From Bacteroidia bacterium (GTDB lineage: Bacteria > Bacteroidota > Bacteroidia > NS11-12g > UBA955), in NCBI GenBank assembly GCA_965655465.1, contig CBFHGY010000004.1, positions 996 to 54,403 on the forward strand: a stretch of 53,408 nt of DNA. The letters are read 5' to 3'. Numbering within the stretch: position 1 is the stretch's first letter; the number at the start of each line of letters is the position of its first letter. Under the pieces are notes generated by a model. It did no database searches, was not told where the DNA came from, and saw only the letters and a program-made list of their open reading frames with translations. The translations under genes were made by a program, and so were the position numbers. Positions 1-53,408 of this stretch are shown piece after piece.

Positions 1-596
1 AGTCCTAACATTTGATCTGTATAGGTCCCAAATTCAGATTTGTCTAATCGATTCAATAAACCTAGGTTATAGGTTACAAATAGGTCGATTCTAGTATTGA
101 GACCTGTTTCGAATCCGATTCCGCCTTGTATGTTTGCATTTAAATTTGACTTCCAATCTAATTCTCCTGACTGTTCATCATTTAAATAGTACTTCGAATT
201 CACATAAGCTTCGTATCCAATATTTAAAGCAACAAAAGGTCGCAAAGAAAAGTCTGTACCCCTAGTGTAATATTTCAACCCTGCGCCTAAACTCATTGTA
301 TTTGCGGAATGCGTCATAAGCTGCGTTTCTCCAAAACTTTGTTCGGTGCCAAAATGCGCAAATTGAAGTTGAATGGGCAATGTTAACTGCGAATTAGACG
401 TAAGTATCTGTTCGTATACCCCCCCAATAGATATATACGATTTTCCTGTAACTTCTTGCTCTACATTATCAGGAGTCGCATACTTAGCATCATAAGAGCC
501 CCATTGAGCACTTACACCAAAAGACTGCGCTTGTGCATTTTGGGAAACACTTAGAATGACCCAAATGCAAAATGCTTTTACTATATTTTTTTTCAT
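1..596 (-). CDS. Outer-membrane beta-barrel / porin-family protein (3' end runs off the window)
   Basis: Absent from the ORF track because it is truncated. Hand translation from ATG 596 gives MKKNIVKAFCIWVILSVSQNAQAQSFGVSAQWG...SLGAGLKYY...RPFVALNIGY...GGIGFE...RIDLFVTYNLGL. It has a signal peptide (AQA|Q) and alternating beta-strand patterns, and is open to position 1. Confidence 0.7.
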   Translation of the reverse strand, partial: MKKNIVKAFCIWVILSVSQNAQAQSFGVSAQWGSYDAKYATPDNVEQEVTGKSYISIGGVYEQILTSNSQLTLPIQLQFAHFGTEQSFGETQLMTHSANTMSLGAGLKYYTRGTDFSLRPFVALNIGYEAYVNSKYYLNDEQSGELDWKSNLNANIQGGIGFETGLNTRIDLFVTYNLGLLNRLDKSEFGTYTDQMLG

Positions 597-602
597 AAAC
601 GG

Positions 603-1115
603 TTATAAAGGGGATGAAATCTTTGAAAACTTAATGCTTGCTTCGTTGTCATTGCTATCCCGCACAGAAAGTATATATATGCCAGGACTTAAAGATGAAA
701 CATCAATTTCTTGAATTGAAAAATCTGCGGCTCCATGCGTTTGATTCATAACGCGTCCATTTAAATCCATTACCCGAATTCCATCAATGTAAGAAGGAAG
801 TTTTGAGGTTGTAGAAATTCTAAGATTTAAGACTTCCTCTACGGGATTCGGAAATACAGAAAGTTCAATTTTAGTTTCAGGTAAAGACAACTCCTGAAAA
901 ACAGGCAATAATTGACCTTGATAAAATATTCCTGATTTTGTTTGTTCTGATTTAAAAACCGCGTAAGGCTGTCCAATACTTTGGGTTATTGTTACCCCTT
1001 CTGATTGGGACATTTGTAAAAAAGTACTTCCAAAGGTTTGTGATTGTGCACTAACTTTAAGGGTGAAAAAAATTGCGATTAACCAACACCAGAAACGAGA
1101 CAGAATACTTTTCAT
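603..1115 (-). CDS. Small T9SS type A sorting-domain (CTD) protein
   Basis: Signal peptide from MKSILSRFW (ATG 1115). C-terminal SVFPNPVEEVLNL...MDLNGR...IDVSSLSPGIYILSV...KFSK is a Por secretion tail. Confidence 0.85.
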   Translation of the reverse strand: MKSILSRFWCWLIAIFFTLKVSAQSQTFGSTFLQMSQSEGVTITQSIGQPYAVFKSEQTKSGIFYQGQLLPVFQELSLPETKIELSVFPNPVEEVLNLRISTTSKLPSYIDGIRVMDLNGRVMNQTHGAADFSIQEIDVSSLSPGIYILSVRDSNDNEASIKFSKISSPL

Positions 1116-1446
1116 AGAGTTCTGCAAAACTGTTACATTTCCTAGACTCCGAAAGACGCATAGTGACAAGTTGTGACAATTAATATTTACATTTTTTACA
1201 AATCCATTGTGCTGGAAATCCCAATGATACAGGACTCAAAAACCATTAAAAGGTTATTATACAATATTTTAAACCGAATAAAAATCAAAAATGTGACAAT
1301 ATTGAAAGCATCACATATATCGAACCCAGAAACTATCGACCTTATTATACATTCATTTATTTTAACCCCAAATGCGAATATTTCGGTTTCCCTGCCTATA
1401 AATTCAATGGTCCAAAATGACACTTATTGGGTGTCATGTTCCCATT

Positions 1447-2634
1447 TTAATCTATGGGTCTTAAAGGAAATACACTGCTTTTAAGCATCCATAACCAGGC
1501 TAACAAAATAGAAAAAGCTTTAAGTTGTGCCGTTTCCACAATCCAGTATCGAAGCCATTTGGGATAAATATCCGTAGGGCCCAAAACGGCAAAAAGCAGA
1601 ACCGCAGTAAGTATGAACACGGGTATTCTAGATCGTTCTTCGGTATCCCCCGAGAAAAATAAGACAATGCCCCCCAAGGCAATTACATAGGTAGCAGATT
1701 CAGACATGTGATTGAATAACACAACCCATACAAGTAAAGCCGACCCCATTTGTACAATTTTTCGATTAGAATTTGGTGCATTTTGCTTGTAAAAAGCGAT
1801 CCATATTATCGCGGCCAATTGTAAAAACAATGCCCCTAACAATACGATGTTTTTAGGCAATAACACTCCGAACCAAGCTTGAAACCAGCCCATGAAGCTC
1901 AATTTTACATAGGTTCCACTGTCTTGCTGTAAAAGTAATAACCACCACCGATATTCAGATATTAGGTATTCAGAGCGTACCCAAATCAACGGGAGCAATA
2001 ACAATGTTGTACCATAGGTCAAACCCAAAAGAATGCCCTTAGGAATTAAACGCGGTTTCAATAAAAATAAGAAAAAGAAGAGCCAACCAAAAATTTTGAT
2101 AAATCCTGAAAATAGAATCAATATCACTACTTGTCCGACTTTCTCACGTTGGAATGCTGAGATTGCCCACAAAAGCAATCCAAGCACCAAGCCATTGCTT
2201 TGCGCGTTTAAAAGTGATGTAATACTTTCTGCGAGCAATAATAAAATCAATAGGTTTCTGGTTTTGGCATGTAAGCCGATAATTTGATGAATCGCCCAAA
2301 AAGGCAACATCACATTTATTAATGACCAAAGTGCAAGTCCAAATACATTAGGCAAGTAATAAAAAGGTACAAAGGCCAAAGCACAGGTAGGGGAATATTT
2401 AAATAAGTCATAGTGAATGGGATCATTGCTTATATAAAGAGGTAATTCGTTAAGCAGATTATACCCGGAAAGTTTAAAAATGAGAAAATTGTTATATGCT
2501 GCTACGTCAAAGTTAATATTATTGATATGAACAGGAGGCGCACTTAATAGTTTTGCCGTGATGGCTAATGCGGCTGCGACGTACAGAATCACATTTACAC
2601 GGGATAACTTCAACTTTGAAAAATAGGCCTTCAT
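1447..2634 (-). CDS. Glycosyltransferase family 87 (DUF2029)-like polytopic membrane protein
   Basis: Multi-TM protein with YNNFLIF, DLFKYSPTCAL, LNAQSNGL, FIKIFG and FNHMSESATY motifs typical of Bacteroidota GT87. Confidence 0.75.
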   Translation of the reverse strand: MKAYFSKLKLSRVNVILYVAAALAITAKLLSAPPVHINNINFDVAAYNNFLIFKLSGYNLLNELPLYISNDPIHYDLFKYSPTCALAFVPFYYLPNVFGLALWSLINVMLPFWAIHQIIGLHAKTRNLLILLLLAESITSLLNAQSNGLVLGLLLWAISAFQREKVGQVVILILFSGFIKIFGWLFFFLFLLKPRLIPKGILLGLTYGTTLLLLPLIWVRSEYLISEYRWWLLLLQQDSGTYVKLSFMGWFQAWFGVLLPKNIVLLGALFLQLAAIIWIAFYKQNAPNSNRKIVQMGSALLVWVVLFNHMSESATYVIALGGIVLFFSGDTEERSRIPVFILTAVLLFAVLGPTDIYPKWLRYWIVETAQLKAFSILLAWLWMLKSSVFPLRPID

Positions 2635-2640
2635 AACGCA

Positions 2641-2666
2641 AAAAAAGGGGCAAAAAGCCCCTTTTT
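2641..2666 (-). terminator. Intrinsic terminator (bidirectional-type hairpin) after the OmpA gene
   Basis: AAAAAGGGGC-AAAAA-GCCCCTTTTT. Confidence 0.8.
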
Positions 2667-2685
2667 CAAGATAAACATGTTCACA

Positions 2686-5600
2686 TTATTTCATTACACG
2701 GACGCCATCGTCGAATTTCACTACAAACGCATCTTTCATGCCTTTGTTTCTTAATCCTTTTTTATAGGTTTCTGCTGCTTCTTCCGTACTAAAGGCTCCT
2801 GTGCAATATTTATAATATTTACCCGAACGATACATAAAAATATCCTTCATGCCCATAGCCAGGAATTTATTCTCATTAACCGGTTTCAAGGTCATTTTAA
2901 ATTGAACGCGGTAAACCACTCCTGGCACCATTTTAGATTCGGTTGAATTTACATTGTTGGCGTTAACCGCAGCTTTGTTGTTTTTTGGAGCTGTTACAGC
3001 CACTGTTTCTGCGGTCCTTGAGGTGGTTGAAATCTCCGTTTGGGGATTATCTGCAATGTTCGGAACTAAATCCTTCGGATACTTTTTATAATTAGAAGGT
3101 GCTTCAAACTTGTCTGGAATGCCATCCTCGTCGGAATCTGTATCGATATAATCTGCTTTACCATCGTTATCGGTATCTTTAGTTCCTTCAACTTTATCTG
3201 GAATTCCATCATTGTCGGAGTCTTCATCACGGTAATTGGGAATGCCATCGCCATCGGTATCTTTAATTCCCTCTACGTCATCTGGAATTCCATCGTTATC
3301 GGAATCCTGATCTAAGAAATTCATTACCCCATCGTTATCTGAATCGCGGGTACCTTCTAATTTATCAGAAGTACCGTCACCGTCAGAATCCAAATCTAAG
3401 TAGTTCGGATTGCCATCATTATCGGCATCTCCTACCCCTTCAACATCATCGGGAATTCCATCATTGTCAGAGTCGGTATCCATGAAATTCTTTTTTCCGT
3501 CGCGATCAAAATCTGAGGAACCTTCCATACGGTCAGGAATTCCATCGTTGTCTGAATCTAAATCAATAAAGTTTGGCAAACCATCTTTATCGGTATCTAC
3601 ACGACCCTCCGTTGCATCAGGTATGCCATCATTGTCAGAATCCGAATCTAAGTAATCTGGGATTCCATCTCCGTCCGCATCTCCAATTTTCATATCCCCT
3701 TGCACTAAATCTTCTTGATTGATGACTCCTGAATTTGGATTTTTAGATCTTTTTCCGCCTGCATTATTATCTGCAATAGACCTGTTTTGGTTCGACATAT
3801 TATCTCCCGAGCCATTCCCATCGTTATTGCTTGCAAGTGCTGCACTATTGTCTGCAATAAACTCTGTACCATCGCAAGGCAACAATCCCGAAATGATATA
3901 TTCGGTACGGCGATTGAGTGCATGTTCTTGATCGCTACAATTTACCCCATCAAAACATCTGTTAATTAATTTTGATTCCCCAAAACCTTTATAGGTAATT
4001 GTTCTAGAAGAAACCCCTTTATTTATTAGATAGTCGTAAACAGATTTTGCACGTGCTGTAGAAAGTGCTTGATTAATTTCATTACTTCCTCTGGAATCGG
4101 TGTGTGAACCCAATTGCACCCGTAGACCCGGATTATCCTTAAGTACAATTGCAACACGATCCAATTCTTCTTTACTTTGGCGCGTTAATTGGTAGCTGTT
4201 TACTTCGTAATAAATCGGTTTTACTTCGAATAAAACTCCTAAATCTTCTCCTATTTTATACTTCTGCAAACCTAAACGCAGCTTTCTTTTGCCATCAGGA
4301 GTTACAAAATAATTGCTTACTGCGCCATATTTGTATCCGCAAGGATGTGCTGAGAGCTGTACTTTTGCATCCTTAGGAATGTCAGCATAGCTTGAATTTC
4401 CAGTTGAATCCAATTCGCCTTTAATAGCCAAATTATCATCTTCCAAATTATCCAATGCAAAGGTGGCACCTGGAATAATTTGCCCAGTTTCTTCATCAAA
4501 AATTTCTACAATTAATTCGTCCTGAGTAGGAGCTTTTTGCACAGAGTCTATATTAAGAATCTTAAAATAATAAAGGTCATCATTTATAGATTTAGCTTCA
4601 CGATTGGACGCAAAAACACCAGAACCCTCAAATACCACGGGTGCGATATCATCGCTATTGCTGTTTAGGGGTTTTCCCACGTTAAGAATCATATTTGAAT
4701 TTCTATCAATGGTATAAATGTCTAAACCACCGAAACCCAAATGTCCCTCAGAAGAAAAATAGAAATCGCCGGTTGCGCTAAAACGAGGAAAATTATCGCG
4801 TAACATCGTATTTACTTGGGGGCCCATATTTACTGGTTCTCCTACTTTTACGCCATCGGGTCCATTAGCAATGATAGGAGCTTCATATAAATCTGATTTC
4901 CCATAACCACCTGGCATATCAGAAACAAAAACCACCTTGCTGCCATCGGGTGCAATTACCAAATCAGCGATGTTAAATTTGTCGTTATTCAACTGAAATG
5001 GGATTTCTTTCCATTTCTTTCCAACTTTTTTAAGGGCAAAAACCTGCAATAATTGTTCTTTGTTTGCATTGGGCTTAGTGGCATTGCGGGTAATGTATAT
5101 CAATCCGTTTGCCTCGTCATAATGAGAAACATATTGGTGGCTTCTGGATCGGTTAAAATCCACTTCCTTGGCAGCGCCAAGAGTACTGTCGTTAAATTTG
5201 GCTTTAACGATAACATTATAAGGTGCATTGTGAGCTGCAGAACGGATTTTCCATAAGCCTGTTTCTTTTTTTGTTTGGTTAAAAAAGGCATTACCGTCAG
5301 GGGTGGTGATTAAACCATAATCTGCTTTGGAACTGCTTTGGGGGATTTTTTTAACGGAATAGTTATCCGAGAAATTAAACTCCGCCCAATAGTCTTCGCG
5401 TTTGTCTTTGTTTTCTTGATAAAAATCAGGTGTTAACTCATCAAAAAGGGGCACACCTGCATAGAAATTATCCTTTAAAAACAATATCAAGGAGTCCGAA
5501 AGTCCATACATTTCCATTTTCCTTGCGGATAGTGCAAAATATAAAAGATCTAGAGGGCTTACCTCGTTAGGGTATTTATCCGCGAGTTCGAAATAGGCAT

Positions 5601-5835
5601 CAAAAGCCTTATCGGTAATTTCCATGCGGCTATAGGCATAGGCTAATATTTTTTGATTGGGATAATCGCGTTTTTTAGCAATGGTTTTTTCATCATTTTT
5701 ACGCACAATTTCCTCATATTTCTCCTGTTTAAGGAGATTTAACATATTCGTTTGTGCGCTGGAAATACCGATCCAACAAAACGTAAAAGTTAACAGGATA
5801 CCTCTTTTCAAAACATTCATGTTCTTGCTTTTCAT
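2686..5835 (-). CDS. PorE-like OmpA-family protein: TPR-like, PD40 beta-propeller, OmpA_C, TSP3-type Asp repeats and a C-terminal SPOR-like domain
   Basis: PD40 motifs (VFVSDMPGGYGKSDLY, FSSEGHLGFGGLDIY). OmpA_C motifs (IYYEVNSY...GSHTDSRGSNEINQALSTARAKSV...NRRTE). Seven DxDxDG repeats, and a terminal YRVQF...YKYCTG...DAFVV. Confidence 0.85.
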   Translation of the reverse strand: MKSKNMNVLKRGILLTFTFCWIGISSAQTNMLNLLKQEKYEEIVRKNDEKTIAKKRDYPNQKILAYAYSRMEITDKAFDAYFELADKYPNEVSPLDLLYFALSARKMEMYGLSDSLILFLKDNFYAGVPLFDELTPDFYQENKDKREDYWAEFNFSDNYSVKKIPQSSSKADYGLITTPDGNAFFNQTKKETGLWKIRSAAHNAPYNVIVKAKFNDSTLGAAKEVDFNRSRSHQYVSHYDEANGLIYITRNATKPNANKEQLLQVFALKKVGKKWKEIPFQLNNDKFNIADLVIAPDGSKVVFVSDMPGGYGKSDLYEAPIIANGPDGVKVGEPVNMGPQVNTMLRDNFPRFSATGDFYFSSEGHLGFGGLDIYTIDRNSNMILNVGKPLNSNSDDIAPVVFEGSGVFASNREAKSINDDLYYFKILNIDSVQKAPTQDELIVEIFDEETGQIIPGATFALDNLEDDNLAIKGELDSTGNSSYADIPKDAKVQLSAHPCGYKYGAVSNYFVTPDGKRKLRLGLQKYKIGEDLGVLFEVKPIYYEVNSYQLTRQSKEELDRVAIVLKDNPGLRVQLGSHTDSRGSNEINQALSTARAKSVYDYLINKGVSSRTITYKGFGESKLINRCFDGVNCSDQEHALNRRTEYIISGLLPCDGTEFIADNSAALASNNDGNGSGDNMSNQNRSIADNNAGGKRSKNPNSGVINQEDLVQGDMKIGDADGDGIPDYLDSDSDNDGIPDATEGRVDTDKDGLPNFIDLDSDNDGIPDRMEGSSDFDRDGKKNFMDTDSDNDGIPDDVEGVGDADNDGNPNYLDLDSDGDGTSDKLEGTRDSDNDGVMNFLDQDSDNDGIPDDVEGIKDTDGDGIPNYRDEDSDNDGIPDKVEGTKDTDNDGKADYIDTDSDEDGIPDKFEAPSNYKKYPKDLVPNIADNPQTEISTTSRTAETVAVTAPKNNKAAVNANNVNSTESKMVPGVVYRVQFKMTLKPVNENKFLAMGMKDIFMYRSGKYYKYCTGAFSTEEAAETYKKGLRNKGMKDAFVVKFDDGVRVMK
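3094..3681 (-). repeat. Seven tandem 28-aa (84-bp) Ca-binding TSP3-like repeats
   Basis: Units such as DADGDGIPDYLDSDSDNDGIPDATEGRV and DTDGDGIPNYRDEDSDNDGIPDKVEGTK. Confidence 0.85.
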
Positions 5836-5841
5836 TACTAA

Positions 5842-6792
5842 TTAGAAATAACGTGGGGTGATTACACGACGGTTTGCTACATAAGGGATGGCATATTGAA
5901 TACCAAATTCATGAGAACCGTTTACATAGTTGTTAATTGGGGCCAATCTATGGTCGTAAGAATAAACCAATGTAAAATTAGGGGTTACTTGGGCCATTGC
6001 CATAATACCTGCTTCACCCCCTGAGCGGTAAAAAGCTCCAATTGAATAGTCATCCAAATAGATGGCATGCACGTTTAAATCCACTTGAATTGGCGCACCG
6101 GTTGCGATTTTTATTTGGGTAGTGGGTTTGATTTTTAGATCGCTGTTTACCTCATGAACATATCCCGCGAAAGCATAATATTGCGTACTGGTAGCATAGC
6201 TGATATCTACATTGTTAACCGGATTATCACCTACAAACACCATACGCGGTGCTGAAACTCCTGCAAAGAATTTTTCGGAATAGAGATAAACCCCAAAACC
6301 TGCCATTGGAGCTAAAATATTCAAATCGTTATTACGAAAAGCAACGTCTACATCCACGTCTCTATTTAACTGAGACAAGTTTATATTATAATTGAACAAA
6401 CCACCCCGAAGACCTACTGCCAAGCGAAGATCTTTGGTAATTTGTTTATTCCAGGCTAAGGAGAGTGCGATTTGCGTTTCACGCATGGGGCTTGCCGTTT
6501 GAAACTTACCTAAACTCCCTGTTTGAAGATTCAAACCTCCCCCGAAATCTCCTACTATAGGGCTATGCACACCTAAATTGTAGTATCTAGGCGCTCCGGG
6601 CAAGTTCAACCATTGCATGCGCGCCAAACTATTGGCAACTAAAGTTTGCTTAGAACCCGCATACGCTGGATTTAGTGCCAAGGCATTATAGTCGTAATGC
6701 GAATACATTTGCTCTTGTTGCGCGTGCACTTCTGACGTAGCAGTAATGCCCGCGATGGCAAACAAAAGGCTGTATATTTTAAAATTTTTCAT
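5842..6792 (-). CDS. Type IX secretion system membrane protein, PorP/SprF family
   Basis: AQQEQMYSHYDYNALALNPAYAG...ARMQWLNLPGAP...YSYD...GSHEFGIQY...ITPRYF. Start placed at MKNFKIY (6792), just after the stop of the upstream gene. Confidence 0.92.
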   Translation of the reverse strand: MKNFKIYSLLFAIAGITATSEVHAQQEQMYSHYDYNALALNPAYAGSKQTLVANSLARMQWLNLPGAPRYYNLGVHSPIVGDFGGGLNLQTGSLGKFQTASPMRETQIALSLAWNKQITKDLRLAVGLRGGLFNYNINLSQLNRDVDVDVAFRNNDLNILAPMAGFGVYLYSEKFFAGVSAPRMVFVGDNPVNNVDISYATSTQYYAFAGYVHEVNSDLKIKPTTQIKIATGAPIQVDLNVHAIYLDDYSIGAFYRSGGEAGIMAMAQVTPNFTLVYSYDHRLAPINNYVNGSHEFGIQYAIPYVANRRVITPRYF

Positions 6793-6811
6793 ACTTCTTT
6801 TTAATTTGAAA

Positions 6812-9800
6812 TTAACGCTTAATGTAAATGTTACCTGTAATATCTTCACGGTTCTGGCCGTTTGGTTTAAATACATAGTAATACAAGCCTTCTGTTAAGT
6901 CACTTCCCAAGCCAGGCATACTCGACTTGTTACTTCCATCCCAGTTGTTTTTGTATCCGTTTCCAGAATCAAAAATCACTTGACCATTACGGTTAAAAAC
7001 AATCAACTGGGCTTTGGTATACACTTTCAATCCTTGAATAACCAAGAATTCATTTACGCCATCACCGTTAGGCGAGAATGCTTCTGGAATTCGGAATTGA
7101 GCATCCTTATAATCAGGGATTCCATTTCCATCAGAATCGCCTTGACCTTCATCTGCATCTAGAACATCGTCGTTATCTGAATCGGTATCTCTGAAATCAG
7201 CAATACCATCTCCATCGGTATCTAATGGATTCGTACCATCGGAACCTGCCTCGATTGCATCTAAAATGCCATCTCCATCAGAATCTAGATCGCGGAAATC
7301 TTCTGTTCCATCGTTATCAGTATCTACTGGGTTATTAGGATCTGCACCCGCTTCAATTGTATCTGGAATGCTATCGCCGTCTGAATCTAAATCTCGGAAA
7401 TCGTCTTTTCCGTCGCCATCTGTATCCACTGGATTGGTAGGATCTGTGCCTGCTTCTACTTCATCAGGAATGGTATCCCCATCTGAATCTAGATCGCGGA
7501 AATCCTCTTTACCGTCGCCATCCGTATCTACCGGATTGGCAGGATCAGTGCCAGCTTCATACGTATCTGAGATGCCATCATCATCAGAATCGGTATCCCT
7601 GAAATCTTCATTTCCATCATTATCTGTATCAACAGGATTTGTTGGATCTGAACCTGCTTCATACGTATCTGAAATTCCATCATCATCAGAATCGGTATCT
7701 CTGTAATCTGCCTTACCGTCATTGTCCGAATCGGTTGAACCCTCTACAGAATCGGGTATTTGATCGTTGTCTGAATCTGTTTCACGGAAATCCATATTGG
7801 TGTCCGCATCTGAATCTGCAGGTTTTAAATCTCCATTATCTCCAAAACCACTGGTTGCACCATCTGCCTCGTCCATGATGCCATCAGAATCCGCATCGGT
7901 TACATCGTCTAAGATTCCATCTGCATTGGCATCTGTATGACCTTGCAAACTCTCTAACAGGTCGAATAGACCATCTTCGTCGGAGTCAAGATCTAAGTAA
8001 TCTGGAATACCGTCGTTATCGGTATCAACAGCAGCTGTTAAAACGGCAGTTAAATCGTCGTTTATACCATCCCCGTCTGCATCGGTTGAACCGTTTTCAA
8101 TGACATCATTTATGCCGTCGTTATCCGAATCGAGATCACGGAAATCTGAAATTCCATCGCCATCCGAATCCAACAGAGCGTGTTTTCCGTTATTTTCTGT
8201 TTTATCGGCTAAACCGTCATTATCCGAATCTGTATCGAGATAATCTAAAGTGCCATCGGCATCAGTATCGAAGTTTTTCTCAATATAATCTGGAATACTA
8301 TCGTTATCTGAATCCAATAGATCAACATAAATAAACTGTGTTTTTGTGGTGATATTCCCTTGTTTGTCTCTCACACTCACGGTGATTATCGGCATTCCCA
8401 CATCACCTACATAGAAGGTATCCTGACTTACCCATGTTGAATCCACATTGCAGTTATCGGTTGCGGAAACAATAATATCATTTAGGTCTAAAACGGCTGT
8501 ACCTGAAGTGTCGATTCCAATATTTGTGCTTTTGGTTACTAATATTGGTTTAATGGTATCGATTACATTCACATTGAAAGTAGTTTCAGATACATTATCA
8601 AACTTGTCGGTTACTCGGAAAGTAATCTGTTTTACAGGGCCGTCTGAACAGATAAGGGTATCGCCTATTATTTCTCTCTTTTTGATGCCACAATTATCAT
8701 AAGTACCCCCGTCAATATCATCTGGGGTGATGGTATCACGACCGGTTGTACTGAGATAGAAATCTGGTAACGTTGGTTTTATTACAATTACGGGCTTAAC
8801 GGTATCCAAAACAGTAACGAGCGTGCTGTCCTTTGAAATATAGCCACTACCGTCTTTTCCGATTAAGAATACTTTAAACTCCTTAGTTACATCGTCGCAG
8901 TCAAAACTTGTTTTTCCATTAAGATAAACATCCAAAGGTATACAAGAGGTATTATCGGTACTTCCTAAGTCAATATCAGCAGTTCCAATCGTTTTTATTG
9001 GATTTACTGCAGGTCCTAAATAAACCGTATCGCGCACTTTTGCGATCATAATTGGGGCTAAGGTATCTCGTACATGGACTTCAATAGAATCTATTGTTTT
9101 ATTCTTTGAGGCATCCATAAACGTTATATATACCATGATACTGTCCGTAGAAATATCTGCACAGCTAAACGTTTGTTGGGAGTAAATTGTATCCGTTATT
9201 TCGCAATTATCAAATGCTGAAATCAAGTAATCCGAATCGTGTAATGTATAGGTACCATCTGGACCTAAATAGACAACAATCGAATCTTTAACCACCACAT
9301 CAAATGGTGCCAATGTATCCAACAAGGTTACAAGGGCCGTATCATGAGTAACATTACCGCTGGCGTCTTCTACAAAAACCAAAACTTCAAATACACCAGT
9401 ATCTCCGCATGTGAAGAAGGTATCAGACGTATAAATTTTTGTTATACCACAATTGTCATTGCCTGAATTATAAAGTAAAGCGGGTAAAATCGTATCGCGA
9501 CCATTAGAATCGAGGTATCGGGTAATGTTATTAACTATTGGGGTATCGGGGGCAAGGGTATCTAGTACTTGAATTTCAATGTTTTTGGATACGAAATTTC
9601 CTGAGGCATCCTTAACCGTTACTGTATAGGTTGCTGAACCTAAATCTGCGCAGGTAAATACGGTTTGCATGGTGGTATCTACAACTCCACAATTATCGTA
9701 GGTATATTTAACGATTTCTTTTTTGGGAAGTAATGCTTGTCCGCTTGCGTCTAAGTACAAAATAGTATCGGTTCGAATTTTTAAAGAATCAGGAGCTCGG

Positions 9801-11410
9801 CTATCGATAATATTAAAGGTAACTTCTTTGTAACGCTTGTTGCCGTTTTTATCTTCGGCATAAACCCCTATGGTTTTAGATCCTTTATCACCACAAGTAA
9901 AGAACAGGGTATCGGATGTCGCAGAAGCAAAATAGAAGGTATCTACTCCACAAGCGTCGTATGTAGAAAGTACCACGTCATCTATGATTAGGGTATCTAC
10001 TCCCAGAGAATCCAAAACTCGGGTTGGTACGGTTTTAAGTTTAAGATCGGGGGCGAAAGTATCGTGTACGGCTATTTTTGCCGTTACTGTTCTAGAGTTG
10101 CCACTAAAGTCTTCAATCCTATAGGCAACATCAATGGTGTCACCATCATGAGTACAAGAAAAAGCCACTTGACCTAGATAGGTTTTTGATGCATCAATTC
10201 CACATGCGTCAAACGATGCACTATCAACCATGGAGCTGGTTAATGTTCCTGAGCCGAAACTGTCTAAATACAAATCTACTACTGCATAAATCAAGTTCGC
10301 GGGAGCAGTTGTGTCTTTTACGGTTATAACAGGGGTTTCAGTGCTATCGGTATTCCCTGTAGGATCGATAGCGTGAAACTTTACCGAATGGGTATTTGCA
10401 ATATCCGCACAATTAAAGGTACTGTCACTGATTGCATACTTAATAGGTGCACAATCATCGGTTGTACCATCGTTCAAATCCGCTGCATGAACAGTAACCG
10501 TTCCTGTTGCGGAGTCTAAAAATACGGTAAGGTCTTTGGCTATGGCGATTGGTGGATCAACGTCGGTGTGTTGGATTGAAAAAACTACAGTATCCGGGCA
10601 GGCGTTAATATCCTGAACGTAGGCTGTATCATTTGAAATATCCAATAATCCGCTGTAATTGTTTGTTGAAGAATAATTGCCACCTATTGATTTAACCCAA
10701 TATTTTTTACTTCCTGTGCCACCTGTAGCAGAGAAAGTAACAGAACCCTGTCCATTGCAAATAGAGTTAGTAACTGATGCACTTAATATAACTTGATCTG
10801 GTTCTATAACCGTAACCGTTGATTTAAACTTACACCCATCCTTGTCTGTAACGGTAAAGATATGATCTCCTCCAACAGCATTGGCATAAATTGAATCAGC
10901 AAGCGTTGGGTTTGTATCCCAAGAAAAATTGTAGGGATAAGTAGTCCCTGTAACTAACATTACTATCAAACTTGTTAGTGAATCTTTACACTTATTATTC
11001 AAATTTGAAGCATTCCCATCATATATTACAGAAACCGCAGCCGGCTGGTTTATTATAATACCCGATAATGTTGTATCAATGGTTGGTATGGAAACGTGTT
11101 TTTTTACATTCACACTATAATTGTTAGCCGCCGCCACATTATTAAATGTGTGCGAGCCTGTCGTTGCTGATACAGTGGTAGTAAACGTTTGAATAATTTG
11201 GTTTGCCGAATCCAACTCAATGGTAAAGGTCGTGCTAACCGAATGGCTAAAACTCACCGAAATACTTCCCGTGGCGGTGCCATAACAATCAGCAGGAGTA
11301 GTTCCAGTAATCGACGCCGTTGGCTGGGCTATCGATTGTTGCGCTCCAAAGAGCAGAAGCAGCAGCAACAAACTGCTCGCTTTTTCACGTATTAATTTTC
11401 TCATATTCAT
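6812..11410 (-). CDS. Large T9SS type B (gliding-motility C-terminal domain) surface adhesin with SprB-like, HYR-like and TSP3 repeats
   Basis: Signal peptide, SprB-like modules (ADCYGTATGSI, VTDKDGC), ~85-aa Cys-containing DTxAP repeats and Asp-rich repeats. C-terminal IPEAFSPNGDGVNE...FNRNG...WDG...GLYYY...GNIYIKR. Confidence 0.9.
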   Translation of the reverse strand: MNMRKLIREKASSLLLLLLLFGAQQSIAQPTASITGTTPADCYGTATGSISVSFSHSVSTTFTIELDSANQIIQTFTTTVSATTGSHTFNNVAAANNYSVNVKKHVSIPTIDTTLSGIIINQPAAVSVIYDGNASNLNNKCKDSLTSLIVMLVTGTTYPYNFSWDTNPTLADSIYANAVGGDHIFTVTDKDGCKFKSTVTVIEPDQVILSASVTNSICNGQGSVTFSATGGTGSKKYWVKSIGGNYSSTNNYSGLLDISNDTAYVQDINACPDTVVFSIQHTDVDPPIAIAKDLTVFLDSATGTVTVHAADLNDGTTDDCAPIKYAISDSTFNCADIANTHSVKFHAIDPTGNTDSTETPVITVKDTTAPANLIYAVVDLYLDSFGSGTLTSSMVDSASFDACGIDASKTYLGQVAFSCTHDGDTIDVAYRIEDFSGNSRTVTAKIAVHDTFAPDLKLKTVPTRVLDSLGVDTLIIDDVVLSTYDACGVDTFYFASATSDTLFFTCGDKGSKTIGVYAEDKNGNKRYKEVTFNIIDSRAPDSLKIRTDTILYLDASGQALLPKKEIVKYTYDNCGVVDTTMQTVFTCADLGSATYTVTVKDASGNFVSKNIEIQVLDTLAPDTPIVNNITRYLDSNGRDTILPALLYNSGNDNCGITKIYTSDTFFTCGDTGVFEVLVFVEDASGNVTHDTALVTLLDTLAPFDVVVKDSIVVYLGPDGTYTLHDSDYLISAFDNCEITDTIYSQQTFSCADISTDSIMVYITFMDASKNKTIDSIEVHVRDTLAPIMIAKVRDTVYLGPAVNPIKTIGTADIDLGSTDNTSCIPLDVYLNGKTSFDCDDVTKEFKVFLIGKDGSGYISKDSTLVTVLDTVKPVIVIKPTLPDFYLSTTGRDTITPDDIDGGTYDNCGIKKREIIGDTLICSDGPVKQITFRVTDKFDNVSETTFNVNVIDTIKPILVTKSTNIGIDTSGTAVLDLNDIIVSATDNCNVDSTWVSQDTFYVGDVGMPIITVSVRDKQGNITTKTQFIYVDLLDSDNDSIPDYIEKNFDTDADGTLDYLDTDSDNDGLADKTENNGKHALLDSDGDGISDFRDLDSDNDGINDVIENGSTDADGDGINDDLTAVLTAAVDTDNDGIPDYLDLDSDEDGLFDLLESLQGHTDANADGILDDVTDADSDGIMDEADGATSGFGDNGDLKPADSDADTNMDFRETDSDNDQIPDSVEGSTDSDNDGKADYRDTDSDDDGISDTYEAGSDPTNPVDTDNDGNEDFRDTDSDDDGISDTYEAGTDPANPVDTDGDGKEDFRDLDSDGDTIPDEVEAGTDPTNPVDTDGDGKDDFRDLDSDGDSIPDTIEAGADPNNPVDTDNDGTEDFRDLDSDGDGILDAIEAGSDGTNPLDTDGDGIADFRDTDSDNDDVLDADEGQGDSDGNGIPDYKDAQFRIPEAFSPNGDGVNEFLVIQGLKVYTKAQLIVFNRNGQVIFDSGNGYKNNWDGSNKSSMPGLGSDLTEGLYYYVFKPNGQNREDITGNIYIKR
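7223..7732 (-). repeat. Five tandem 34-aa (102-bp) Asp-rich repeats within a longer TSP3-like tract (~7100-8320)
   Basis: DTDGDGKEDFRDLDSDGDTIPDEVEAGTDPTNPV-type units; the repeat is also visible at DNA level. Confidence 0.85.
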
Positions 11411-11832
11411 TCTGACTTACAAATTGTGCTAGGGTAGGTTTCTGGTTTCTAAATGGCAAGCTTTTAGGCTGTTCTGAAATTAAAAAACACATTTCAAAGC
11501 ATGCTAATTGCTGCAATTCTATATCTACAATTGTACTTTTAGTGATAACGAAGTTACAACGCATTTGAATGAATTCGGATAACATGGCTATTATGTGTCT
11601 GTAATTGTATACACACAAACCTTGGCTATCCCCCAAAACAACGCCGTTTTTCATACCGCTCTTTTTTGCAATTTTTACAAATTACCAAAGTCAAATTGCA
11701 CAAAAACCAAGCCAATACCATACTTTTACTTTGAAAAAGCTCAACAAAAGGATAGTTTTACCTATCTATGACAGAAAAAACCCTAAACACAGATTCCTGA
11801 GATCGTTGGTTCAAATCAAATTCCTCGTTTTA

Positions 11833-13290
11833 TTACGTCAGTATAAAGACTGCCCATAACCATGCAATCGCTAAAACTAAAAACAAACTTATTAAATTTA
11901 CCGCGTCGTTGGTAACTCCAGCAACGCCTCTAACACGGTCTGCTGCTACTCCTATGTCGCTAAGATTTCCCTGGCGTTCAAATTTTTCCTGCACCGAATC
12001 GCCCAGCAAACTATCAATTAGACTTCCCAAGAGACCCGAAAGCGCAATAAAACCGGTTGTTTCCCATTGTATTTCATAATGCACATAGGAGTATGCCGCC
12101 ATAATTAAACCACCCAAGAATGCTCCTAAAAGTCCAAACCCCGTAACGCCTCCCGAAAGTCCAATAGGAACCTGTTTCCACGTTAAAATACTTCTTGGAT
12201 TATTGCCCCAGCGGATACCTAATTCACTGCTCAGTGTATCGCCCAGAGCCGCGGCCATAACCACAAATACAAAAAAGTTCATGTCGCTAGGACCCATAAT
12301 ATGTGCGTTCAATCCCCATACATTTAATAATGCCAATATTCCTATAATACCGCCGTTGGCGGCCACTTGCCAGCGATCGCGGGCTTTGCCCTGTTTGTGG
12401 TCGGATTTTTGAGTTGTATTTAATTTTGAGGCTACGCTTCCCAAAACAAAAAAGATCACAAGTGGAATAATGTCTATCCCCGCCAATAAAACCAAAATAG
12501 CCAATAAAATCGCCGCGAAAAGACCATCCATCGACAGCCATTTTTTCCAAACCACCCAAATGGCAATGCACATAATGGGCAGAATAAAGGCGCTACCAGC
12601 CCATATTAAAAAGGATAATTGTTTAAGCTTTATTAAAATAAAAAAGCACCATAAAGGTACGCTGATATTATCGGCCCCATTCCCGCTTAAAAGTTCGACC
12701 ATTGCCGTGCTAAGAGCCAGAATAAACAAGGTAAGCAATGAATTAAACAAAGATGCACCGTCGTTTTTTAAATGCAATTGATTCCAGAAAACCACCATTA
12801 AAAAGGTCCATGCCGTTAATACAAATACCCCATAACCAATCCAAGTTTTACCGTTAATGGTTTGATTCGAATAACCCCAAAATGTTTTCAATCGTATGAA
12901 TCGACCCGCAATAGCCGACAATCCATCGGATACCGCGAGTATGCCAAAAGATATCGCGATATTGTGCTTCTGCTCAGGAAAACATAGCAACAAAAGCCAC
13001 AATACCCAAGGAAAATAAGCAATGCCCCAACTTTTACGACCGTCGATTTGAAAAAATCCACCTAAAACTGCAAGCGTTAATAAGGTTGCCGCACTAAAAA
13101 TCAGCCACACGAAGAGGGTCAAAAAAGATTCTTCCGTTATATAAGTAGCATGCGCAACAGCTCCAATGGCACCAATATGTAATAATTTACGAGCAAAAAA
13201 TCGGGTATTTTCAAAGGCACGATCTAACCAAGTTGATAGCAACACCAGTATAATTATGCCAATTATATGAAGGGTATATGGAAAATCCAT
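11833..13290 (-). CDS. Phytol/dolichol kinase-like (VTE5-type, CTP-dependent) domain fused to a DUF92 (VTE6/COG1836-type) domain
   Basis: N-half: RKLLHI, KSWGIAYFP, AVSDGLSAIAGR, GKTWIG, ELLSGNGADNISVPL. C-half: FFVLGSVASK, RDRWQVAANGG, AALGDTLSSELG, VPIGLSGGVT, GSLIDSLLG, NDAVNL. Confidence 0.85.
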   Translation of the reverse strand: MDFPYTLHIIGIIILVLLSTWLDRAFENTRFFARKLLHIGAIGAVAHATYITEESFLTLFVWLIFSAATLLTLAVLGGFFQIDGRKSWGIAYFPWVLWLLLLCFPEQKHNIAISFGILAVSDGLSAIAGRFIRLKTFWGYSNQTINGKTWIGYGVFVLTAWTFLMVVFWNQLHLKNDGASLFNSLLTLFILALSTAMVELLSGNGADNISVPLWCFFILIKLKQLSFLIWAGSAFILPIMCIAIWVVWKKWLSMDGLFAAILLAILVLLAGIDIIPLVIFFVLGSVASKLNTTQKSDHKQGKARDRWQVAANGGIIGILALLNVWGLNAHIMGPSDMNFFVFVVMAAALGDTLSSELGIRWGNNPRSILTWKQVPIGLSGGVTGFGLLGAFLGGLIMAAYSYVHYEIQWETTGFIALSGLLGSLIDSLLGDSVQEKFERQGNLSDIGVAADRVRGVAGVTNDAVNLISLFLVLAIAWLWAVFILT

Positions 13291-13333
13291 TCAAGCAAAG
13301 TTGCGTATATTCACCGAAATTTATGGATACCCT

Positions 13334-14317
13334 ATGAAAAAGCTGCTTGTTTTTTGGCGTTTTACCCGGCCGCATACCATTATTGGCAGCAGCATTAGTA
13401 TATTTTGTTTGTTTGCATTTTCGGCACTCACCCTAAAATCCATGGGGGCTCAAACCGCTGTGAATGGCGTAACTTCCTATGCATTCACCATTAGCGATAT
13501 TTATTTATTTGCAAGCACCTTAATCGCCGCACTCGCTTGCAACGTATTCATCACGGGTTTAAACCAAATAACGGATGTCGAAATTGATCGCATCAACAAG
13601 CCACATTTGCCCTTGGCTTCGGGGGAAATTTCCTCTGCAGAAGCTAAAAAATGGGTGGTTTTGGCTTTGGTAACGGCGTTGTCCGTTTCCTTTTATCTTT
13701 CCAATTTCTTTGGTGTATTAATCTCCTTTATTTGCTTTTTAGGTTGGTCGTATTCAGCGCCTCCAATTCGCTTTAAACGCTACCATATTTGGGCTGCTTC
13801 TGCGATTGCCTTAGTGCGGGGACCCTTAGTGAATGTTGGAATTGCGCTTCATTTTCTCACGAAAATCGCTCACAATACGTATTTCTCCGATTTGGGAGTG
13901 GCTGACACTTTACTAATACCGCCGCGCTACTTCGCTGTTGGCGTTTGGATGATTCCTTTAACATTATTCATAAGTGCCTTCAGTTTGGGAATCGCTTGGT
14001 TTAAGGATTTGCCAGATACAACAGGCGATTCCCAACACGAAGTTGGAACTTTGGCCGTTAAAAAAGGACGTTCATGGGCCTTTGCCTTAGGAGTTGCTAT
14101 TGTTAGTTTGGCCTATATGTTTTTGATTTTTTGGGGAATTTATTTTCACTGGGGAATCCCTTACGTGTTCTACCATATCTTAGCATTAACCGTTTTTGCT
14201 ATTTGGGTCTATCGCACCGATCTAAAAGACACCCCGTCATTAAAGCGTTTTTATAAACTTTACTGGATCTTGTTTTTCTTGGAGTATTTTTCATTCTTCC
14301 TGCTCCTCTTTCGGTAG
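13334..14317 (+). CDS. Homogentisate phytyltransferase-like (HPT/VTE2 clade) UbiA-family prenyltransferase
   Basis: FWRFTRPHTIIGS, NVFITGLNQITDVEIDRINKPHLPLASGE, YSAPPIRFKR, IALVRG, FKDLPDTTGD and FYKLYWILFFLEY resemble cyanobacterial/plant HPT motifs. Start placed at MKKLLVF (13334). Confidence 0.85.
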   Translation: MKKLLVFWRFTRPHTIIGSSISIFCLFAFSALTLKSMGAQTAVNGVTSYAFTISDIYLFASTLIAALACNVFITGLNQITDVEIDRINKPHLPLASGEISSAEAKKWVVLALVTALSVSFYLSNFFGVLISFICFLGWSYSAPPIRFKRYHIWAASAIALVRGPLVNVGIALHFLTKIAHNTYFSDLGVADTLLIPPRYFAVGVWMIPLTLFISAFSLGIAWFKDLPDTTGDSQHEVGTLAVKKGRSWAFALGVAIVSLAYMFLIFWGIYFHWGIPYVFYHILALTVFAIWVYRTDLKDTPSLKRFYKLYWILFFLEYFSFFLLLFR

Positions 14318-14358
14318 TTGTTTATCAACATTAATAGGTTAATGTGGTCGGTAAGGTA

Positions 14359-14366
14359 TAACTTTG
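14359..14366 (+). promoter_or_regulatory. Bacteroidota sigma-A -7 element upstream of carB
   Basis: TAACTTTG matches TAnnTTTG, 16 nt before the ATG. Confidence 0.6.
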
Positions 14367-14382
14367 CCTAATTTTTGGAAAC

Positions 14383-17205
14383 ATGCCAAAGGACACAAGC
14401 ATAAAACACGTACTTATCATTGGCAGCGGTCCGATTGTAATCGGCCAAGCTTGCGAATTCGACTATTCTGGCTCTCAAGCAGCTCGCAGTTTAAGAGAAG
14501 AAGGCATCACGGTTTCGCTGATTAACAGCAACCCGGCAACCATCATGACCGATAAAATCAATGCGGATCATGTGTATTTATGGCCATTAACCGCACAAAG
14601 TATTGAGAAGATATTAAATGAGCACCCAGATATCGATGCGGTATTGCCTACGATGGGCGGACAAACTGCTTTGAATTTGGCCAAAGAAGTGGATGAATTA
14701 GGTATCTTCGACCGGTATAACGTCCGTATAATAGGCGTAAATATTGAAGCCATCGATAAGATGGAAGACCGCGAGAAATTCAGACAATTGATGGTTGAAT
14801 TGGGTGTTGGTGTGGCTCCGAGTCAGGTAGCAAATAGTTATTTAGAGGGCAAAGAGATTGCGCAACGCATAGGATTTCCTTTGGTTATAAGGCCGAGTTA
14901 TACTTTAGGTGGAACGGGGGGCGCTTTTGTACATAAAAAAGAAGATTTTGATAAGCTTTTAATCCGCGGATTGGAAGCCAGTCCGGTTCATGAGGTATTG
15001 GTTGAAAAAGCGGTATTAGGTTGGAAGGAATACGAATTGGAGTTATTACGCGATAGTAAAGACGACATAGCCGTAATCTGTACCATCGAAAATTTCGACC
15101 CTATGGGCGTGCATACTGGCGATAGCATCACAGTTGCTCCTGCAATGACTCTTAGTGATACTACTTTTCAGCGCATGCGTGACATGGCCTTTAAAATGAT
15201 GCGTTCCATGGGTAATTTTTCTGGGGGCTGTAACGTACAGTTTTCCGTAAATCCCGAAGATGAAGAAATCATTGCGATTGAGATAAACCCTCGTGTTAGC
15301 AGAAGTTCGGCATTGGCATCTAAGGCAACGGGTTATCCCATTGCTAAAATTGCAGCCAAATTGGCCATCGGGTATTATTTAGATGAATTGAAAAATCCGG
15401 TTACTCAGACTACGAGTGCGTTTTTCGAGCCTGCAATAGATTATGTAATCGTAAAAATTCCCCGTTGGAACTTCGACAAATTTCACGGATCCAATAAAGA
15501 ACTTGGTCTTCAAATGAAGAGTGTGGGTGAGGTTATGGCAATTGGAAGAAGTTTCCAAGAGGCTTTACAAAAAGCCTGTCAAAGTTTAGAAATTGGTCGG
15601 CATGGTTTAGGAGCGGACGGTAAAGGGAACCGCAATTTAGAAGAATTGGTGCATGGCATGGAACATCCAAGTTGGAACCGCTTGTTCTATATTCACGATG
15701 CAATATCTTTAGGAGTGCCGATTACGTCAATTCAAAAACTTACGGGCATAGATCGTTGGTTTCTCGAACAAATACACGATGTGGTAAAAACGGAAAATGA
15801 TATCCGCCGCTATCGTGTAGATAATATCCCAGAAAAATTATTGAAAATCGCAAAAGAAAAAGGCTTTTCCGATATTCAATTGGCTTGGTTAATGGGTGGA
15901 GACACCACGGAGGAGGAAGTTTATAACAAGCGTCGTGAATTGGGAATCAAACGTGTTTACAAAATGGTAGATACTTGCAGCGCGGAATTCCCATCTCCTA
16001 CCAATTATTACTATTCAACGTTTGAAGAACAAAGCGAAAGCGTATCCTCCGAAAAGAAAAAAATTATTGTATTAGGAAGTGGACCAAACCGCATCGGTCA
16101 AGGAATAGAATTCGATTATAGCTGTGTGCATGGTATCCTTGCCGCTCGAGAATCGGGTTATGAAGCTATTATGCTGAATTGCAATCCTGAAACCGTAAGT
16201 ACCGACTTCGACATGGCCGATAAATTGTATTTTGAACCGGTTTATTGGGAACATTTGTGGGAGCTTATAGAACATGAAAAGCCCGAAGGTATTGTTGTTC
16301 AATTGGGAGGACAAACCGCTTTGAAATTGGCAGAAAAACTTCATGAAAAAGGCATTAAAATAATCGGTACGGAATATAATGATATGGATATTGCCGAAGA
16401 CCGCGGTCGATTTAGCGATTTATTGGCAGAGTTAGGAATTCCATATCCCAAATATGGAGTAGCTTTAAATGCAGACGAAGCCATAAAAATTGCAAATGAA
16501 GTAGGTTATCCCGTGCTGGTTCGTCCTAGTTATGTATTGGGTGGTCAAGGTATGGTGATTGTAATCAACGACGAAGAGTTGGAGACCGCTGTGGTGAAAC
16601 TCTTAGGGGATTTACCCGGGAATCGCGTGTTGATTGACCATTTCTTAGATCGTGCCGAGGAGGCTGAAAGCGATTGTATTTGCGATGGTTCCGATGTGCA
16701 CGTAATTGGTATCATGGAACACATTGAACCAGCGGGAATTCACAGTGGGGATAGCAGTGCTGTATTACCTCCTTTCAGTATAAGCGAAAATGCGAAGGCA
16801 AAAATCGAAGAACACACCAAGAAAATTGCATTAGCCCTTAATGTTAAAGGGTTACTGAATATTCAATTTGCCATAAAAAATGACGAAGTATATGTAATCG
16901 AGGCAAATCCAAGAGCCTCGCGTACGGTTCCTTTTATATGTAAGGCTTACGACGTTCCGTATGTAAATTACGCAATGAAGGTAATGCTCGGTGTGAATAA
17001 GGTTAGCGATTTTGTGATTCCTGAAAGACCTTCAGGCTGGGCTATCAAACAACCTGTTTTCAGTTTTGATAAATTCCCGAACGTAAATCGCGAATTAGGG
17101 CCCGAAATGAAAAGCACCGGAGAATCTATCCTCTTTATCAAAGATTTGAAAGATCCAGAATTCCGAGAGCTGGTGAAACAAAAAAGCATGTATTTAAGCC
17201 GTTAA
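14383..17205 (+). CDS. carB: Carbamoyl-phosphate synthase large subunit (short form without an MGS-like tail)
   Basis: MPKDTSIKHVLIIGSGPIVIGQACEFDYSG, two ATP-grasp halves, GPEMKSTGE; 940 aa. Confidence 0.97.
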   Translation: MPKDTSIKHVLIIGSGPIVIGQACEFDYSGSQAARSLREEGITVSLINSNPATIMTDKINADHVYLWPLTAQSIEKILNEHPDIDAVLPTMGGQTALNLAKEVDELGIFDRYNVRIIGVNIEAIDKMEDREKFRQLMVELGVGVAPSQVANSYLEGKEIAQRIGFPLVIRPSYTLGGTGGAFVHKKEDFDKLLIRGLEASPVHEVLVEKAVLGWKEYELELLRDSKDDIAVICTIENFDPMGVHTGDSITVAPAMTLSDTTFQRMRDMAFKMMRSMGNFSGGCNVQFSVNPEDEEIIAIEINPRVSRSSALASKATGYPIAKIAAKLAIGYYLDELKNPVTQTTSAFFEPAIDYVIVKIPRWNFDKFHGSNKELGLQMKSVGEVMAIGRSFQEALQKACQSLEIGRHGLGADGKGNRNLEELVHGMEHPSWNRLFYIHDAISLGVPITSIQKLTGIDRWFLEQIHDVVKTENDIRRYRVDNIPEKLLKIAKEKGFSDIQLAWLMGGDTTEEEVYNKRRELGIKRVYKMVDTCSAEFPSPTNYYYSTFEEQSESVSSEKKKIIVLGSGPNRIGQGIEFDYSCVHGILAARESGYEAIMLNCNPETVSTDFDMADKLYFEPVYWEHLWELIEHEKPEGIVVQLGGQTALKLAEKLHEKGIKIIGTEYNDMDIAEDRGRFSDLLAELGIPYPKYGVALNADEAIKIANEVGYPVLVRPSYVLGGQGMVIVINDEELETAVVKLLGDLPGNRVLIDHFLDRAEEAESDCICDGSDVHVIGIMEHIEPAGIHSGDSSAVLPPFSISENAKAKIEEHTKKIALALNVKGLLNIQFAIKNDEVYVIEANPRASRTVPFICKAYDVPYVNYAMKVMLGVNKVSDFVIPERPSGWAIKQPVFSFDKFPNVNRELGPEMKSTGESILFIKDLKDPEFRELVKQKSMYLSR

Positions 17206-17231
17206 TCTAACATTAGTGGCAGTTAAACGAC

Positions 17232-17260
17232 AAAGGCAGTACTCAAAAGGTACTGCCTTT
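17232..17260 (+). terminator. Intrinsic terminator after carB
   Basis: AAAGGCAGTAC-TCAAAAG-GTACTGCCTTT. Confidence 0.75.
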
Positions 17261-17300
17261 AAACTTTTATATCAATCCTGCGTCTAAACATTAAACACCT

Positions 17301-17684
17301 ATGAAAAATCTATTATTAATGAGTGCGTTTGCACTTGCCGGAATGGCAGGGGCACAACACGAGGAGATGGACGCTCGCAAAGCTAAATTGAGCCCAGAAG
17401 AACAGGCGACCCGCCTAACTGAAAAAATGACAAAACAGCTGGATTTAACCCCAGAACAAGTCGCACAAATCAAACCACAAAATCTGGCATTTGCCCAACA
17501 GCAAGCTGCAAGCCGAGAGCAAATACGCGTTTTACGTGAACAACAAAAAGCAGAAATGGAGGCACATCGTAAAAACATTCATGCCATTTTAACTCCTGAA
17601 CAACAGAAAAAGGCAGATAAAATGATGGAAAAACGGAAGCACAAGCGAAAGGAACGCATGGAAAAGCGCCGAAAAATGGATTGA
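17301..17684 (+). CDS. Exported helical protein of Spy/CpxP (LTxxQ)/DUF4890 type
   Basis: Signal peptide, KMTKQLDLTPEQ, ILTPEQQKK and a basic tail. Confidence 0.7.
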   Translation: MKNLLLMSAFALAGMAGAQHEEMDARKAKLSPEEQATRLTEKMTKQLDLTPEQVAQIKPQNLAFAQQQAASREQIRVLREQQKAEMEAHRKNIHAILTPEQQKKADKMMEKRKHKRKERMEKRRKMD

Positions 17685-17722
17685 TCTATTTCATTTTTAT
17701 CAATTCTTCCTGTGAACAAAGA

Positions 17723-17758
17723 CATAAAAAAGGGGCTTTAAAAGCCCCCTTTTTTATG
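17723..17758. terminator. Bidirectional intrinsic terminator between convergent genes
   Basis: CATAAAAAAGGGGCTTT-A-AAAGCCCCCTTTTTTATG. Confidence 0.8.
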
Positions 17759-17782
17759 TGTATTGCATCTACTGTTCTGTGT

Positions 17783-19381
17783 TTAACTCTCTGGCGTATT
17801 TCTTTCACCTCCCTGATTCGGGGGAGTGCCGTTGCCATCGCGTTGATTATTATTTCGATTGCGATTCCTATTATTATTGGGTCTGCGACGTTCTGGGTTA
17901 TTCGGACCCCTCTCGGTTGAATTGGATGCGTTTGGATTGGCCTCATTCCCAGTTTGCGCAGATTTATCGCCAATAGGCTTGAAACCATCTAATTTGGGTC
18001 CACCTTCCCGGTTATTAGGTCTAGGACGATTATTGTTTCGATCCCTATTGTTGTTTCGATTTCTATTTTCAGCCCCTTTGTTTTCAGGTCCCCGGGTTTC
18101 GGAATTCCTGTTTTCAATATTTTTAGGTCTATCGGTTTGGGTTCTCGGCTCTCGAGTCGCATTTTCATTACGAGGTCCCCTCTGATCTCGTCTATCGCGG
18201 TTATTATTGTTTCTGCGTTTATTTCGATCTTTATTGCTTCTGTTATTATTGCCGCGATTTCGATCTAAATCCTTAAACTCATTATCTTTTAATAGTTCAG
18301 AGTTATCGATAAAGTCGCTTTGCTCGTCTTCAATTACTTTTTCAAGCACAGCAACTGCAGCAGCCATATCGGTTAATGGAGGGGCTTGTTCGCCATTTTT
18401 ATTTTTCTCCATTAACTCATTAACGGTATCAACATGAAGGGGAATCCAATCTTGATTGTCTTCGTATGCGAACCACATTAATCTTTTTAAGATATCCGTT
18501 TTACGAGCATAGGCAACTCCAGTGGTGGTATCTATTTTGACGATTTTTGCCTTCGGGAAGGTTTCAATTGCTTCAAGATACGTATCAAGTTCATAGTTCA
18601 AACAACATTTCAGACGGCCACACTGTCCGGCCAATTTTTCCATATTAATAGAAAGGTTTTGGGTACGCGCAGCACCCGTAGAAACTTGTTTGTAATCGGT
18701 AAGCCAAGAAGAGCAACACAATTCACGGCCGCAAACCCCGATACCACCTAATCGGGAAGCTTCTTCACGATAACTGATATGCCTCATTTCAATTTTTACT
18801 CTGGAATTCTCCGCATATTTTTTAATCAATTCACGGAAGTCTACACGGGTTTCTGCGGTATAGAAGAAAATTACTTTTCTTCCATCTCCTTGAAGCTCAA
18901 TATCTGAAATTTTCATGCTCAAATTCAAGCCAAACGCAATGGTTCTGGCTTTTTCAAGCATTTCGTCTTCTTTGGCTTTGGCCTCATTGTGCCGTTCCAT
19001 ATCGCGATCTGTCGCGATACGTTGAATGCTGCGCATTTCCGGGTCGTCTTCTCGAACGCGGTATTTTTTAAGTTGAAGTCGCACGATTTCGCCTGTTGCG
19101 CTAACGGTTCCAACGTCAAATCCGACGGAACTTTCCACAACCACATAATCGCCGGTAAATAAATCTATTTGCTGACTGTTTCGGAAGAATTCTTTTCTAC
19201 TTCCTTTAAAACGCACTTCTACAATATCAAACGGTTTTTGCCCATCTGGCAAATCCATATCTTTAAACCAATCGTAAACATTTAGTGCGTTACAGCCATC
19301 CGTGCCACAGGTACCATTGCTTTTGCACCCTGCGGGCGAGCAACTGCCTCCTGATTTGGTTCCACATGATGAACAACCCAT
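17783..19381 (-). CDS. ricT: PSP1-domain / RicT (YaaT) family protein with a Cys-rich N-terminus and a long N/R-rich disordered tail
   Basis: MGCSSCGT...CKSNGTC, VEVRFKGSRKEFF, RVDFRELIK, GGIGVCGRELCC, KLAGQCGRLKCCLNYE. Confidence 0.85.
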   Translation of the reverse strand: MGCSSCGTKSGGSCSPAGCKSNGTCGTDGCNALNVYDWFKDMDLPDGQKPFDIVEVRFKGSRKEFFRNSQQIDLFTGDYVVVESSVGFDVGTVSATGEIVRLQLKKYRVREDDPEMRSIQRIATDRDMERHNEAKAKEDEMLEKARTIAFGLNLSMKISDIELQGDGRKVIFFYTAETRVDFRELIKKYAENSRVKIEMRHISYREEASRLGGIGVCGRELCCSSWLTDYKQVSTGAARTQNLSINMEKLAGQCGRLKCCLNYELDTYLEAIETFPKAKIVKIDTTTGVAYARKTDILKRLMWFAYEDNQDWIPLHVDTVNELMEKNKNGEQAPPLTDMAAAVAVLEKVIEDEQSDFIDNSELLKDNEFKDLDRNRGNNNRSNKDRNKRRNNNNRDRRDQRGPRNENATREPRTQTDRPKNIENRNSETRGPENKGAENRNRNNNRDRNNNRPRPNNREGGPKLDGFKPIGDKSAQTGNEANPNASNSTERGPNNPERRRPNNNRNRNRNNNQRDGNGTPPNQGGERNTPES

Positions 19382-19440
19382 AATTTTTCTTTATTATTTT
19401 GGTAACTCAACAAAATTACGGGAATGCAAGGAGCTTTTGA

Positions 19441-19902
19441 CTACCCTATTTGCTTTTCCTTAAACACCCAAAGCTTTTGTCCGATAAAGTTTACGACCAT
19501 TCCCACAATTGTTGCAAAGATTACTGCAAATAGTTTATCAACTTTAACCGCAAAAATGGACGTTTTCAAGGCTTCTTGGGGGTAATCGAGGTTTAAAACC
19601 AGTTCTGCATTGGGTAAAATATGCAAGAAAAACTCATTGGATAACACATTCATGGTTCCACTTAAAACATATAATGCAATGTATTTTGCCAAACGTTGGT
19701 TGTCTCGGTCTTTTTGCCCCCAAGTCCAGGCTTTGTTCAGTTGATAATTCAGAACCGTAGCTAGAACAATAGCGGTACTTTTGGCTATATAAGTGGGAAT
19801 AAATTGCGACAATGCATAATAAATGCTTAAATCCAAGAAGAAGGATAGGCCACCAACGATTCCAAATTTGGTTAAAGCGATATAGGTCTTACTAGAAATC
19901 AA
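19441..19902 (-). CDS. GtrA-family membrane protein
   Basis: KFGIVGG...NYQLNKAWTW...VNFIGQKLWVF. Confidence 0.85.
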   Translation of the reverse strand: MISSKTYIALTKFGIVGGLSFFLDLSIYYALSQFIPTYIAKSTAIVLATVLNYQLNKAWTWGQKDRDNQRLAKYIALYVLSGTMNVLSNEFFLHILPNAELVLNLDYPQEALKTSIFAVKVDKLFAVIFATIVGMVVNFIGQKLWVFKEKQIG

Positions 19903-19908
19903 AATAGA

Positions 19909-20832
19909 TTAGGATTGAGTCAGGTAACTGCCGTCAAAGGTAATATCTAAACCCATTTTGATTGCTATATTTTCTGCTTGGTGCCCAAATGGAAGACCCC
20001 AAATCATGGGTTTTTTGTAAAAATTACAAATATCGGATATGATTTCTTTTGCATTTTTTCCAAAAGGGATGTCATGGTCTTTCATATCGGTCATAGTGCC
20101 TACTAAAATAGCTTTCGCATTTTCTAAAGAACCTGAAAGGTGCAGTGCTTGCATCATGCGGTCTATATGGTATAGGTATTCATCCAGATCTTCCAAAAAC
20201 AATACAAATGGCTGTTTGGGGAATTTATAACCGCTTGCTAACATGGAAAAAACCATACTTAAATTGCCTCCCCAAAGGGGTAAGTCAGCCCATTTGGTTT
20301 CTTTAATTGGTAGCGTTGCGGCAACTAATTTAGCCTCAGGTATAAGTTCAAGATCTAGCTTTAATGACTGCCCCATCAACCGTTGAGCCAAATGGATTTT
20401 GCTGTTATGAGAACAGGCACTCACGTTTGAAAATTGCATAGCCATAGGACCGTGCATACTGGCAATTCCTTGACTTTGAAGGTGCAGGTGTAAGGCGGTT
20501 ATATCTGAAAAACCGACCCACCATTTAGGTTTGGAAGTAAAATCGACCCCTTTCAATTGCGGTAAAAGCTGCATGGTTCCATAGCCCCCACGGGCCATAA
20601 AAACGGCTTTAACCTGCGGGTGGTTCAAGGCCCAAAGGATGTCGTTTATTCGTTCTGTTGGGCTTCCCCCAAATTGATTTTGACGTTGGTGAATATTGGG
20701 ACTCAAAATTAAGTTCCACCCTTGTGCATTTACCCAATCTTGAAAAGAGGCCAACTGGTCAAAATCCATAAAGCGGGCGGGCGCAATTAGGGCAACAGCA
20801 TCACCCTCTTTCAAATAGGGCGGAATGATCAC
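19909..20832 (-). CDS. LD-carboxypeptidase (peptidase S66)
   Basis: ARGGYG, GFSDITAL, GGNLS, FLEDLDEYLY, PFGH. Confidence 0.92.
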   Translation of the reverse strand: MIIPPYLKEGDAVALIAPARFMDFDQLASFQDWVNAQGWNLILSPNIHQRQNQFGGSPTERINDILWALNHPQVKAVFMARGGYGTMQLLPQLKGVDFTSKPKWWVGFSDITALHLHLQSQGIASMHGPMAMQFSNVSACSHNSKIHLAQRLMGQSLKLDLELIPEAKLVAATLPIKETKWADLPLWGGNLSMVFSMLASGYKFPKQPFVLFLEDLDEYLYHIDRMMQALHLSGSLENAKAILVGTMTDMKDHDIPFGKNAKEIISDICNFYKKPMIWGLPFGHQAENIAIKMGLDITFDGSYLTQS

Positions 20833-21443
20833 GGTTTTGAAACGGGAATAAGCAAGGTGCTATTGGTTACTACGGAGGTCATTTCCCCGGTGCGGGTATC
20901 AGACGGGTACTCAATAAAAGGCGGTTCTAATTTATATCCTTGAGACTTTAGATTTTCAGATACTTTCGTCCATAGAGGCGCACTTTCGCCTAGGGCAGCC
21001 ATGGTTTTTGCCTTATGAAAACGGCCGGATTTTAGGTTAATAAAGCCAAATTGATTGTTTTTGATGGGCTTGTTGATAGGGATTCCCACTATAATGTTTT
21101 GTTCTTTACCGGATTCTGGAATTTGCTCGTAAATAGCCATGATGGGACCGGTCATTATGCGCGCACTGTCGGCGATAAGGGTATTGAGTTCGGCTGCTGT
21201 TCCAATAATCAATGTTTTAAGTGTTTCCGGCTTAACGGAATTGTACAATTTACAAATTACATGCATGTCTGGGCGCTTCGTGGGTGTTATCACAAAATCG
21301 CTTTCGGAGGAAACAAACCCTTCAATCGATTGCACTTTGGTATTGGCCGTGTCGGATGTTTCTGCTTGAGAGCCGTTATTCTGACAAGCGGAAAACCACA
21401 AAGAACCTATCACAGTGGTAAGGTATAAAAAAGACTTGCGCAT
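20829..21443 (-). CDS. Lipoprotein with a GyrI-like small-molecule-binding domain
   Basis: Lipobox FSAC; GPIMAIYE, VGIPI, PPFIEYPSD, TLLIPV. Confidence 0.6.
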   Translation of the reverse strand: MRKSFLYLTTVIGSLWFSACQNNGSQAETSDTANTKVQSIEGFVSSESDFVITPTKRPDMHVICKLYNSVKPETLKTLIIGTAAELNTLIADSARIMTGPIMAIYEQIPESGKEQNIIVGIPINKPIKNNQFGFINLKSGRFHKAKTMAALGESAPLWTKVSENLKSQGYKLEPPFIEYPSDTRTGEMTSVVTNSTLLIPVSKP

Positions 21444-21494
21444 ATTTTTCCGCTAAGTTAATTCCTTGGGAGATTAAATCCGTATTTTTGTATC

Positions 21495-21746
21495 GTGAAA
21501 TTCTTAGCTGAAATTGAAATTTTGCCTAAAAAAGGGCTTTTAGATCCTCAGGGAAAAGCGGTTACTCAAAGCATGCCTCGTATTGGTATTGAAAACATTT
21601 CTGAGGTACGTGTAGGTAGATTTATCACCTTAGATATCGAGGCAAACGACGCTGCTGAAGCTGAGGCCACAGCACATACCGCTGCTAAAAAGCTCTTAGC
21701 AAATTTGATTATGGAAGACTATTCTGTTCGCATTTCCGCTGCATGA
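21495..21746 (+). CDS. purS: Phosphoribosylformylglycinamidine synthase subunit PurS
   Basis: LLDPQGKAV, VRVGR, KLLANLIMEDY; GTG start. Confidence 0.95.
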   Translation: MKFLAEIEILPKKGLLDPQGKAVTQSMPRIGIENISEVRVGRFITLDIEANDAAEAEATAHTAAKKLLANLIMEDYSVRISAA

Positions 21747-22051
21747 TAATCTATAACGTAACCTGCAATATGCAAACCAAACTTGCCGAAGAATGGTTGC
21801 AATGGATGAAGTTAGAGCACTTGCCAGAGGTAATGCAAACAGGATGTTTTATTGAGTATAAGATATTAAAGTTGCTTAATAATGATTCCGATGACGACGG
21901 CGTTAATTATGCCATCCAATATACCTGCGAAAACGCAGAAACCTTAGAAAGATACCGCAGAGATTTTGGTCCCGCCTTGATGGAAAAAACCTTCAAAAAG
22001 TACGGAAATACGGTCTTGGCGTATCGCTCTGTATTGGAGATCGTAGAATAA
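21743..22051 (+). CDS. DUF4286 family protein
   Basis: MIIYNVT...WLQWMK.EHLPEVMQTGCF...YAIQY...YGNTVLAYRSVLE. Confidence 0.85.
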   Translation: MIIYNVTCNMQTKLAEEWLQWMKLEHLPEVMQTGCFIEYKILKLLNNDSDDDGVNYAIQYTCENAETLERYRRDFGPALMEKTFKKYGNTVLAYRSVLEIVE

Positions 22052-22052
22052 T

Positions 22053-23072
22053 ATGCACGCGCGAGACCTTTATATTGAGGAAATAATAGCGCAACTAGAT
22101 TCTTATACTTTTGTGGATGCTCGTAGCGAAAAAGAATTCGCTAAAGGGCATATTCCAGGTGCCATAAATGTTCCACTCCTAGATAATGAGGCACGCATAG
22201 AAATTGGCACTTTGTATAAAAAACAAGGTCGAAGCGCTGCTGTGCGTAAAGGTTTGGAATTGGTAGGACCTATCATGCCAGAACTTTTCGATCGTTACCA
22301 AGAACTTTTTCTCTTGGGGAAGCCCCTGGTTTTTTATTGTTGGCGTGGTGGTTTGCGCAGTTTAATTTCTGCTACCCTTTTCCAATGGTCAGGACACCCG
22401 GTTCAACGGATACATGGAGGGTATAAAAGTTACCGCAATTGGGTTTTATCGCGATTAGAACTTCCCTATAACATTCAAATACTTGGAGGTGCTACCGGTT
22501 CTGGTAAAACAGAGATATTATATCTTTTGGCACAAAACGGCCAACAAATACTAGATTTAGAAGGAATTGCCCATCATAAAGGGAGTGCTTTTGGCGCTTT
22601 AGGACAAGAACCCCAACCCAGCACCGAAGCTTTCGAAAATGAAATTGCCTTAAAGCTTAATACTTTAGATATTGAACAACCCATTTGGATTGAAAATGAA
22701 AGTCGCTTGATTGGAAATTGTTTTCTCCCCGAAACATTTTGGCAAAACATGCAAAAAGCCCCAATTTTAGAGATATCGGTTCCGCTTGCTATCCGCGTGG
22801 AGCGCTTGCTTAAGGAATACGGTCATTTTAATGTTGATCTTTTAGCTGAAAAAACTGAGATTCTCAGAAAAAAGCTGGGTGGACAGCACGCCACTTTTGC
22901 CATAGAAATGTTAAAAGAAGGGAATATGAAAGCGTGGATGGAAACCGTTTTGGTGTATTACGATAAAACATATGGGTACGGATCTGAGAAAAACGCCTAT
23001 CGTATTTCCCGTATTGACTTTGATTGGTCACAAATTAAAACTTCTATTGATACCTTAATTAAACATATATGA
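22053..23072 (+). CDS. mnmH: tRNA 2-selenouridine(34) synthase (SelU/YbbB)
   Basis: Rhodanese DARSEKEFAKGHIPGA and YCWRGGLRS, P-loop GATGSGKT, DLEGIAHHKGSAFG, ENESRLIG, YYDKTY. Confidence 0.93.
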   Translation: MHARDLYIEEIIAQLDSYTFVDARSEKEFAKGHIPGAINVPLLDNEARIEIGTLYKKQGRSAAVRKGLELVGPIMPELFDRYQELFLLGKPLVFYCWRGGLRSLISATLFQWSGHPVQRIHGGYKSYRNWVLSRLELPYNIQILGGATGSGKTEILYLLAQNGQQILDLEGIAHHKGSAFGALGQEPQPSTEAFENEIALKLNTLDIEQPIWIENESRLIGNCFLPETFWQNMQKAPILEISVPLAIRVERLLKEYGHFNVDLLAEKTEILRKKLGGQHATFAIEMLKEGNMKAWMETVLVYYDKTYGYGSEKNAYRISRIDFDWSQIKTSIDTLIKHI

Positions 23073-23758
23073 ATTTAGAACATAAAATTGCCGTAGTAAC
23101 CGGCGCAAACAAAGGAATCGGGTACCATTGCGTACAACAATTATTAGCCGAAGGCGCTATTGTTTATGGGTTATGTCGCAGCGGTTGCAGTACTACTCAC
23201 GAAAATTACACGTGCTTGCAAGCGGATGTGCAAGATTTTAGCCAATTAGAAACTGCCTTCACCACTATTTTGAGCAAACACGGTCAGGTAGATATTTTAA
23301 TCAATAATGCAGGTTTGGGATATTTTGGATTGTGCGAAGAATTGCCATTAGAACAATGGCACCAGATGTTTAACACCAATGTTACCGGCTTATTTTACGC
23401 AACGCGTTTGGCGCTTCCCTCAATGAAAAAAAGTGGAGAGGCTCACATCATCAATATTGCTTCGATTGCAGGCTTAGAGGGATACCAACAAGTATCGGGA
23501 TATTGTGCAACAAAGTTTGCGGTTCGCGGATTTAGCGATGCGTTATACAAGGAAGTTAGAGATTTTGGGGTTAAAGTTACTTGTGTTTATCCAGGTTCTG
23601 TTAAAACCGATTTTTTCCGTCATTCAGAAAACATTAATGCTCATGACAACATGCTCATGCCCGAGGATGTTGCAGCACAAATACTTTATTGTTTAAAATC
23701 CCCAAAGAACTTTCACAACGTGAATTTAGAAATTAGACCTCTAAAACCAAGAGGTTAA
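23069..23758 (+). CDS. Short-chain dehydrogenase/reductase
   Basis: TGANKGIG, NNAG, YCATKF. Confidence 0.92.
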   Translation: MNLEHKIAVVTGANKGIGYHCVQQLLAEGAIVYGLCRSGCSTTHENYTCLQADVQDFSQLETAFTTILSKHGQVDILINNAGLGYFGLCEELPLEQWHQMFNTNVTGLFYATRLALPSMKKSGEAHIINIASIAGLEGYQQVSGYCATKFAVRGFSDALYKEVRDFGVKVTCVYPGSVKTDFFRHSENINAHDNMLMPEDVAAQILYCLKSPKNFHNVNLEIRPLKPRG

Positions 23759-23805
23759 ATAAAATACTCGTATTTTTGTATCACCATTAACTAATACCCT
23801 ATTAA

Positions 23806-24792
<987 letters not shown>

Positions 24793-24815
24793 GTTATAAT
24801 AGAATGAGTCCAAGT

Positions 24816-24843
24816 AAAAGGGAGGCGTGATGCCTCCCTTTTT
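24816..24843 (+). terminator. Intrinsic terminator after gap
   Basis: AAAAGGGAGGC-GTGAT-GCCTCCCTTTTT. Confidence 0.85.
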
Positions 24844-24946
24844 ATTTTGACCCTTTTTTAAATTGTTAATCCACACCGCATGGTTTCAATTGATACGCTT
24901 TTAAGATTGGTTTTTGCAATGCCGGTACCCATTGGGGATATAAGCG

Positions 24947-26329
24947 TTATAATACCACTTTTAAAGTGCCGTTCACGAAAACACGCACCCAAAGTTCATC
25001 CGCTCGCATTTGATAATCGGTAATTTTCAAATCCTTCACATCTCCTTTGAGGGTAATACCGTAATCGTATGTAGCATTTAAAGCTTGTTTCATTTGTGTT
25101 TTCGCTTCGATTAGTTGTGGATTGATATCCATATTCATCGCTTTTTGCATTTCACTCCGAATTTTATCGCTCAACAGCCATTTTGCCGATTTCAATAACA
25201 CATTCTTGGTTTTCAAATCAAATTGTAGATCATCTACACGAATGTGATTGTTTGTGCTATCGTAAACGGGCAGACCCGTTAAAAAAAGCGTTCCTTTTTT
25301 AGAACCTATAAAGTCAACCTCAACTCCCAAACGGTCCTCTACGGCAAACAATCGGAGTCCACTTACGATGATAAATTGTTTTCCTGATTCAAATTTCTGA
25401 CCGTCTAGAAAGCCCATAATTTGCTTTGCTAGGGTGTCGTAACGCATTCGGATGTCGGTGTATATATCAAAGCCTCCAGACTTCTTATAGGGGGTTAAAT
25501 TAGGCAGGTTTTGCACTTTGCGTGTTTGTACTTCAGAAACCACCTCTGGTCGGGCTTTAATTCCCACAGAAGCCTTTAAAAGGTTCTTATTAAAGGTCAA
25601 GGCGCTCATGGATAGTTCTTGAGGGTTTAAGTATAAAAATCCCATTCCATTGAGTGAAATTCCTTCTTGCATCGCCTTATAGGATGGAGCAATAAGGGCC
25701 CGTAGGTCTATTTTTGCTACTTCTGCATCTACCAATTTCATGGCATCTCCCAAATAGGGTTTTGCCCGATTTAAAATCATATTGGTAACATCAATGCCAA
25801 AAGCCACTTTTATAGGGTCAATTGCCTTGAGCTCCGTAATTTTAGATTGGGTTTTAATTTTATAACTCGGCAATATTTCTATGGTACTTTCCATGCCAAC
25901 CCGTGCTTTTTTCATAGGCTCTCCATAACCCATACTTATTCCCACTGTTGGCACACTACAAGAACTTCCTAAACATAGCGCGCAATATTCTCCTTTAACA
26001 GCATAAGACAAGTCTAATGCGAGCCCTATTTTGTTTCCTCCCTTACCCGAAACTTCCAAAGCGCCGCGATCCATTTTATATTGATATCGGAGTCCTTCAC
26101 ATGGAGATTCACCGCCTTGAAAACTCTTATCTATTTGTGATTCCGCCATTTTTAGGTACGGATTCAAATCTATTTCTAAGGGAAGGTCAATGGTTGACAC
26201 AATCTTAGGTATCGCTTTCTGCGCCAATAACATATTGCTTTTATCTGGCGGTTCGGGTTTAATACTGCCACAAGCATTGAAAAGCAAAGAGAGGACACCT
26301 GCTGCGGATATGAATAAAGGGGTTTTCAT
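24947..26329 (-). CDS. DUF4403-family lipoprotein
   Basis: Start MKTPLF overlaps the upstream stop (TAATG). Lipobox FNAC; GSKKGTLFLTGLPVYD, LQFDLKTKNVLLKSAKWL. Confidence 0.75.
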   Translation of the reverse strand: MKTPLFISAAGVLSLLFNACGSIKPEPPDKSNMLLAQKAIPKIVSTIDLPLEIDLNPYLKMAESQIDKSFQGGESPCEGLRYQYKMDRGALEVSGKGGNKIGLALDLSYAVKGEYCALCLGSSCSVPTVGISMGYGEPMKKARVGMESTIEILPSYKIKTQSKITELKAIDPIKVAFGIDVTNMILNRAKPYLGDAMKLVDAEVAKIDLRALIAPSYKAMQEGISLNGMGFLYLNPQELSMSALTFNKNLLKASVGIKARPEVVSEVQTRKVQNLPNLTPYKKSGGFDIYTDIRMRYDTLAKQIMGFLDGQKFESGKQFIIVSGLRLFAVEDRLGVEVDFIGSKKGTLFLTGLPVYDSTNNHIRVDDLQFDLKTKNVLLKSAKWLLSDKIRSEMQKAMNMDINPQLIEAKTQMKQALNATYDYGITLKGDVKDLKITDYQMRADELWVRVFVNGTLKVVL

Positions 26330-29300
26330 TATTTTACAATAATACGAATTGGGGTAATTCCTTCTGAATTTTCTATTCTTAGGATATAGGTTCCTTGAGC
26401 TAAGCTGGAACTCCATTTGACAAAAAAGCCTTCGTTTTTAACTTCTAAGTCAGTCGCATGTACTTTTCCGAGCATATCTAACATCGTTACTTTTTCAATT
26501 TTGGGCAATCCTAAGATCCTTAAATACCCTAGTTCACTGGGGTTTGGAAAGACCTCGATGCTCCTGATAAGTTCAGATTTTCGGTTCATTTCTACCTTAA
26601 TTGGAAATCTAAAGGTATCGTTAAACGCATTTTCATCGAAGTTGTTTTCCGCAAAGCAGGTTAATTGATATACCCCCTCTTCTTCAAAGTAAAGCACTTG
26701 GGTTGCTTGAACAGATTGGGTGTCATTCGGTTTTAAGCGGGGGTAAGGCATACTTTCGGTATACCACGACTGTCCGTTTTTATCTACTTGTAATACAAGC
26801 ACCCCAGGAGAAACGGCAGAATCTCTTCCCGAATTGGTAATTTTTATATGGGGGTATAATTTAACACCTGTTTGATATACAGCGGCTATAGAGGGCGAAT
26901 CGATTTGCAATATATTCAGGTCTCTCTTCGACCGGACGGTGTAGTATCTTGTGATTGTATCATTAGACCTGTCTTCATCATCGGGATGTTCCAACCATAC
27001 TCGGAATTGTCCAGACCCTGCATTATTAAATTGAAGATTCACCGGGAACTCAAATACTCTTTCTGCATTTGAATTCATATTGAAGGTATCCGAGGATTGA
27101 TACAGCAAGGCTTTTTCAAAGGTCCAAGAACTCTTTAATATCATCCCAGCCATTGAATCTAGACCTTGGTTTCTAAATCGAACCCAAGAACTTTCAACAC
27201 GATCTTTGATATAAAAAACCTGATCCTCTTCGGGTTTTGACAATGAATCCAAAAGTACATCTTTGGCAATTTGCACCTGAATGGTTTTTCTCAGTGTGTC
27301 ATTAATTGCATTGGCATCCTGTGGGTGTTTTACAATTACCATAACCTCATACGTGCCCGTAAAAAGTCTCTTGAATGGTTTTGTAAAACTCAAGACTCGT
27401 TTTTGATCGGGCATTACATTCGATTGAATGGTTTCCTCAAACCAAATAGTCTGATTTCGTGTAATCGTTGCCGTTATCTCAGCCTGGAGCGAAGAGCTGT
27501 CATACCCGGAATTCCCTACTCCTACACTCCACAGTTGTCCATCGGGATCGGTTGATATGGTACTGGGAAGATGAATTGTATCAAGGAAATAATCGCAAGA
27601 ACGACCCACATAAAACGGAGCGTTTAAGACATTATTCTCCGGATAGAGGTCTATGCTATCGGCCAAAAAGAATCTTGACAGATAGGAGCCTTTTTGGGTG
27701 GGTTTGAATTTCTTATTAAAGGTAAACGTTTGTCCGGAACGCCCATTTACATCCTTTCTCAAACTATCCTGATACAGCAAGACACCCAACTTATCGTATA
27801 CTTCAAAGATCATTTTTACTTGATCGGCACGAAGCACTCCTTCATTAAATAAACGGCCTTTGATGTCTATATTTTGGTTTGGTTCATAAATGATATTGCT
27901 ATCAGGAGTAATTATGGCCTCACAAGCCACGTCGATGGTTTTATAAATAAATGCGTTAAATATTTCAGTATCATTAGGCGTGTATTCATCATCTTTAAGT
28001 GCCGTGTATACGAGCCATTTCAAACGGCCTGTATCGTTACAAGGAAAGGTGGACCATACTAAAATTTGTGAACCTTGTGGACCTAAGTTCAGGTTCTGCT
28101 TTTCGCTCGAAATTTTAAGGTTATTCAACCAAATTTCCGAAACCACATCAAAGTTTCCGGTATTGGCGAAAGCAATATTCATAATAGTGGTAATAGGTTG
28201 TAAGGTATCCTTACGAGCAATGAAGGTAGAACTGCCGGAAGGATAGGCAGATCTTATAGTTACATCTCTTGCAGATCCAACAATGAATGTTCTTACAAAG
28301 GTATCATTGTCTATAACCTGGTCACGGTAATGGGACACTATCAGGGTTAATGTATGTTTGCCATATTCCCAAGGCGCAAAGGTTTTAGGAAAGTTGTATT
28401 TTCTGTTAGATCCCGTACTTAAGGTATCGAAAATTGATTCATCATAATGCAATACGTTAGGACCTTTAATCAGACATCTGACCCTGAAACTATCATCAAA
28501 GTCGTTTACCCCCATATTGCCAATCAAAGCACTAGGTGCAAATGTATCTTTTGCATGTACATTAAACGTGTCTTTAGGCAAGCTAACATCTAAGGCAATG
28601 AGATCATAATCCGCTTGTAAACGAGGTTCAATAATAAATTTATATGGTGCTCCGGGGTGAAAATCTACCCAATTGGTATCGCCTAAAGGAACTGCATAAA
28701 AGAAAGTTTTAGGTCGCACGGGCTGTTCCATTTGATAACCGAAAGCCACATTGTTCAAATCTAATTGCCTCACTCCCACATAAAAGGAGCCGTTTACGCG
28801 CACTTGTTTGGGCAAATCATATATATAGGTTCCTCCTTTAGTAATCAGAGAATCGCTATCCCATATAAGTTTTCCAGGCATTGCACGTGCAGAATCGTGT
28901 TCCCAAATACCCAATTTGAACAATCTACCCCCTCCGCTGAATGCGACGCTTATTTGGTTTAGATTCTTAGGTTTATTGCTATTAAAACGCGCTACAAAAT
29001 CTCCCTGAGAACCGTTAAATCCGATACCCCCACCTGCAGGAGACTGGGTAATATCTCTGTAACTGTATATATTCTCATTTGCCCATCTTACTGAAAATTT
29101 AAGGTTATTACTGGTGTTATTATCGGAACTCTCTACAAATACGGTATCGGTTCCTTTATTGCTAGGACTTAAAGACGGGACGTTAACAATTTGTTCTTGA
29201 CCTTCTTTCAAATTCACATAAAAACTATCCTTCTGTTTATTTACACCCTTGGTAAAGGTATAACATTTATACGACAGTAAATCCTGCCTACCTACATTAC

Positions 29301-30030
29301 GCAATAAAACCTTTACGCTATCCGGATTTCCAAGAGGCACGGGTATTTTACCCAGCGTATATACTTTACGAATATCTAAATCTTGATCTTCTTTGGGAAA
29401 ACTAAAGCGAATGGTTGGGTGGTACTCCGTTACGTTTCTAAGGGAATCATCGGCAGTAACGCCCAAGGAATAGCGCACTTGAGGACTGTAATAGGCGTTC
29501 ACCGTTGAGCTTCCCTCAAAATAAAATCGAATACTTCCCGGAATCGTATCAAATTGCTCATAAAATACAAAAACGGACAAATTATTGCCCTTCATTGTGT
29601 CAAAAACAAAGGGTTTGTCGAAGGGGATTTTATAAAATCGATCATCGGGACCAATATGTGTTTGCGGGTGGTTGTAATACACTTCTGTGGCAGATTGGGT
29701 AGCGGCATTAAACGAAAGGGGGGTACTTCCCCAATCCGCGGTTTGCACATTTCCAAGCCAAATTTTCAAGGAGCAACTGCCATTAAAACTCGCACCATCG
29801 CTGCGCATAAACGATAAAGAGGTTAAACTATCGCCATGCTGCATGTTTCCCAGAACACTTTGAGGAAAAATATAGGCATATTTTGATTGATAATCGTCGA
29901 GGGTATTGCGCTGAATCAAGGGTCCCGCTATAGTTCCCAAAAAAGCACCATCACCAATTTGAACAAATTGCGATTGTGCTATAGAGGAAAGTATAAAAAA
30001 TAATGAAAGAAAAACCGTCCGGATACTCAT
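26329..30030 (-). CDS. Large T9SS type A cargo protein with multiple CARDB/Ig-like repeats
   Basis: Start MSIRTVF with a signal peptide. Repeated ~115-aa modules with NxG and D...ND(T) ends. C-terminal VFPNPS...DMLGK...LAQGTYILRI. Confidence 0.8.
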   Translation of the reverse strand: MSIRTVFLSLFFILSSIAQSQFVQIGDGAFLGTIAGPLIQRNTLDDYQSKYAYIFPQSVLGNMQHGDSLTSLSFMRSDGASFNGSCSLKIWLGNVQTADWGSTPLSFNAATQSATEVYYNHPQTHIGPDDRFYKIPFDKPFVFDTMKGNNLSVFVFYEQFDTIPGSIRFYFEGSSTVNAYYSPQVRYSLGVTADDSLRNVTEYHPTIRFSFPKEDQDLDIRKVYTLGKIPVPLGNPDSVKVLLRNVGRQDLLSYKCYTFTKGVNKQKDSFYVNLKEGQEQIVNVPSLSPSNKGTDTVFVESSDNNTSNNLKFSVRWANENIYSYRDITQSPAGGGIGFNGSQGDFVARFNSNKPKNLNQISVAFSGGGRLFKLGIWEHDSARAMPGKLIWDSDSLITKGGTYIYDLPKQVRVNGSFYVGVRQLDLNNVAFGYQMEQPVRPKTFFYAVPLGDTNWVDFHPGAPYKFIIEPRLQADYDLIALDVSLPKDTFNVHAKDTFAPSALIGNMGVNDFDDSFRVRCLIKGPNVLHYDESIFDTLSTGSNRKYNFPKTFAPWEYGKHTLTLIVSHYRDQVIDNDTFVRTFIVGSARDVTIRSAYPSGSSTFIARKDTLQPITTIMNIAFANTGNFDVVSEIWLNNLKISSEKQNLNLGPQGSQILVWSTFPCNDTGRLKWLVYTALKDDEYTPNDTEIFNAFIYKTIDVACEAIITPDSNIIYEPNQNIDIKGRLFNEGVLRADQVKMIFEVYDKLGVLLYQDSLRKDVNGRSGQTFTFNKKFKPTQKGSYLSRFFLADSIDLYPENNVLNAPFYVGRSCDYFLDTIHLPSTISTDPDGQLWSVGVGNSGYDSSSLQAEITATITRNQTIWFEETIQSNVMPDQKRVLSFTKPFKRLFTGTYEVMVIVKHPQDANAINDTLRKTIQVQIAKDVLLDSLSKPEEDQVFYIKDRVESSWVRFRNQGLDSMAGMILKSSWTFEKALLYQSSDTFNMNSNAERVFEFPVNLQFNNAGSGQFRVWLEHPDDEDRSNDTITRYYTVRSKRDLNILQIDSPSIAAVYQTGVKLYPHIKITNSGRDSAVSPGVLVLQVDKNGQSWYTESMPYPRLKPNDTQSVQATQVLYFEEEGVYQLTCFAENNFDENAFNDTFRFPIKVEMNRKSELIRSIEVFPNPSELGYLRILGLPKIEKVTMLDMLGKVHATDLEVKNEGFFVKWSSSLAQGTYILRIENSEGITPIRIIVK

Positions 30031-30081
30031 ATAAACAAAAGTACCCAAATTTCGCACGTATATACGTAATTTGCATCTAAA

Positions 30082-30900
30082 GTGAAAAAAGCTGACATTA
30101 TTCATCAAATAAGACAGAAAAATAGCTTTCTGTGCACCGGTTTAGATACGGAGATGGGGAAACTTCCCGGCCATTTGCCCAAAGACGAGACGGGATTTTT
30201 ACGTTTTAATAGAGAAATTATCGAATCCACCGCGCCATATTCCATTTCCTACAAGATAAACACCGCTTTTTACGAGCAATATGGGTCACAAGGTTGGCAG
30301 TGGATGGAGGAAACCCTCTCCTATTTGCCTGGGGAAACCTTAAAGATAGCAGATGCCAAGCGAGGCGACATAGGCAATACCAGCACGATGTATGCACGGG
30401 CTTTCTTTGAGCGCATGCAGTTCGATGCCATTACTGTTTCCCCTTACATGGGCGAAGATAGCTTACGCCCTTTCTTAGAATTTAAAGATAAATTTATCAT
30501 TTGTTTGGCCTTAACCAGCAATCCCGGTCACCACGACTTTCAATTGCAGCGCAATGAATCTGGAAAAGCCCTTTACGAAACGGTTTTAGAGCGGGTATCA
30601 AAGTGGGGAAATCCCGATAATTTGATGTTTGTGGCTGGTGGTACCCACAATGAGATCCTCAAACAATTGCGAATGCTCGTTCCTGAACACTTTTTATTGG
30701 TACCTGGAATTGGTGCACAAGGGGGTAGCTTGGAAGAAGTCGTTAATCATGCATCCAACCCAGATTTGGGCTTAATTGTAAACAGCAGTCGGGGAATAAT
30801 CTATGCGGGTTCTGGCGAAGACTATGCCGAGAAAGCTGGTCAAGCGGCACAATTATTAGCCTCTGAAATGCACGGATACGTTAGTAAGAGTTTCGTGTAA
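30082..30900 (+). CDS. pyrF: Orotidine-5'-phosphate decarboxylase
   Basis: LCTGLD, DAKRGDIGNT, LVPGIGAQGG, NSSRGIIYA. Confidence 0.96.
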   Translation: MKKADIIHQIRQKNSFLCTGLDTEMGKLPGHLPKDETGFLRFNREIIESTAPYSISYKINTAFYEQYGSQGWQWMEETLSYLPGETLKIADAKRGDIGNTSTMYARAFFERMQFDAITVSPYMGEDSLRPFLEFKDKFIICLALTSNPGHHDFQLQRNESGKALYETVLERVSKWGNPDNLMFVAGGTHNEILKQLRMLVPEHFLLVPGIGAQGGSLEEVVNHASNPDLGLIVNSSRGIIYAGSGEDYAEKAGQAAQLLASEMHGYVSKSFV

Positions 30901-31455
30901 GCGCAACACTTGTTTAATAACACTTTGCTCGTTGTCGTTATCAATTTGGTAATCCACTTTATCTCGCAGTTCTTCTTGGTCCATTTGCATCTTAATGATA
31001 TTCAAGATTTCCTGCCGAGATCGGTGATCGCGTTCTATAACGCGTGAAATTCGGGTTTCTAGAGGAGCAAAAACACCAATAACTTTATCTACCGTTTTAT
31101 CGGCACCACTTTCAAATAAAATAGCGGCTTCTTTCAGTACATAAGGCGCTTTTTGCTGCTTAGACCAATCGTAAAATCGCTGAAACACCCTTGGGTGTAC
31201 TAACTTGTTGAGTGTATCGCGCTCTTGATGATTTTTAAGTATTTCGCGTAGGTATTCTCGGTTGATTTCTCCGCTATCGAGATATGTTTGAACCCCAAAG
31301 GCAGCTATAAGATCTGCCTTTAGGATTAAATCAGAATTATAAAGATTTTTTACTTCTAAATCGGCCTCAAAAACGGGAATGCCTAATTGCTTAAAGATCT
31401 GACAAACCCATGATTTACCCGTTCCAATGCCACCAGTTACGCCAACTTTAAGCAT
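30856..31455 (-). CDS. coaE: Dephospho-CoA kinase
   Basis: GVTGGIGTGKS, LVHPRV, EAAILFESG. Confidence 0.96.
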   Translation of the reverse strand: MLKVGVTGGIGTGKSWVCQIFKQLGIPVFEADLEVKNLYNSDLILKADLIAAFGVQTYLDSGEINREYLREILKNHQERDTLNKLVHPRVFQRFYDWSKQQKAPYVLKEAAILFESGADKTVDKVIGVFAPLETRISRVIERDHRSRQEILNIIKMQMDQEELRDKVDYQIDNDNEQSVIKQVLRLHETLTNVSVHFRG

Positions 31456-31467
31456 ATATAAAGGTTA

Positions 31468-31797
31468 TTAAGCCTCCTTTTTAGGGGCTGGGTAGGCTAA
31501 TTGGGTATTTTCCATACTTACACCATTCGCCTCTATCTTCATTTTACCATCTTCTAATTGTAAAATCATGAATTTCTCCGTCATACTTTCAATTTTACCG
31601 TGTATTCCCCCGGTAGTAACTACATAATCTCCCTTTTTCAATTCTGAAATGAAGGTTTTCGTCTTCTTTTGACGGCGCATTTGAGGCCAAACCATAAAAA
31701 AGAAAAACACGGCCATGATTAACATGAGCACAATAGGATTCATACCTCCGGGAGCCGGAGCTGCTTGTAACAATGTAGTTATAGTTTGTAGATTCAT
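31468..31797 (-). CDS. yajC: Preprotein translocase subunit YajC
   Basis: FFFMVWPQMRRQK, LKKGDYVVTTGGIHG. Confidence 0.95.
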   Translation of the reverse strand: MNLQTITTLLQAAPAPGGMNPIVLMLIMAVFFFFMVWPQMRRQKKTKTFISELKKGDYVVTTGGIHGKIESMTEKFMILQLEDGKMKIEANGVSMENTQLAYPAPKKEA

Positions 31798-31798
31798 T

Positions 31799-32278
31799 TT
31801 AATGATTATTGTGTTCTGAGTCTGTAGCTAAAATATTGGCTTTGAAAATAAGCAATACGGTTGGTGTAGTAGCATTTTCAAATTGCACATCGATATTTTT
31901 CTCTACCAGTGGGTTATCTATTCCTCCTTTACCCTTAGAGTCGAATGTCGCAACGACTTTGCCCTCTCCTCCTGGTGGAATAACCTCTTCGGTCCACTCA
32001 GGACTGGTGCAACCGCAAGAAGCCGATACGCGGGCAATTGTTAAGGGACCTTCCCCGATATTCTTAAAACGAAAAGTGTGTTGAACAACATCTCCATCTT
32101 TAATATTTCCAAACTCAAAAACGCTATCGACGAATTGCGCGGTACCTTTGGGTTTTTGAGATTCGGGAGATTCAGGATTAAAAGACTCGATATCGCTAGG
32201 GGTAATTTCTTTATTACTTGGGGTACAAGCCACCCAAGCAACACTTAAAATCATATAGAAAAATGAGCGTAAGGTCAT
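31799..32278 (-). CDS. DUF1573-domain lipoprotein
   Basis: Lipobox WVAC; FEFGNI...F.FKNIG..PL.I..V.ASCGCT.P. It lies in the usual nusB-DUF1573-yajC-coaE order. Confidence 0.9.
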   Translation of the reverse strand: MTLRSFFYMILSVAWVACTPSNKEITPSDIESFNPESPESQKPKGTAQFVDSVFEFGNIKDGDVVQHTFRFKNIGEGPLTIARVSASCGCTSPEWTEEVIPPGGEGKVVATFDSKGKGGIDNPLVEKNIDVQFENATTPTVLLIFKANILATDSEHNNH

Positions 32279-32296
32279 AATACAAAAGTATTGTTT

Positions 32297-33226
32297 TTAC
32301 TTTAAACCTCTGCCGGTTTTCTGGATTTCTCCTCGATTTTCTAGATCAATTCGCAGCTTATCCATAATCCCATTTACAAATTTGGAACTATTCGGGGTAC
32401 TGTAGTTTTTGGTAATCTCTAAATACTCGTTTATAGTAACCCTAACTGGAATTTCAGGACAATACAAAAATTCGGTAAGGGTGAGTTTAAGTATTAACAA
32501 ATCCATAATAGCGATACGCGAAGGATCCCAATTTTGGGTAACCTCTGAAATTAGCGTTTCGTAACGTTCGGAATTGGCAATGGTATCTTTTAACATTTGA
32601 GAGGCCCAATAAGCTTCTTCGTCGCTGGGTTTTACTCCTGCTTTGATGTTTAAATTGTCTAAACTTTTGGAGAGTTCTAGGGTTTTTGCCACATCTCTAA
32701 TGGTATACGGAGCATCATCAAACCAAACGGGATAAATTTCCTCTATGGCATTATTAAAACCTTCATGTGTTTCTAAAAAAGCATAATAGGTGTTTTCTAA
32801 AAACTCTTTTTGTTGGTCTGCATTCGGAGAGAAAAAGATGCTATAATCTTTTGCAAAGTCGTATCCTTTTAAATCGTTATACCATTGTTCAAAATGGTTT
32901 TCCGCCTCCGACCATTTAAAGCCATAATACCCTGCATGAAGGGTTTGATTATGAACTTGGTCTAATAATTTAGTGCCATTTAATAGGGAAAACTGATCGA
33001 TTTTTTCTTTACTGGGATAATATTTTCCCTTTTCAAAATCCTGCTTTGCCAAAGCGTATTCGCGCAATTGGTACGGAAAGTCTAAAAGAAATAAATAACA
33101 TTCATGAACCAAGGAAAGTCTTTCAAAAAGCTCTTGAGAAAATTGAGCGATGGGCACTTCTTTACTCTGATTCCAAGAATAGAGTGTTTGAAGGGTTTTA
33201 ATGCGTACGAGTCGGCGTGAAATCAT
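32297..33226 (-). CDS. nusB: Transcription antitermination factor NusB (long Bacteroidota form)
   Basis: MISRRLVRIKTLQTLY, NWDPSRIAIMD, VTINEYLEITKNYSTPNSSKFVNGIMD. Confidence 0.95.
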   Translation of the reverse strand: MISRRLVRIKTLQTLYSWNQSKEVPIAQFSQELFERLSLVHECYLFLLDFPYQLREYALAKQDFEKGKYYPSKEKIDQFSLLNGTKLLDQVHNQTLHAGYYGFKWSEAENHFEQWYNDLKGYDFAKDYSIFFSPNADQQKEFLENTYYAFLETHEGFNNAIEEIYPVWFDDAPYTIRDVAKTLELSKSLDNLNIKAGVKPSDEEAYWASQMLKDTIANSERYETLISEVTQNWDPSRIAIMDLLILKLTLTEFLYCPEIPVRVTINEYLEITKNYSTPNSSKFVNGIMDKLRIDLENRGEIQKTGRGLK

Positions 33227-33342
33227 CAGAACGTTGTGTCTGCAAAGATAGTGTTTTTTCTTTGTTAATAGGTCTGCATATTTATCCGTTTATATACGGA
33301 TAATAGACGAATAGAAGGCTTTGATGCTTAGATATTTGAGGC

Positions 33343-33684
33343 ATGAAAATAGAAACAAACATCCACCAGAACATCCAATTATTTGCTCAAGAGCTGGGCG
33401 TTTCAGCAAGTAAAGACGCACTTTCAGAAAAAGTACGGGGCGAAATTATCGCCGCTGCCATTGCGATTGCCCGCAGTAAGGAACCGGAAAAAGAAAAAAA
33501 GTTGCACACCATTTACGATATAGAACGCACCTTTATAAGATGCTCCAAACTCCTAGCGTCGCTTTGGACAGCCCGCAAGCATGGAGAAATTACTGAAACC
33601 GTTTTTTTAAACTTAGAAATCCAAATTAACGACCAACTAAAACGCTTATTGCGTGCGAGTCAAGAATTGAAAATCTTTAATTAG
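33343..33684 (+). CDS. Small helical protein, possibly a divergent four-helix-bundle (23S rRNA IVP/Avd-like) family member
   Basis: 113 aa with an all-helical pattern; LSEKVRGEIIAAAIAIA and LWTARKHGEIT loosely match the family. A GATATTTG promoter-like site lies 4 nt upstream. Confidence 0.45.
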   Translation: MKIETNIHQNIQLFAQELGVSASKDALSEKVRGEIIAAAIAIARSKEPEKEKKLHTIYDIERTFIRCSKLLASLWTARKHGEITETVFLNLEIQINDQLKRLLRASQELKIFN

Positions 33685-35051
33685 TCGTAAATAAACCGAA
33701 CGGTTTTTTTGATGTCTCCAGAGGCATTTTTTAGAACCCCTATATAGTGCCCGCTCGCATGTTTGCGCATATCAAAAACCGTCTCATTTTGGTTTATTTC
33801 CTGTTCATCTATAACCAATTGACCTATACTGTTGTAGACAGAGAATCTAACCCCATGATCTAATACCTCTTTTGTGAGCTCCACTACCAAGGTTTTATTG
33901 TCTGATCTTGGAAAAATGAGAACTTTATCGTAGATAATTGTGTCAAAAATTCGGCTTTTAACTTCTACTTCAGCGGAAGAAATAATCTCCTTCCGATACG
34001 TTTTTATTACATTGTACATGACCTCTGATTGTCCATTGGTAAACATGTTCTGACATTCATGTGTTGAATAATCCATGTAGTTTTCAACCATATCGGGGAA
34101 ATCATTGGCTTCTGTACAGGTATTTCTGTTTTTTTCACAGGTGAAATTAGAACCCGTTCCTTGCAAAGGAGTGTCGTCTATATAGTCATCAAGCAAACAT
34201 CTGTTTGCCATAAATTGATCGTCTGCCCATATGTGTCTAAGTCCAAAGTAGTGACCGAATTCATGGGTTGCCACACGACCTTTATTAGATGCCTGCAGTA
34301 CGGAAGTTGTTGCTCTGCGGTTATTTCGGCCTATACACTTATAATGGATAACCACACCTTGTTCCGGATCTGCTACAAACACATTCGATTGCCAAAAGGG
34401 ATGTCCATACGGAGGATAGGCAAATCCTAAAACTTGATCTTGACCATTAACGGTCATATCGCACACCCAAACATTGATGTATTTTCTAGGATCCCAAGCA
34501 TCTACTCCACCGCGACTGCTATATTTCATGTTGTTATTTACCCCTTGGGTGGTGCCCCAACTGGTAACGGTAGTGGGCACTTTATTGATTCCATTGGTTG
34601 GATTTCCATTGGGATCTTTATCTGCAAGAACGAATTGTATTCGGGTGTCACCGGCTCGAGATTTGAAAATATTGCGAATATTTACCGTATCCGAATTGCG
34701 TTTTCTAAAGTCTTCATTGAGCACTTCAATTTGATTGAATATGAGACTATCTTCTACGTTCTCGTATGCACTGGAATACAATACATGAAAAACCACAGGC
34801 GCAATAAAAACGCTGTCGTAGGTATAAATAGTATCTCGTACTTTCTTCTTGCGTTTGGAAATGTTTTTACCTGAATTAATAGTTTGAACATATTGCTTGT
34901 CGTAGGCGTTTTTAAAACCTGGATATTTTTGTTCAAGGTGCTGGATTACAGCAGAATGTCCGCAAGGTTCCGGGATATTTCCTTCATTAACTTGAGAAAA
35001 AAGCACCGACGATGCACCCAACCAAAATAACAAGAGTAATTTTTTATGCAT
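33681..35051 (-). CDS. M43 (pappalysin/ulilysin-type) zinc metalloprotease with a T9SS C-terminal domain
   Basis: Cys-switch-like EPCG, PVVFHV, HEFGHYFGLRH zinc motif, Met-turn NYMDYS, CTD YNSIGQLV...SGHY. Start placed at MHKKLL. Confidence 0.9.
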   Translation of the reverse strand: MHKKLLLLFWLGASSVLFSQVNEGNIPEPCGHSAVIQHLEQKYPGFKNAYDKQYVQTINSGKNISKRKKKVRDTIYTYDSVFIAPVVFHVLYSSAYENVEDSLIFNQIEVLNEDFRKRNSDTVNIRNIFKSRAGDTRIQFVLADKDPNGNPTNGINKVPTTVTSWGTTQGVNNNMKYSSRGGVDAWDPRKYINVWVCDMTVNGQDQVLGFAYPPYGHPFWQSNVFVADPEQGVVIHYKCIGRNNRRATTSVLQASNKGRVATHEFGHYFGLRHIWADDQFMANRCLLDDYIDDTPLQGTGSNFTCEKNRNTCTEANDFPDMVENYMDYSTHECQNMFTNGQSEVMYNVIKTYRKEIISSAEVEVKSRIFDTIIYDKVLIFPRSDNKTLVVELTKEVLDHGVRFSVYNSIGQLVIDEQEINQNETVFDMRKHASGHYIGVLKNASGDIKKTVRFIYD

Positions 35052-35071
35052 AAAATAAAAGGCAATAAACG

Positions 35072-35113
35072 AAAAAAAGCGCAAATCAGGGCAATTTGAA
35101 CCTGTTTTGCGCT
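35072..35113 (-). terminator. Probable intrinsic terminator after fdx-iscX
   Basis: Minus strand reads AGCGCAAAACAGG...CCTGATTTGCGCT followed by a T run. Confidence 0.6.
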
Positions 35114-35135
35114 GTGTTATGATTAACAAATGACC

Positions 35136-35363
35136 CTATTGATTATCGCGCCATTCGTAGACCCATTGAGATTGGATCATTTCGAGATGCCCTTCATTGC
35201 ATTCTTCTCGAGTACCCACAAATTCAGGGATTTCAAGAACCCATTCAATAAGCTCGGTAAAGCGGATGCGGTAAATTTTATCTTCTCCAAAGTCATCTCC
35301 AAAGCGTTCATAAAGTTTCATAGCAACGTCTTCGTGATCTTTCCAGTATATAGGCAGTTCCAT
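35136..35363 (-). CDS. iscX: Fe-S cluster assembly protein IscX
   Basis: WKDHEDVAMKLYE...IRFTELIEWVLE...EGHLEMIQSQW. Confidence 0.92.
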   Translation of the reverse strand: MELPIYWKDHEDVAMKLYERFGDDFGEDKIYRIRFTELIEWVLEIPEFVGTREECNEGHLEMIQSQWVYEWRDNQ

Positions 35364-35404
35364 AATGTTTGTTTTTTTCAGTTTTTATATTACAAAATAT
35401 CGGA

Positions 35405-35737
35405 TTAGTGTCCAATGATTCCACTTTGATCGGGAACAGTCACTACGAGGTCGCCACCATCTTCAGAGAGTTTACATTGACAGGCCAAACGGCTGTTGTA
35501 TTTAGGGTTTCTCGCCCTATCAACGTATTCTTCTTCCCGATCGCTCATTTCCGGTAGGTCCTCTTCACCTTGTTCTACATAAACGTGGCACGTGCTGCAG
35601 CCACAAACTCCTCCACAATTGTGGTTTAAATGAACCTCATTATCGAGAGCAACATCCAAGATGCTTTCGCCTGGAAAAATCTCAGTTTCTACCGGATCTT
35701 TTCCTTTTTCTTCGAATAAAAATGTAATAGTTGGCAT
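35405..35737 (-). CDS. fdx: ISC-type 2Fe-2S ferredoxin
   Basis: Start placed at MPTITF. HNCGGVCGCSTCHV...SRLACQC. TATATTTG promoter element 9 nt upstream. Confidence 0.92.
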   Translation of the reverse strand: MPTITFLFEEKGKDPVETEIFPGESILDVALDNEVHLNHNCGGVCGCSTCHVYVEQGEEDLPEMSDREEEYVDRARNPKYNSRLACQCKLSEDGGDLVVTVPDQSGIIGH

Positions 35738-35840
35738 AAATATCTGCAAATATAACATAGCAATTTTCGTTTTGTTGGAAGATTCGATGAAGCACTTATT
35801 GTGAATGTTTATACAATAAGGCTTATTTTCGCAGTGCGTT

Positions 35841-36980
35841 ATGAATTTCGAACTAACCGAAGAGCACTTAGCGGTACAACAAGCCGCTCGTGATTTTGCC
35901 CAAACAGAATTACTTCCAGGCGTTATTGAGCGCGATGAACACCAAAAATTTCCCGCGGAACAAATCAAGAAGATGGGGGAATTAGGCTTTATGGCCATGA
36001 TGGTTGATCCCAAATGGGGCGGTGGCGGAATGGATACCATTTCCTACGTTCTAGCTATGGAAGAAATTTCTAAAATAGATGCATCTGCATCTGTTTGTAT
36101 GAGTGTAAACAACTCCTTGGTATGCTGGGGTTTGGAAACTTTTGGAACCGAAGAACAAAAGGAAAAATACCTTCGCCCTTTGGCTACGGGCCAAGCAATC
36201 GGTGCTTTTTGTTTGTCTGAACCTGAAGCCGGCAGCGATGCAACTAGCCAACAAACAACCGCTTTTGATCAAGGCGATCATTACTTATTAAACGGTACTA
36301 AAAACTGGATTACCAACGGTAATAACGCAAGTTATTATTTGGTTATTGCACAAACCGATGTTGAAAAAGGTCACAAAGGAATCAATGCCTTTATCGTAGA
36401 TAAGTCTTGGGAAGGTGTAGTTGTAGGTAAAAAAGAAGATAAATTAGGTATTCGCGGTAGCGATACGCATAGCATCATGTTCCAAGATGTTAAAGTTCCT
36501 AAAGAAAATCGCATCGGAGAAGATGGTTTTGGTTTCAAATTTGCCATGAAAGTACTAAGCGGAGGACGTATCGGAATTGCTGCACAAGCATTAGGTATTG
36601 CGAGTGGTGCATATGAATTAGCCCTTAAATACTCAAAAGAGCGTAAAGCCTTTGGTAAAGAAATCATGCACCATCAAGCCATTGCCTTTAAGTTAGCCGA
36701 TATGGCTACTGAAATCGAAGCTTCCCGTATGTTGTGCTTAAAAGCGGCTTGGTTGAAGGATCAACACCTCAATTATGACCGTGCAAGCGCCATGGCGAAG
36801 TTGTTTGCTTCTGAAACAGCAATGAAAACCACAGTTGAAGCCGTTCAAGTTCATGGCGGATATGGCTTTGTTAAGGAATATCACGTTGAGCGTCTTATGC
36901 GCGATGCGAAAATCACTCAAATCTATGAAGGTACTTCAGAGATTCAGCGTGTGGTAATTTCACGCGATGTGCTAAAATAA
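35841..36980 (+). CDS. Acyl-CoA dehydrogenase (short/branched-chain type)
   Basis: FCLSEPEAGSDA, NGTKNWITNG, GGRIGIAAQALG, QVHGGYG, IYEGTSEIQ. Confidence 0.95.
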   Translation: MNFELTEEHLAVQQAARDFAQTELLPGVIERDEHQKFPAEQIKKMGELGFMAMMVDPKWGGGGMDTISYVLAMEEISKIDASASVCMSVNNSLVCWGLETFGTEEQKEKYLRPLATGQAIGAFCLSEPEAGSDATSQQTTAFDQGDHYLLNGTKNWITNGNNASYYLVIAQTDVEKGHKGINAFIVDKSWEGVVVGKKEDKLGIRGSDTHSIMFQDVKVPKENRIGEDGFGFKFAMKVLSGGRIGIAAQALGIASGAYELALKYSKERKAFGKEIMHHQAIAFKLADMATEIEASRMLCLKAAWLKDQHLNYDRASAMAKLFASETAMKTTVEAVQVHGGYGFVKEYHVERLMRDAKITQIYEGTSEIQRVVISRDVLK

Positions 36981-36999
36981 TTTTTTGAATGTTATTGAG

Positions 37000-37027
37000 A
37001 AGGGGACCCACAAGTCCCCTTTTTTTT
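37000..37027 (+). terminator. Intrinsic terminator
   Basis: AAGGGGAC-CCACAA-GTCCCCTT followed by a T run. Confidence 0.85.
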
Positions 37028-37082
37028 GCACCCTTTACGATTAAAATTCCCGATTAGCACAAACGATAATCACAACCGCTCA

Positions 37083-38210
37083 TTAGGCATAAAGTTCAGA
37101 AAGACGAGCGGATGAAACAAAACACACTTCAGGCCATTTCTGGACAATTCGTTTCAAAATTTCTTTCAAGAGAACGAGTGTTTGTGTTCGGTTCTTTTCC
37201 TCCAAAGAACCTATATAATTAAGTCTATGAGAATTGATAATAGCGGGTTTACCCCAGAAAAAGGCCCAATATACATCTTCCAAAACCGTATTTACCCAAT
37301 CTATATTTGGATTCAAAGTTGGCTCAAAGTTGGCATTTCTAATAGTAAAAAACTGTCCGTTTTCGTTTTTTTTACCCATAAAATGCTTCACTTTTTCAAT
37401 TCCCAAACCTTCCTCAGTAATCCGATCTTGAATATACGCACCCTGAATGTGCTTCACACCGGCTTCAAGCAGTACCTTTTCAGCGTGTTTACTCATACTA
37501 AAACAAGCGGCAATTGCAGATTTGCTTTTAAACCCAAAAGTTTCTTCAAAAATGTGCAAACCCTCCTTAATAGCAGCGCCAATGGCCCGTTCATCTTCGG
37601 TGTTGTGCATTCCCCAAGCATCTAAATAAAAATCCTTACACGTCACTAAATCCCGATTATGTACGGTAAACATCCGCTCTTCAAAAGCATCTAAAACCCC
37701 CTTTTCTCCTTTTTGAAGCGCCCTGGTCCAGTTTTTAAAATGAACGTGTTCCCGGCCGTGAAATTGTGGTGTTATGCAATTTGAATTTATCCCTTGTTGA
37801 TACAGTTTTATAACCTTGTCGTGTTGCGGATACTTGGCTAAAGTATCATAAAAATGCTCGTATTGGTACTCCTGGAAATTACATGCGCGCATGGCATCAA
37901 AATCCGGGTTGGTCATTACCGTATTGAATGTAATATTTGCCGGTTTACCGTCTGAACCCTTCACGGAGTGTAGAACCTCCAGTAATGCCTCTAGATCGCT
38001 GTTGCTCTCTAATGCATCATACTTATTAAATGGTGATTCCAGTTCTGGATAACCTTTCTGAATCAGTTTGTTTTGACTTTCCTTGCTAGCCGTTCGAATT
38101 GAACCCCAATCATCAGACTCGATAAGTACCCATTTTTGGGGTATACGTTTTCCTTTTCTATTGATTACGGCCTTTATGGCCGCTCTTTTTATCTGGGGGA
38201 AACGAATCAC
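37083..38210 (-). CDS. Polysaccharide (de)acetylase-like protein
   Basis: IESDDWGS, TNPDF, PQFHGREH, PAIINSHRLNYIG. Confidence 0.7.
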   Translation of the reverse strand: MIRFPQIKRAAIKAVINRKGKRIPQKWVLIESDDWGSIRTASKESQNKLIQKGYPELESPFNKYDALESNSDLEALLEVLHSVKGSDGKPANITFNTVMTNPDFDAMRACNFQEYQYEHFYDTLAKYPQHDKVIKLYQQGINSNCITPQFHGREHVHFKNWTRALQKGEKGVLDAFEERMFTVHNRDLVTCKDFYLDAWGMHNTEDERAIGAAIKEGLHIFEETFGFKSKSAIAACFSMSKHAEKVLLEAGVKHIQGAYIQDRITEEGLGIEKVKHFMGKKNENGQFFTIRNANFEPTLNPNIDWVNTVLEDVYWAFFWGKPAIINSHRLNYIGSLEEKNRTQTLVLLKEILKRIVQKWPEVCFVSSARLSELYA

Positions 38211-38215
38211 AGGGT

Positions 38216-39142
38216 CTATAATTTGGAAAGAAAGTCCTTATAGGCAATTTCTATCCCTTGTTCCAGAGAAACACTTGGCTTCCATCCGGTTGCAAATAAA
38301 CGACTTGAATCCATCAATTTACGCGGCGTTCCGTTTGGTTTTGATGTGTCGTACACATGGTTGCCATGGTAACCTACTACTTTCGCAACAATGGCGGCAA
38401 GTTCTTTTATGGTAACATCGCTTCCATAACCCACGTTTACGAACTGCTTTTCATTGTAATTGTTAATAAGATAAACCAATGCGTTAGCAAGATCATCTGC
38501 GAATAAAAACTCGCGCATGGGCGTGCCATCCCCCCAAATTACTACATCTGTAGCATTATTCATTTTGGCTTCGTGGAACTTGCGAATAAGTGCGGGCAAA
38601 ACATGTGAGTTTTCTGGATGGTAATTATCATTCAAACCATACAAATTGGTAGGCATCGCCGATATAAAATTACACCCGTACTGGTCTCGGTAAGCTTCAC
38701 ACATTTTTATACCGGTAATTTTCGCAATAGCATACGGCTCATTAGTACTTTCCAGATAACCGCTCAACAATGCTTCTTCCTTAAGAGGCTGTTCGGCCAT
38801 TTTAGGATAAATACAAGAACTACCCAGAAACAACAACTTCTTTACACCATGCACATACGCCCCATGAATCAAATTATTTTGAATCATCAAGTTGTCGTAC
38901 AAAAAATCTGCTCGATATACGTTGTTTGCGTGAATTCCACCTACTTTGGCGGCCGCTACAAACACATAATCGGGTTGGGTTTCCGCATAAAAACGCGTAA
39001 CTGCATCTTGATTTCTTAAATCGAGCTCTTTAGATGTTCGGGTAATGATATTTGAATATCCCAAGCGCTCTAATTCACGCTTTATCGCACTCCCCACCAT
39101 TCCCCGGTGACCAGAAACGTAAATTTTAGCTTCTTTTTCCAC
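38216..39142 (-). CDS. fcl: GDP-L-fucose synthase
   Basis: [43 protein letters not shown]. Confidence 0.96.
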
Positions 39143-39150
39143 GACTTGGT

Positions 39151-40287
39151 TTATTCAAAATAGTTATTAGTATCAAAACCACCTGCTTTTAGATAGTCCT
39201 GCTTCTGCATCAATCGAACATCGGAATTCATCATGTCTTCTACCAAAGCGGGTAAATCGTATTTGGGTTTCCAACCTAATTTTTCATGACATTTGGTAGG
39301 ATCTCCAATAAGCAAGTCTACTTCCGTAGGTCGGAAGTATTTTGGATCTACGAAAACCAACTCTTTACCAATTTCCAGGTGACACTTCTTTCCTGTTTGT
39401 GCTTCAAAAGCAGCCATATCAATTGCACTTACAAAACCCACTTCTTCTACACCCTCTCCCTTGAAACTTAAGGTAATGCCGACGTGTTTGAATGCCATTT
39501 TAACAAATTCCCTAATTTCTGTTGTAACCCCAGTTGCAATTACAAAATCCTCAGGTTTTTCTTGTTGTAAAATCAAATACATGGCTTCTACATAATCCTT
39601 TGCATGTCCCCAGTCGCGTTTCGAGTTTAAATTTCCCAAATACACACGTTCCTGAAGATTCAAGGCAATACGTGCAGCGGCACGAGTAATTTTACGCGTT
39701 ACAAAAGTTTCCCCCCGAATAGGACTTTCGTGGTTAAATAAAATACCGTTACATGCATACATGTTATAGGCTTCGCGATAATTTACGGTAATCCAATAGG
39801 CGTACATTTTCGCAACAGCATACGGACTTCGTGGGTAGAACGGTGTCGTTTCCTTTTGGGGAACCTCTTGTACCAATCCATATAATTCCGAAGTTGAAGC
39901 TTGATAAATTTTGGTTTTTTCAACAAGTCCCAAAATCCGTATTGCTTCAAGGATACGCAAAGTACCCAAACCGTCGCTATTGGCGGTATATTCAGGCGTT
40001 TCAAAACTTACCTGAACATGGCTCATTGCACCTAAATTATAAATTTCATCGGGTTGAACCTCTTGAATAATTCTGATCAAGTTGGTACTGTCGCTTAAAT
40101 CACCATAATGCAATTTAAAACGACGGCCTTCAACGTGTGGATCCAGGTACAAATGATCAATGCGATCGGTGTTAAACAAGGAGCTGCGACGCTTAATACC
40201 GTGCACCATATACCCCTTTTTCAAAAGAAATTCGGCCAGATAGGCACCATCTTGTCCGGTTATACCGGTGATTAGAGCTACTTTCAT
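39151..40287 (-). CDS. gmd: GDP-mannose 4,6-dehydratase
   Basis: [42 protein letters not shown]. Confidence 0.97.
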
Positions 40288-40317
40288 TATTTTGCAACAA
40301 AAATAACGTCTTTTTAT

Positions 40318-41718
40318 ATGTTTGCAGTGTTCATTGACCAAGTTTCTCCGCGCATTCATTATATCCTGGAGGAATTTTTAAGCCGAAGATTGCAAAAACC
40401 GCTTAAAATATTCACAGATCCAGATGCGTATTCTGTTGATGATTCGAGAATAAAATTACAATATGCTGAATCACAACGGCTTGATTTACCCGGATTTTGG
40501 GTTTATCGAGATGCCTTTATACTTGAGGATTCTGTAAATCCATATTTCGATCCCAGTGAAACAGAATTTCATCTTAGCGCTAAGGCTCAAGCCTATTTAC
40601 AGAACAAACTACGTGCTTTATCCATAGCTCAAAAAGAAATCAAACGAATCGAAGACGCCTATAGCAATCCCTTCCCTGCACTTTTTCCGGGGGATTCTCC
40701 TTTGGGCTTTGATTTTTTTTCCTTTGCCTTTTATTCTCTTAGTCGTTATGAGGAATACCAAAGCTTCCAAGCCGATGCTTATGGTCGTTTCGCGTATAAA
40801 GAATCGCTAGAATCGCAACGCGATTTCGATACAGCGCCGTTTGTAGATATTGCGTTTTTTCATGTTCTGAGCGCACTTAATCTGGAAGATCTTGTACCCC
40901 CAATGTTGATAAAACCTAGTGTCGACATCGATATCGCCTTCCAATATAAAGGTCGTTCATGGCGCAGGCAGTTGCTATCGGCTTTGTATTTCCCCAAAAC
41001 TATTATAGAAAGGTTTCGGGTATTTATGGGCCAAATAGAAGATCCTTTTGACCCAAGAATTACGGTACGATCTTTTATTCAAAACCTATCCAAGCCAGCA
41101 GCTGTTTTTTGGTTGGTTCCACGAAAAACCAAAGGGGTTAACAGGCAGGTTAAACGGAATTATCGACATTTCAAAGAATCGATCCGCGATTTAAATTCCA
41201 TTTCTCAAAGTGGACTGCACCCATCATTCAGTCCGCACCCTTTGTACTCTTGGAAAAATGAAAAACAATGGCTTGAGAACCACCTAAAAAAACCGATCAC
41301 ACATAGCCGCCAACACTTTTTAAATCTGCGATTTCCAGATACCTACCAACACCTTTTATCTATTGGAATAGAACACGATTGGAGCATGGGATATGCGGAA
41401 ATGGCAGGGTTTAGAGCTGGCACATCCTACGATTTCAATTGGTTTGACCTCTCTAAAAACACCGCTACCCAATTGGTGGTCCACCCCTTTTGCATCATGG
41501 ATGTTACTGCTAAAAACTATATGCACTTAAGTCCCAGTGCAGCTATCGATGCGGCTTTAGTTTTACAAGAAATGGTGTTTTTATTCGGGGGAAGTTTTAC
41601 CTTTATTGTACACAATGAATCCTTATCAAACCATGCCGGCTGGGAAAATTGGCGCGGAGTTTTTGAAAAATGGTCAGAATTTTTGCCGTATGAAAGTACA
41701 GATAACACTCTTGGATAA
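40318..41718 (+). CDS. Polysaccharide deacetylase-fold protein (DUF7033-like)
   Basis: [39 protein letters not shown]...GFRAGT, HPFCIMD, HNESLS. Confidence 0.75.
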
Positions 41719-41917
41719 GTATATAAACGGGCCCTTTTGGTTCCCTTTAGCAATAATAAACCGGCCTTCATGATGCCTTTTTACCTAAATCGGCACAAAA
41801 CATATGCAACTTCTATCCTCTTAAACAAAAATCTTTGCTTTATTTGAAATACTTCGACACAAAAGTTATCGTTCCACTTCTCTTAAAAAACACCGGTAGC
41901 ACCATCTAAAATCACCA

Positions 41918-42775
41918 TTGAAATACTTCGACCGTAAATATATCGACCGACACAAGTGGAACACCTGCATTGAAAGCAGTGCCTTTTATGTACCGTATGC
42001 CCGCTTTGAATACCTAGAGGCTATCAGTCAAGGTTCTTGGGGGGCTTTAATAGAAAATGATTATACTGCCGTTTTTCCATTGGTTTATCGACGAAAATGG
42101 GGCATTATTCCCTATATATATCAACCGTATTTCTGCCAGCAATTGGGTCTTTTTGGAAACCCACAACAGGATCTTCAAGCATTTATCCAAGCAATTCCTT
42201 GGTATTTTATGCGGGTACATTTGAACATTAACAGTTCCTTTGGCGTTCCATTAGGAGCTCGAGAACTGCCCAATCTCGTAAAAAAACACCCCCATTCACC
42301 CAAAACCGATTTTAACAAGGATGCTTTAAAGAATATCGCCCGACTACAAACACACGAAGTATTTTACACCCAAACCAAAGACATAGCCTTAGTTATGAAG
42401 GTATATGCCGATGCTTGGGGTGAAAAAGCCGCACTAAAGTGGCCCAATGATTACAAAGCATTTGAATCGGCTTGTTTGTCTTTGCAAAGTGAAAATCTAA
42501 TTTATGCCTGTTTAGCGCATCGGAAGCAAGAATTACTTGGGGCTGCAATTTTTCTAATCGGTCGTAAGCGCTTGCACTATGTATGCGCGGCACCTACCGC
42601 CCGCGGCAGAGAAATTGGTATTATGCATGGAATTGTGTTACACGCTATGGAACATTTTCCAGATTGCGATTTGGATTTTGAAGGATCCCAAATTCCTTCT
42701 GTTGCCACTTTTTATAAAAAGTTTAACCCCATAAACGAAGCATATTACCGAATTGAACGAACTTTGTGGTTATGA
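41918..42775 (+). CDS. GNAT/FemAB-like acyltransferase-fold protein
   Basis: IDRHKWNTCI, YQPYFCQQLG, LDFEGSQIPSVATFYKKF; TTG start. Confidence 0.7.
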   Translation: MKYFDRKYIDRHKWNTCIESSAFYVPYARFEYLEAISQGSWGALIENDYTAVFPLVYRRKWGIIPYIYQPYFCQQLGLFGNPQQDLQAFIQAIPWYFMRVHLNINSSFGVPLGARELPNLVKKHPHSPKTDFNKDALKNIARLQTHEVFYTQTKDIALVMKVYADAWGEKAALKWPNDYKAFESACLSLQSENLIYACLAHRKQELLGAAIFLIGRKRLHYVCAAPTARGREIGIMHGIVLHAMEHFPDCDLDFEGSQIPSVATFYKKFNPINEAYYRIERTLWL

Positions 42776-43740
42776 CGAATCCCTGGGTTCAATCCGCACG
42801 TTTGCGCACCTTACCACTTGCCATTTCCACGGTACTATTAGGTAGTTCACTGGCGCTTTTACATGGTTCCCTGCATTGGGATTTATTTGGACTGGTACTT
42901 TTAATAGCCGTAGGCTTGCAAGTACTTTCCAATTATGCCAATGATTACGGCGATTTTATGAAAGGCACCGATCAAAAGGCCGCTAGAAAAGACCGCATGT
43001 TAAGCGCAGAATTGATACAACCCGAGAGCATGAAACGCGCAATAATCTGGCTTTCTGGCCTTCTATTGGGTCTTGGCATATTTACCCTGCTTTACACCTA
43101 CCGCACTTATAGCATTTCCCCAGGTTCACTTTGGTTTTTATTTGCTTTGGGAATTTTGGCCATCGCCGCTGCTGTTTTTTATACTGTAGGCAAAAAGGCA
43201 TACGGATACTCTGGCTTTGGAGACCTTTCGGTATTGTTATTTTTCGGTTTTATCCCCGTGGTGGGTATAACCTTGTTAATGGGAGTACGCCCAGAAATGC
43301 ATATTTGGTTAGGGGGATTAGGTTCAGGACTCTTATCTACAGCCGTTTTAAACATCAACAATTATCGCGATTTGAACAGCGATAAGAAGAATGGAAAACA
43401 CACGTTGGCTACCAAAATCGGGCCTAAAGCCACCTTGCAATATCAGCGATTTTTACTTCTTTTAGGATTTACAGGGGTGTTCCTTTCATTCGGAATTTAC
43501 TTATACCAACTGTTAAGCATAAGTGGTGCAAATTATTATATAGAAATGTTTTTACTTTTCGGCGTTTTTTCTCCATCTGCGGTTTATCTGTCGCGATACT
43601 ATTCTGAAATGAGGGAATTAAAGCCGGGTGATCGTGAAGGTTTAAATCTTCAATTAAAGCGCGTTTCCCTGACCGTATTACTGTTGTGTGCGGTTCATTT
43701 TGGACTTTCTCTATACCTTAGTTCCGTGCTCGGTTTTTAG
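42766..43740 (+). CDS. menA: 1,4-dihydroxy-2-naphthoate polyprenyltransferase
   Basis: ARLRTLPLA, LQVLSNYANDYGDFMKGTD, YGYSGFGDLSV, NNYRDLNSD..NGKHTLA. Confidence 0.93.
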   Translation: MVMTNPWVQSARLRTLPLAISTVLLGSSLALLHGSLHWDLFGLVLLIAVGLQVLSNYANDYGDFMKGTDQKAARKDRMLSAELIQPESMKRAIIWLSGLLLGLGIFTLLYTYRTYSISPGSLWFLFALGILAIAAAVFYTVGKKAYGYSGFGDLSVLLFFGFIPVVGITLLMGVRPEMHIWLGGLGSGLLSTAVLNINNYRDLNSDKKNGKHTLATKIGPKATLQYQRFLLLLGFTGVFLSFGIYLYQLLSISGANYYIEMFLLFGVFSPSAVYLSRYYSEMRELKPGDREGLNLQLKRVSLTVLLLCAVHFGLSLYLSSVLGF

Positions 43741-43743
43741 TGT

Positions 43744-44751
43744 ATGATACTCCTGTCAAGCATCCACAAACTGCAATTTATAAAACCCGCAAAAACATCC
43801 CGTGGTTCTTATCAGGAAAAGGAAGTATGGGTCCTTTCCTTAGAATCTAATGGAATGGTACTGGAGGCTGAGGCCGCTCCCTTAAGTGACCTTAGTACCG
43901 ATGGCAAAGAAAACTTAGATTTGTTGATAAGGCCGTTCATAGGATTAGATTATTCATTAAAAGAGCTTTACGAATTGTTGGAATTTTGCGAGCCCTATCC
44001 GAGCTTGCGTTTTGCGGTTTATGCTTTGATTCAAAAAGCAACTAAACGCCAAACTGTTTGGGTGGATTCTCCATTTACGCGGTCGGAAAAAGGTCTTGAA
44101 ATCAATGGCTTGGTTTGGATGAATGATATCGAATCTATGGAACAGGAGGCCGAATCAAAAATAGAAGCCGGTTTCACGTGTATCAAATTCAAAGTAGGCG
44201 CCTTAGACTTCGATGCTGAATGTCGCATGCTGGAACGGTTTCGTAGAAAACACGACAAATCCAAAATTGAAATTCGATTGGATGCCAATGGTGCCTTCCC
44301 TCAAGATTTAGCTGTAGAAATGTTGAAAGATCTTTCCCGCTTTGATGTACATTCCATAGAACAACCCATTGCCACAGGTAATTGGGATGATATGGGACGT
44401 TTATGTCGAGACGGAGCCATAGATATCGCTCTCGATGAGGAGCTTATTGGCATTACACCTGGGCAATACTCCCAATTATTGAAAGAAATAAAACCCCAAT
44501 ACCTCATTTTAAAACCCACGCTTATCGGTGGATTTGATCGGTGCGATCTATGGATTAAGGAAGCAGAAAAACACAAAACTCAATGGTGGAGCACCTCGGC
44601 TCTAGAGGGTAATATTGGTCTTTTCGACATTGCTCAATGGGTTTCTGCCTATGATCTAAATTTACCACAAGGTCTGGGTACGGGTTCTTTGTTTGTGAAA
44701 AATTTCCCTCAAAATACCTTCGTTAAAAACGGAATTTTACACCGTTTATAG
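43744..44751 (+). CDS. menC: o-succinylbenzoate synthase
   Basis: Enolase superfamily motifs KFKVG, RLDANG, IEQP, ALDEEL, LKPTLIGG, PQGLGTG; adjacent to menA. Confidence 0.88.
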   Translation: MILLSSIHKLQFIKPAKTSRGSYQEKEVWVLSLESNGMVLEAEAAPLSDLSTDGKENLDLLIRPFIGLDYSLKELYELLEFCEPYPSLRFAVYALIQKATKRQTVWVDSPFTRSEKGLEINGLVWMNDIESMEQEAESKIEAGFTCIKFKVGALDFDAECRMLERFRRKHDKSKIEIRLDANGAFPQDLAVEMLKDLSRFDVHSIEQPIATGNWDDMGRLCRDGAIDIALDEELIGITPGQYSQLLKEIKPQYLILKPTLIGGFDRCDLWIKEAEKHKTQWWSTSALEGNIGLFDIAQWVSAYDLNLPQGLGTGSLFVKNFPQNTFVKNGILHRL

Positions 44752-44808
44752 TTCAAAATATCACCAATATTCATTTTCAATTTCTTTATTTTCCCCAAAA
44801 ATTTACAA

Positions 44809-46173
44809 ATGAGCGTGTTTCCCCAAAAATTCATACAACAACTTCAGGTTTTGTTTTCCGAGAAGGAATCCCTCGCTTTATTAGAATCTCTTGAACAACC
44901 CGCACCTATATCGGTACGTTTAAACCCTTATTTCAAAGGACATTTGAGCGTTCCACATGAAAAAATTCCCCAATCCGAAAATGCCTATTTTCTGAACGAA
45001 AGGCCTTTGTTTACTGCAGATCCGGCATTTCACGCAGGTGCCTACTATCCACAGGAAGCAAATTCGATGTGGATTGGTGCTGTTTTTGGTTTTTTGCGCA
45101 AAGGTTATTTTGAAGAAAGCGAAGGGTTGGCTGTTTTAGACCTCTGCGCGGCTCCTGGAGGCAAAACAACGGACATATCTTCTAGATTGTTGTCTCAAGA
45201 CATTTTAGTAGCCAACGAGGTGATTTCTGCGCGAAACGCTATTTTGTTTGAAAATGTGTGTAAATGGGGACTTGCGAACACCGTAATTACCAAAGCAGAC
45301 GCGCAAAAGTTTGGTCAAAAAGGTCCTGTTTTCGATATGGTATTTTGCGATGCACCCTGTTCTGGAGAGGGAATGTTCCGTAAAGACAATATTGCTATCC
45401 AGGAATGGTCTGAAGACAATGTAAGTCTCTGCACACAAAGACAACAACGAATAGTATATGATGTTTGGGATGCATTGAAACCAGGTGGTTTTATGATTTA
45501 TAGCACCTGTACTTTCAATCGCAATGAAAACGAAGACAATGTTTTGCGTATTTGTGAGGAAAAAGGTGCGGAAATCATTCCTTTTGAACATCCCGCAAAG
45601 TCCAATTTATATGAATTGGAGCAGAACATGTATCGCTGTTTACCTCATTTATCCAAAGGAGAGGGACTGTTTTTTTGCATTTTGCGCAAACCTCAAGAAT
45701 CCGAAAAACCCGAAGGACGGGAAATTTCCCCCAGAAACTCAAAAAACAAGAAACTTCCCTTAAAATCGCGATACCCCGGATTTACGTGTATCGAAAAGGG
45801 TAACGAAACCTATCTTCTGGCTGGTGAACGGGATCTGAATTTTATTCAGAACCTTCCTGGAATCGTGCACCCAGGGGTTCCCTTAGGAAGTTTTTTTAAC
45901 GAAAAATGGAAACCTCATCCCGCTGTTGCGCTCATTAAAAATGCTGAATTTGGTTTGCCAGAAGTAGAATTAAGCGATACGGCCGCGATGCAATTCTTGA
46001 AAAGAGAATTTATTCCACTCAAGCCAAAGGCTTTAGGGGCCGTGATTGTTTGTTGGAATGGACACCGTATAGGCACTGCAAATGCCGTTAAAAACGGCTT
46101 AAACAACCTTCTTCCGATGGAATGGCGGGTTCGTGGTGATTTTACTGCACATAGCATTGTGGAGCAGAAGTAA
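44809..46173 (+). CDS. RsmF/NOL1/NOP2-type rRNA cytosine-C5 methyltransferase
   Basis: YYPQEANSM, LDLCAAPGGKT, DAPCSGEGMFRKD, YSTCTFN..ENE. Confidence 0.92.
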   Translation: MSVFPQKFIQQLQVLFSEKESLALLESLEQPAPISVRLNPYFKGHLSVPHEKIPQSENAYFLNERPLFTADPAFHAGAYYPQEANSMWIGAVFGFLRKGYFEESEGLAVLDLCAAPGGKTTDISSRLLSQDILVANEVISARNAILFENVCKWGLANTVITKADAQKFGQKGPVFDMVFCDAPCSGEGMFRKDNIAIQEWSEDNVSLCTQRQQRIVYDVWDALKPGGFMIYSTCTFNRNENEDNVLRICEEKGAEIIPFEHPAKSNLYELEQNMYRCLPHLSKGEGLFFCILRKPQESEKPEGREISPRNSKNKKLPLKSRYPGFTCIEKGNETYLLAGERDLNFIQNLPGIVHPGVPLGSFFNEKWKPHPAVALIKNAEFGLPEVELSDTAAMQFLKREFIPLKPKALGAVIVCWNGHRIGTANAVKNGLNNLLPMEWRVRGDFTAHSIVEQK

Positions 46174-46206
46174 AAACGAAGTGCCTGCTTAGGGTATCTT
46201 TGTATC

Positions 46207-47445
46207 GTGATTGACTTTAATCGATTTGAATTGGCCAATGGTTTGCGCGTAATTCACCATTACGATCCTTCGGTATCGACGGTTGTTTTAAACACTTTGT
46301 ATAATGTTGGCGCACGAGATGAATCGCCTGAAAGAACCGGTTTTGCGCATTTATTTGAACACTTAATGTTTGCAGGAAGCCAGCATGTTGCTTCTTTTGA
46401 TAAAGAAATCGAACAAGCGGGGGGACAAAACAACGCATTTACCAACAACGAATTCACGAATTATTATATCAGCGTGCCCGCCGAAAATATCGAAACTGCG
46501 TTTTGGTTAGAAAGCGATCGAATGTTGGCATTAAACATCAATGAAAATTCTTTGGATGTTCAAAAAGGAGTGGTTATTGAAGAGTTTAAACAACGTTGTT
46601 TCAATGCCCCTTTTGGGATGCTATGGCATCATGTACGCGACATGTTGTACAAAGAAAGTTCTTACCGCTGGCCGACTATTGGACTAACCTTTGACCATAT
46701 CAGCGAGGCACAACTAACCGACGTAAGTGACTTTTATAAAAGATTTTACACGCCTCAAAATGCAGTTTTATCGATAGTGGGAAGTGTTGAACTCGAGGAG
46801 TGTAAAACATTGGTCGAAAAATGGTTTGGCGATATTCCTGCTTCAGGGGAAGCCAATTCAAACCAATACCCAAGCGAAAGCGATTGGAAACCTTCACGCC
46901 GAGTTGAAGAAGACTTGTCTCCCAATCCGGTAGTTTTTTTGGTTTGGAAAGGTCCTAATATCCAAGAAAAGGGTTCTCTTGAATTGGAAATTTTTGCTGA
47001 TGTATTAGGAGGTAGTGAGGTTTCCGATTTGTACGAAATCCTGGTAAAGCAAGAGGGTTTATGCAATGCAGCGGAATGTTTTTATATGCGTGGTATTGGA
47101 GAGGGTTTATTTATGGCTTATGGTATTTTGAACGAAGGTGTTTCACATGAAATCGTGGAAAATCGATTATTTGAAATCCTAGAAAATGCTTTCGATGCAA
47201 GCGATTCTTATGCCTTTGAAAGTGCTAAGAATAAAATGTATACGCAATTATTGTTTGATCCGATTAACCCAATGAGTCGCGCACAAAAACTGGCATTTTG
47301 GGAACATTTGGGCAAACCAGAAATGATTAATAATGAAGTGGAGTTAATAAAAAATGTTACCCTTTCTGACACATTAGCTGTTGCAAAAAACTGTTTTTCA
47401 CGTGAAAACGCTTCTGTTTTATATTACAATCCTAAAAACGCATGA
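46207..47445 (+). CDS. M16B (pitrilysin-family) zinc peptidase, catalytic subunit
   Basis: GFAHLFEHLMF (HxxEH), NAFT, LESDRM. Confidence 0.93.
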   Translation: MIDFNRFELANGLRVIHHYDPSVSTVVLNTLYNVGARDESPERTGFAHLFEHLMFAGSQHVASFDKEIEQAGGQNNAFTNNEFTNYYISVPAENIETAFWLESDRMLALNINENSLDVQKGVVIEEFKQRCFNAPFGMLWHHVRDMLYKESSYRWPTIGLTFDHISEAQLTDVSDFYKRFYTPQNAVLSIVGSVELEECKTLVEKWFGDIPASGEANSNQYPSESDWKPSRRVEEDLSPNPVVFLVWKGPNIQEKGSLELEIFADVLGGSEVSDLYEILVKQEGLCNAAECFYMRGIGEGLFMAYGILNEGVSHEIVENRLFEILENAFDASDSYAFESAKNKMYTQLLFDPINPMSRAQKLAFWEHLGKPEMINNEVELIKNVTLSDTLAVAKNCFSRENASVLYYNPKNA

Positions 47446-48722
47446 GTATAAGAGAAAACGCACCTGAAGTGCGTAACATATCCGGATTTAAGGTCCCCGA
47501 AATTCGTTTAGAAACGAGTGCCGCTGGAACCTCCTATTATTATGAAGAAACCCCAGGAATCGGTGCTGCTTCTGTTTTTTGGCTTATCCCAGTAACCAAG
47601 CAAGTCCAACACAAAGCTTATCAAGCACTTGCCGCTGTGGAAATGTTATTATCGGGAGGGGATGGAAAAAGCGAGAAAGAAATTTTGCAGTTTATTGAAC
47701 ACCTAGGCGCTTCGGTAGGTAACGATAGCGAACAACTATATGCGCGTATTCATTTCCGTTGTGCTAAAAATGCCGTTGAACCTGTTTTTAAATGGCTCTT
47801 GCATCACGTTGAACACGCAGAGTATCCCCAAGAAGAGCTAGACCGTTATGCATTGGTAAAGAAGGCATCTATTGAAAGACGTATGCAAACCCCGGGTTAT
47901 TGGTCTGATCGCAAAGCAAAAGAACTTCTTTACAAAGATCTTCCTTGGGTGGGAACTTTTGGCAATTTGGATGATTTTGATGCCCTTTCTCGTCTTGATT
48001 TACAATCCTTTCACCAAGAATATATAAAAAATAGTTCGGGTGTATTGTTCTTCTCTGGAGATATTGATTTGCAACAAAAAGATGGTTTGATCGCTGTTTG
48101 GGAATCCTATAACCGACCCAATTTTATTTGGGAGGTTAAAGAAGAATCGCTTACCCCTGCAGTTTTTGAAGAAACTCACAGTCATTCCGTTAAAAACACA
48201 ACACAGGTGAGTTTAAAGATGATGAAACATATTGGTTACTTGGAAGAACACAAAACACACCAATATACGTTGCTCAACATGATACTAGGTGGCTATTTTG
48301 GTTCTCGTTTGATGCAAGAATTAAGGGAGAAACAAGGTCTTACTTATGGTATTAGTTCTTATTTTAATCCCTTATGGAAGGGCAGAAGTTGGAACATCTC
48401 TGGAGAGATGAATAGTGCCAATACTCAAAAAGCCTTAGATGCGATCTTTTTAATTATGAAAGAATTGCAACAAAGTCCCATTGGTCAAGACGAACTTGAT
48501 AGAGCCAAAAAATATTATGCCGGAATGTTCCGATCTGGCTTTGATGGACCCTTTGCTGGGGCAACGAAAGCACTGCAAACCCTTGTCCGTAATTACAGCG
48601 GTACCTATTACGCGGATACCTTAGAACATATTTGGTCTGTCAATTCTGATTCACTTTTACAATTGGCACAAAATGAATTGAATACAAATACGTTTGTAAA
48701 GGTAGTCAGCGGCGACGTTTAG
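47442..48722 (+). CDS. M16B peptidase, non-catalytic partner subunit
   Basis: No HxxEH motif; LGGYFGSRLMQELREKQGLTYG carries the R/Y motif; ATGA overlap with the catalytic gene. Confidence 0.88.
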   Translation: MSIRENAPEVRNISGFKVPEIRLETSAAGTSYYYEETPGIGAASVFWLIPVTKQVQHKAYQALAAVEMLLSGGDGKSEKEILQFIEHLGASVGNDSEQLYARIHFRCAKNAVEPVFKWLLHHVEHAEYPQEELDRYALVKKASIERRMQTPGYWSDRKAKELLYKDLPWVGTFGNLDDFDALSRLDLQSFHQEYIKNSSGVLFFSGDIDLQQKDGLIAVWESYNRPNFIWEVKEESLTPAVFEETHSHSVKNTTQVSLKMMKHIGYLEEHKTHQYTLLNMILGGYFGSRLMQELREKQGLTYGISSYFNPLWKGRSWNISGEMNSANTQKALDAIFLIMKELQQSPIGQDELDRAKKYYAGMFRSGFDGPFAGATKALQTLVRNYSGTYYADTLEHIWSVNSDSLLQLAQNELNTNTFVKVVSGDV

Positions 48723-48734
48723 GGCTTTACATCC

Positions 48735-50465
48735 TTGTTAAAAAGAATTTTCCATATAATTTTTTTCTTATTTCCTTTATTTTCTAAAGGACAATCGGAC
48801 TATGCTCCTCACCTGCAAAGGGCGTGTTTGGATCGCGTAACCGGTGCTTTGAGCTTACTGATAAGTCCTGGAAAAGATAGCTGCAATTCTTTCATAAAGT
48901 ATCGACTTTGGGGACGTACCGACACATTCAGTTCATTTGAACTATTAGATGAATCTAATACTTTTAATCAATTATCTTGGAACACGTTGCTTCCAAATAA
49001 AAAAAGATGGCAGCTATATATCAGCACGTACTTTTCCTGTACTCCGAGCGACAGTTTCTTGAGTAATTTTTTGTATATAGATAATGTTCCTCCCTCTTAT
49101 GTAGAACCCGACAGTGTTAGCATTGACATGAGCAACCAAAACTTGATTGCCGGCTGGACCAATCCTCCTGAAACAGACATTATGGGATACAGCATGTTTC
49201 GAGTAGATGGTTTGGGCAACAACATTTTGATCGATGAACAGAATGTGTTGTTTTATTCTTTTTTGAACTCTGATTTTCCCAGCAAACAGAGCGGAAATCG
49301 ATTAGCGATTGCTGCGTATGATTCTTGTAGGAATGGTGGAGTGATTTCAAATTTCCATTCTCCTATATTATTACAAGTTAATACCAATGCTAATTACTTG
49401 TGCGACAAGGGAATACAACTAAACTGGACCTCTTATGTTGGTTGGGAAGTCAAGGAATATGAAATCTTCATTCGCGATGCAGATCGAGGTATTCTATTAC
49501 ACCAAAGCAAGGTAGCTTCAAATCTTAACGACTTTGCATTTACCTTGCCCTATTTGAATGTTACCCTAGACATTTATGTGCGAGCACACAAACTAGGAGC
49601 CGAAGTAAGTTCTACTTCCAATCGCGTAGATCTCTTTGTTTCTAATTTCCCAAAGCCATCAAAGTCAACATCTCTTTATTTTACTTCTGTTTCCCAAACC
49701 TCTAAGATCGACTTAGAGGGCTATGTAAACGTTGGAGATAGTTTCGATGTGTTTTACACTTCCAACCTAAGCCCCTGGTTATTAACCTATAGCGAATCTA
49801 AATCGTCTGGAATTGTTCAATTTGCACACAATTTAAATGACACGAGAACAGCTTCCGTTTCTTTTCTTTTGGTTCGGTATAATCAATGCGGCGAGCCTGC
49901 GGATAGCTCCTTAGTTATCAGGAGCATTCACCTAAGAGGCAACGAAAGAGAGTTAAATTGGAATAACAACTTACAATGGGAGGCACTCGGTGATAACCCT
50001 TTATATATCATAGAAAAAGAAGTGTCTGGCAACTGGGTTTCAATCGGGACCACTTCAGACAAAACGTTTACACTTCCTCCTTATGGCAATTATGAAGTTC
50101 GTGTAAAGGGCGTAACATCGCTATGGTCTACAGAAAGAAGGGGTTTCAGTTACAGCAATTCTATAACGGTAGACTTGGGTTTTGACAGCAGCTTGTTAGA
50201 CACGATATTAATTCCCAATGCCTTTACACCTGAGGGAATTAATCCTATTTTCAAAATAAGCAATCCTGCCATTTCATTAGGTGAATCACAGATGCAAATA
50301 TTCAACCGTTGGGGAGCTATTATTTACCAAGGAGATGCTTTAGTGGGTTGGGATGGAAAGGTTAATGGGAATCCGGTACCCGACAATATATATATCTACC
50401 GAATTAAGGCATTATATCGCAGAAAGCGCATTGAAAAAGCCGGAACGGTATTAATTTTGCGTTGA
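48735..50465 (+). CDS. T9SS type B (gliding-motility C-terminal domain) protein with FN3-like modules
   Basis: Signal peptide; C-terminal IPNAFTPEG.NP.F...IFNRWG...GWDG...YIY.I...GTVLILR. Confidence 0.85.
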   Translation: MLKRIFHIIFFLFPLFSKGQSDYAPHLQRACLDRVTGALSLLISPGKDSCNSFIKYRLWGRTDTFSSFELLDESNTFNQLSWNTLLPNKKRWQLYISTYFSCTPSDSFLSNFLYIDNVPPSYVEPDSVSIDMSNQNLIAGWTNPPETDIMGYSMFRVDGLGNNILIDEQNVLFYSFLNSDFPSKQSGNRLAIAAYDSCRNGGVISNFHSPILLQVNTNANYLCDKGIQLNWTSYVGWEVKEYEIFIRDADRGILLHQSKVASNLNDFAFTLPYLNVTLDIYVRAHKLGAEVSSTSNRVDLFVSNFPKPSKSTSLYFTSVSQTSKIDLEGYVNVGDSFDVFYTSNLSPWLLTYSESKSSGIVQFAHNLNDTRTASVSFLLVRYNQCGEPADSSLVIRSIHLRGNERELNWNNNLQWEALGDNPLYIIEKEVSGNWVSIGTTSDKTFTLPPYGNYEVRVKGVTSLWSTERRGFSYSNSITVDLGFDSSLLDTILIPNAFTPEGINPIFKISNPAISLGESQMQIFNRWGAIIYQGDALVGWDGKVNGNPVPDNIYIYRIKALYRRKRIEKAGTVLILR

Positions 50466-50905
50466 TGTCGGAGTCCATTTTGTTTTTAGGTCATTCGCGT
50501 TTCATTAATAGGAATGAACGCTCTAAAATACGCAAAACGTTGTCTTATTTGGCTGATAACCATACGTTTATCATTGATTCTTTGACATATATTCACCAAA
50601 CAGATCTGGAGCTCTTAGAAGTAAATATAACTCACTTAAATCACGACACCTACACAGACATCATCACCTTTGATTTGTCTGACAATGAGGGAGTTATAGA
50701 TGGTGAAATTTATATTTCGGTAGACAGGGTTAAAGAAAACGCTCTATTGTTTGGTGTAGATTTTTGGACTGAGTATATCCGAGTTGTGTCCCATGGTTTA
50801 TTCCATTTAATGGGTTACGGAGACAAAACACCCGAGGAACAGGCGATTATGAGAAAACGGGAAGAAGAGGCCATTGCCTACTGGTCTGGTCTACGTTCCA
50901 CGTGA
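50462..50905 (+). CDS. ybeY: rRNA maturation RNase YbeY
   Basis: HDTYTDIITF, GEIYIS, HGLFHLMGYGD, MRKRE. Confidence 0.95.
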   Translation: MMSESILFLGHSRFINRNERSKIRKTLSYLADNHTFIIDSLTYIHQTDLELLEVNITHLNHDTYTDIITFDLSDNEGVIDGEIYISVDRVKENALLFGVDFWTEYIRVVSHGLFHLMGYGDKTPEEQAIMRKREEEAIAYWSGLRST

Positions 50906-50909
50906 AACC
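50894..50909. other. parS centromere-like site 1 (overlaps the ybeY stop codon)
   Basis: cGTTCCACGTGAAACc matches the parS core GTTNCACGTGAAAC. Confidence 0.8.
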
Positions 50910-51019
50910 AAACTTTATTTAACCTTGAAATTAATCCTGTCCTATTGCGGATCGGGATGAATAGTGAGTATTCAAGGGGAAGGAAACCCGGTATAGCGGC
51001 TATTATAGCCTGGGTATAC

Positions 51020-51181
51020 ATACATTTTTGCTACGCAAAATCACGGTTATCGAGTGGCTGACGCAGGAAGCCGTATCGAGATGCGATGTCCGTGATTCGA
51101 CGAGAAACGAGTCGAATTGTATCGAGACCGGGTATGAGGCTGTTGTAGCTTCCATCTCGATACAATTTTGCTCCGCAAAAT
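51020..51181 (+). repeat. Left cluster of structured REP-like palindromic repeats (modules A-B-C-A)
   Basis: TTTTGCTACGCAAAATCAC, TCGAGTGGCTGACGCAGGAAGCCGTATCGAGA, GTGATTCGACGAGAAACGAGTCGAATTGTATCGAGA and CATCTCGATACAATTTTGCTCCGCAAAAT; the same modules recur in the right cluster. Confidence 0.9.
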
Positions 51182-51242
51182 TGATTACAATGTCTATCCG
51201 AAAAAGTGCGGTAAAATTTCTCAACAAGACGCTAGCAAAGGA

Positions 51243-51527
51243 TTAGCTAAACTGTTTTCTTGAAAAACCAGGTAAACCCTCATTAAAACCTTCAATTAAG
51301 GCTATCTACTTTATATGAGACCAGGATTGTATTTGCTTCTCTCTTTCGAAGGCAACATCAATTCTATCAAACACCTCGAAATAAACCAAGGTAACTGGTC
51401 GTCTCTTCTTAGTATAGTTAGCACCGTTTCCTGTTTGATGTTGGTTTATTCTCCTTTTTAAGTTTTTAGTACTTCCTGTATAAAAAGTACCATCATTACA
51501 TAATAAAATATACATATACGCCTCCAT
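51243..51527 (-). pseudogene. Small GIY-YIG nuclease (UPF0213/YhbQ-like) with a premature TAG at 51306-51308
   Basis: YMYILLCNDGTFYTGST.NL.RR..QH..G.GANYTKKRRPV.LVYFE...AFEREKQIQSWSHIK*IALIEG. The family C-terminal KKxALI continues in frame past the TAG to TAA at 51243. Confidence 0.8.
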
Positions 51528-51549
51528 ATTACAAAGGTCTTATATTTTA

Positions 51550-51565
51550 AGTTCCACGTGGAACC
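51550..51565. other. parS site 2 (perfect 14-bp palindrome, upstream of the GIY-YIG gene)
   Basis: aGTTCCACGTGGAACc. Confidence 0.85.
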
Positions 51566-51698
51566 CGAAGATTTGCAAATATTACAAAGAATCACAATTC
51601 TGTGCAGCATAGAGAATATGGCATTTTCGCAACAATAAGTTATTGCGCAACCTGAAGCTAAGCAAGCAATTAACCGTTGTAAGTATTATGTGCGTTTC

Positions 51699-52310
51699 CA
51701 TCTCGATACAATTTTGCTCCGCAAAATCACGGTTATGGAGTGGCCAACCCAGGAAGCCGTATAGAGATGCGATGTCCGTGCTTTCCAGAATATTACTGGT
51801 GTGTTAACGGAGGTCGCATCTCGATACAATTTTGCTAGCAAAATCACGGTTATCGAGTGGCTGAAGCAGGAAGCCGTATCGAGATGCGATGCACAAACTT
51901 TTCAGAATATTACTGGTGTGTACACGGAGGTCGCATCTCGATACGATTTTGCTACGCAAAATCACGGTTATCGAGTGGCTGACGCAGGAAGCCATATCGA
52001 GATGCGATGTCCGTACTTTCCAGAATATTACTAGTGTGTTCACGGAGGTCGAGTGATTCGACGAGAAACGAGTCGAATTGTATCGAGACCGAGTGTGAGG
52101 CTATTGTAGCTTCCATCTCGATACGATTTTGCTACGCAAAATCATGGTTATCGAGTGGCTGACGCAGGAAGCCGCATAGAGATGCGATGTACGAACAAAA
52201 CAGAATATTACTGGTGTGTTCACGGATGTCGCATCTCGATACAAATTTGCTCAGCAAAATCACGATTATCGAGTGGCTCATGTAGGAACGAGTATCAAGA
52301 TGCGATGTCC
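51699..52310 (+). repeat. Tandem array of five ~118-bp structured REP-like units; a ~62-bp module C insertion precedes the fourth
   Basis: CATCTCGATAC starts at 51699, 51817, 51934, 52114 and 52232 (periods 118, 117, 180, 118). The linker CAGAATATTACT(G/A)GTGTGT is conserved. Confidence 0.92.
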
Positions 52311-52454
52311 AAGATTTACCTCAACCCTCATTAAATTGCATGGAGAGATGCAAACATTTATGTATGCCTAATTCCACAACTCCGTTCTCTACAAAAACGC
52401 TACCTTATACGCCGTTGGTGGATTCAATATTCAAAAGACCCCTCGAATTAATAT

Positions 52455-52462
52455 TATATTTG
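52455..52462 (+). promoter_or_regulatory. -7 promoter element of mnmG
   Basis: TATATTTG, 24 nt before ATG 52487. Confidence 0.65.
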
Positions 52463-52470
52463 TATCATAA

Positions 52471-52486
52471 AGTTCCACGTGAAACC
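52471..52486. other. parS site 3 (directly before the mnmG start codon)
   Basis: aGTTCCACGTGAAACc followed by ATG. Confidence 0.8.
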
Positions 52487-53408
52487 ATGAATAAATATGA
52501 TGTAATAGTTGTAGGCGCCGGACATGCCGGTTGTGAAGCAGCTCATGCCGCCGCAACTATGGGAAAAAATGTACTCCTCGTTACCATGAATATGGAAACC
52601 ATCGCTAAAATGAGTTGTAACCCTGCAATGGGTGGAGTCGCTAAGGGACAAATAATCAGGGAGATAGACGCACTTGGAGGTATGTCTGGAATAATCACTG
52701 ATAAGACCATGATCCAATTCAGAATGCTAAATCAATCCAAGGGATTTGCTATGTGGAGTCCAAGAGCACAATCCGATAGATGGCGATTCTCTGAAGAATG
52801 GCGACTCACTTTAGAACTAAATAAAAATATCGATTTTTTTCAGGACTCTGTGAACGAATTAATCGTAGAGGGTGAACATGTGACAGGAGTAATATGTGGT
52901 ATGGGAAATAAATTCTATTCCAAAACAGTCGTGGTTACCGCAGGTACGTTCTTAAACGGACTCATACATATAGGAAGAAAAAACTTCGGCGGAGGACGTA
53001 TGGCTGAAAAAGCATCATTTGGAATAACCGCCCAATTAGAATCTCTTGGATTCACCAGTGGACGTATGAAAACGGGTACCCCTCCCAGAATAGATGGTCG
53101 CACCTTAAATTACGATAAAATGGAGGAACAAAAGGGAGACACCATTCCTTATACCTTCTCATTTTCCCAAACAACCCAACCACTCACCAATCAAAGGAGT
53201 TGTTACATCACCTATACCAACGAAGAAGTTCACAATCTTCTTAGAGAAGGTTTTGAAGATTCTCCTATGTATAATGGTTCTATTAAAAGCCTCGGACCCA
53301 GATATTGTCCTAGTATTGAAGATAAAATAAATCGTTTTGCTGAGAGAGACCGACATCAAATCTTCGTAGAACCCGAAGGTTGGAATACCGTTGAAGTATA
53401 TGTAAACG
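52487..53408 (+). CDS. mnmG: tRNA uridine-5-carboxymethylaminomethyl(34) synthesis enzyme MnmG (GidA), truncated by the window end
   Basis: Hand translation gives MNKYDVIVVGAGHAGCEAA...MSCNPAMGGVAKGQIIREIDALGG...GRMKTGTPPR...GPRYCPSIEDK...HQIFVEPEG. Confidence 0.97.
   Translation, partial: MNKYDVIVVGAGHAGCEAAHAAATMGKNVLLVTMNMETIAKMSCNPAMGGVAKGQIIREIDALGGMSGIITDKTMIQFRMLNQSKGFAMWSPRAQSDRWRFSEEWRLTLELNKNIDFFQDSVNELIVEGEHVTGVICGMGNKFYSKTVVVTAGTFLNGLIHIGRKNFGGGRMAEKASFGITAQLESLGFTSGRMKTGTPPRIDGRTLNYDKMEEQKGDTIPYTFSFSQTTQPLTNQRSCYITYTNEEVHNLLREGFEDSPMYNGSIKSLGPRYCPSIEDKINRFAERDRHQIFVEPEGWNTVEVYVN

Follow-up and report, generated by a model that had tools for sequence, protein, structure and literature searches.

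The window, a stretch of 53,408 nucleotides from a Bacteroidia bacterium (contig CBFHGY010000004.1), contained a divergent gene pair that we interpret, with moderate confidence and from its sequence, as a prenylquinol module: a prenol would be salvaged to its diphosphate, which would then be used for the prenylation of homogentisate to a methyl-prenyl-benzoquinol. One gene encoded a protein of the homogentisate prenyltransferase family (HPT/VTE2), the other a fusion protein with a C-terminal DUF92 domain. The linkage of the two genes was conserved in relatives and HppD was present in the source genome.

Layout and conservation of the locus

The two genes had been described as lying head-to-head with 43 bp between their ATG codons. 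Both open reading frames were present and the spacing was verified, with the start codons read from the sequence as CAT at 13288-13290 and ATG at 13334 (Table 1). The longest frame of the UbiA gene reached back to a TTG at 13301. ATG 13334 is nevertheless the likely start, since all 23 aligned homologues share the first methionine of this form. One sequencing run contained the full window and may be its source sample; two other runs shared only 0.05 of its words. No RNA datasets were found among the sequencing runs matching the window.

Table 1. Coordinates of the gene pair, its domains and its spacer within the window
Feature	Position	Strand	Description
485-aa polytopic membrane protein gene	11833..13290	-	Open reading frame; putative prenol-kinase-like N-domain and C-terminal DUF92
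N-domain, aa 1-235	12586..13290	-	CdsA-superfamily, dolichol/phytol-kinase-like; proposed CTP-dependent prenol kinase
DUF92 domain, aa 240-471	11878..12573	-	PF01940 match; plant VTE6 phytyl-phosphate kinase family
Divergent intergenic spacer, 43 bp	13291..13333	.	Between both start codons (sequence)
327-aa UbiA-superfamily homogentisate prenyltransferase gene (HPT/VTE2 family)	13334..14317	+	NF009525, PF01040

Scanning 185,579 species genomes gave 156 stretches that code for a relative. The 80 loci that were kept all came from metagenome-assembled genomes, nearly all labelled Bacteroidota. The fusion of N-domain and DUF92 lay divergently upstream of the UbiA gene in 52 of the 80, so chance does not account for the head-to-head arrangement, and the gene pair is conserved in relatives. 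The other 28 loci comprised two in which the N-part was cut by a contig end, seven with DUF92 alone, 15 with neither part although 1500 nt or more were available upstream, and four that were not judgeable. The spacing between the longest frames of the pair in relatives was mostly 11–120 bp. In seven of the 15 fusion-less loci a geranylgeranyl reductase gene was located upstream of the HPT gene, directly adjacent in five and one gene away in two. A methyltransferase-like gene (~248 aa) occurred in 19 loci, in most of them between the fusion and the HPT gene. The gene carB was also a conserved neighbour (34 loci).

DUF92 exceeded the cut-off in 249 of the 401 genomes of a phylum sample, mostly in frames of ~500–550 aa; HPT did so in only four. 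The fusion occurred in chlorophototrophs, including with three (bacterio)chlorophyll synthases, as well as in non-phototrophs. Because it is widespread in the phylum without HPT, the fusion is no peculiarity of this module, and what it does is not bound to HPT. The two genes could accordingly be neighbours through inherited synteny only, the fusion carrying out general polyprenol recycling rather than feeding the prenyltransferase. Its frequency in HPT-less genomes fits such a view, as does the conservation of carB, which shows how well gene order as such is kept in this lineage. However, the divergent pairing persisted over deep branches of the HPT tree while other neighbours changed, and where it was lost, another enzyme supplying phytyl diphosphate lay at or next to the HPT gene (7/15 loci). 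VTE5 and VTE6 are also described as suppliers of VTE2 in plants (PMC9782597). We consider mere synteny quite improbable and favour a functional pairing.

The homogentisate prenyltransferase family protein

The sequence-only reading had assigned the UbiA protein to the homogentisate prenyltransferases, and by its sequence it is a member of that family. It scored 251.6 bits against NCBIfam NF009525 (homogentisate phytyltransferase equivalog; cut-off 226), with a match spanning residues 2–324 and profile positions 12–306 of 310, while the next-best NCBIfam family was ChlG (71.8 bits). Pfam PF01040 was matched with an E of 8e-33. All 23 aligned homologues matched NF009525 (E≤1e-66), and homologues were named homogentisate phytyltransferase by NCBI and JGI, the JGI label being 'homogentisate phytyltransferase/homogentisate geranylgeranyltransferase'. 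Across the 23 sequences the first UbiA motif block (N77-Q78-x-x-D81-x-x-x-D85..N88-K89-P90) was invariant, as was the second (K224-D225-x-P227-D228-x-x-G231), with D232 in at least 90%. These blocks correspond to NQxxDxxxD...NKPxLP and KDxPDxxGD, the two Asp-rich Mg/diphosphate motifs of the HPT family. In Synechocystis, the HPT/VTE2 is Slr1736.

A tree was built from 83 HPT-like proteins and 11 other UbiA paralogues from the phylum. The HPT-like proteins all fell into a single clade that excluded the paralogues (SH-aLRT 99). HPTs from genomes bearing a tocopherol cyclase nested within the same clade as the protein of the window. Identities as chlorophyll synthase, DGGGPS, MenA or EboC were rejected, with scores of at most 71.8 bits against cut-offs of at least 212.

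The enzyme shares with the HPT/VTE2 of cyanobacteria and plants the curated family and the two Asp-rich motif blocks, and homogentisate is available to it through HppD, but its host has neither a chlorophyll synthase nor a tocopherol cyclase. EboC and UbiA-297 of marine Flavobacteria are likewise UbiA-superfamily aromatic prenyltransferases in Bacteroidota, but of a different family; the EboC model gave the protein 26.3 bits against a cut-off of 250. A survey of Flavobacteria genomes reports having found no homogentisate prenyltransferases in them (PMC9235831).

An enzyme of HPT descent might nonetheless use a different aromatic acceptor and form another prenylated metabolite. Its NF009525 score is only modestly above the cut-off of 226 and lies below those in other Bacteroidota (386 in G128, 313 in G351, 308 in G039), and Flavobacteria UbiA enzymes can take unexpected acceptors, such as quinolines in the case of UbiA-297 (PMC9235831). 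Yet the equivalog model was passed across nearly its full length, both motif blocks were invariant, HppD was present and the proteins of cyclase-bearing genomes nested in the same clade. We attach a low probability to another acceptor and retain homogentisate as the preferred one.

The two halves of the fusion protein

The C-terminal half of the fusion protein is, judged by its sequence, certainly DUF92. Pfam PF01940 matched residues 240–471 with 180.2 bits (E 6e-53, cut-off 27.5), covering profile positions 4–249 of 251. TIGR00297 gave the protein 82.2 bits, below its cut-off of 205.85. The source genome contained no second DUF92, and of 14 control genomes none but those of one cyanobacterium and three archaea had the domain. 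Fifty full-length homologues of the 485-aa protein aligned end to end. Its AlphaFold2 model had a pLDDT of 89.6 and a pTM of 0.89; Foldseek searches of the PDB returned no row at E≤0.001 either with the whole model or with the model of the N-domain.

On the N-half alone, Pfam gave no match at E≤10 save a meaningless DUF2518 row (E 6.4). A PDB sequence-profile search with the N-domain alignment returned only a chance match to Notch (E 0.94), and tblastn of the domain against 72,556 plasmids matched nothing. Against 1.84 billion representatives the N-domain profile had 7198 matches at E≤1e-3, the best 150 of which were nearly all fusions of ~460–500 aa, and a search for shorter homologues led to three fragments only. 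Cluster names for the homologues were few; names given by JGI included 'dolichol kinase'.

Invariant or near-invariant residues of the N-domain were R34, K35, H38, D122, G129, K148, G152, E199, G205, D207 and N208. K35 and E199 were invariant in both alignments (50 fusion homologues; 48-sequence N-domain set), whereas R34 and H38 were invariant in the 50 fusion homologues and present in at least 90% of the 48-sequence set; T149 directly followed the invariant K148. For the prenol kinase PfPolK, a 'charged clamp' of Arg29-Lys30-His33 together with Thr144 and Glu179 is described in PMC10849223. R34-K35-x-x-H38, T149 and E199 parallel these residues, with equal spacing in the clamp. The clamp, Thr and Glu are shared with PfPolK and FOLK (CTP-dependent farnesol/geranylgeraniol kinases) within a multi-helix membrane domain of ~230 aa, a likeness based on the published PfPolK residue positions, but the domain is fused to DUF92 here.

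More distant relationships led to the CdsA superfamily. In hhalign, the N-domain matched standalone proteins of 206–237 aa, which PF01148 hits weakly, at 98.8% (E 5.7e-17), and CdsA at 51% (E 1.5e-4); the controls reached 0.2% and 1.4%. The N-domain profile matched standalone PF01148-like proteins with E values of 4e-19 to 5e-11, and PF01148 (CTP_transf_1) gave 22.1 bits on the N-part of one fusion homologue, below the cut-off of 24. CdsA 4q2e_A ranked third of 48,161 chains against the N-domain model (Z 7.6, rmsd 5.6, 167 aligned, model 10–227) and was the only listed structural row covering the whole domain, yet the fold matches of the domain were middling (Z 7.2–7.6) and tied with unrelated helical proteins. 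The DUF92 domain matched CdsA in hhalign at 90.9% (E 1.1e-6), and structurally it matched 5guf_A, a CDP-archaeol synthase, over model residues 332–483 (Z 7.9, rmsd 3.7, 117 aligned). An hhalign block paired SDGxxAxxGR..KTxxG of the fusion with DTxAYfxG..KTWEG of CdsA. The N-half is distantly similar in profile and perhaps in fold to CdsA (PF01148; 4q2e), the DUF92 half in profile to CdsA and in fold to CarS (5guf), but both score far below family level and are, from their sequences, most likely kinases rather than cytidylyltransferases. That the N-half is the cell's CdsA was ruled out by a distinct, bona fide CdsA elsewhere in the genome (contig C12, 207 bits).

The original description as a fusion of a VTE5-like kinase with DUF92 was supported, with the DUF92 half certain. 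The N-half is putatively a CdsA-superfamily, prenol-kinase-like domain, as the clamp and hhalign results suggest, but a Pfam family could not be assigned to it. In comparison with the phytol kinase VTE5 and the phytyl-phosphate kinase VTE6 of plants and cyanobacteria, the C-half is DUF92 and the N-half is prenol-kinase-like, and together they adjoin and plausibly feed an HPT, but here a single polypeptide would combine both steps and the N-half is too diverged for Pfam. According to PMC9782597, the function of VTE6 was first proposed from a comparison with bacterial COG1836 genes.

Genome content and the proposed pathway

The source genome was 88.98% complete in 257 contigs, and absences from it are soft because the assembly is only ~89% complete. 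The supply of homogentisate that had been presumed for the cell was found: HppD (TIGR01263) was encoded on contig C90 (positions 6608-7672; 441.9 bits, cut-off 277). HppD occurred in 89 of the 101 genomes of the class; its presence tells no more than that the cell has homogentisate at its disposal and does not speak specifically for the module. No chlorophyll synthase was found in the genome, whereas a rhodopsin was encoded. In place of the earlier label 'likely heterotroph', the cell is better worded as rhodopsin-bearing and chlorophyll-less.

The 485-aa protein would be a bifunctional kinase, probably CTP-dependent. The substrate of its N-domain may be a free C20 prenol, with phytol set free from algal chlorophyll as the most plausible candidate and geranylgeraniol as the next; the DUF92 domain would phosphorylate the resulting monophosphate once more, to the prenyl diphosphate. 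The HPT-family enzyme would join the latter to homogentisate derived from tyrosine via HppD, with 2-methyl-6-phytyl(prenyl)-1,4-benzoquinol as the predicted product. We infer from the sequences the kinase activities, the identity of the prenol (including any specificity for phytol), the acceptor and the physiological role.

Vitamin E-like antioxidants had been suggested as one possible product. No match to the tocopherol cyclase family (VTE1; PF14249) was found in the source genome, 89% complete, nor in 35 of the 37 genomes carrying the same pair, nor in G039, whose closed 4.4-Mb genome has a locus of the same type. Tocopherol is an unlikely product since the cyclase is missing from the genome and from these 35 relatives, and this part of the sequence-only reading was not sustained. 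A complete chromanol pathway could still exist if the cyclase and methyltransferases had been lost in assembly gaps or were non-homologous. The incompleteness of the fragmented genome leaves room for this, and Tocopherol_cycl exceeded its cut-off in 12 of the 401 phylum genomes, together with an above-cut-off HPT in G128 and G351 and together with the pair in G428 and G436, the two exceptions among the 37. However, the absence of PF14249 from G039 and from nearly all pair-bearing genomes makes assembly gaps an unlikely cause, and tblastn searches of the source genome with the methyltransferase-like, geranylgeranyl reductase and desaturase neighbours of relatives gave nothing at E≤1e-4. A complete pathway in this organism appears very doubtful. 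Instead, the pathway most likely ends at a membrane quinol/quinone, given that the genome and nearly all relatives are without the cyclase, and the product may be methylated in some relatives. In a sunlit, rhodopsin-bearing cell such a quinol/quinone could serve as a lipid antioxidant.

The same enzymes could also work with a donor not derived from phytol. The fusion would then recycle geranylgeraniol, farnesol or another prenol, and the product would be a geranylgeranyl- or other prenyl-benzoquinol, as with HGGT- or HST-like enzymes. The JGI homologue names include homogentisate geranylgeranyltransferase, the fusion is also found in lineages without HPT or chlorophyll synthases, which suggests general prenol salvage, and the related PfPolK uses farnesol and geranylgeraniol (PMC10849223). 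In addition, no geranylgeranyl reductase over the cut-off was detected in the source genome. This last result can be read both ways: bacteria can make GGPP themselves, and a dedicated salvage kinase best fits a prenol that the cell, showing no reductase, would be unable to make. Moreover, seven of the 15 loci without the kinase have a geranylgeranyl reductase beside the HPT gene or one gene away, which speaks for a reduced chain of the phytyl type. We regard a donor other than phytol as rather unlikely and phytol as the preferred substrate.

The gene families of the module are already known, its genes are named automatically by databases and the fusion is widespread in the phylum. A literature search that excluded supplements found no paper on this module in heterotrophic Bacteroidota or non-photosynthetic bacteria, and tocochromanols are made solely by photosynthetic organisms according to statements in reviews (PMC5745509). 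Here, the enzyme family of the committed step of the tocopherol pathway adjoins putative phytol-salvage kinases in a bacterium without chlorophyll synthase. The occurrence of either the kinase fusion or a geranylgeranyl reductase beside the same prenyltransferase also backs the roles of VTE5 and VTE6 independently, from the side of genomics. More tentatively, we propose that planktonic Bacteroidia with a rhodopsin but no chlorophyll, a large group of which most members are uncultured, might take up phytol from decaying algal chlorophyll, activate it with a fused VTE5-VTE6-type kinase and join it to homogentisate derived from tyrosine, giving a phytyl-benzoquinol as a vitamin-E-type antioxidant outside the oxygenic phototrophs; G128, G351, G428 and G436, with their cyclase-family gene, may make true tocochromanols. 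If true, heterotrophic plankton would turn algal phytol into a quinol with an antioxidant or redox role, and engineers could reach MPBQ-type compounds by a short route of two genes together with hppD. It would also define a lipid class new to bacteria and give phytol an additional sink in the aquatic carbon cycle.

A homogentisate phytyltransferase-family gene facing a DUF92 fusion

The window contained two divergent genes, one encoding a UbiA-family prenyltransferase and the other a fusion protein, consisting of an N-terminal domain proposed to be a prenol kinase (N-domain) and a C-terminal DUF92 domain. Their positions and head-to-head arrangement in the sequence-only reading agreed with the ORFs and the sequence: 43 bp lay between the start codons, an ATG on the reverse strand (up to 13290) and one on the forward strand at 13334. 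The longest UbiA frame opened upstream, at TTG 13301. ATG 13334 was taken as the start because all 23 aligned homologues kept Met1 of this form. Elsewhere in the window, a repeat-rich surface protein with many Asp-rich DxDxDG-type repeats was encoded beside a product that clustered with a PorP/SprF protein (type IX secretion) from a related locus. The two genes were kept upstream of the module in 13–19 loci.

The 327-aa prenyltransferase matched Pfam UbiA (8e-33) and the NCBIfam equivalog NF009525, 'homogentisate phytyltransferase' (HPT; 251.6 bits, cut-off 226; profile positions 12–306 of 310). The second-best family was ChlG (71.8 bits, cut-off 313), and assignment as ChlG, BchG, DGGGPS, MenA or EboC was rejected, each score being far under its own cut-off. 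NF009525 was matched by 23/23 homologues at E≤1e-66. In their alignment, two Asp-rich blocks were invariant, N77-Q78-x-x-D81-x-x-x-D85..N88-K89-P90 and K224-D225-x-P227-D228-x-x-G231 (with D232 in ≥90%), which we take to be typical of homogentisate prenyltransferases. A quick maximum-likelihood tree (IQ-TREE, LG+G4) was built from 83 HPT-like proteins (the window protein, 79 of 80 scan loci and the three further genomes with an HPT in the phylum sample; fragment L103, with <250 residues remaining, was left out). This tree of scan and phylum-sample sequences, with 11 of the 30 UbiA paralogues detected in the same phylum as outgroup, placed the HPT-like proteins in a single clade (SH-aLRT 99). 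This clade included the HPTs of two genomes with a tocopherol-cyclase-family gene. The nearest partners of the window protein were four MAG proteins, L036–L039 (SH-aLRT 99). The profile match assigned the prenyltransferase to the HPT family, and the tree set it apart from the 11 other paralogues.

Features of the window, of the genome carrying it (G000) and of related genomes (G) and loci (L)
Feature	Location	Strand	Size, match or basis
Fusion ORF	window 11833-13290	-	485 aa; ORF calling
DUF92 domain	window 11878-12573	-	PF01940
UbiA-family ORF	window 13334-14317	+	327 aa; ORF calling, start at ATG 13334
Surface protein	window 6812-11410	-	1532 aa
PorP/SprF-like protein	window 5842-6876	-	
HppD	G000, short contig		441.9 bits, cut-off 277
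Homogentisate dioxygenase	G000		weak match, 48.4 bits
Tocopherol cyclase family	G000 (88.98% complete)		no match
Geranylgeranyl reductase family	G000		none over cut-off; best 57.4 of 158.8
(Bacterio)chlorophyll synthase	G000		none over cut-off
Microbial rhodopsin	G000:C8:4798-5454, outside window		152.5 bits
Tocopherol cyclase family	G128:C1:3534795-3535361; G351:C6:97886-98449; G428:C65:39686-40261; G436:C55:8402-8893		PF14249
Best HPT match of phylum sample	G128:C1:1663998-1664897		386 bits
Geranylgeranyl reductase (example)	L093:6748-7923	-	~391 aa; GGR_cat + FAD_binding_3
Methyltransferase-like gene (examples)	L077:7258-8004; L035:10803-11540	+; -	~248 aa
Alpha/beta hydrolase	L102:6950-7780; L074:1102-1935; L104:9300-10151	+; +; +	
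AhpC/TSA-thioredoxin-domain protein	L111:6486-7988; L082:1985-3379	+; +	464-501 aa
Fatty-acid-desaturase-family protein (example)	L087:8888-9763	-	

The two halves of the fusion protein

Residues 240–471 belonged to DUF92 by sequence (E 6e-53), the family of the plant phytyl-phosphate kinase VTE6. The DUF92 gene was single in G000, and of 14 control genomes only four had the family, one cyanobacterium and three archaea.

The N-domain was less easily placed. Residues 1–235 matched nothing in Pfam at a threshold as lax as E≤10, and nothing in a PDB profile search. PF01148 (CTP_transf_1) matched the N-part of one fusion homologue (549 aa) under its cut-off (22.1 bits, E 1.1e-4; cut-off 24) and, weakly, four standalone proteins of 206–237 aa as called. 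The N-domain profile matched the same four standalone proteins (E 4e-19 to 5e-11) and, weakly, canonical CdsA (best 5e-5). With hhalign, the N-domain scored 98.8% against these four (E 5.7e-17) and 51% against 22 CdsA sequences (E 1.5e-4), compared with 0.2% and 1.4% for the UbiA and DUF92-half controls; its SDGxxAxxGR..KTxxG segment lined up with the CdsA block DTxAYfxG..KTWEG. The DUF92 half itself aligned with CdsA (90.9%, E 1.1e-6).

AlphaFold2 models were confident for the whole fusion (pLDDT 89.6, pTM 0.89) and the N-domain alone (pLDDT 90.2, pTM 0.88). Foldseek found nothing with either model. In an all-against-representatives structural search, CdsA (4q2e_A; Z 7.6, rmsd 5.6, 167 aligned) ranked third of 48,161 for the N-domain and was, among the matches listed, the only one covering it entirely, while CDP-archaeol synthase (5guf_A; Z 7.9, rmsd 3.7, 117 aligned) matched the predicted DUF92 half; Z values of 7.6 and 7.9 lie where helical proteins can match by chance, so these fold matches are consistent but not decisive. 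The distant kinship of DUF92 with CdsA and the resemblance to 5guf_A place both halves in one CTP-using superfamily, and we conclude that both are CdsA-superfamily membrane modules.

Twelve residues (R34, K35, H38, G89, D122, G129, K148, G152, E199, G205, D207 and N208) were invariant in 50 full-length homologues. For PfPolK, a prenol kinase of malaria related to VTE5/FOLK, published work names Arg29, Lys30 and His33 as a 'charged clamp' in the CTP pocket, together with Thr144 and Glu179 (PMC10849223); R34-K35-x-x-H38, T149 and E199 of the N-domain agreed with these in order and spacing. Leads pointing the same way were the Atlas clusters 'diacylglycerol/polyprenol kinase family' and 'Phytol kinase family' (0.91) and the JGI label 'dolichol kinase' on two homologues. 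From this converging, indirect evidence we conclude that the N-half is a prenol-kinase-like domain. 'VTE5-like::DUF92 fusion', as the protein was first named, is therefore a fair description, the N-half being at most a putative member of the VTE5 family itself.

Conservation of the pair and supply of the prenyl diphosphate

In a scan of one genome per species (185,579 species), 156 stretches encoded relatives of the UbiA protein. The best 80 loci of these were all from metagenome-assembled genomes, labelled Bacteroidia, Flavobacteriales, Saprospiraceae, Chitinophagaceae/Chitinophagales or Bacteroidota, except that some third-party assemblies carried a genus label that is evidently mistaken. 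Upstream genes were classified with profiles from our own alignments. The complete fusion stood upstream on the opposite strand in 52/80 loci, so the pair is conserved in relatives; the N-part only, cut by a contig end, was found in two, DUF92 alone in seven, and neither in 15 with at least 1500 nt upstream. Four could not be judged.

It might be argued that fusion and prenyltransferase have no functional link. In the phylum sample, 249/401 genomes had DUF92 over the cut-off, most often in a frame of about 500–550 aa, and 10 of 11 such frames fetched (about 500–570 aa, e.g. L135–L145) also contained the N-domain (E 1e-20 to 1e-51); HPT was over the cut-off in only 4/401 (G000, G039, G128 and G351). 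The fusion is therefore an old, common architecture of the phylum with a role beyond HPT. Among five fusion-type genomes tested, three had at least three (bacterio)chlorophyll synthases over the cut-off and are therefore chlorophototrophs; two had none. What is distinctive of the window's lineage is the divergent pairing with the HPT gene. The best HPT match of the phylum sample, in G128, was reported with two TAA codons inside the matched stretch, which was nonetheless covered by a 294-aa open frame in the fetched locus.

In plants, phytyl diphosphate is made either by reducing GGPP or by phosphorylating free phytol. In seven of the 15 kinase-less loci (L074, L090, L093, L094, L102, L104 and L113), a geranylgeranyl reductase gene lay just upstream of the UbiA gene, as an alternative phytyl diphosphate supply. 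It adjoined the UbiA gene in five loci; in the other two, one alpha/beta-hydrolase gene stood between them. That the same prenyltransferase is accompanied by one or the other, kinase fusion or reductase, is the best comparative evidence for a phytyl-type diphosphate as its substrate. It also speaks against the less likely alternative of a prenol of another type.

Other neighbours varied. A gene for a ~248-aa protein with a DLCSGxGGP-type motif accompanied the pair in 19 loci, mostly between fusion and UbiA gene on the UbiA strand. Its only database likeness, a weak one, was to SAM methyltransferases (Pfam E about 0.007–0.009, 3 and 2 of 17 members; six PDB matches, all methyltransferases, E 0.16–0.24). 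It may methylate the prenylquinol; tblastn found no match in G000. Downstream, carB adjacency in 34 loci looks like plain synteny. Near the HPT gene were also an alpha/beta hydrolase (three loci), a protein with a C-terminal AhpC/TSA-thioredoxin domain (two loci, directly upstream) and a fatty-acid-desaturase-family protein (five loci); any role of theirs in releasing phytol or in redox chemistry is speculative.

A probably truncated pathway and its possible role

The homogentisate source sought in the full genome (2.56 Mb, 257 contigs) was found, as HppD. HppD was over the cut-off in 29/37 pair-bearing genomes, and also in 89/101 genomes of the class (a tally that takes in G518, flagged unpublished and used for no other claim), so its presence is not specific; an acceptor other than homogentisate is the alternative here, set against the HPT family assignment. 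Six of the 37 (G417, G431, G420, G428, G424 and G416) had two or more HppD genes, G420 having three, of which one might serve specifically in making the quinol.

A full tocopherol route, one of the outcomes initially envisaged, is unlikely: the cyclase family had no match in G000 and occurred in only 2/37 pair-bearing genomes. A complete pathway could be hidden in the missing part of the assembly, a reading that the rarity of the family among pair-bearing genomes does not favour. Across the phylum, PF14249 was found in 12/401 genomes, including the HPT-bearing G128 and G351. It occurred together with HPT in at least four genomes (G128, G351, G428 and G436), whose gene content makes them candidate producers of true tocochromanols beyond the oxygenic phototrophs.

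We hypothesize that the N-domain would phosphorylate free phytol (or another C20 prenol), DUF92 would convert the monophosphate to the diphosphate, and the HPT-family enzyme would join this to homogentisate with decarboxylation, giving 2-methyl-6-phytyl-1,4-benzoquinol. As a whole, this scheme seems to us slightly better than an even bet: the HPT and DUF92 family assignments, the gene linkage and the HppD gene are observed, while the catalytic activities, the prenol, the acceptor and the role are our inference. Without a cyclase, the product would remain a quinol/quinone. The organism is probably a rhodopsin photoheterotroph; the sole sequencing run containing the whole stretch, labelled marine plankton metagenome, is possibly its source sample, and no RNA runs containing it were listed.

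All three protein families have been described before, and genes of this kind are already named by annotation pipelines: homologues are labelled 'homogentisate phytyltransferase' by NCBI on Bacteroidetes/Bacteroidia MAGs and 'homogentisate phytyltransferase/geranylgeranyltransferase' by JGI. The PlantSEED paper reportedly noted clustering or fusion of VTE5/VTE6-type genes. According to one article, the bacterial VTE5/VTE6 connection served in the discovery of VTE6, whose function was first proposed by comparison with bacterial COG1836 genes (PMC9782597, on Seaver 2014). A survey of cultured marine Flavobacteria detected no homogentisate prenyltransferases in its genomes (PMC9235831), and according to a review abstract only photosynthetic organisms make tocochromanols (PMC5745509). 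Our literature search found no paper on HPT or this module in heterotrophic Bacteroidota. What appears to be new is a truncated vitamin-E-type front end, putatively salvage-fed, in chlorophyll-less bacteria, whose quinol/quinone might serve as an antioxidant in the membrane of a cell that bears rhodopsin and is exposed to light.

Follow-up and report, generated by a model that had tools for sequence, protein, structure and literature searches.

A GIY-YIG nuclease gene within arrays of hairpin repeats in a Bacteroidia genome, probably an Ssn-like module

The nuclease gene and repeat arrays between ybeY and mnmG

The window, meaning the whole 53,408-nt stretch analysed here, is part of contig CBFHGY010000004.1 of a Bacteroidia bacterium. 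In it, a minus-strand GIY-YIG gene is situated between ybeY and mnmG, with flanking repeats built from three modules, A, B and C. The features of the locus, including the matches to a covariance model termed R1, are listed by position.

50462–50905, plus strand: ybeY, the left neighbour, outside the system (Pfam YbeY, E 1.4e-20; TIGR00043, 75.5 bits)
50998–51181, plus strand: left array, defined by repeat families and model R1, consisting of a C-tail-like hairpin, A1 (~51013–51086, 5' arm decayed), C1 (51092–51152) and A2 (51150–51181, cut off at 51181)
51150–51181, plus strand: left copy of a 32-nt direct repeat; it corresponds to the beginning of an A module that breaks off behind the first small hairpin
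51243–51305, minus strand: C-terminal remnant of the nuclease gene (20 codons and the original TAA stop, from read-through translation), severed by a TAG
51306–51527, minus strand: 73-aa ORF of a probable Ssn-like, single-domain GIY-YIG nuclease, closed by the in-frame TAG 51306–51308
51528–51694, minus strand: non-repeat upstream region of the nuclease gene, containing a palindrome at 51551–51564
51695–51727, plus strand: right copy of the 32-nt direct repeat, from which the A module continues intact
51695–52311, plus strand: right array, in the order A3 (51696–51772), B, A4 (51814–51889), B, A5 (51931–52007), B, C2 (52053–52113), A6 (52111–52187), B, A7 (52229–52305)
51043–51088 (41.8 bits), 51846–51891, 51964–52009, 52042–52095, 52144–52189 and 52262–52307, plus strand: matches to R1
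51703–51730, minus strand: partial match to R1
52487–53407, plus strand: mnmG/gidA, the right neighbour, running off the window (Pfam GIDA, E 7e-114)

The stop codon of ybeY falls within the first copy of a 15-nt motif, the third copy of which ends 1 nt ahead of the mnmG ATG. ARAGORN found no tRNA in the window, and the only two that it reported across 20 loci were unrelated; tRNA arrays were rejected as an identity for the flanking repeats.

The 73-aa ORF matched the Pfam GIY-YIG family (PF01541, E 3.4e-19) over residues 3–70, and its only other Pfam match was to T5orf172, at 18 bits and thus under the cut-off of 20. Codon 74 is the TAG at 51306–51308; when it was read as X, the frame extended to 94 residues and terminated at the TAA 51243–51245. 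The remnant residues agree with the family consensus K-x-A-L-I-x-G in a 32-sequence protein alignment, in which Y6, Y16, R26, H30 and E63 are invariant. In blastn comparisons, the DNA homology to related loci continued beyond the TAG to 51232–51262, and on the upstream side it extended to 51554. Most of the 119 other homologues listed were 88–125 aa long, and four were short (P0003, P0019, P0057 and P0065, 74–76 aa). A preliminary description of the locus had given a stand-alone gene of about 94 aa; the GIY-YIG domain was confirmed, but 94 aa is the length of the read-through form and the present ORF is truncated at 73 aa. Because of the premature TAG after residue 73 and uncompensated mismatches in several hairpin arms, the window copy is probably decaying.

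A tandem repeat with a 118-nt period occupies 51699–52051 (TRF, 3.0 copies, 88% matches, score 573), and a repeat search recovered a 95-nt stretch with most of A six times and a 90-nt family containing C twice. In total, A occurs seven times, with five full copies (A3–A7), A1 with its decayed 5' arm and the truncated A2, and C occurs twice, while B is represented by four full copies (4 pattern matches vs 0.00 expected) and two short stubs after A1 and A7. The earlier count of seven A, six B and two C copies on both sides of the gene was therefore right for A, for C and for the two flanks, and has to be amended for B. Every A is internally palindromic, with 14-nt perfect arms, and all A, B and C modules lie in direct orientation, as had been described. 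The modules had also not been seen in the rest of the window, and a sensitive blastn search with one unit agreed, returning only two 12-nt chance matches outside 51020–52307. The repeat pattern proposed at that stage had 3 matches in the window vs 0.00 expected, and GTATCGAGA was found ten times in 51073–52242 and once elsewhere in the window, vs 0.14 expected. A 21-mer pattern taken from the repeat, with three degenerate positions, had no match in a genome contig collection that does not include the window's own locus.

A 513-nt gene cassette (51182–51694) interrupts an A module and lies between the 32-nt direct repeats. Both 32-nt copies carry a common variant loop base that is absent from the remaining A copies.

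Hairpin repeats beside homologous genes

We analysed 80 homologous loci from a genome contig collection. Homology to the A, B and C modules was absent from the flanks of these loci, where the gene alone aligned. A flank repeat was present at 63 of the 80, and 40 had a direct repeat common to the upstream and downstream flanks. The within-locus repeat fraction, with a background of ~4%, was 40% at −200 to −100 and 45% at +300 to +400 from the gene start. A generalised pattern (7-nt stem, YGAG, 2–62 nt, CGAR, stem) yielded 208 matches near the gene in 59 of the 80 loci (1.63/kb) vs 51 matches elsewhere (0.05/kb), and shuffled controls gave 3 and 14.6, respectively; 21 of the 80 loci had no match to this pattern. 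The density was 0.314/kb in other intergenic DNA of the same loci vs 0.017/kb in ORFs, so the hairpins are also dispersed, though they are densest at the gene. Model R1 had 71 matches at E up to 1, of which seven were in the window, all within 51043–52307; the other 64 came from 11 of the 80 loci, and 56 of them were within 1 kb of the gene. The link of this kind of GIY-YIG gene with flanking hairpin repeats is real and family-wide; enrichment of the repeats next to such genes had been suggested as a check in the preliminary description.

The repeat unit is a hairpin in which Y-GAG in the 5' arm and CGA-R in the 3' arm close the outer stem; Y pairs with R, possibly leaving tandem G-A/A-G. The interior is either a 5–6-nt loop or, as in the window, a further hairpin with GTG(A) and GTAT as its frame. 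Module C is a single unit. Module A joins two, head to head, into an inverted doublet, which makes A look like a long palindrome, and B is possibly a degenerate unit. Module C and the 3' half of A both aligned with the reverse complement of the 5' half of A, and units were found on both strands within one array. A structured motif was common to the A and C modules of the window and to the repeats of distant hosts. In a set of 17 sequences picked solely by their loop letters, 84% of cells were paired vs 57% after shuffling, and slid controls gave 26–48%. In this set, 14 of the 15 pairs varied on both sides, and the Y:R pair was C:G in 12 sequences, U:A in five and unpaired in none. Stem mismatches comprised 60 G-T vs 58 A-C, a wobble count that was uninformative about the strand of folding.

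Co-variation of the nuclease and repeat trees, which had been suggested as a check, was not seen: the long or short hairpin type changed 8 times vs 8.4 times when shuffled, on a poorly resolved tree of 73 columns in which 60 of the 78 forks were unresolved; the count excluded 26 of the 81 rows, those without a typed hairpin.

Relationship to Ssn nucleases and other families

Single-domain GIY-YIG nucleases called Ssn cut single-stranded DNA (ssDNA) beside cognate hairpins that flank their own genes, as described in the parts of Chenal 2025 used here (PMC11893778). By that account, Ssn proteins bind and cut the flanking hairpins as ssDNA only and not as double-stranded DNA or RNA, and hairpin repeats adjoin the gene in most of its homologues. 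Among site-specific nucleases, the tested Ssn members are the first whose cutting is confined to ssDNA. SsnA of Neisseria meningitidis has 94 aa and belongs to CDD cd10448, and mutation of Y6, Y17 or E64 abolishes its cutting (PMC11893778, Results and Supplementary Data 8; residue numbers taken from the primer names in Supplementary Data 8). A literature search for SsnA as a GIY-YIG enzyme yielded Chenal 2025 and one review.

The window protein resembles Ssn proteins in being a single-domain GIY-YIG protein, of 94 aa when read through compared with ~94 aa for SsnA, and in its catalytic Tyr, Tyr and Glu (Y6, Y16 and E63 vs Y6, Y17 and E64 of SsnA). Both systems have hairpin repeats of either orientation upstream and downstream of the gene, with further copies dispersed in intergenic DNA. 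By eye, and against the oligonucleotides in Supplementary Data 8, the window frame (5' CGTG-A, 3' T) resembles the NTS (5' CGTC-A, 3' T-C). However, the window protein is ~37% identical to an SRM-flanked Shinella protein and lies outside the well-supported clade of that protein, and the unit of the window clade has an extra outer stem closed by YGAG/CGAR, often without an inner hairpin. The published SRM pattern had no match in the window or in the flanks of the 80 loci, whereas the same script found the flanking hairpins of canonical homologues on Shinella and Sphingobium plasmids (4 and 2 matches, respectively, in both orientations), which are arranged like those of the loci studied here.

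With a profile built from Rhizobiales-type proteins flanked by SRM, the window protein scored 47 bits, vs 140 bits with the profile of its own clade; on the latter profile, UPF0213 proteins (46–84 bits) did about as well as canonical Ssn proteins (51–68 bits). In the tree, the canonical Ssn clade was on a long branch (100/100), and the window clade (68/78) grouped with it at 90/83 but not inside it. For ten species looked up among the loci, Supplementary Data 4 of PMC11893778 lists SRM at 0.43- to 2.1-fold, with no enrichment, a tblastn homologue in five of the ten and a cd10448 score above 100 in four of the ten.

The nuclease-plus-hairpin kind of system is already known, and what is new is the variant hairpin in a sister clade. 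The locus had been put forward as a poorly described system, a view superseded by the description of this kind as Ssn/SRM in the parts of PMC11893778 used here. That the nuclease recognises or nicks the hairpins had also been proposed; the same source reports bench data for related proteins, which bind and cut their flanking hairpins as ssDNA, and by analogy the window enzyme may do so. Spreading of the repeats by the nuclease, proposed as well, found no support in our data or in that source. We searched the literature for GIY-YIG together with repetitive extragenic palindromic elements and found none; GIY-YIG together with REPIN returned restriction-enzyme papers only, and searches on REP elements in Bacteroidetes and on hairpin motif strings found nothing relevant.

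RAYT genes are flanked by hairpin repeats on which RAYT is thought to act, and these repeats form inverted doublets (REPINs) and BIME arrays. The window shows a similar layout: the nuclease gene is flanked by repeats, module A is an inverted doublet like REPINs, and the arrays are like BIMEs; in the homologous loci, repeat copies are dispersed in intergenic DNA as REPs are. The enzyme, however, is a GIY-YIG nuclease and not an HUH/Y1 transposase of the IS200/IS605-related RAYT kind, the repeat sequences are unrelated, and the window locus gave no evidence for transposition or spreading. We rejected identity with RAYT, as the protein has no HUH domain and Pfam shows GIY-YIG and a sub-threshold T5orf172 only. 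The RAYT/REP-like layout seen in the preliminary description is still apt, since repeats flank the gene family-wide and an analogy with RAYT, REP and BIME has already been drawn for Ssn (PMC11893778, in the parts used here).

UPF0213 proteins (E. coli YhbQ, B. subtilis YazA) have the same size and fold class as the window protein, and the closest solved structures by sequence were PDB 1ywl and 1zg2 (E 2.9e-13 and 4.2e-12, respectively); these matches and the Pfam match settle the fold. Membership of UPF0213 was rejected, as five UPF0213 sequences formed their own clade (100/99) apart from the window clade. All four UPF0213 genes at Bacillota loci lay between a tRNA methyltransferase gene and rsmI, with 19 nt or an overlap upstream and 4 nt or an overlap on the rsmI side. 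Judged from gene spacing alone, these four loci have no room for repeat arrays. Homing endonucleases of the I-TevI type share the catalytic domain with the window protein, and their genes are likewise patchy and possibly selfish; the window protein differs in having no DNA-binding domain, and its gene is not in an intron or a phage. The GIY-YIG homing endonuclease family was rejected on two grounds: the TIGR01453 score of 19.6 bits is below the cut-off (56.05), and only one domain is present.

Interpretation and alternative explanations

The locus is probably an Ssn-like module, that is, a single-domain GIY-YIG nuclease gene within arrays of its own cognate hairpin repeats. Judging from the tested relatives, the hairpin would fold when the DNA becomes single-stranded, for example in replication, in repair or as incoming DNA, and the nuclease would bind the folded hairpin strand-specifically and cut beside it. 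The nuclease–hairpin pair might be a selfish cassette, a domesticated means of controlling DNA that enters the cell or recombines, or both at once.

More tentatively, the Bacteroidota-centred clade with its YGAG/CGAR hairpins could represent a second major, undescribed specificity class of Ssn-like ssDNA nucleases, with an element that is a two-tier hairpin with an invariant internal loop and can shrink to a 5–6-nt loop. The Ssn layout extends to this sister clade, which is also found in Leptospira, Fibrobacter, Calditrichia and others and has a different, well-defined hairpin, undetected by the published search pattern. The loci thereby offer concrete candidate enzyme–substrate pairs for new ssDNA specificities, and they probably account for a hairpin repeat at which assemblies break in these phyla and which is translated as part of protein tails. 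If the second class is real, published counts of nuclease–repeat pairs would understate the family, since the published SRM pattern misses the YGAG/CGAR hairpin, and the clade would be a source of new site-specific ssDNA cutters. The class could then also be the reason why one hairpin is frequent in the spacers of Bacteroidota and within odd C-terminal tails of annotated proteins. For the window itself the meaning is modest, as the ybeY–mnmG spacer would hold a copy that is probably decaying and not a new kind of element.

The features of the 513-nt cassette, which splits an A module and has a 32-nt direct repeat of the A start at each end, would also suit a mobile, homing-endonuclease-like selfish cassette that cleaves hairpin repeats and inserts itself there through repair-mediated copying, the repeats being its landing sites and not products of the nuclease. 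A patchy distribution of the gene family across phyla and groups (Bacteroidota, Leptospira, Fibrobacter, Akkermansia, Scalindua, Calditrichia, Cloacimonadota and Dojkabacteria) would fit such a cassette, as would the 14 of 80 genes located ≤700 nt from a contig end and the tandem gene copies at two loci. Nevertheless, we consider it unlikely. The Ssn relatives whose tests are given in the parts of PMC11893778 used here cut ssDNA only, unlike homing endonucleases, and the window protein has no DNA-binding extension. A mobile cassette would also overlap with the Ssn-like module and does not exclude it.

The strong covariation in two helices and the invariant loop nucleotides raise another explanation, in which the repeats would be a structured RNA (a tandem small RNA, a ribozyme or a regulatory leader) acting in a transcript, with the nuclease gene as a passenger or an RNA-binding partner. 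Tandem G-A pairs, which the YGAG/CGAR loop could form, are known from RNA motifs. Nonetheless, no Rfam match was obtained at E up to 1 in 50400–53000, and none reached the gathering score in 14 loci except for one tRNA. Units were present on both strands inside one array, G-T wobble was not commoner than A-C (60 vs 58), and the RNA fold z-scores were modest (−2.4 and −3.6). A tested Ssn relative is moreover reported not to bind RNA (PMC11893778, in the parts used here), and we regard a structured RNA as highly improbable. It is similarly very unlikely that a small orphan gene and a REP- or MITE-like family unrelated to it piled up by coincidence in permissive spacers, with no functional link. 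Such a pile-up would be compatible with the hairpins in other intergenic regions (0.314/kb) and with a hairpin type that does not follow the protein tree, itself poorly resolved. Against it, the hairpin density beside the gene was ~5 times that of other intergenic DNA of the same loci, the motif occurred at 59 of the 80 loci from many phyla, and at 40 of the 80 the two flanks of the gene shared a repeat; for the sister clade, a direct biochemical link between nuclease and hairpin is reported in the parts of PMC11893778 used here.

A truncated nuclease gene inside a repeat array

The spacer between ybeY and mnmG is 1.58 kb long and carries a GIY-YIG nuclease ORF on its minus strand.

Features of the ybeY–mnmG spacer and its surroundings
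48735–50465: gene upstream of ybeY; its 576-aa product carries a CHU_C type IX secretion sorting domain, which places the window in Bacteroidota
50462–50905, plus strand: ybeY, left neighbour of the spacer
50895–50909, 51551–51565 and 52472–52486: three copies of the 15-nt near-palindromic motif GTTCCACGTGRAACC
51150–51181: left copy of a 32-nt direct repeat that corresponds to the beginning of an A module, breaking off exactly at the end of the first small hairpin
51306–51527, minus strand: GIY-YIG nuclease ORF, 73 aa (Pfam GIY-YIG, E = 3.4e-19, residues 3–70)
51695–51727: right copy of the 32-nt direct repeat, likewise an A-module beginning
from 52487, plus strand: mnmG, right neighbour, at the end of the window

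The nuclease ORF ends with a TAG at codon 74, and reading through this stop adds 20 codons before a TAA at 51243–51245. These codons are still compatible with the family consensus in a protein alignment, and nucleotide homology with other loci extends through them, from which we infer an ancestral gene of ~94 aa and a late nonsense change. The ~94-aa gene of the preliminary description is obtained if the TAG is read through; as it stands, the product has 73 aa. The catalytic core is intact as far as E63, and loss of activity through the premature TAG is not certain, because four of the other 119 listed homologues are likewise short (74–76 aa). These four (P0003, P0019, P0057, and P0065) stop no more than 3 residues from the TAG of the window, which suggests that truncation recurs or that the last helix is dispensable. 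Long, odd C-terminal tails resembling translated hairpin repeats were seen in P0005, P0077, and P0103.

The gene is flanked by hairpin repeat modules termed A, B, and C. Tandem Repeats Finder reported a 118-nt period (3.0 copies, score 573), and a repeat search recovered a 95-nt stretch six times and a 90-nt stretch twice, plus many arm pairs. Our recount agreed with the seven A and two C copies described previously (A3–A7 complete, A1 with a decayed 5' arm, A2 broken off at 51181), while the six B copies were reduced to four complete ones and two short stubs. The single orientation also held, every module being direct, as did the confinement of the modules to this spacer within the 53-kb window searched. 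A core 9-mer occurred 10 times in 51073–52242 and once elsewhere in the window (expected, 0.14). Tandem repeats at 7175–7717 (periods of 102/204 nt) and 3161–3334 (84 nt), with 72–75% matches and 0–1% indels, are probably repeated domains in large coding regions.

The 5' half of A, when reverse-complemented, aligns to the A 3' half and to C. In the common unit, a small hairpin is preceded on its 5' side by a short motif (CGTGA or CGAGTG) and followed by GTATCGAGA. The alignment of the two halves indicates that A is an inverted doublet, with 14-nt perfect arms made by the 3' ends of its two units; C is a single unit. There are ~15 units in the window, eight on the plus strand and seven on the minus strand. 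The 3' arms of A3, A6, and A7 mismatch their partner arms without compensation, which points to a drifting array.

The two 32-nt copies bracket a 513-nt gene cassette that interrupts an A module, and both have one variant loop base that is absent from the remaining A copies. One GTTCCACGTGRAACC copy spans the ybeY stop codon, another sits 22 nt upstream of the nuclease start codon, and the last finishes 1 nt ahead of the mnmG ATG. Their 14-nt core, with a chance expectation of 0.03, had no further copy in the window and none in 80 homologous loci. The motif could be a shared operator, or a duplication produced when the block entered the ybeY–mnmG interval.

Hairpins beside the gene in homologous loci

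A DNA pattern drawn from the repeats matched nothing in a contig collection that lacks the source genome. A scan of that collection with a protein alignment yielded over 600 stretches, and the 80 best loci (60–71% identity) were retained. They were mostly from Bacteroidota, and also from Leptospira, Fibrobacter, Akkermansia, Scalindua, Calditrichia, Cloacimonadota, Ignavibacteriales, Anaerolineales, and Dojkabacteria. The closest nuclease homologues among them, at 71% identity, were on Crocinitomicaceae and Fluviicola contigs. The gene alone aligned with the window, and modules A, B, and C had no alignment to the 80 loci. Self-comparison of each locus showed that repeated DNA peaks sharply on either side of the gene, reaching 40% at −200..−100 and 45% at +300..+400 against a background of ~4%; repeats are thus enriched beside these GIY-YIG genes, as had been anticipated. 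A flank repeat was present in 63 of the 80 loci, and a direct repeat common to both flanks in 40. tRNA genes were ruled out as flank repeats by a tRNA search of the window and 20 loci.

Flank repeats from Aequorivita, Crocinitomicaceae, Bacteroidales, and Calditrichia had loop letters identical to those of the window's units. In a set of 17 sequences selected on loop letters alone, 84% of the cells in two helices paired, compared to 57% when shuffled and 26–48% when slid, and both-sided changes occurred in 14 of 15 pairs. The pair closing the outer stem was C:G in 12 sequences, U:A in five, and unpaired in none. R1, a covariance model built from these sequences, hit 71 sites at E up to 1, seven of them in the window (all within 51043–52307) and 64 in 11 of the 80 loci; 56 of the 64 were less than 1 kb from the gene.

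Many other loci contained a short form of the hairpin, with a 5–6-nt loop instead of the inner hairpin. Both forms fit a generalised pattern of a 7-nt stem, YGAG, 2–62 nt, CGAR (Y pairing with R), and the stem.

Hits of the generalised hairpin pattern in the homologous loci
Within 0.8–0.9 kb of the gene: 208 hits in 59 of 80 loci, 1.63/kb
Rest of the loci: 51 hits, 0.05/kb
Shuffled sequence, near the gene and rest: 3 and 14.6 hits

Of the 208 near-gene hits, 119 share the strand of the gene and 89 are on the opposite one. Eight of the 51 distant hits adjoin another copy of the gene, and nested hits occur among the 51. Distant density was 0.314/kb in intergenic DNA versus 0.017/kb in ORFs; the hairpins are therefore dispersed in spacers and ~5 times denser at the gene. 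Two loci have two nuclease gene copies each (L014, 8810–9028 and 10001–10219; L030, 7368–7586 and 10001–10219), 1.2–2.6 kb apart with hairpin arrays in between.

Relation to Ssn/SRM and UPF0213

GIY-YIG nucleases with cognate hairpin repeats have been published as the Ssn/SRM family (Chenal 2025, PMC11893778). SsnA of Neisseria meningitidis is a 94-aa single-domain GIY-YIG protein whose binding and cutting of the hairpin repeat NTS require single-stranded DNA and are limited to one of the two strands; Y6A, Y17A, and E64A mutants do not cut, and in three further species the homologue cleaves the repeats that flank it (PMC11893778). SRM lie near 71% of homologues, on both sides in 42%, and in Neisseria the ssnA/NTS pair modulates natural transformation (PMC11893778). 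The Discussion likens the NTS-ssnA-NTS layout to insertion sequences and RAYT/REP/BIME (PMC11893778). The nuclease–repeat link of the preliminary description is real, but "poorly described" does not apply, since such a system is in print for a sister group (PMC11893778). The 29 genomes defining the SRM include no Bacteroidota, and a term search of the main text found neither "bacteroid" nor "flavobacter" (PMC11893778).

The window locus resembles Ssn in protein size, single domain, and three catalytic residues, and in hairpin repeats on both sides, in both orientations, with dispersed copies. However, neither the window nor the flanks of any of the 80 loci contained a match to the published SRM pattern; as a control, the pattern was found beside homologues on plasmids of Shinella (4 matches) and Sphingobium (2). 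The window protein reached 140 bits against the profile of its own clade and 47 against that of the SRM-flanked (canonical) type, and the former profile gave canonical proteins 51–68 bits and UPF0213 proteins 46–84 bits. The tree separates the canonical type (100/100, long branch) from the window clade. The latter has weak support (68/78) and joins the canonical type at 90/83; UPF0213 forms a separate clade (100/99). The proposed co-variation of nuclease and repeats gave no signal, and the tree was poorly resolved. Given the shared layout and the differences in protein, tree, and SRM pattern, the locus is at the edge of the published Ssn family, with a hairpin type not captured by the published search. 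For 10 species looked up in Supp Data 4 that are also among the 80 loci, SRM counts were 0.43–2.1 times the shuffled mean, with a tblastn SsnA homologue in 5/10 and a cd10448 score >100 in 4/10 (PMC11893778).

UPF0213 (yazA type) genes of Bacillota differ from the window's in their fixed housekeeping context. In each of the four Bacillota loci examined (L087–L090), a tRNA(Val) m6A37 methyltransferase gene precedes the UPF0213 gene and rsmI follows it; the upstream neighbour is 19 nt away or overlaps, and rsmI is 4 nt away or overlaps.

Possible modes of action

By analogy with the tested relatives, the nuclease would recognise the folded unit in single-stranded DNA and cut beside it, and the nuclease–hairpin pair may be selfish, domesticated, or both. 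Stem mismatches were balanced (G–T 60, A–C 58) and thus give no hint of the recognised strand. The same balance, being free of wobble bias, speaks against hairpins that act as RNA, a role that is unlikely given that units are present on both strands, that fold z-scores were only −2.4 and −3.6, and that Rfam had no match in the window region or the loci scanned. A homing-like cassette is possible: the cassette splits an A module with a direct repeat on either side, the family is patchy across phyla, and 14 of the 80 genes lie less than 700 nt from a contig end (L005, L009, L010, L017, L022, L024, L041, L042, L046, L059, L063, L064, L070, and L075), a position that is also as expected if flanking repeats break short-read assemblies.
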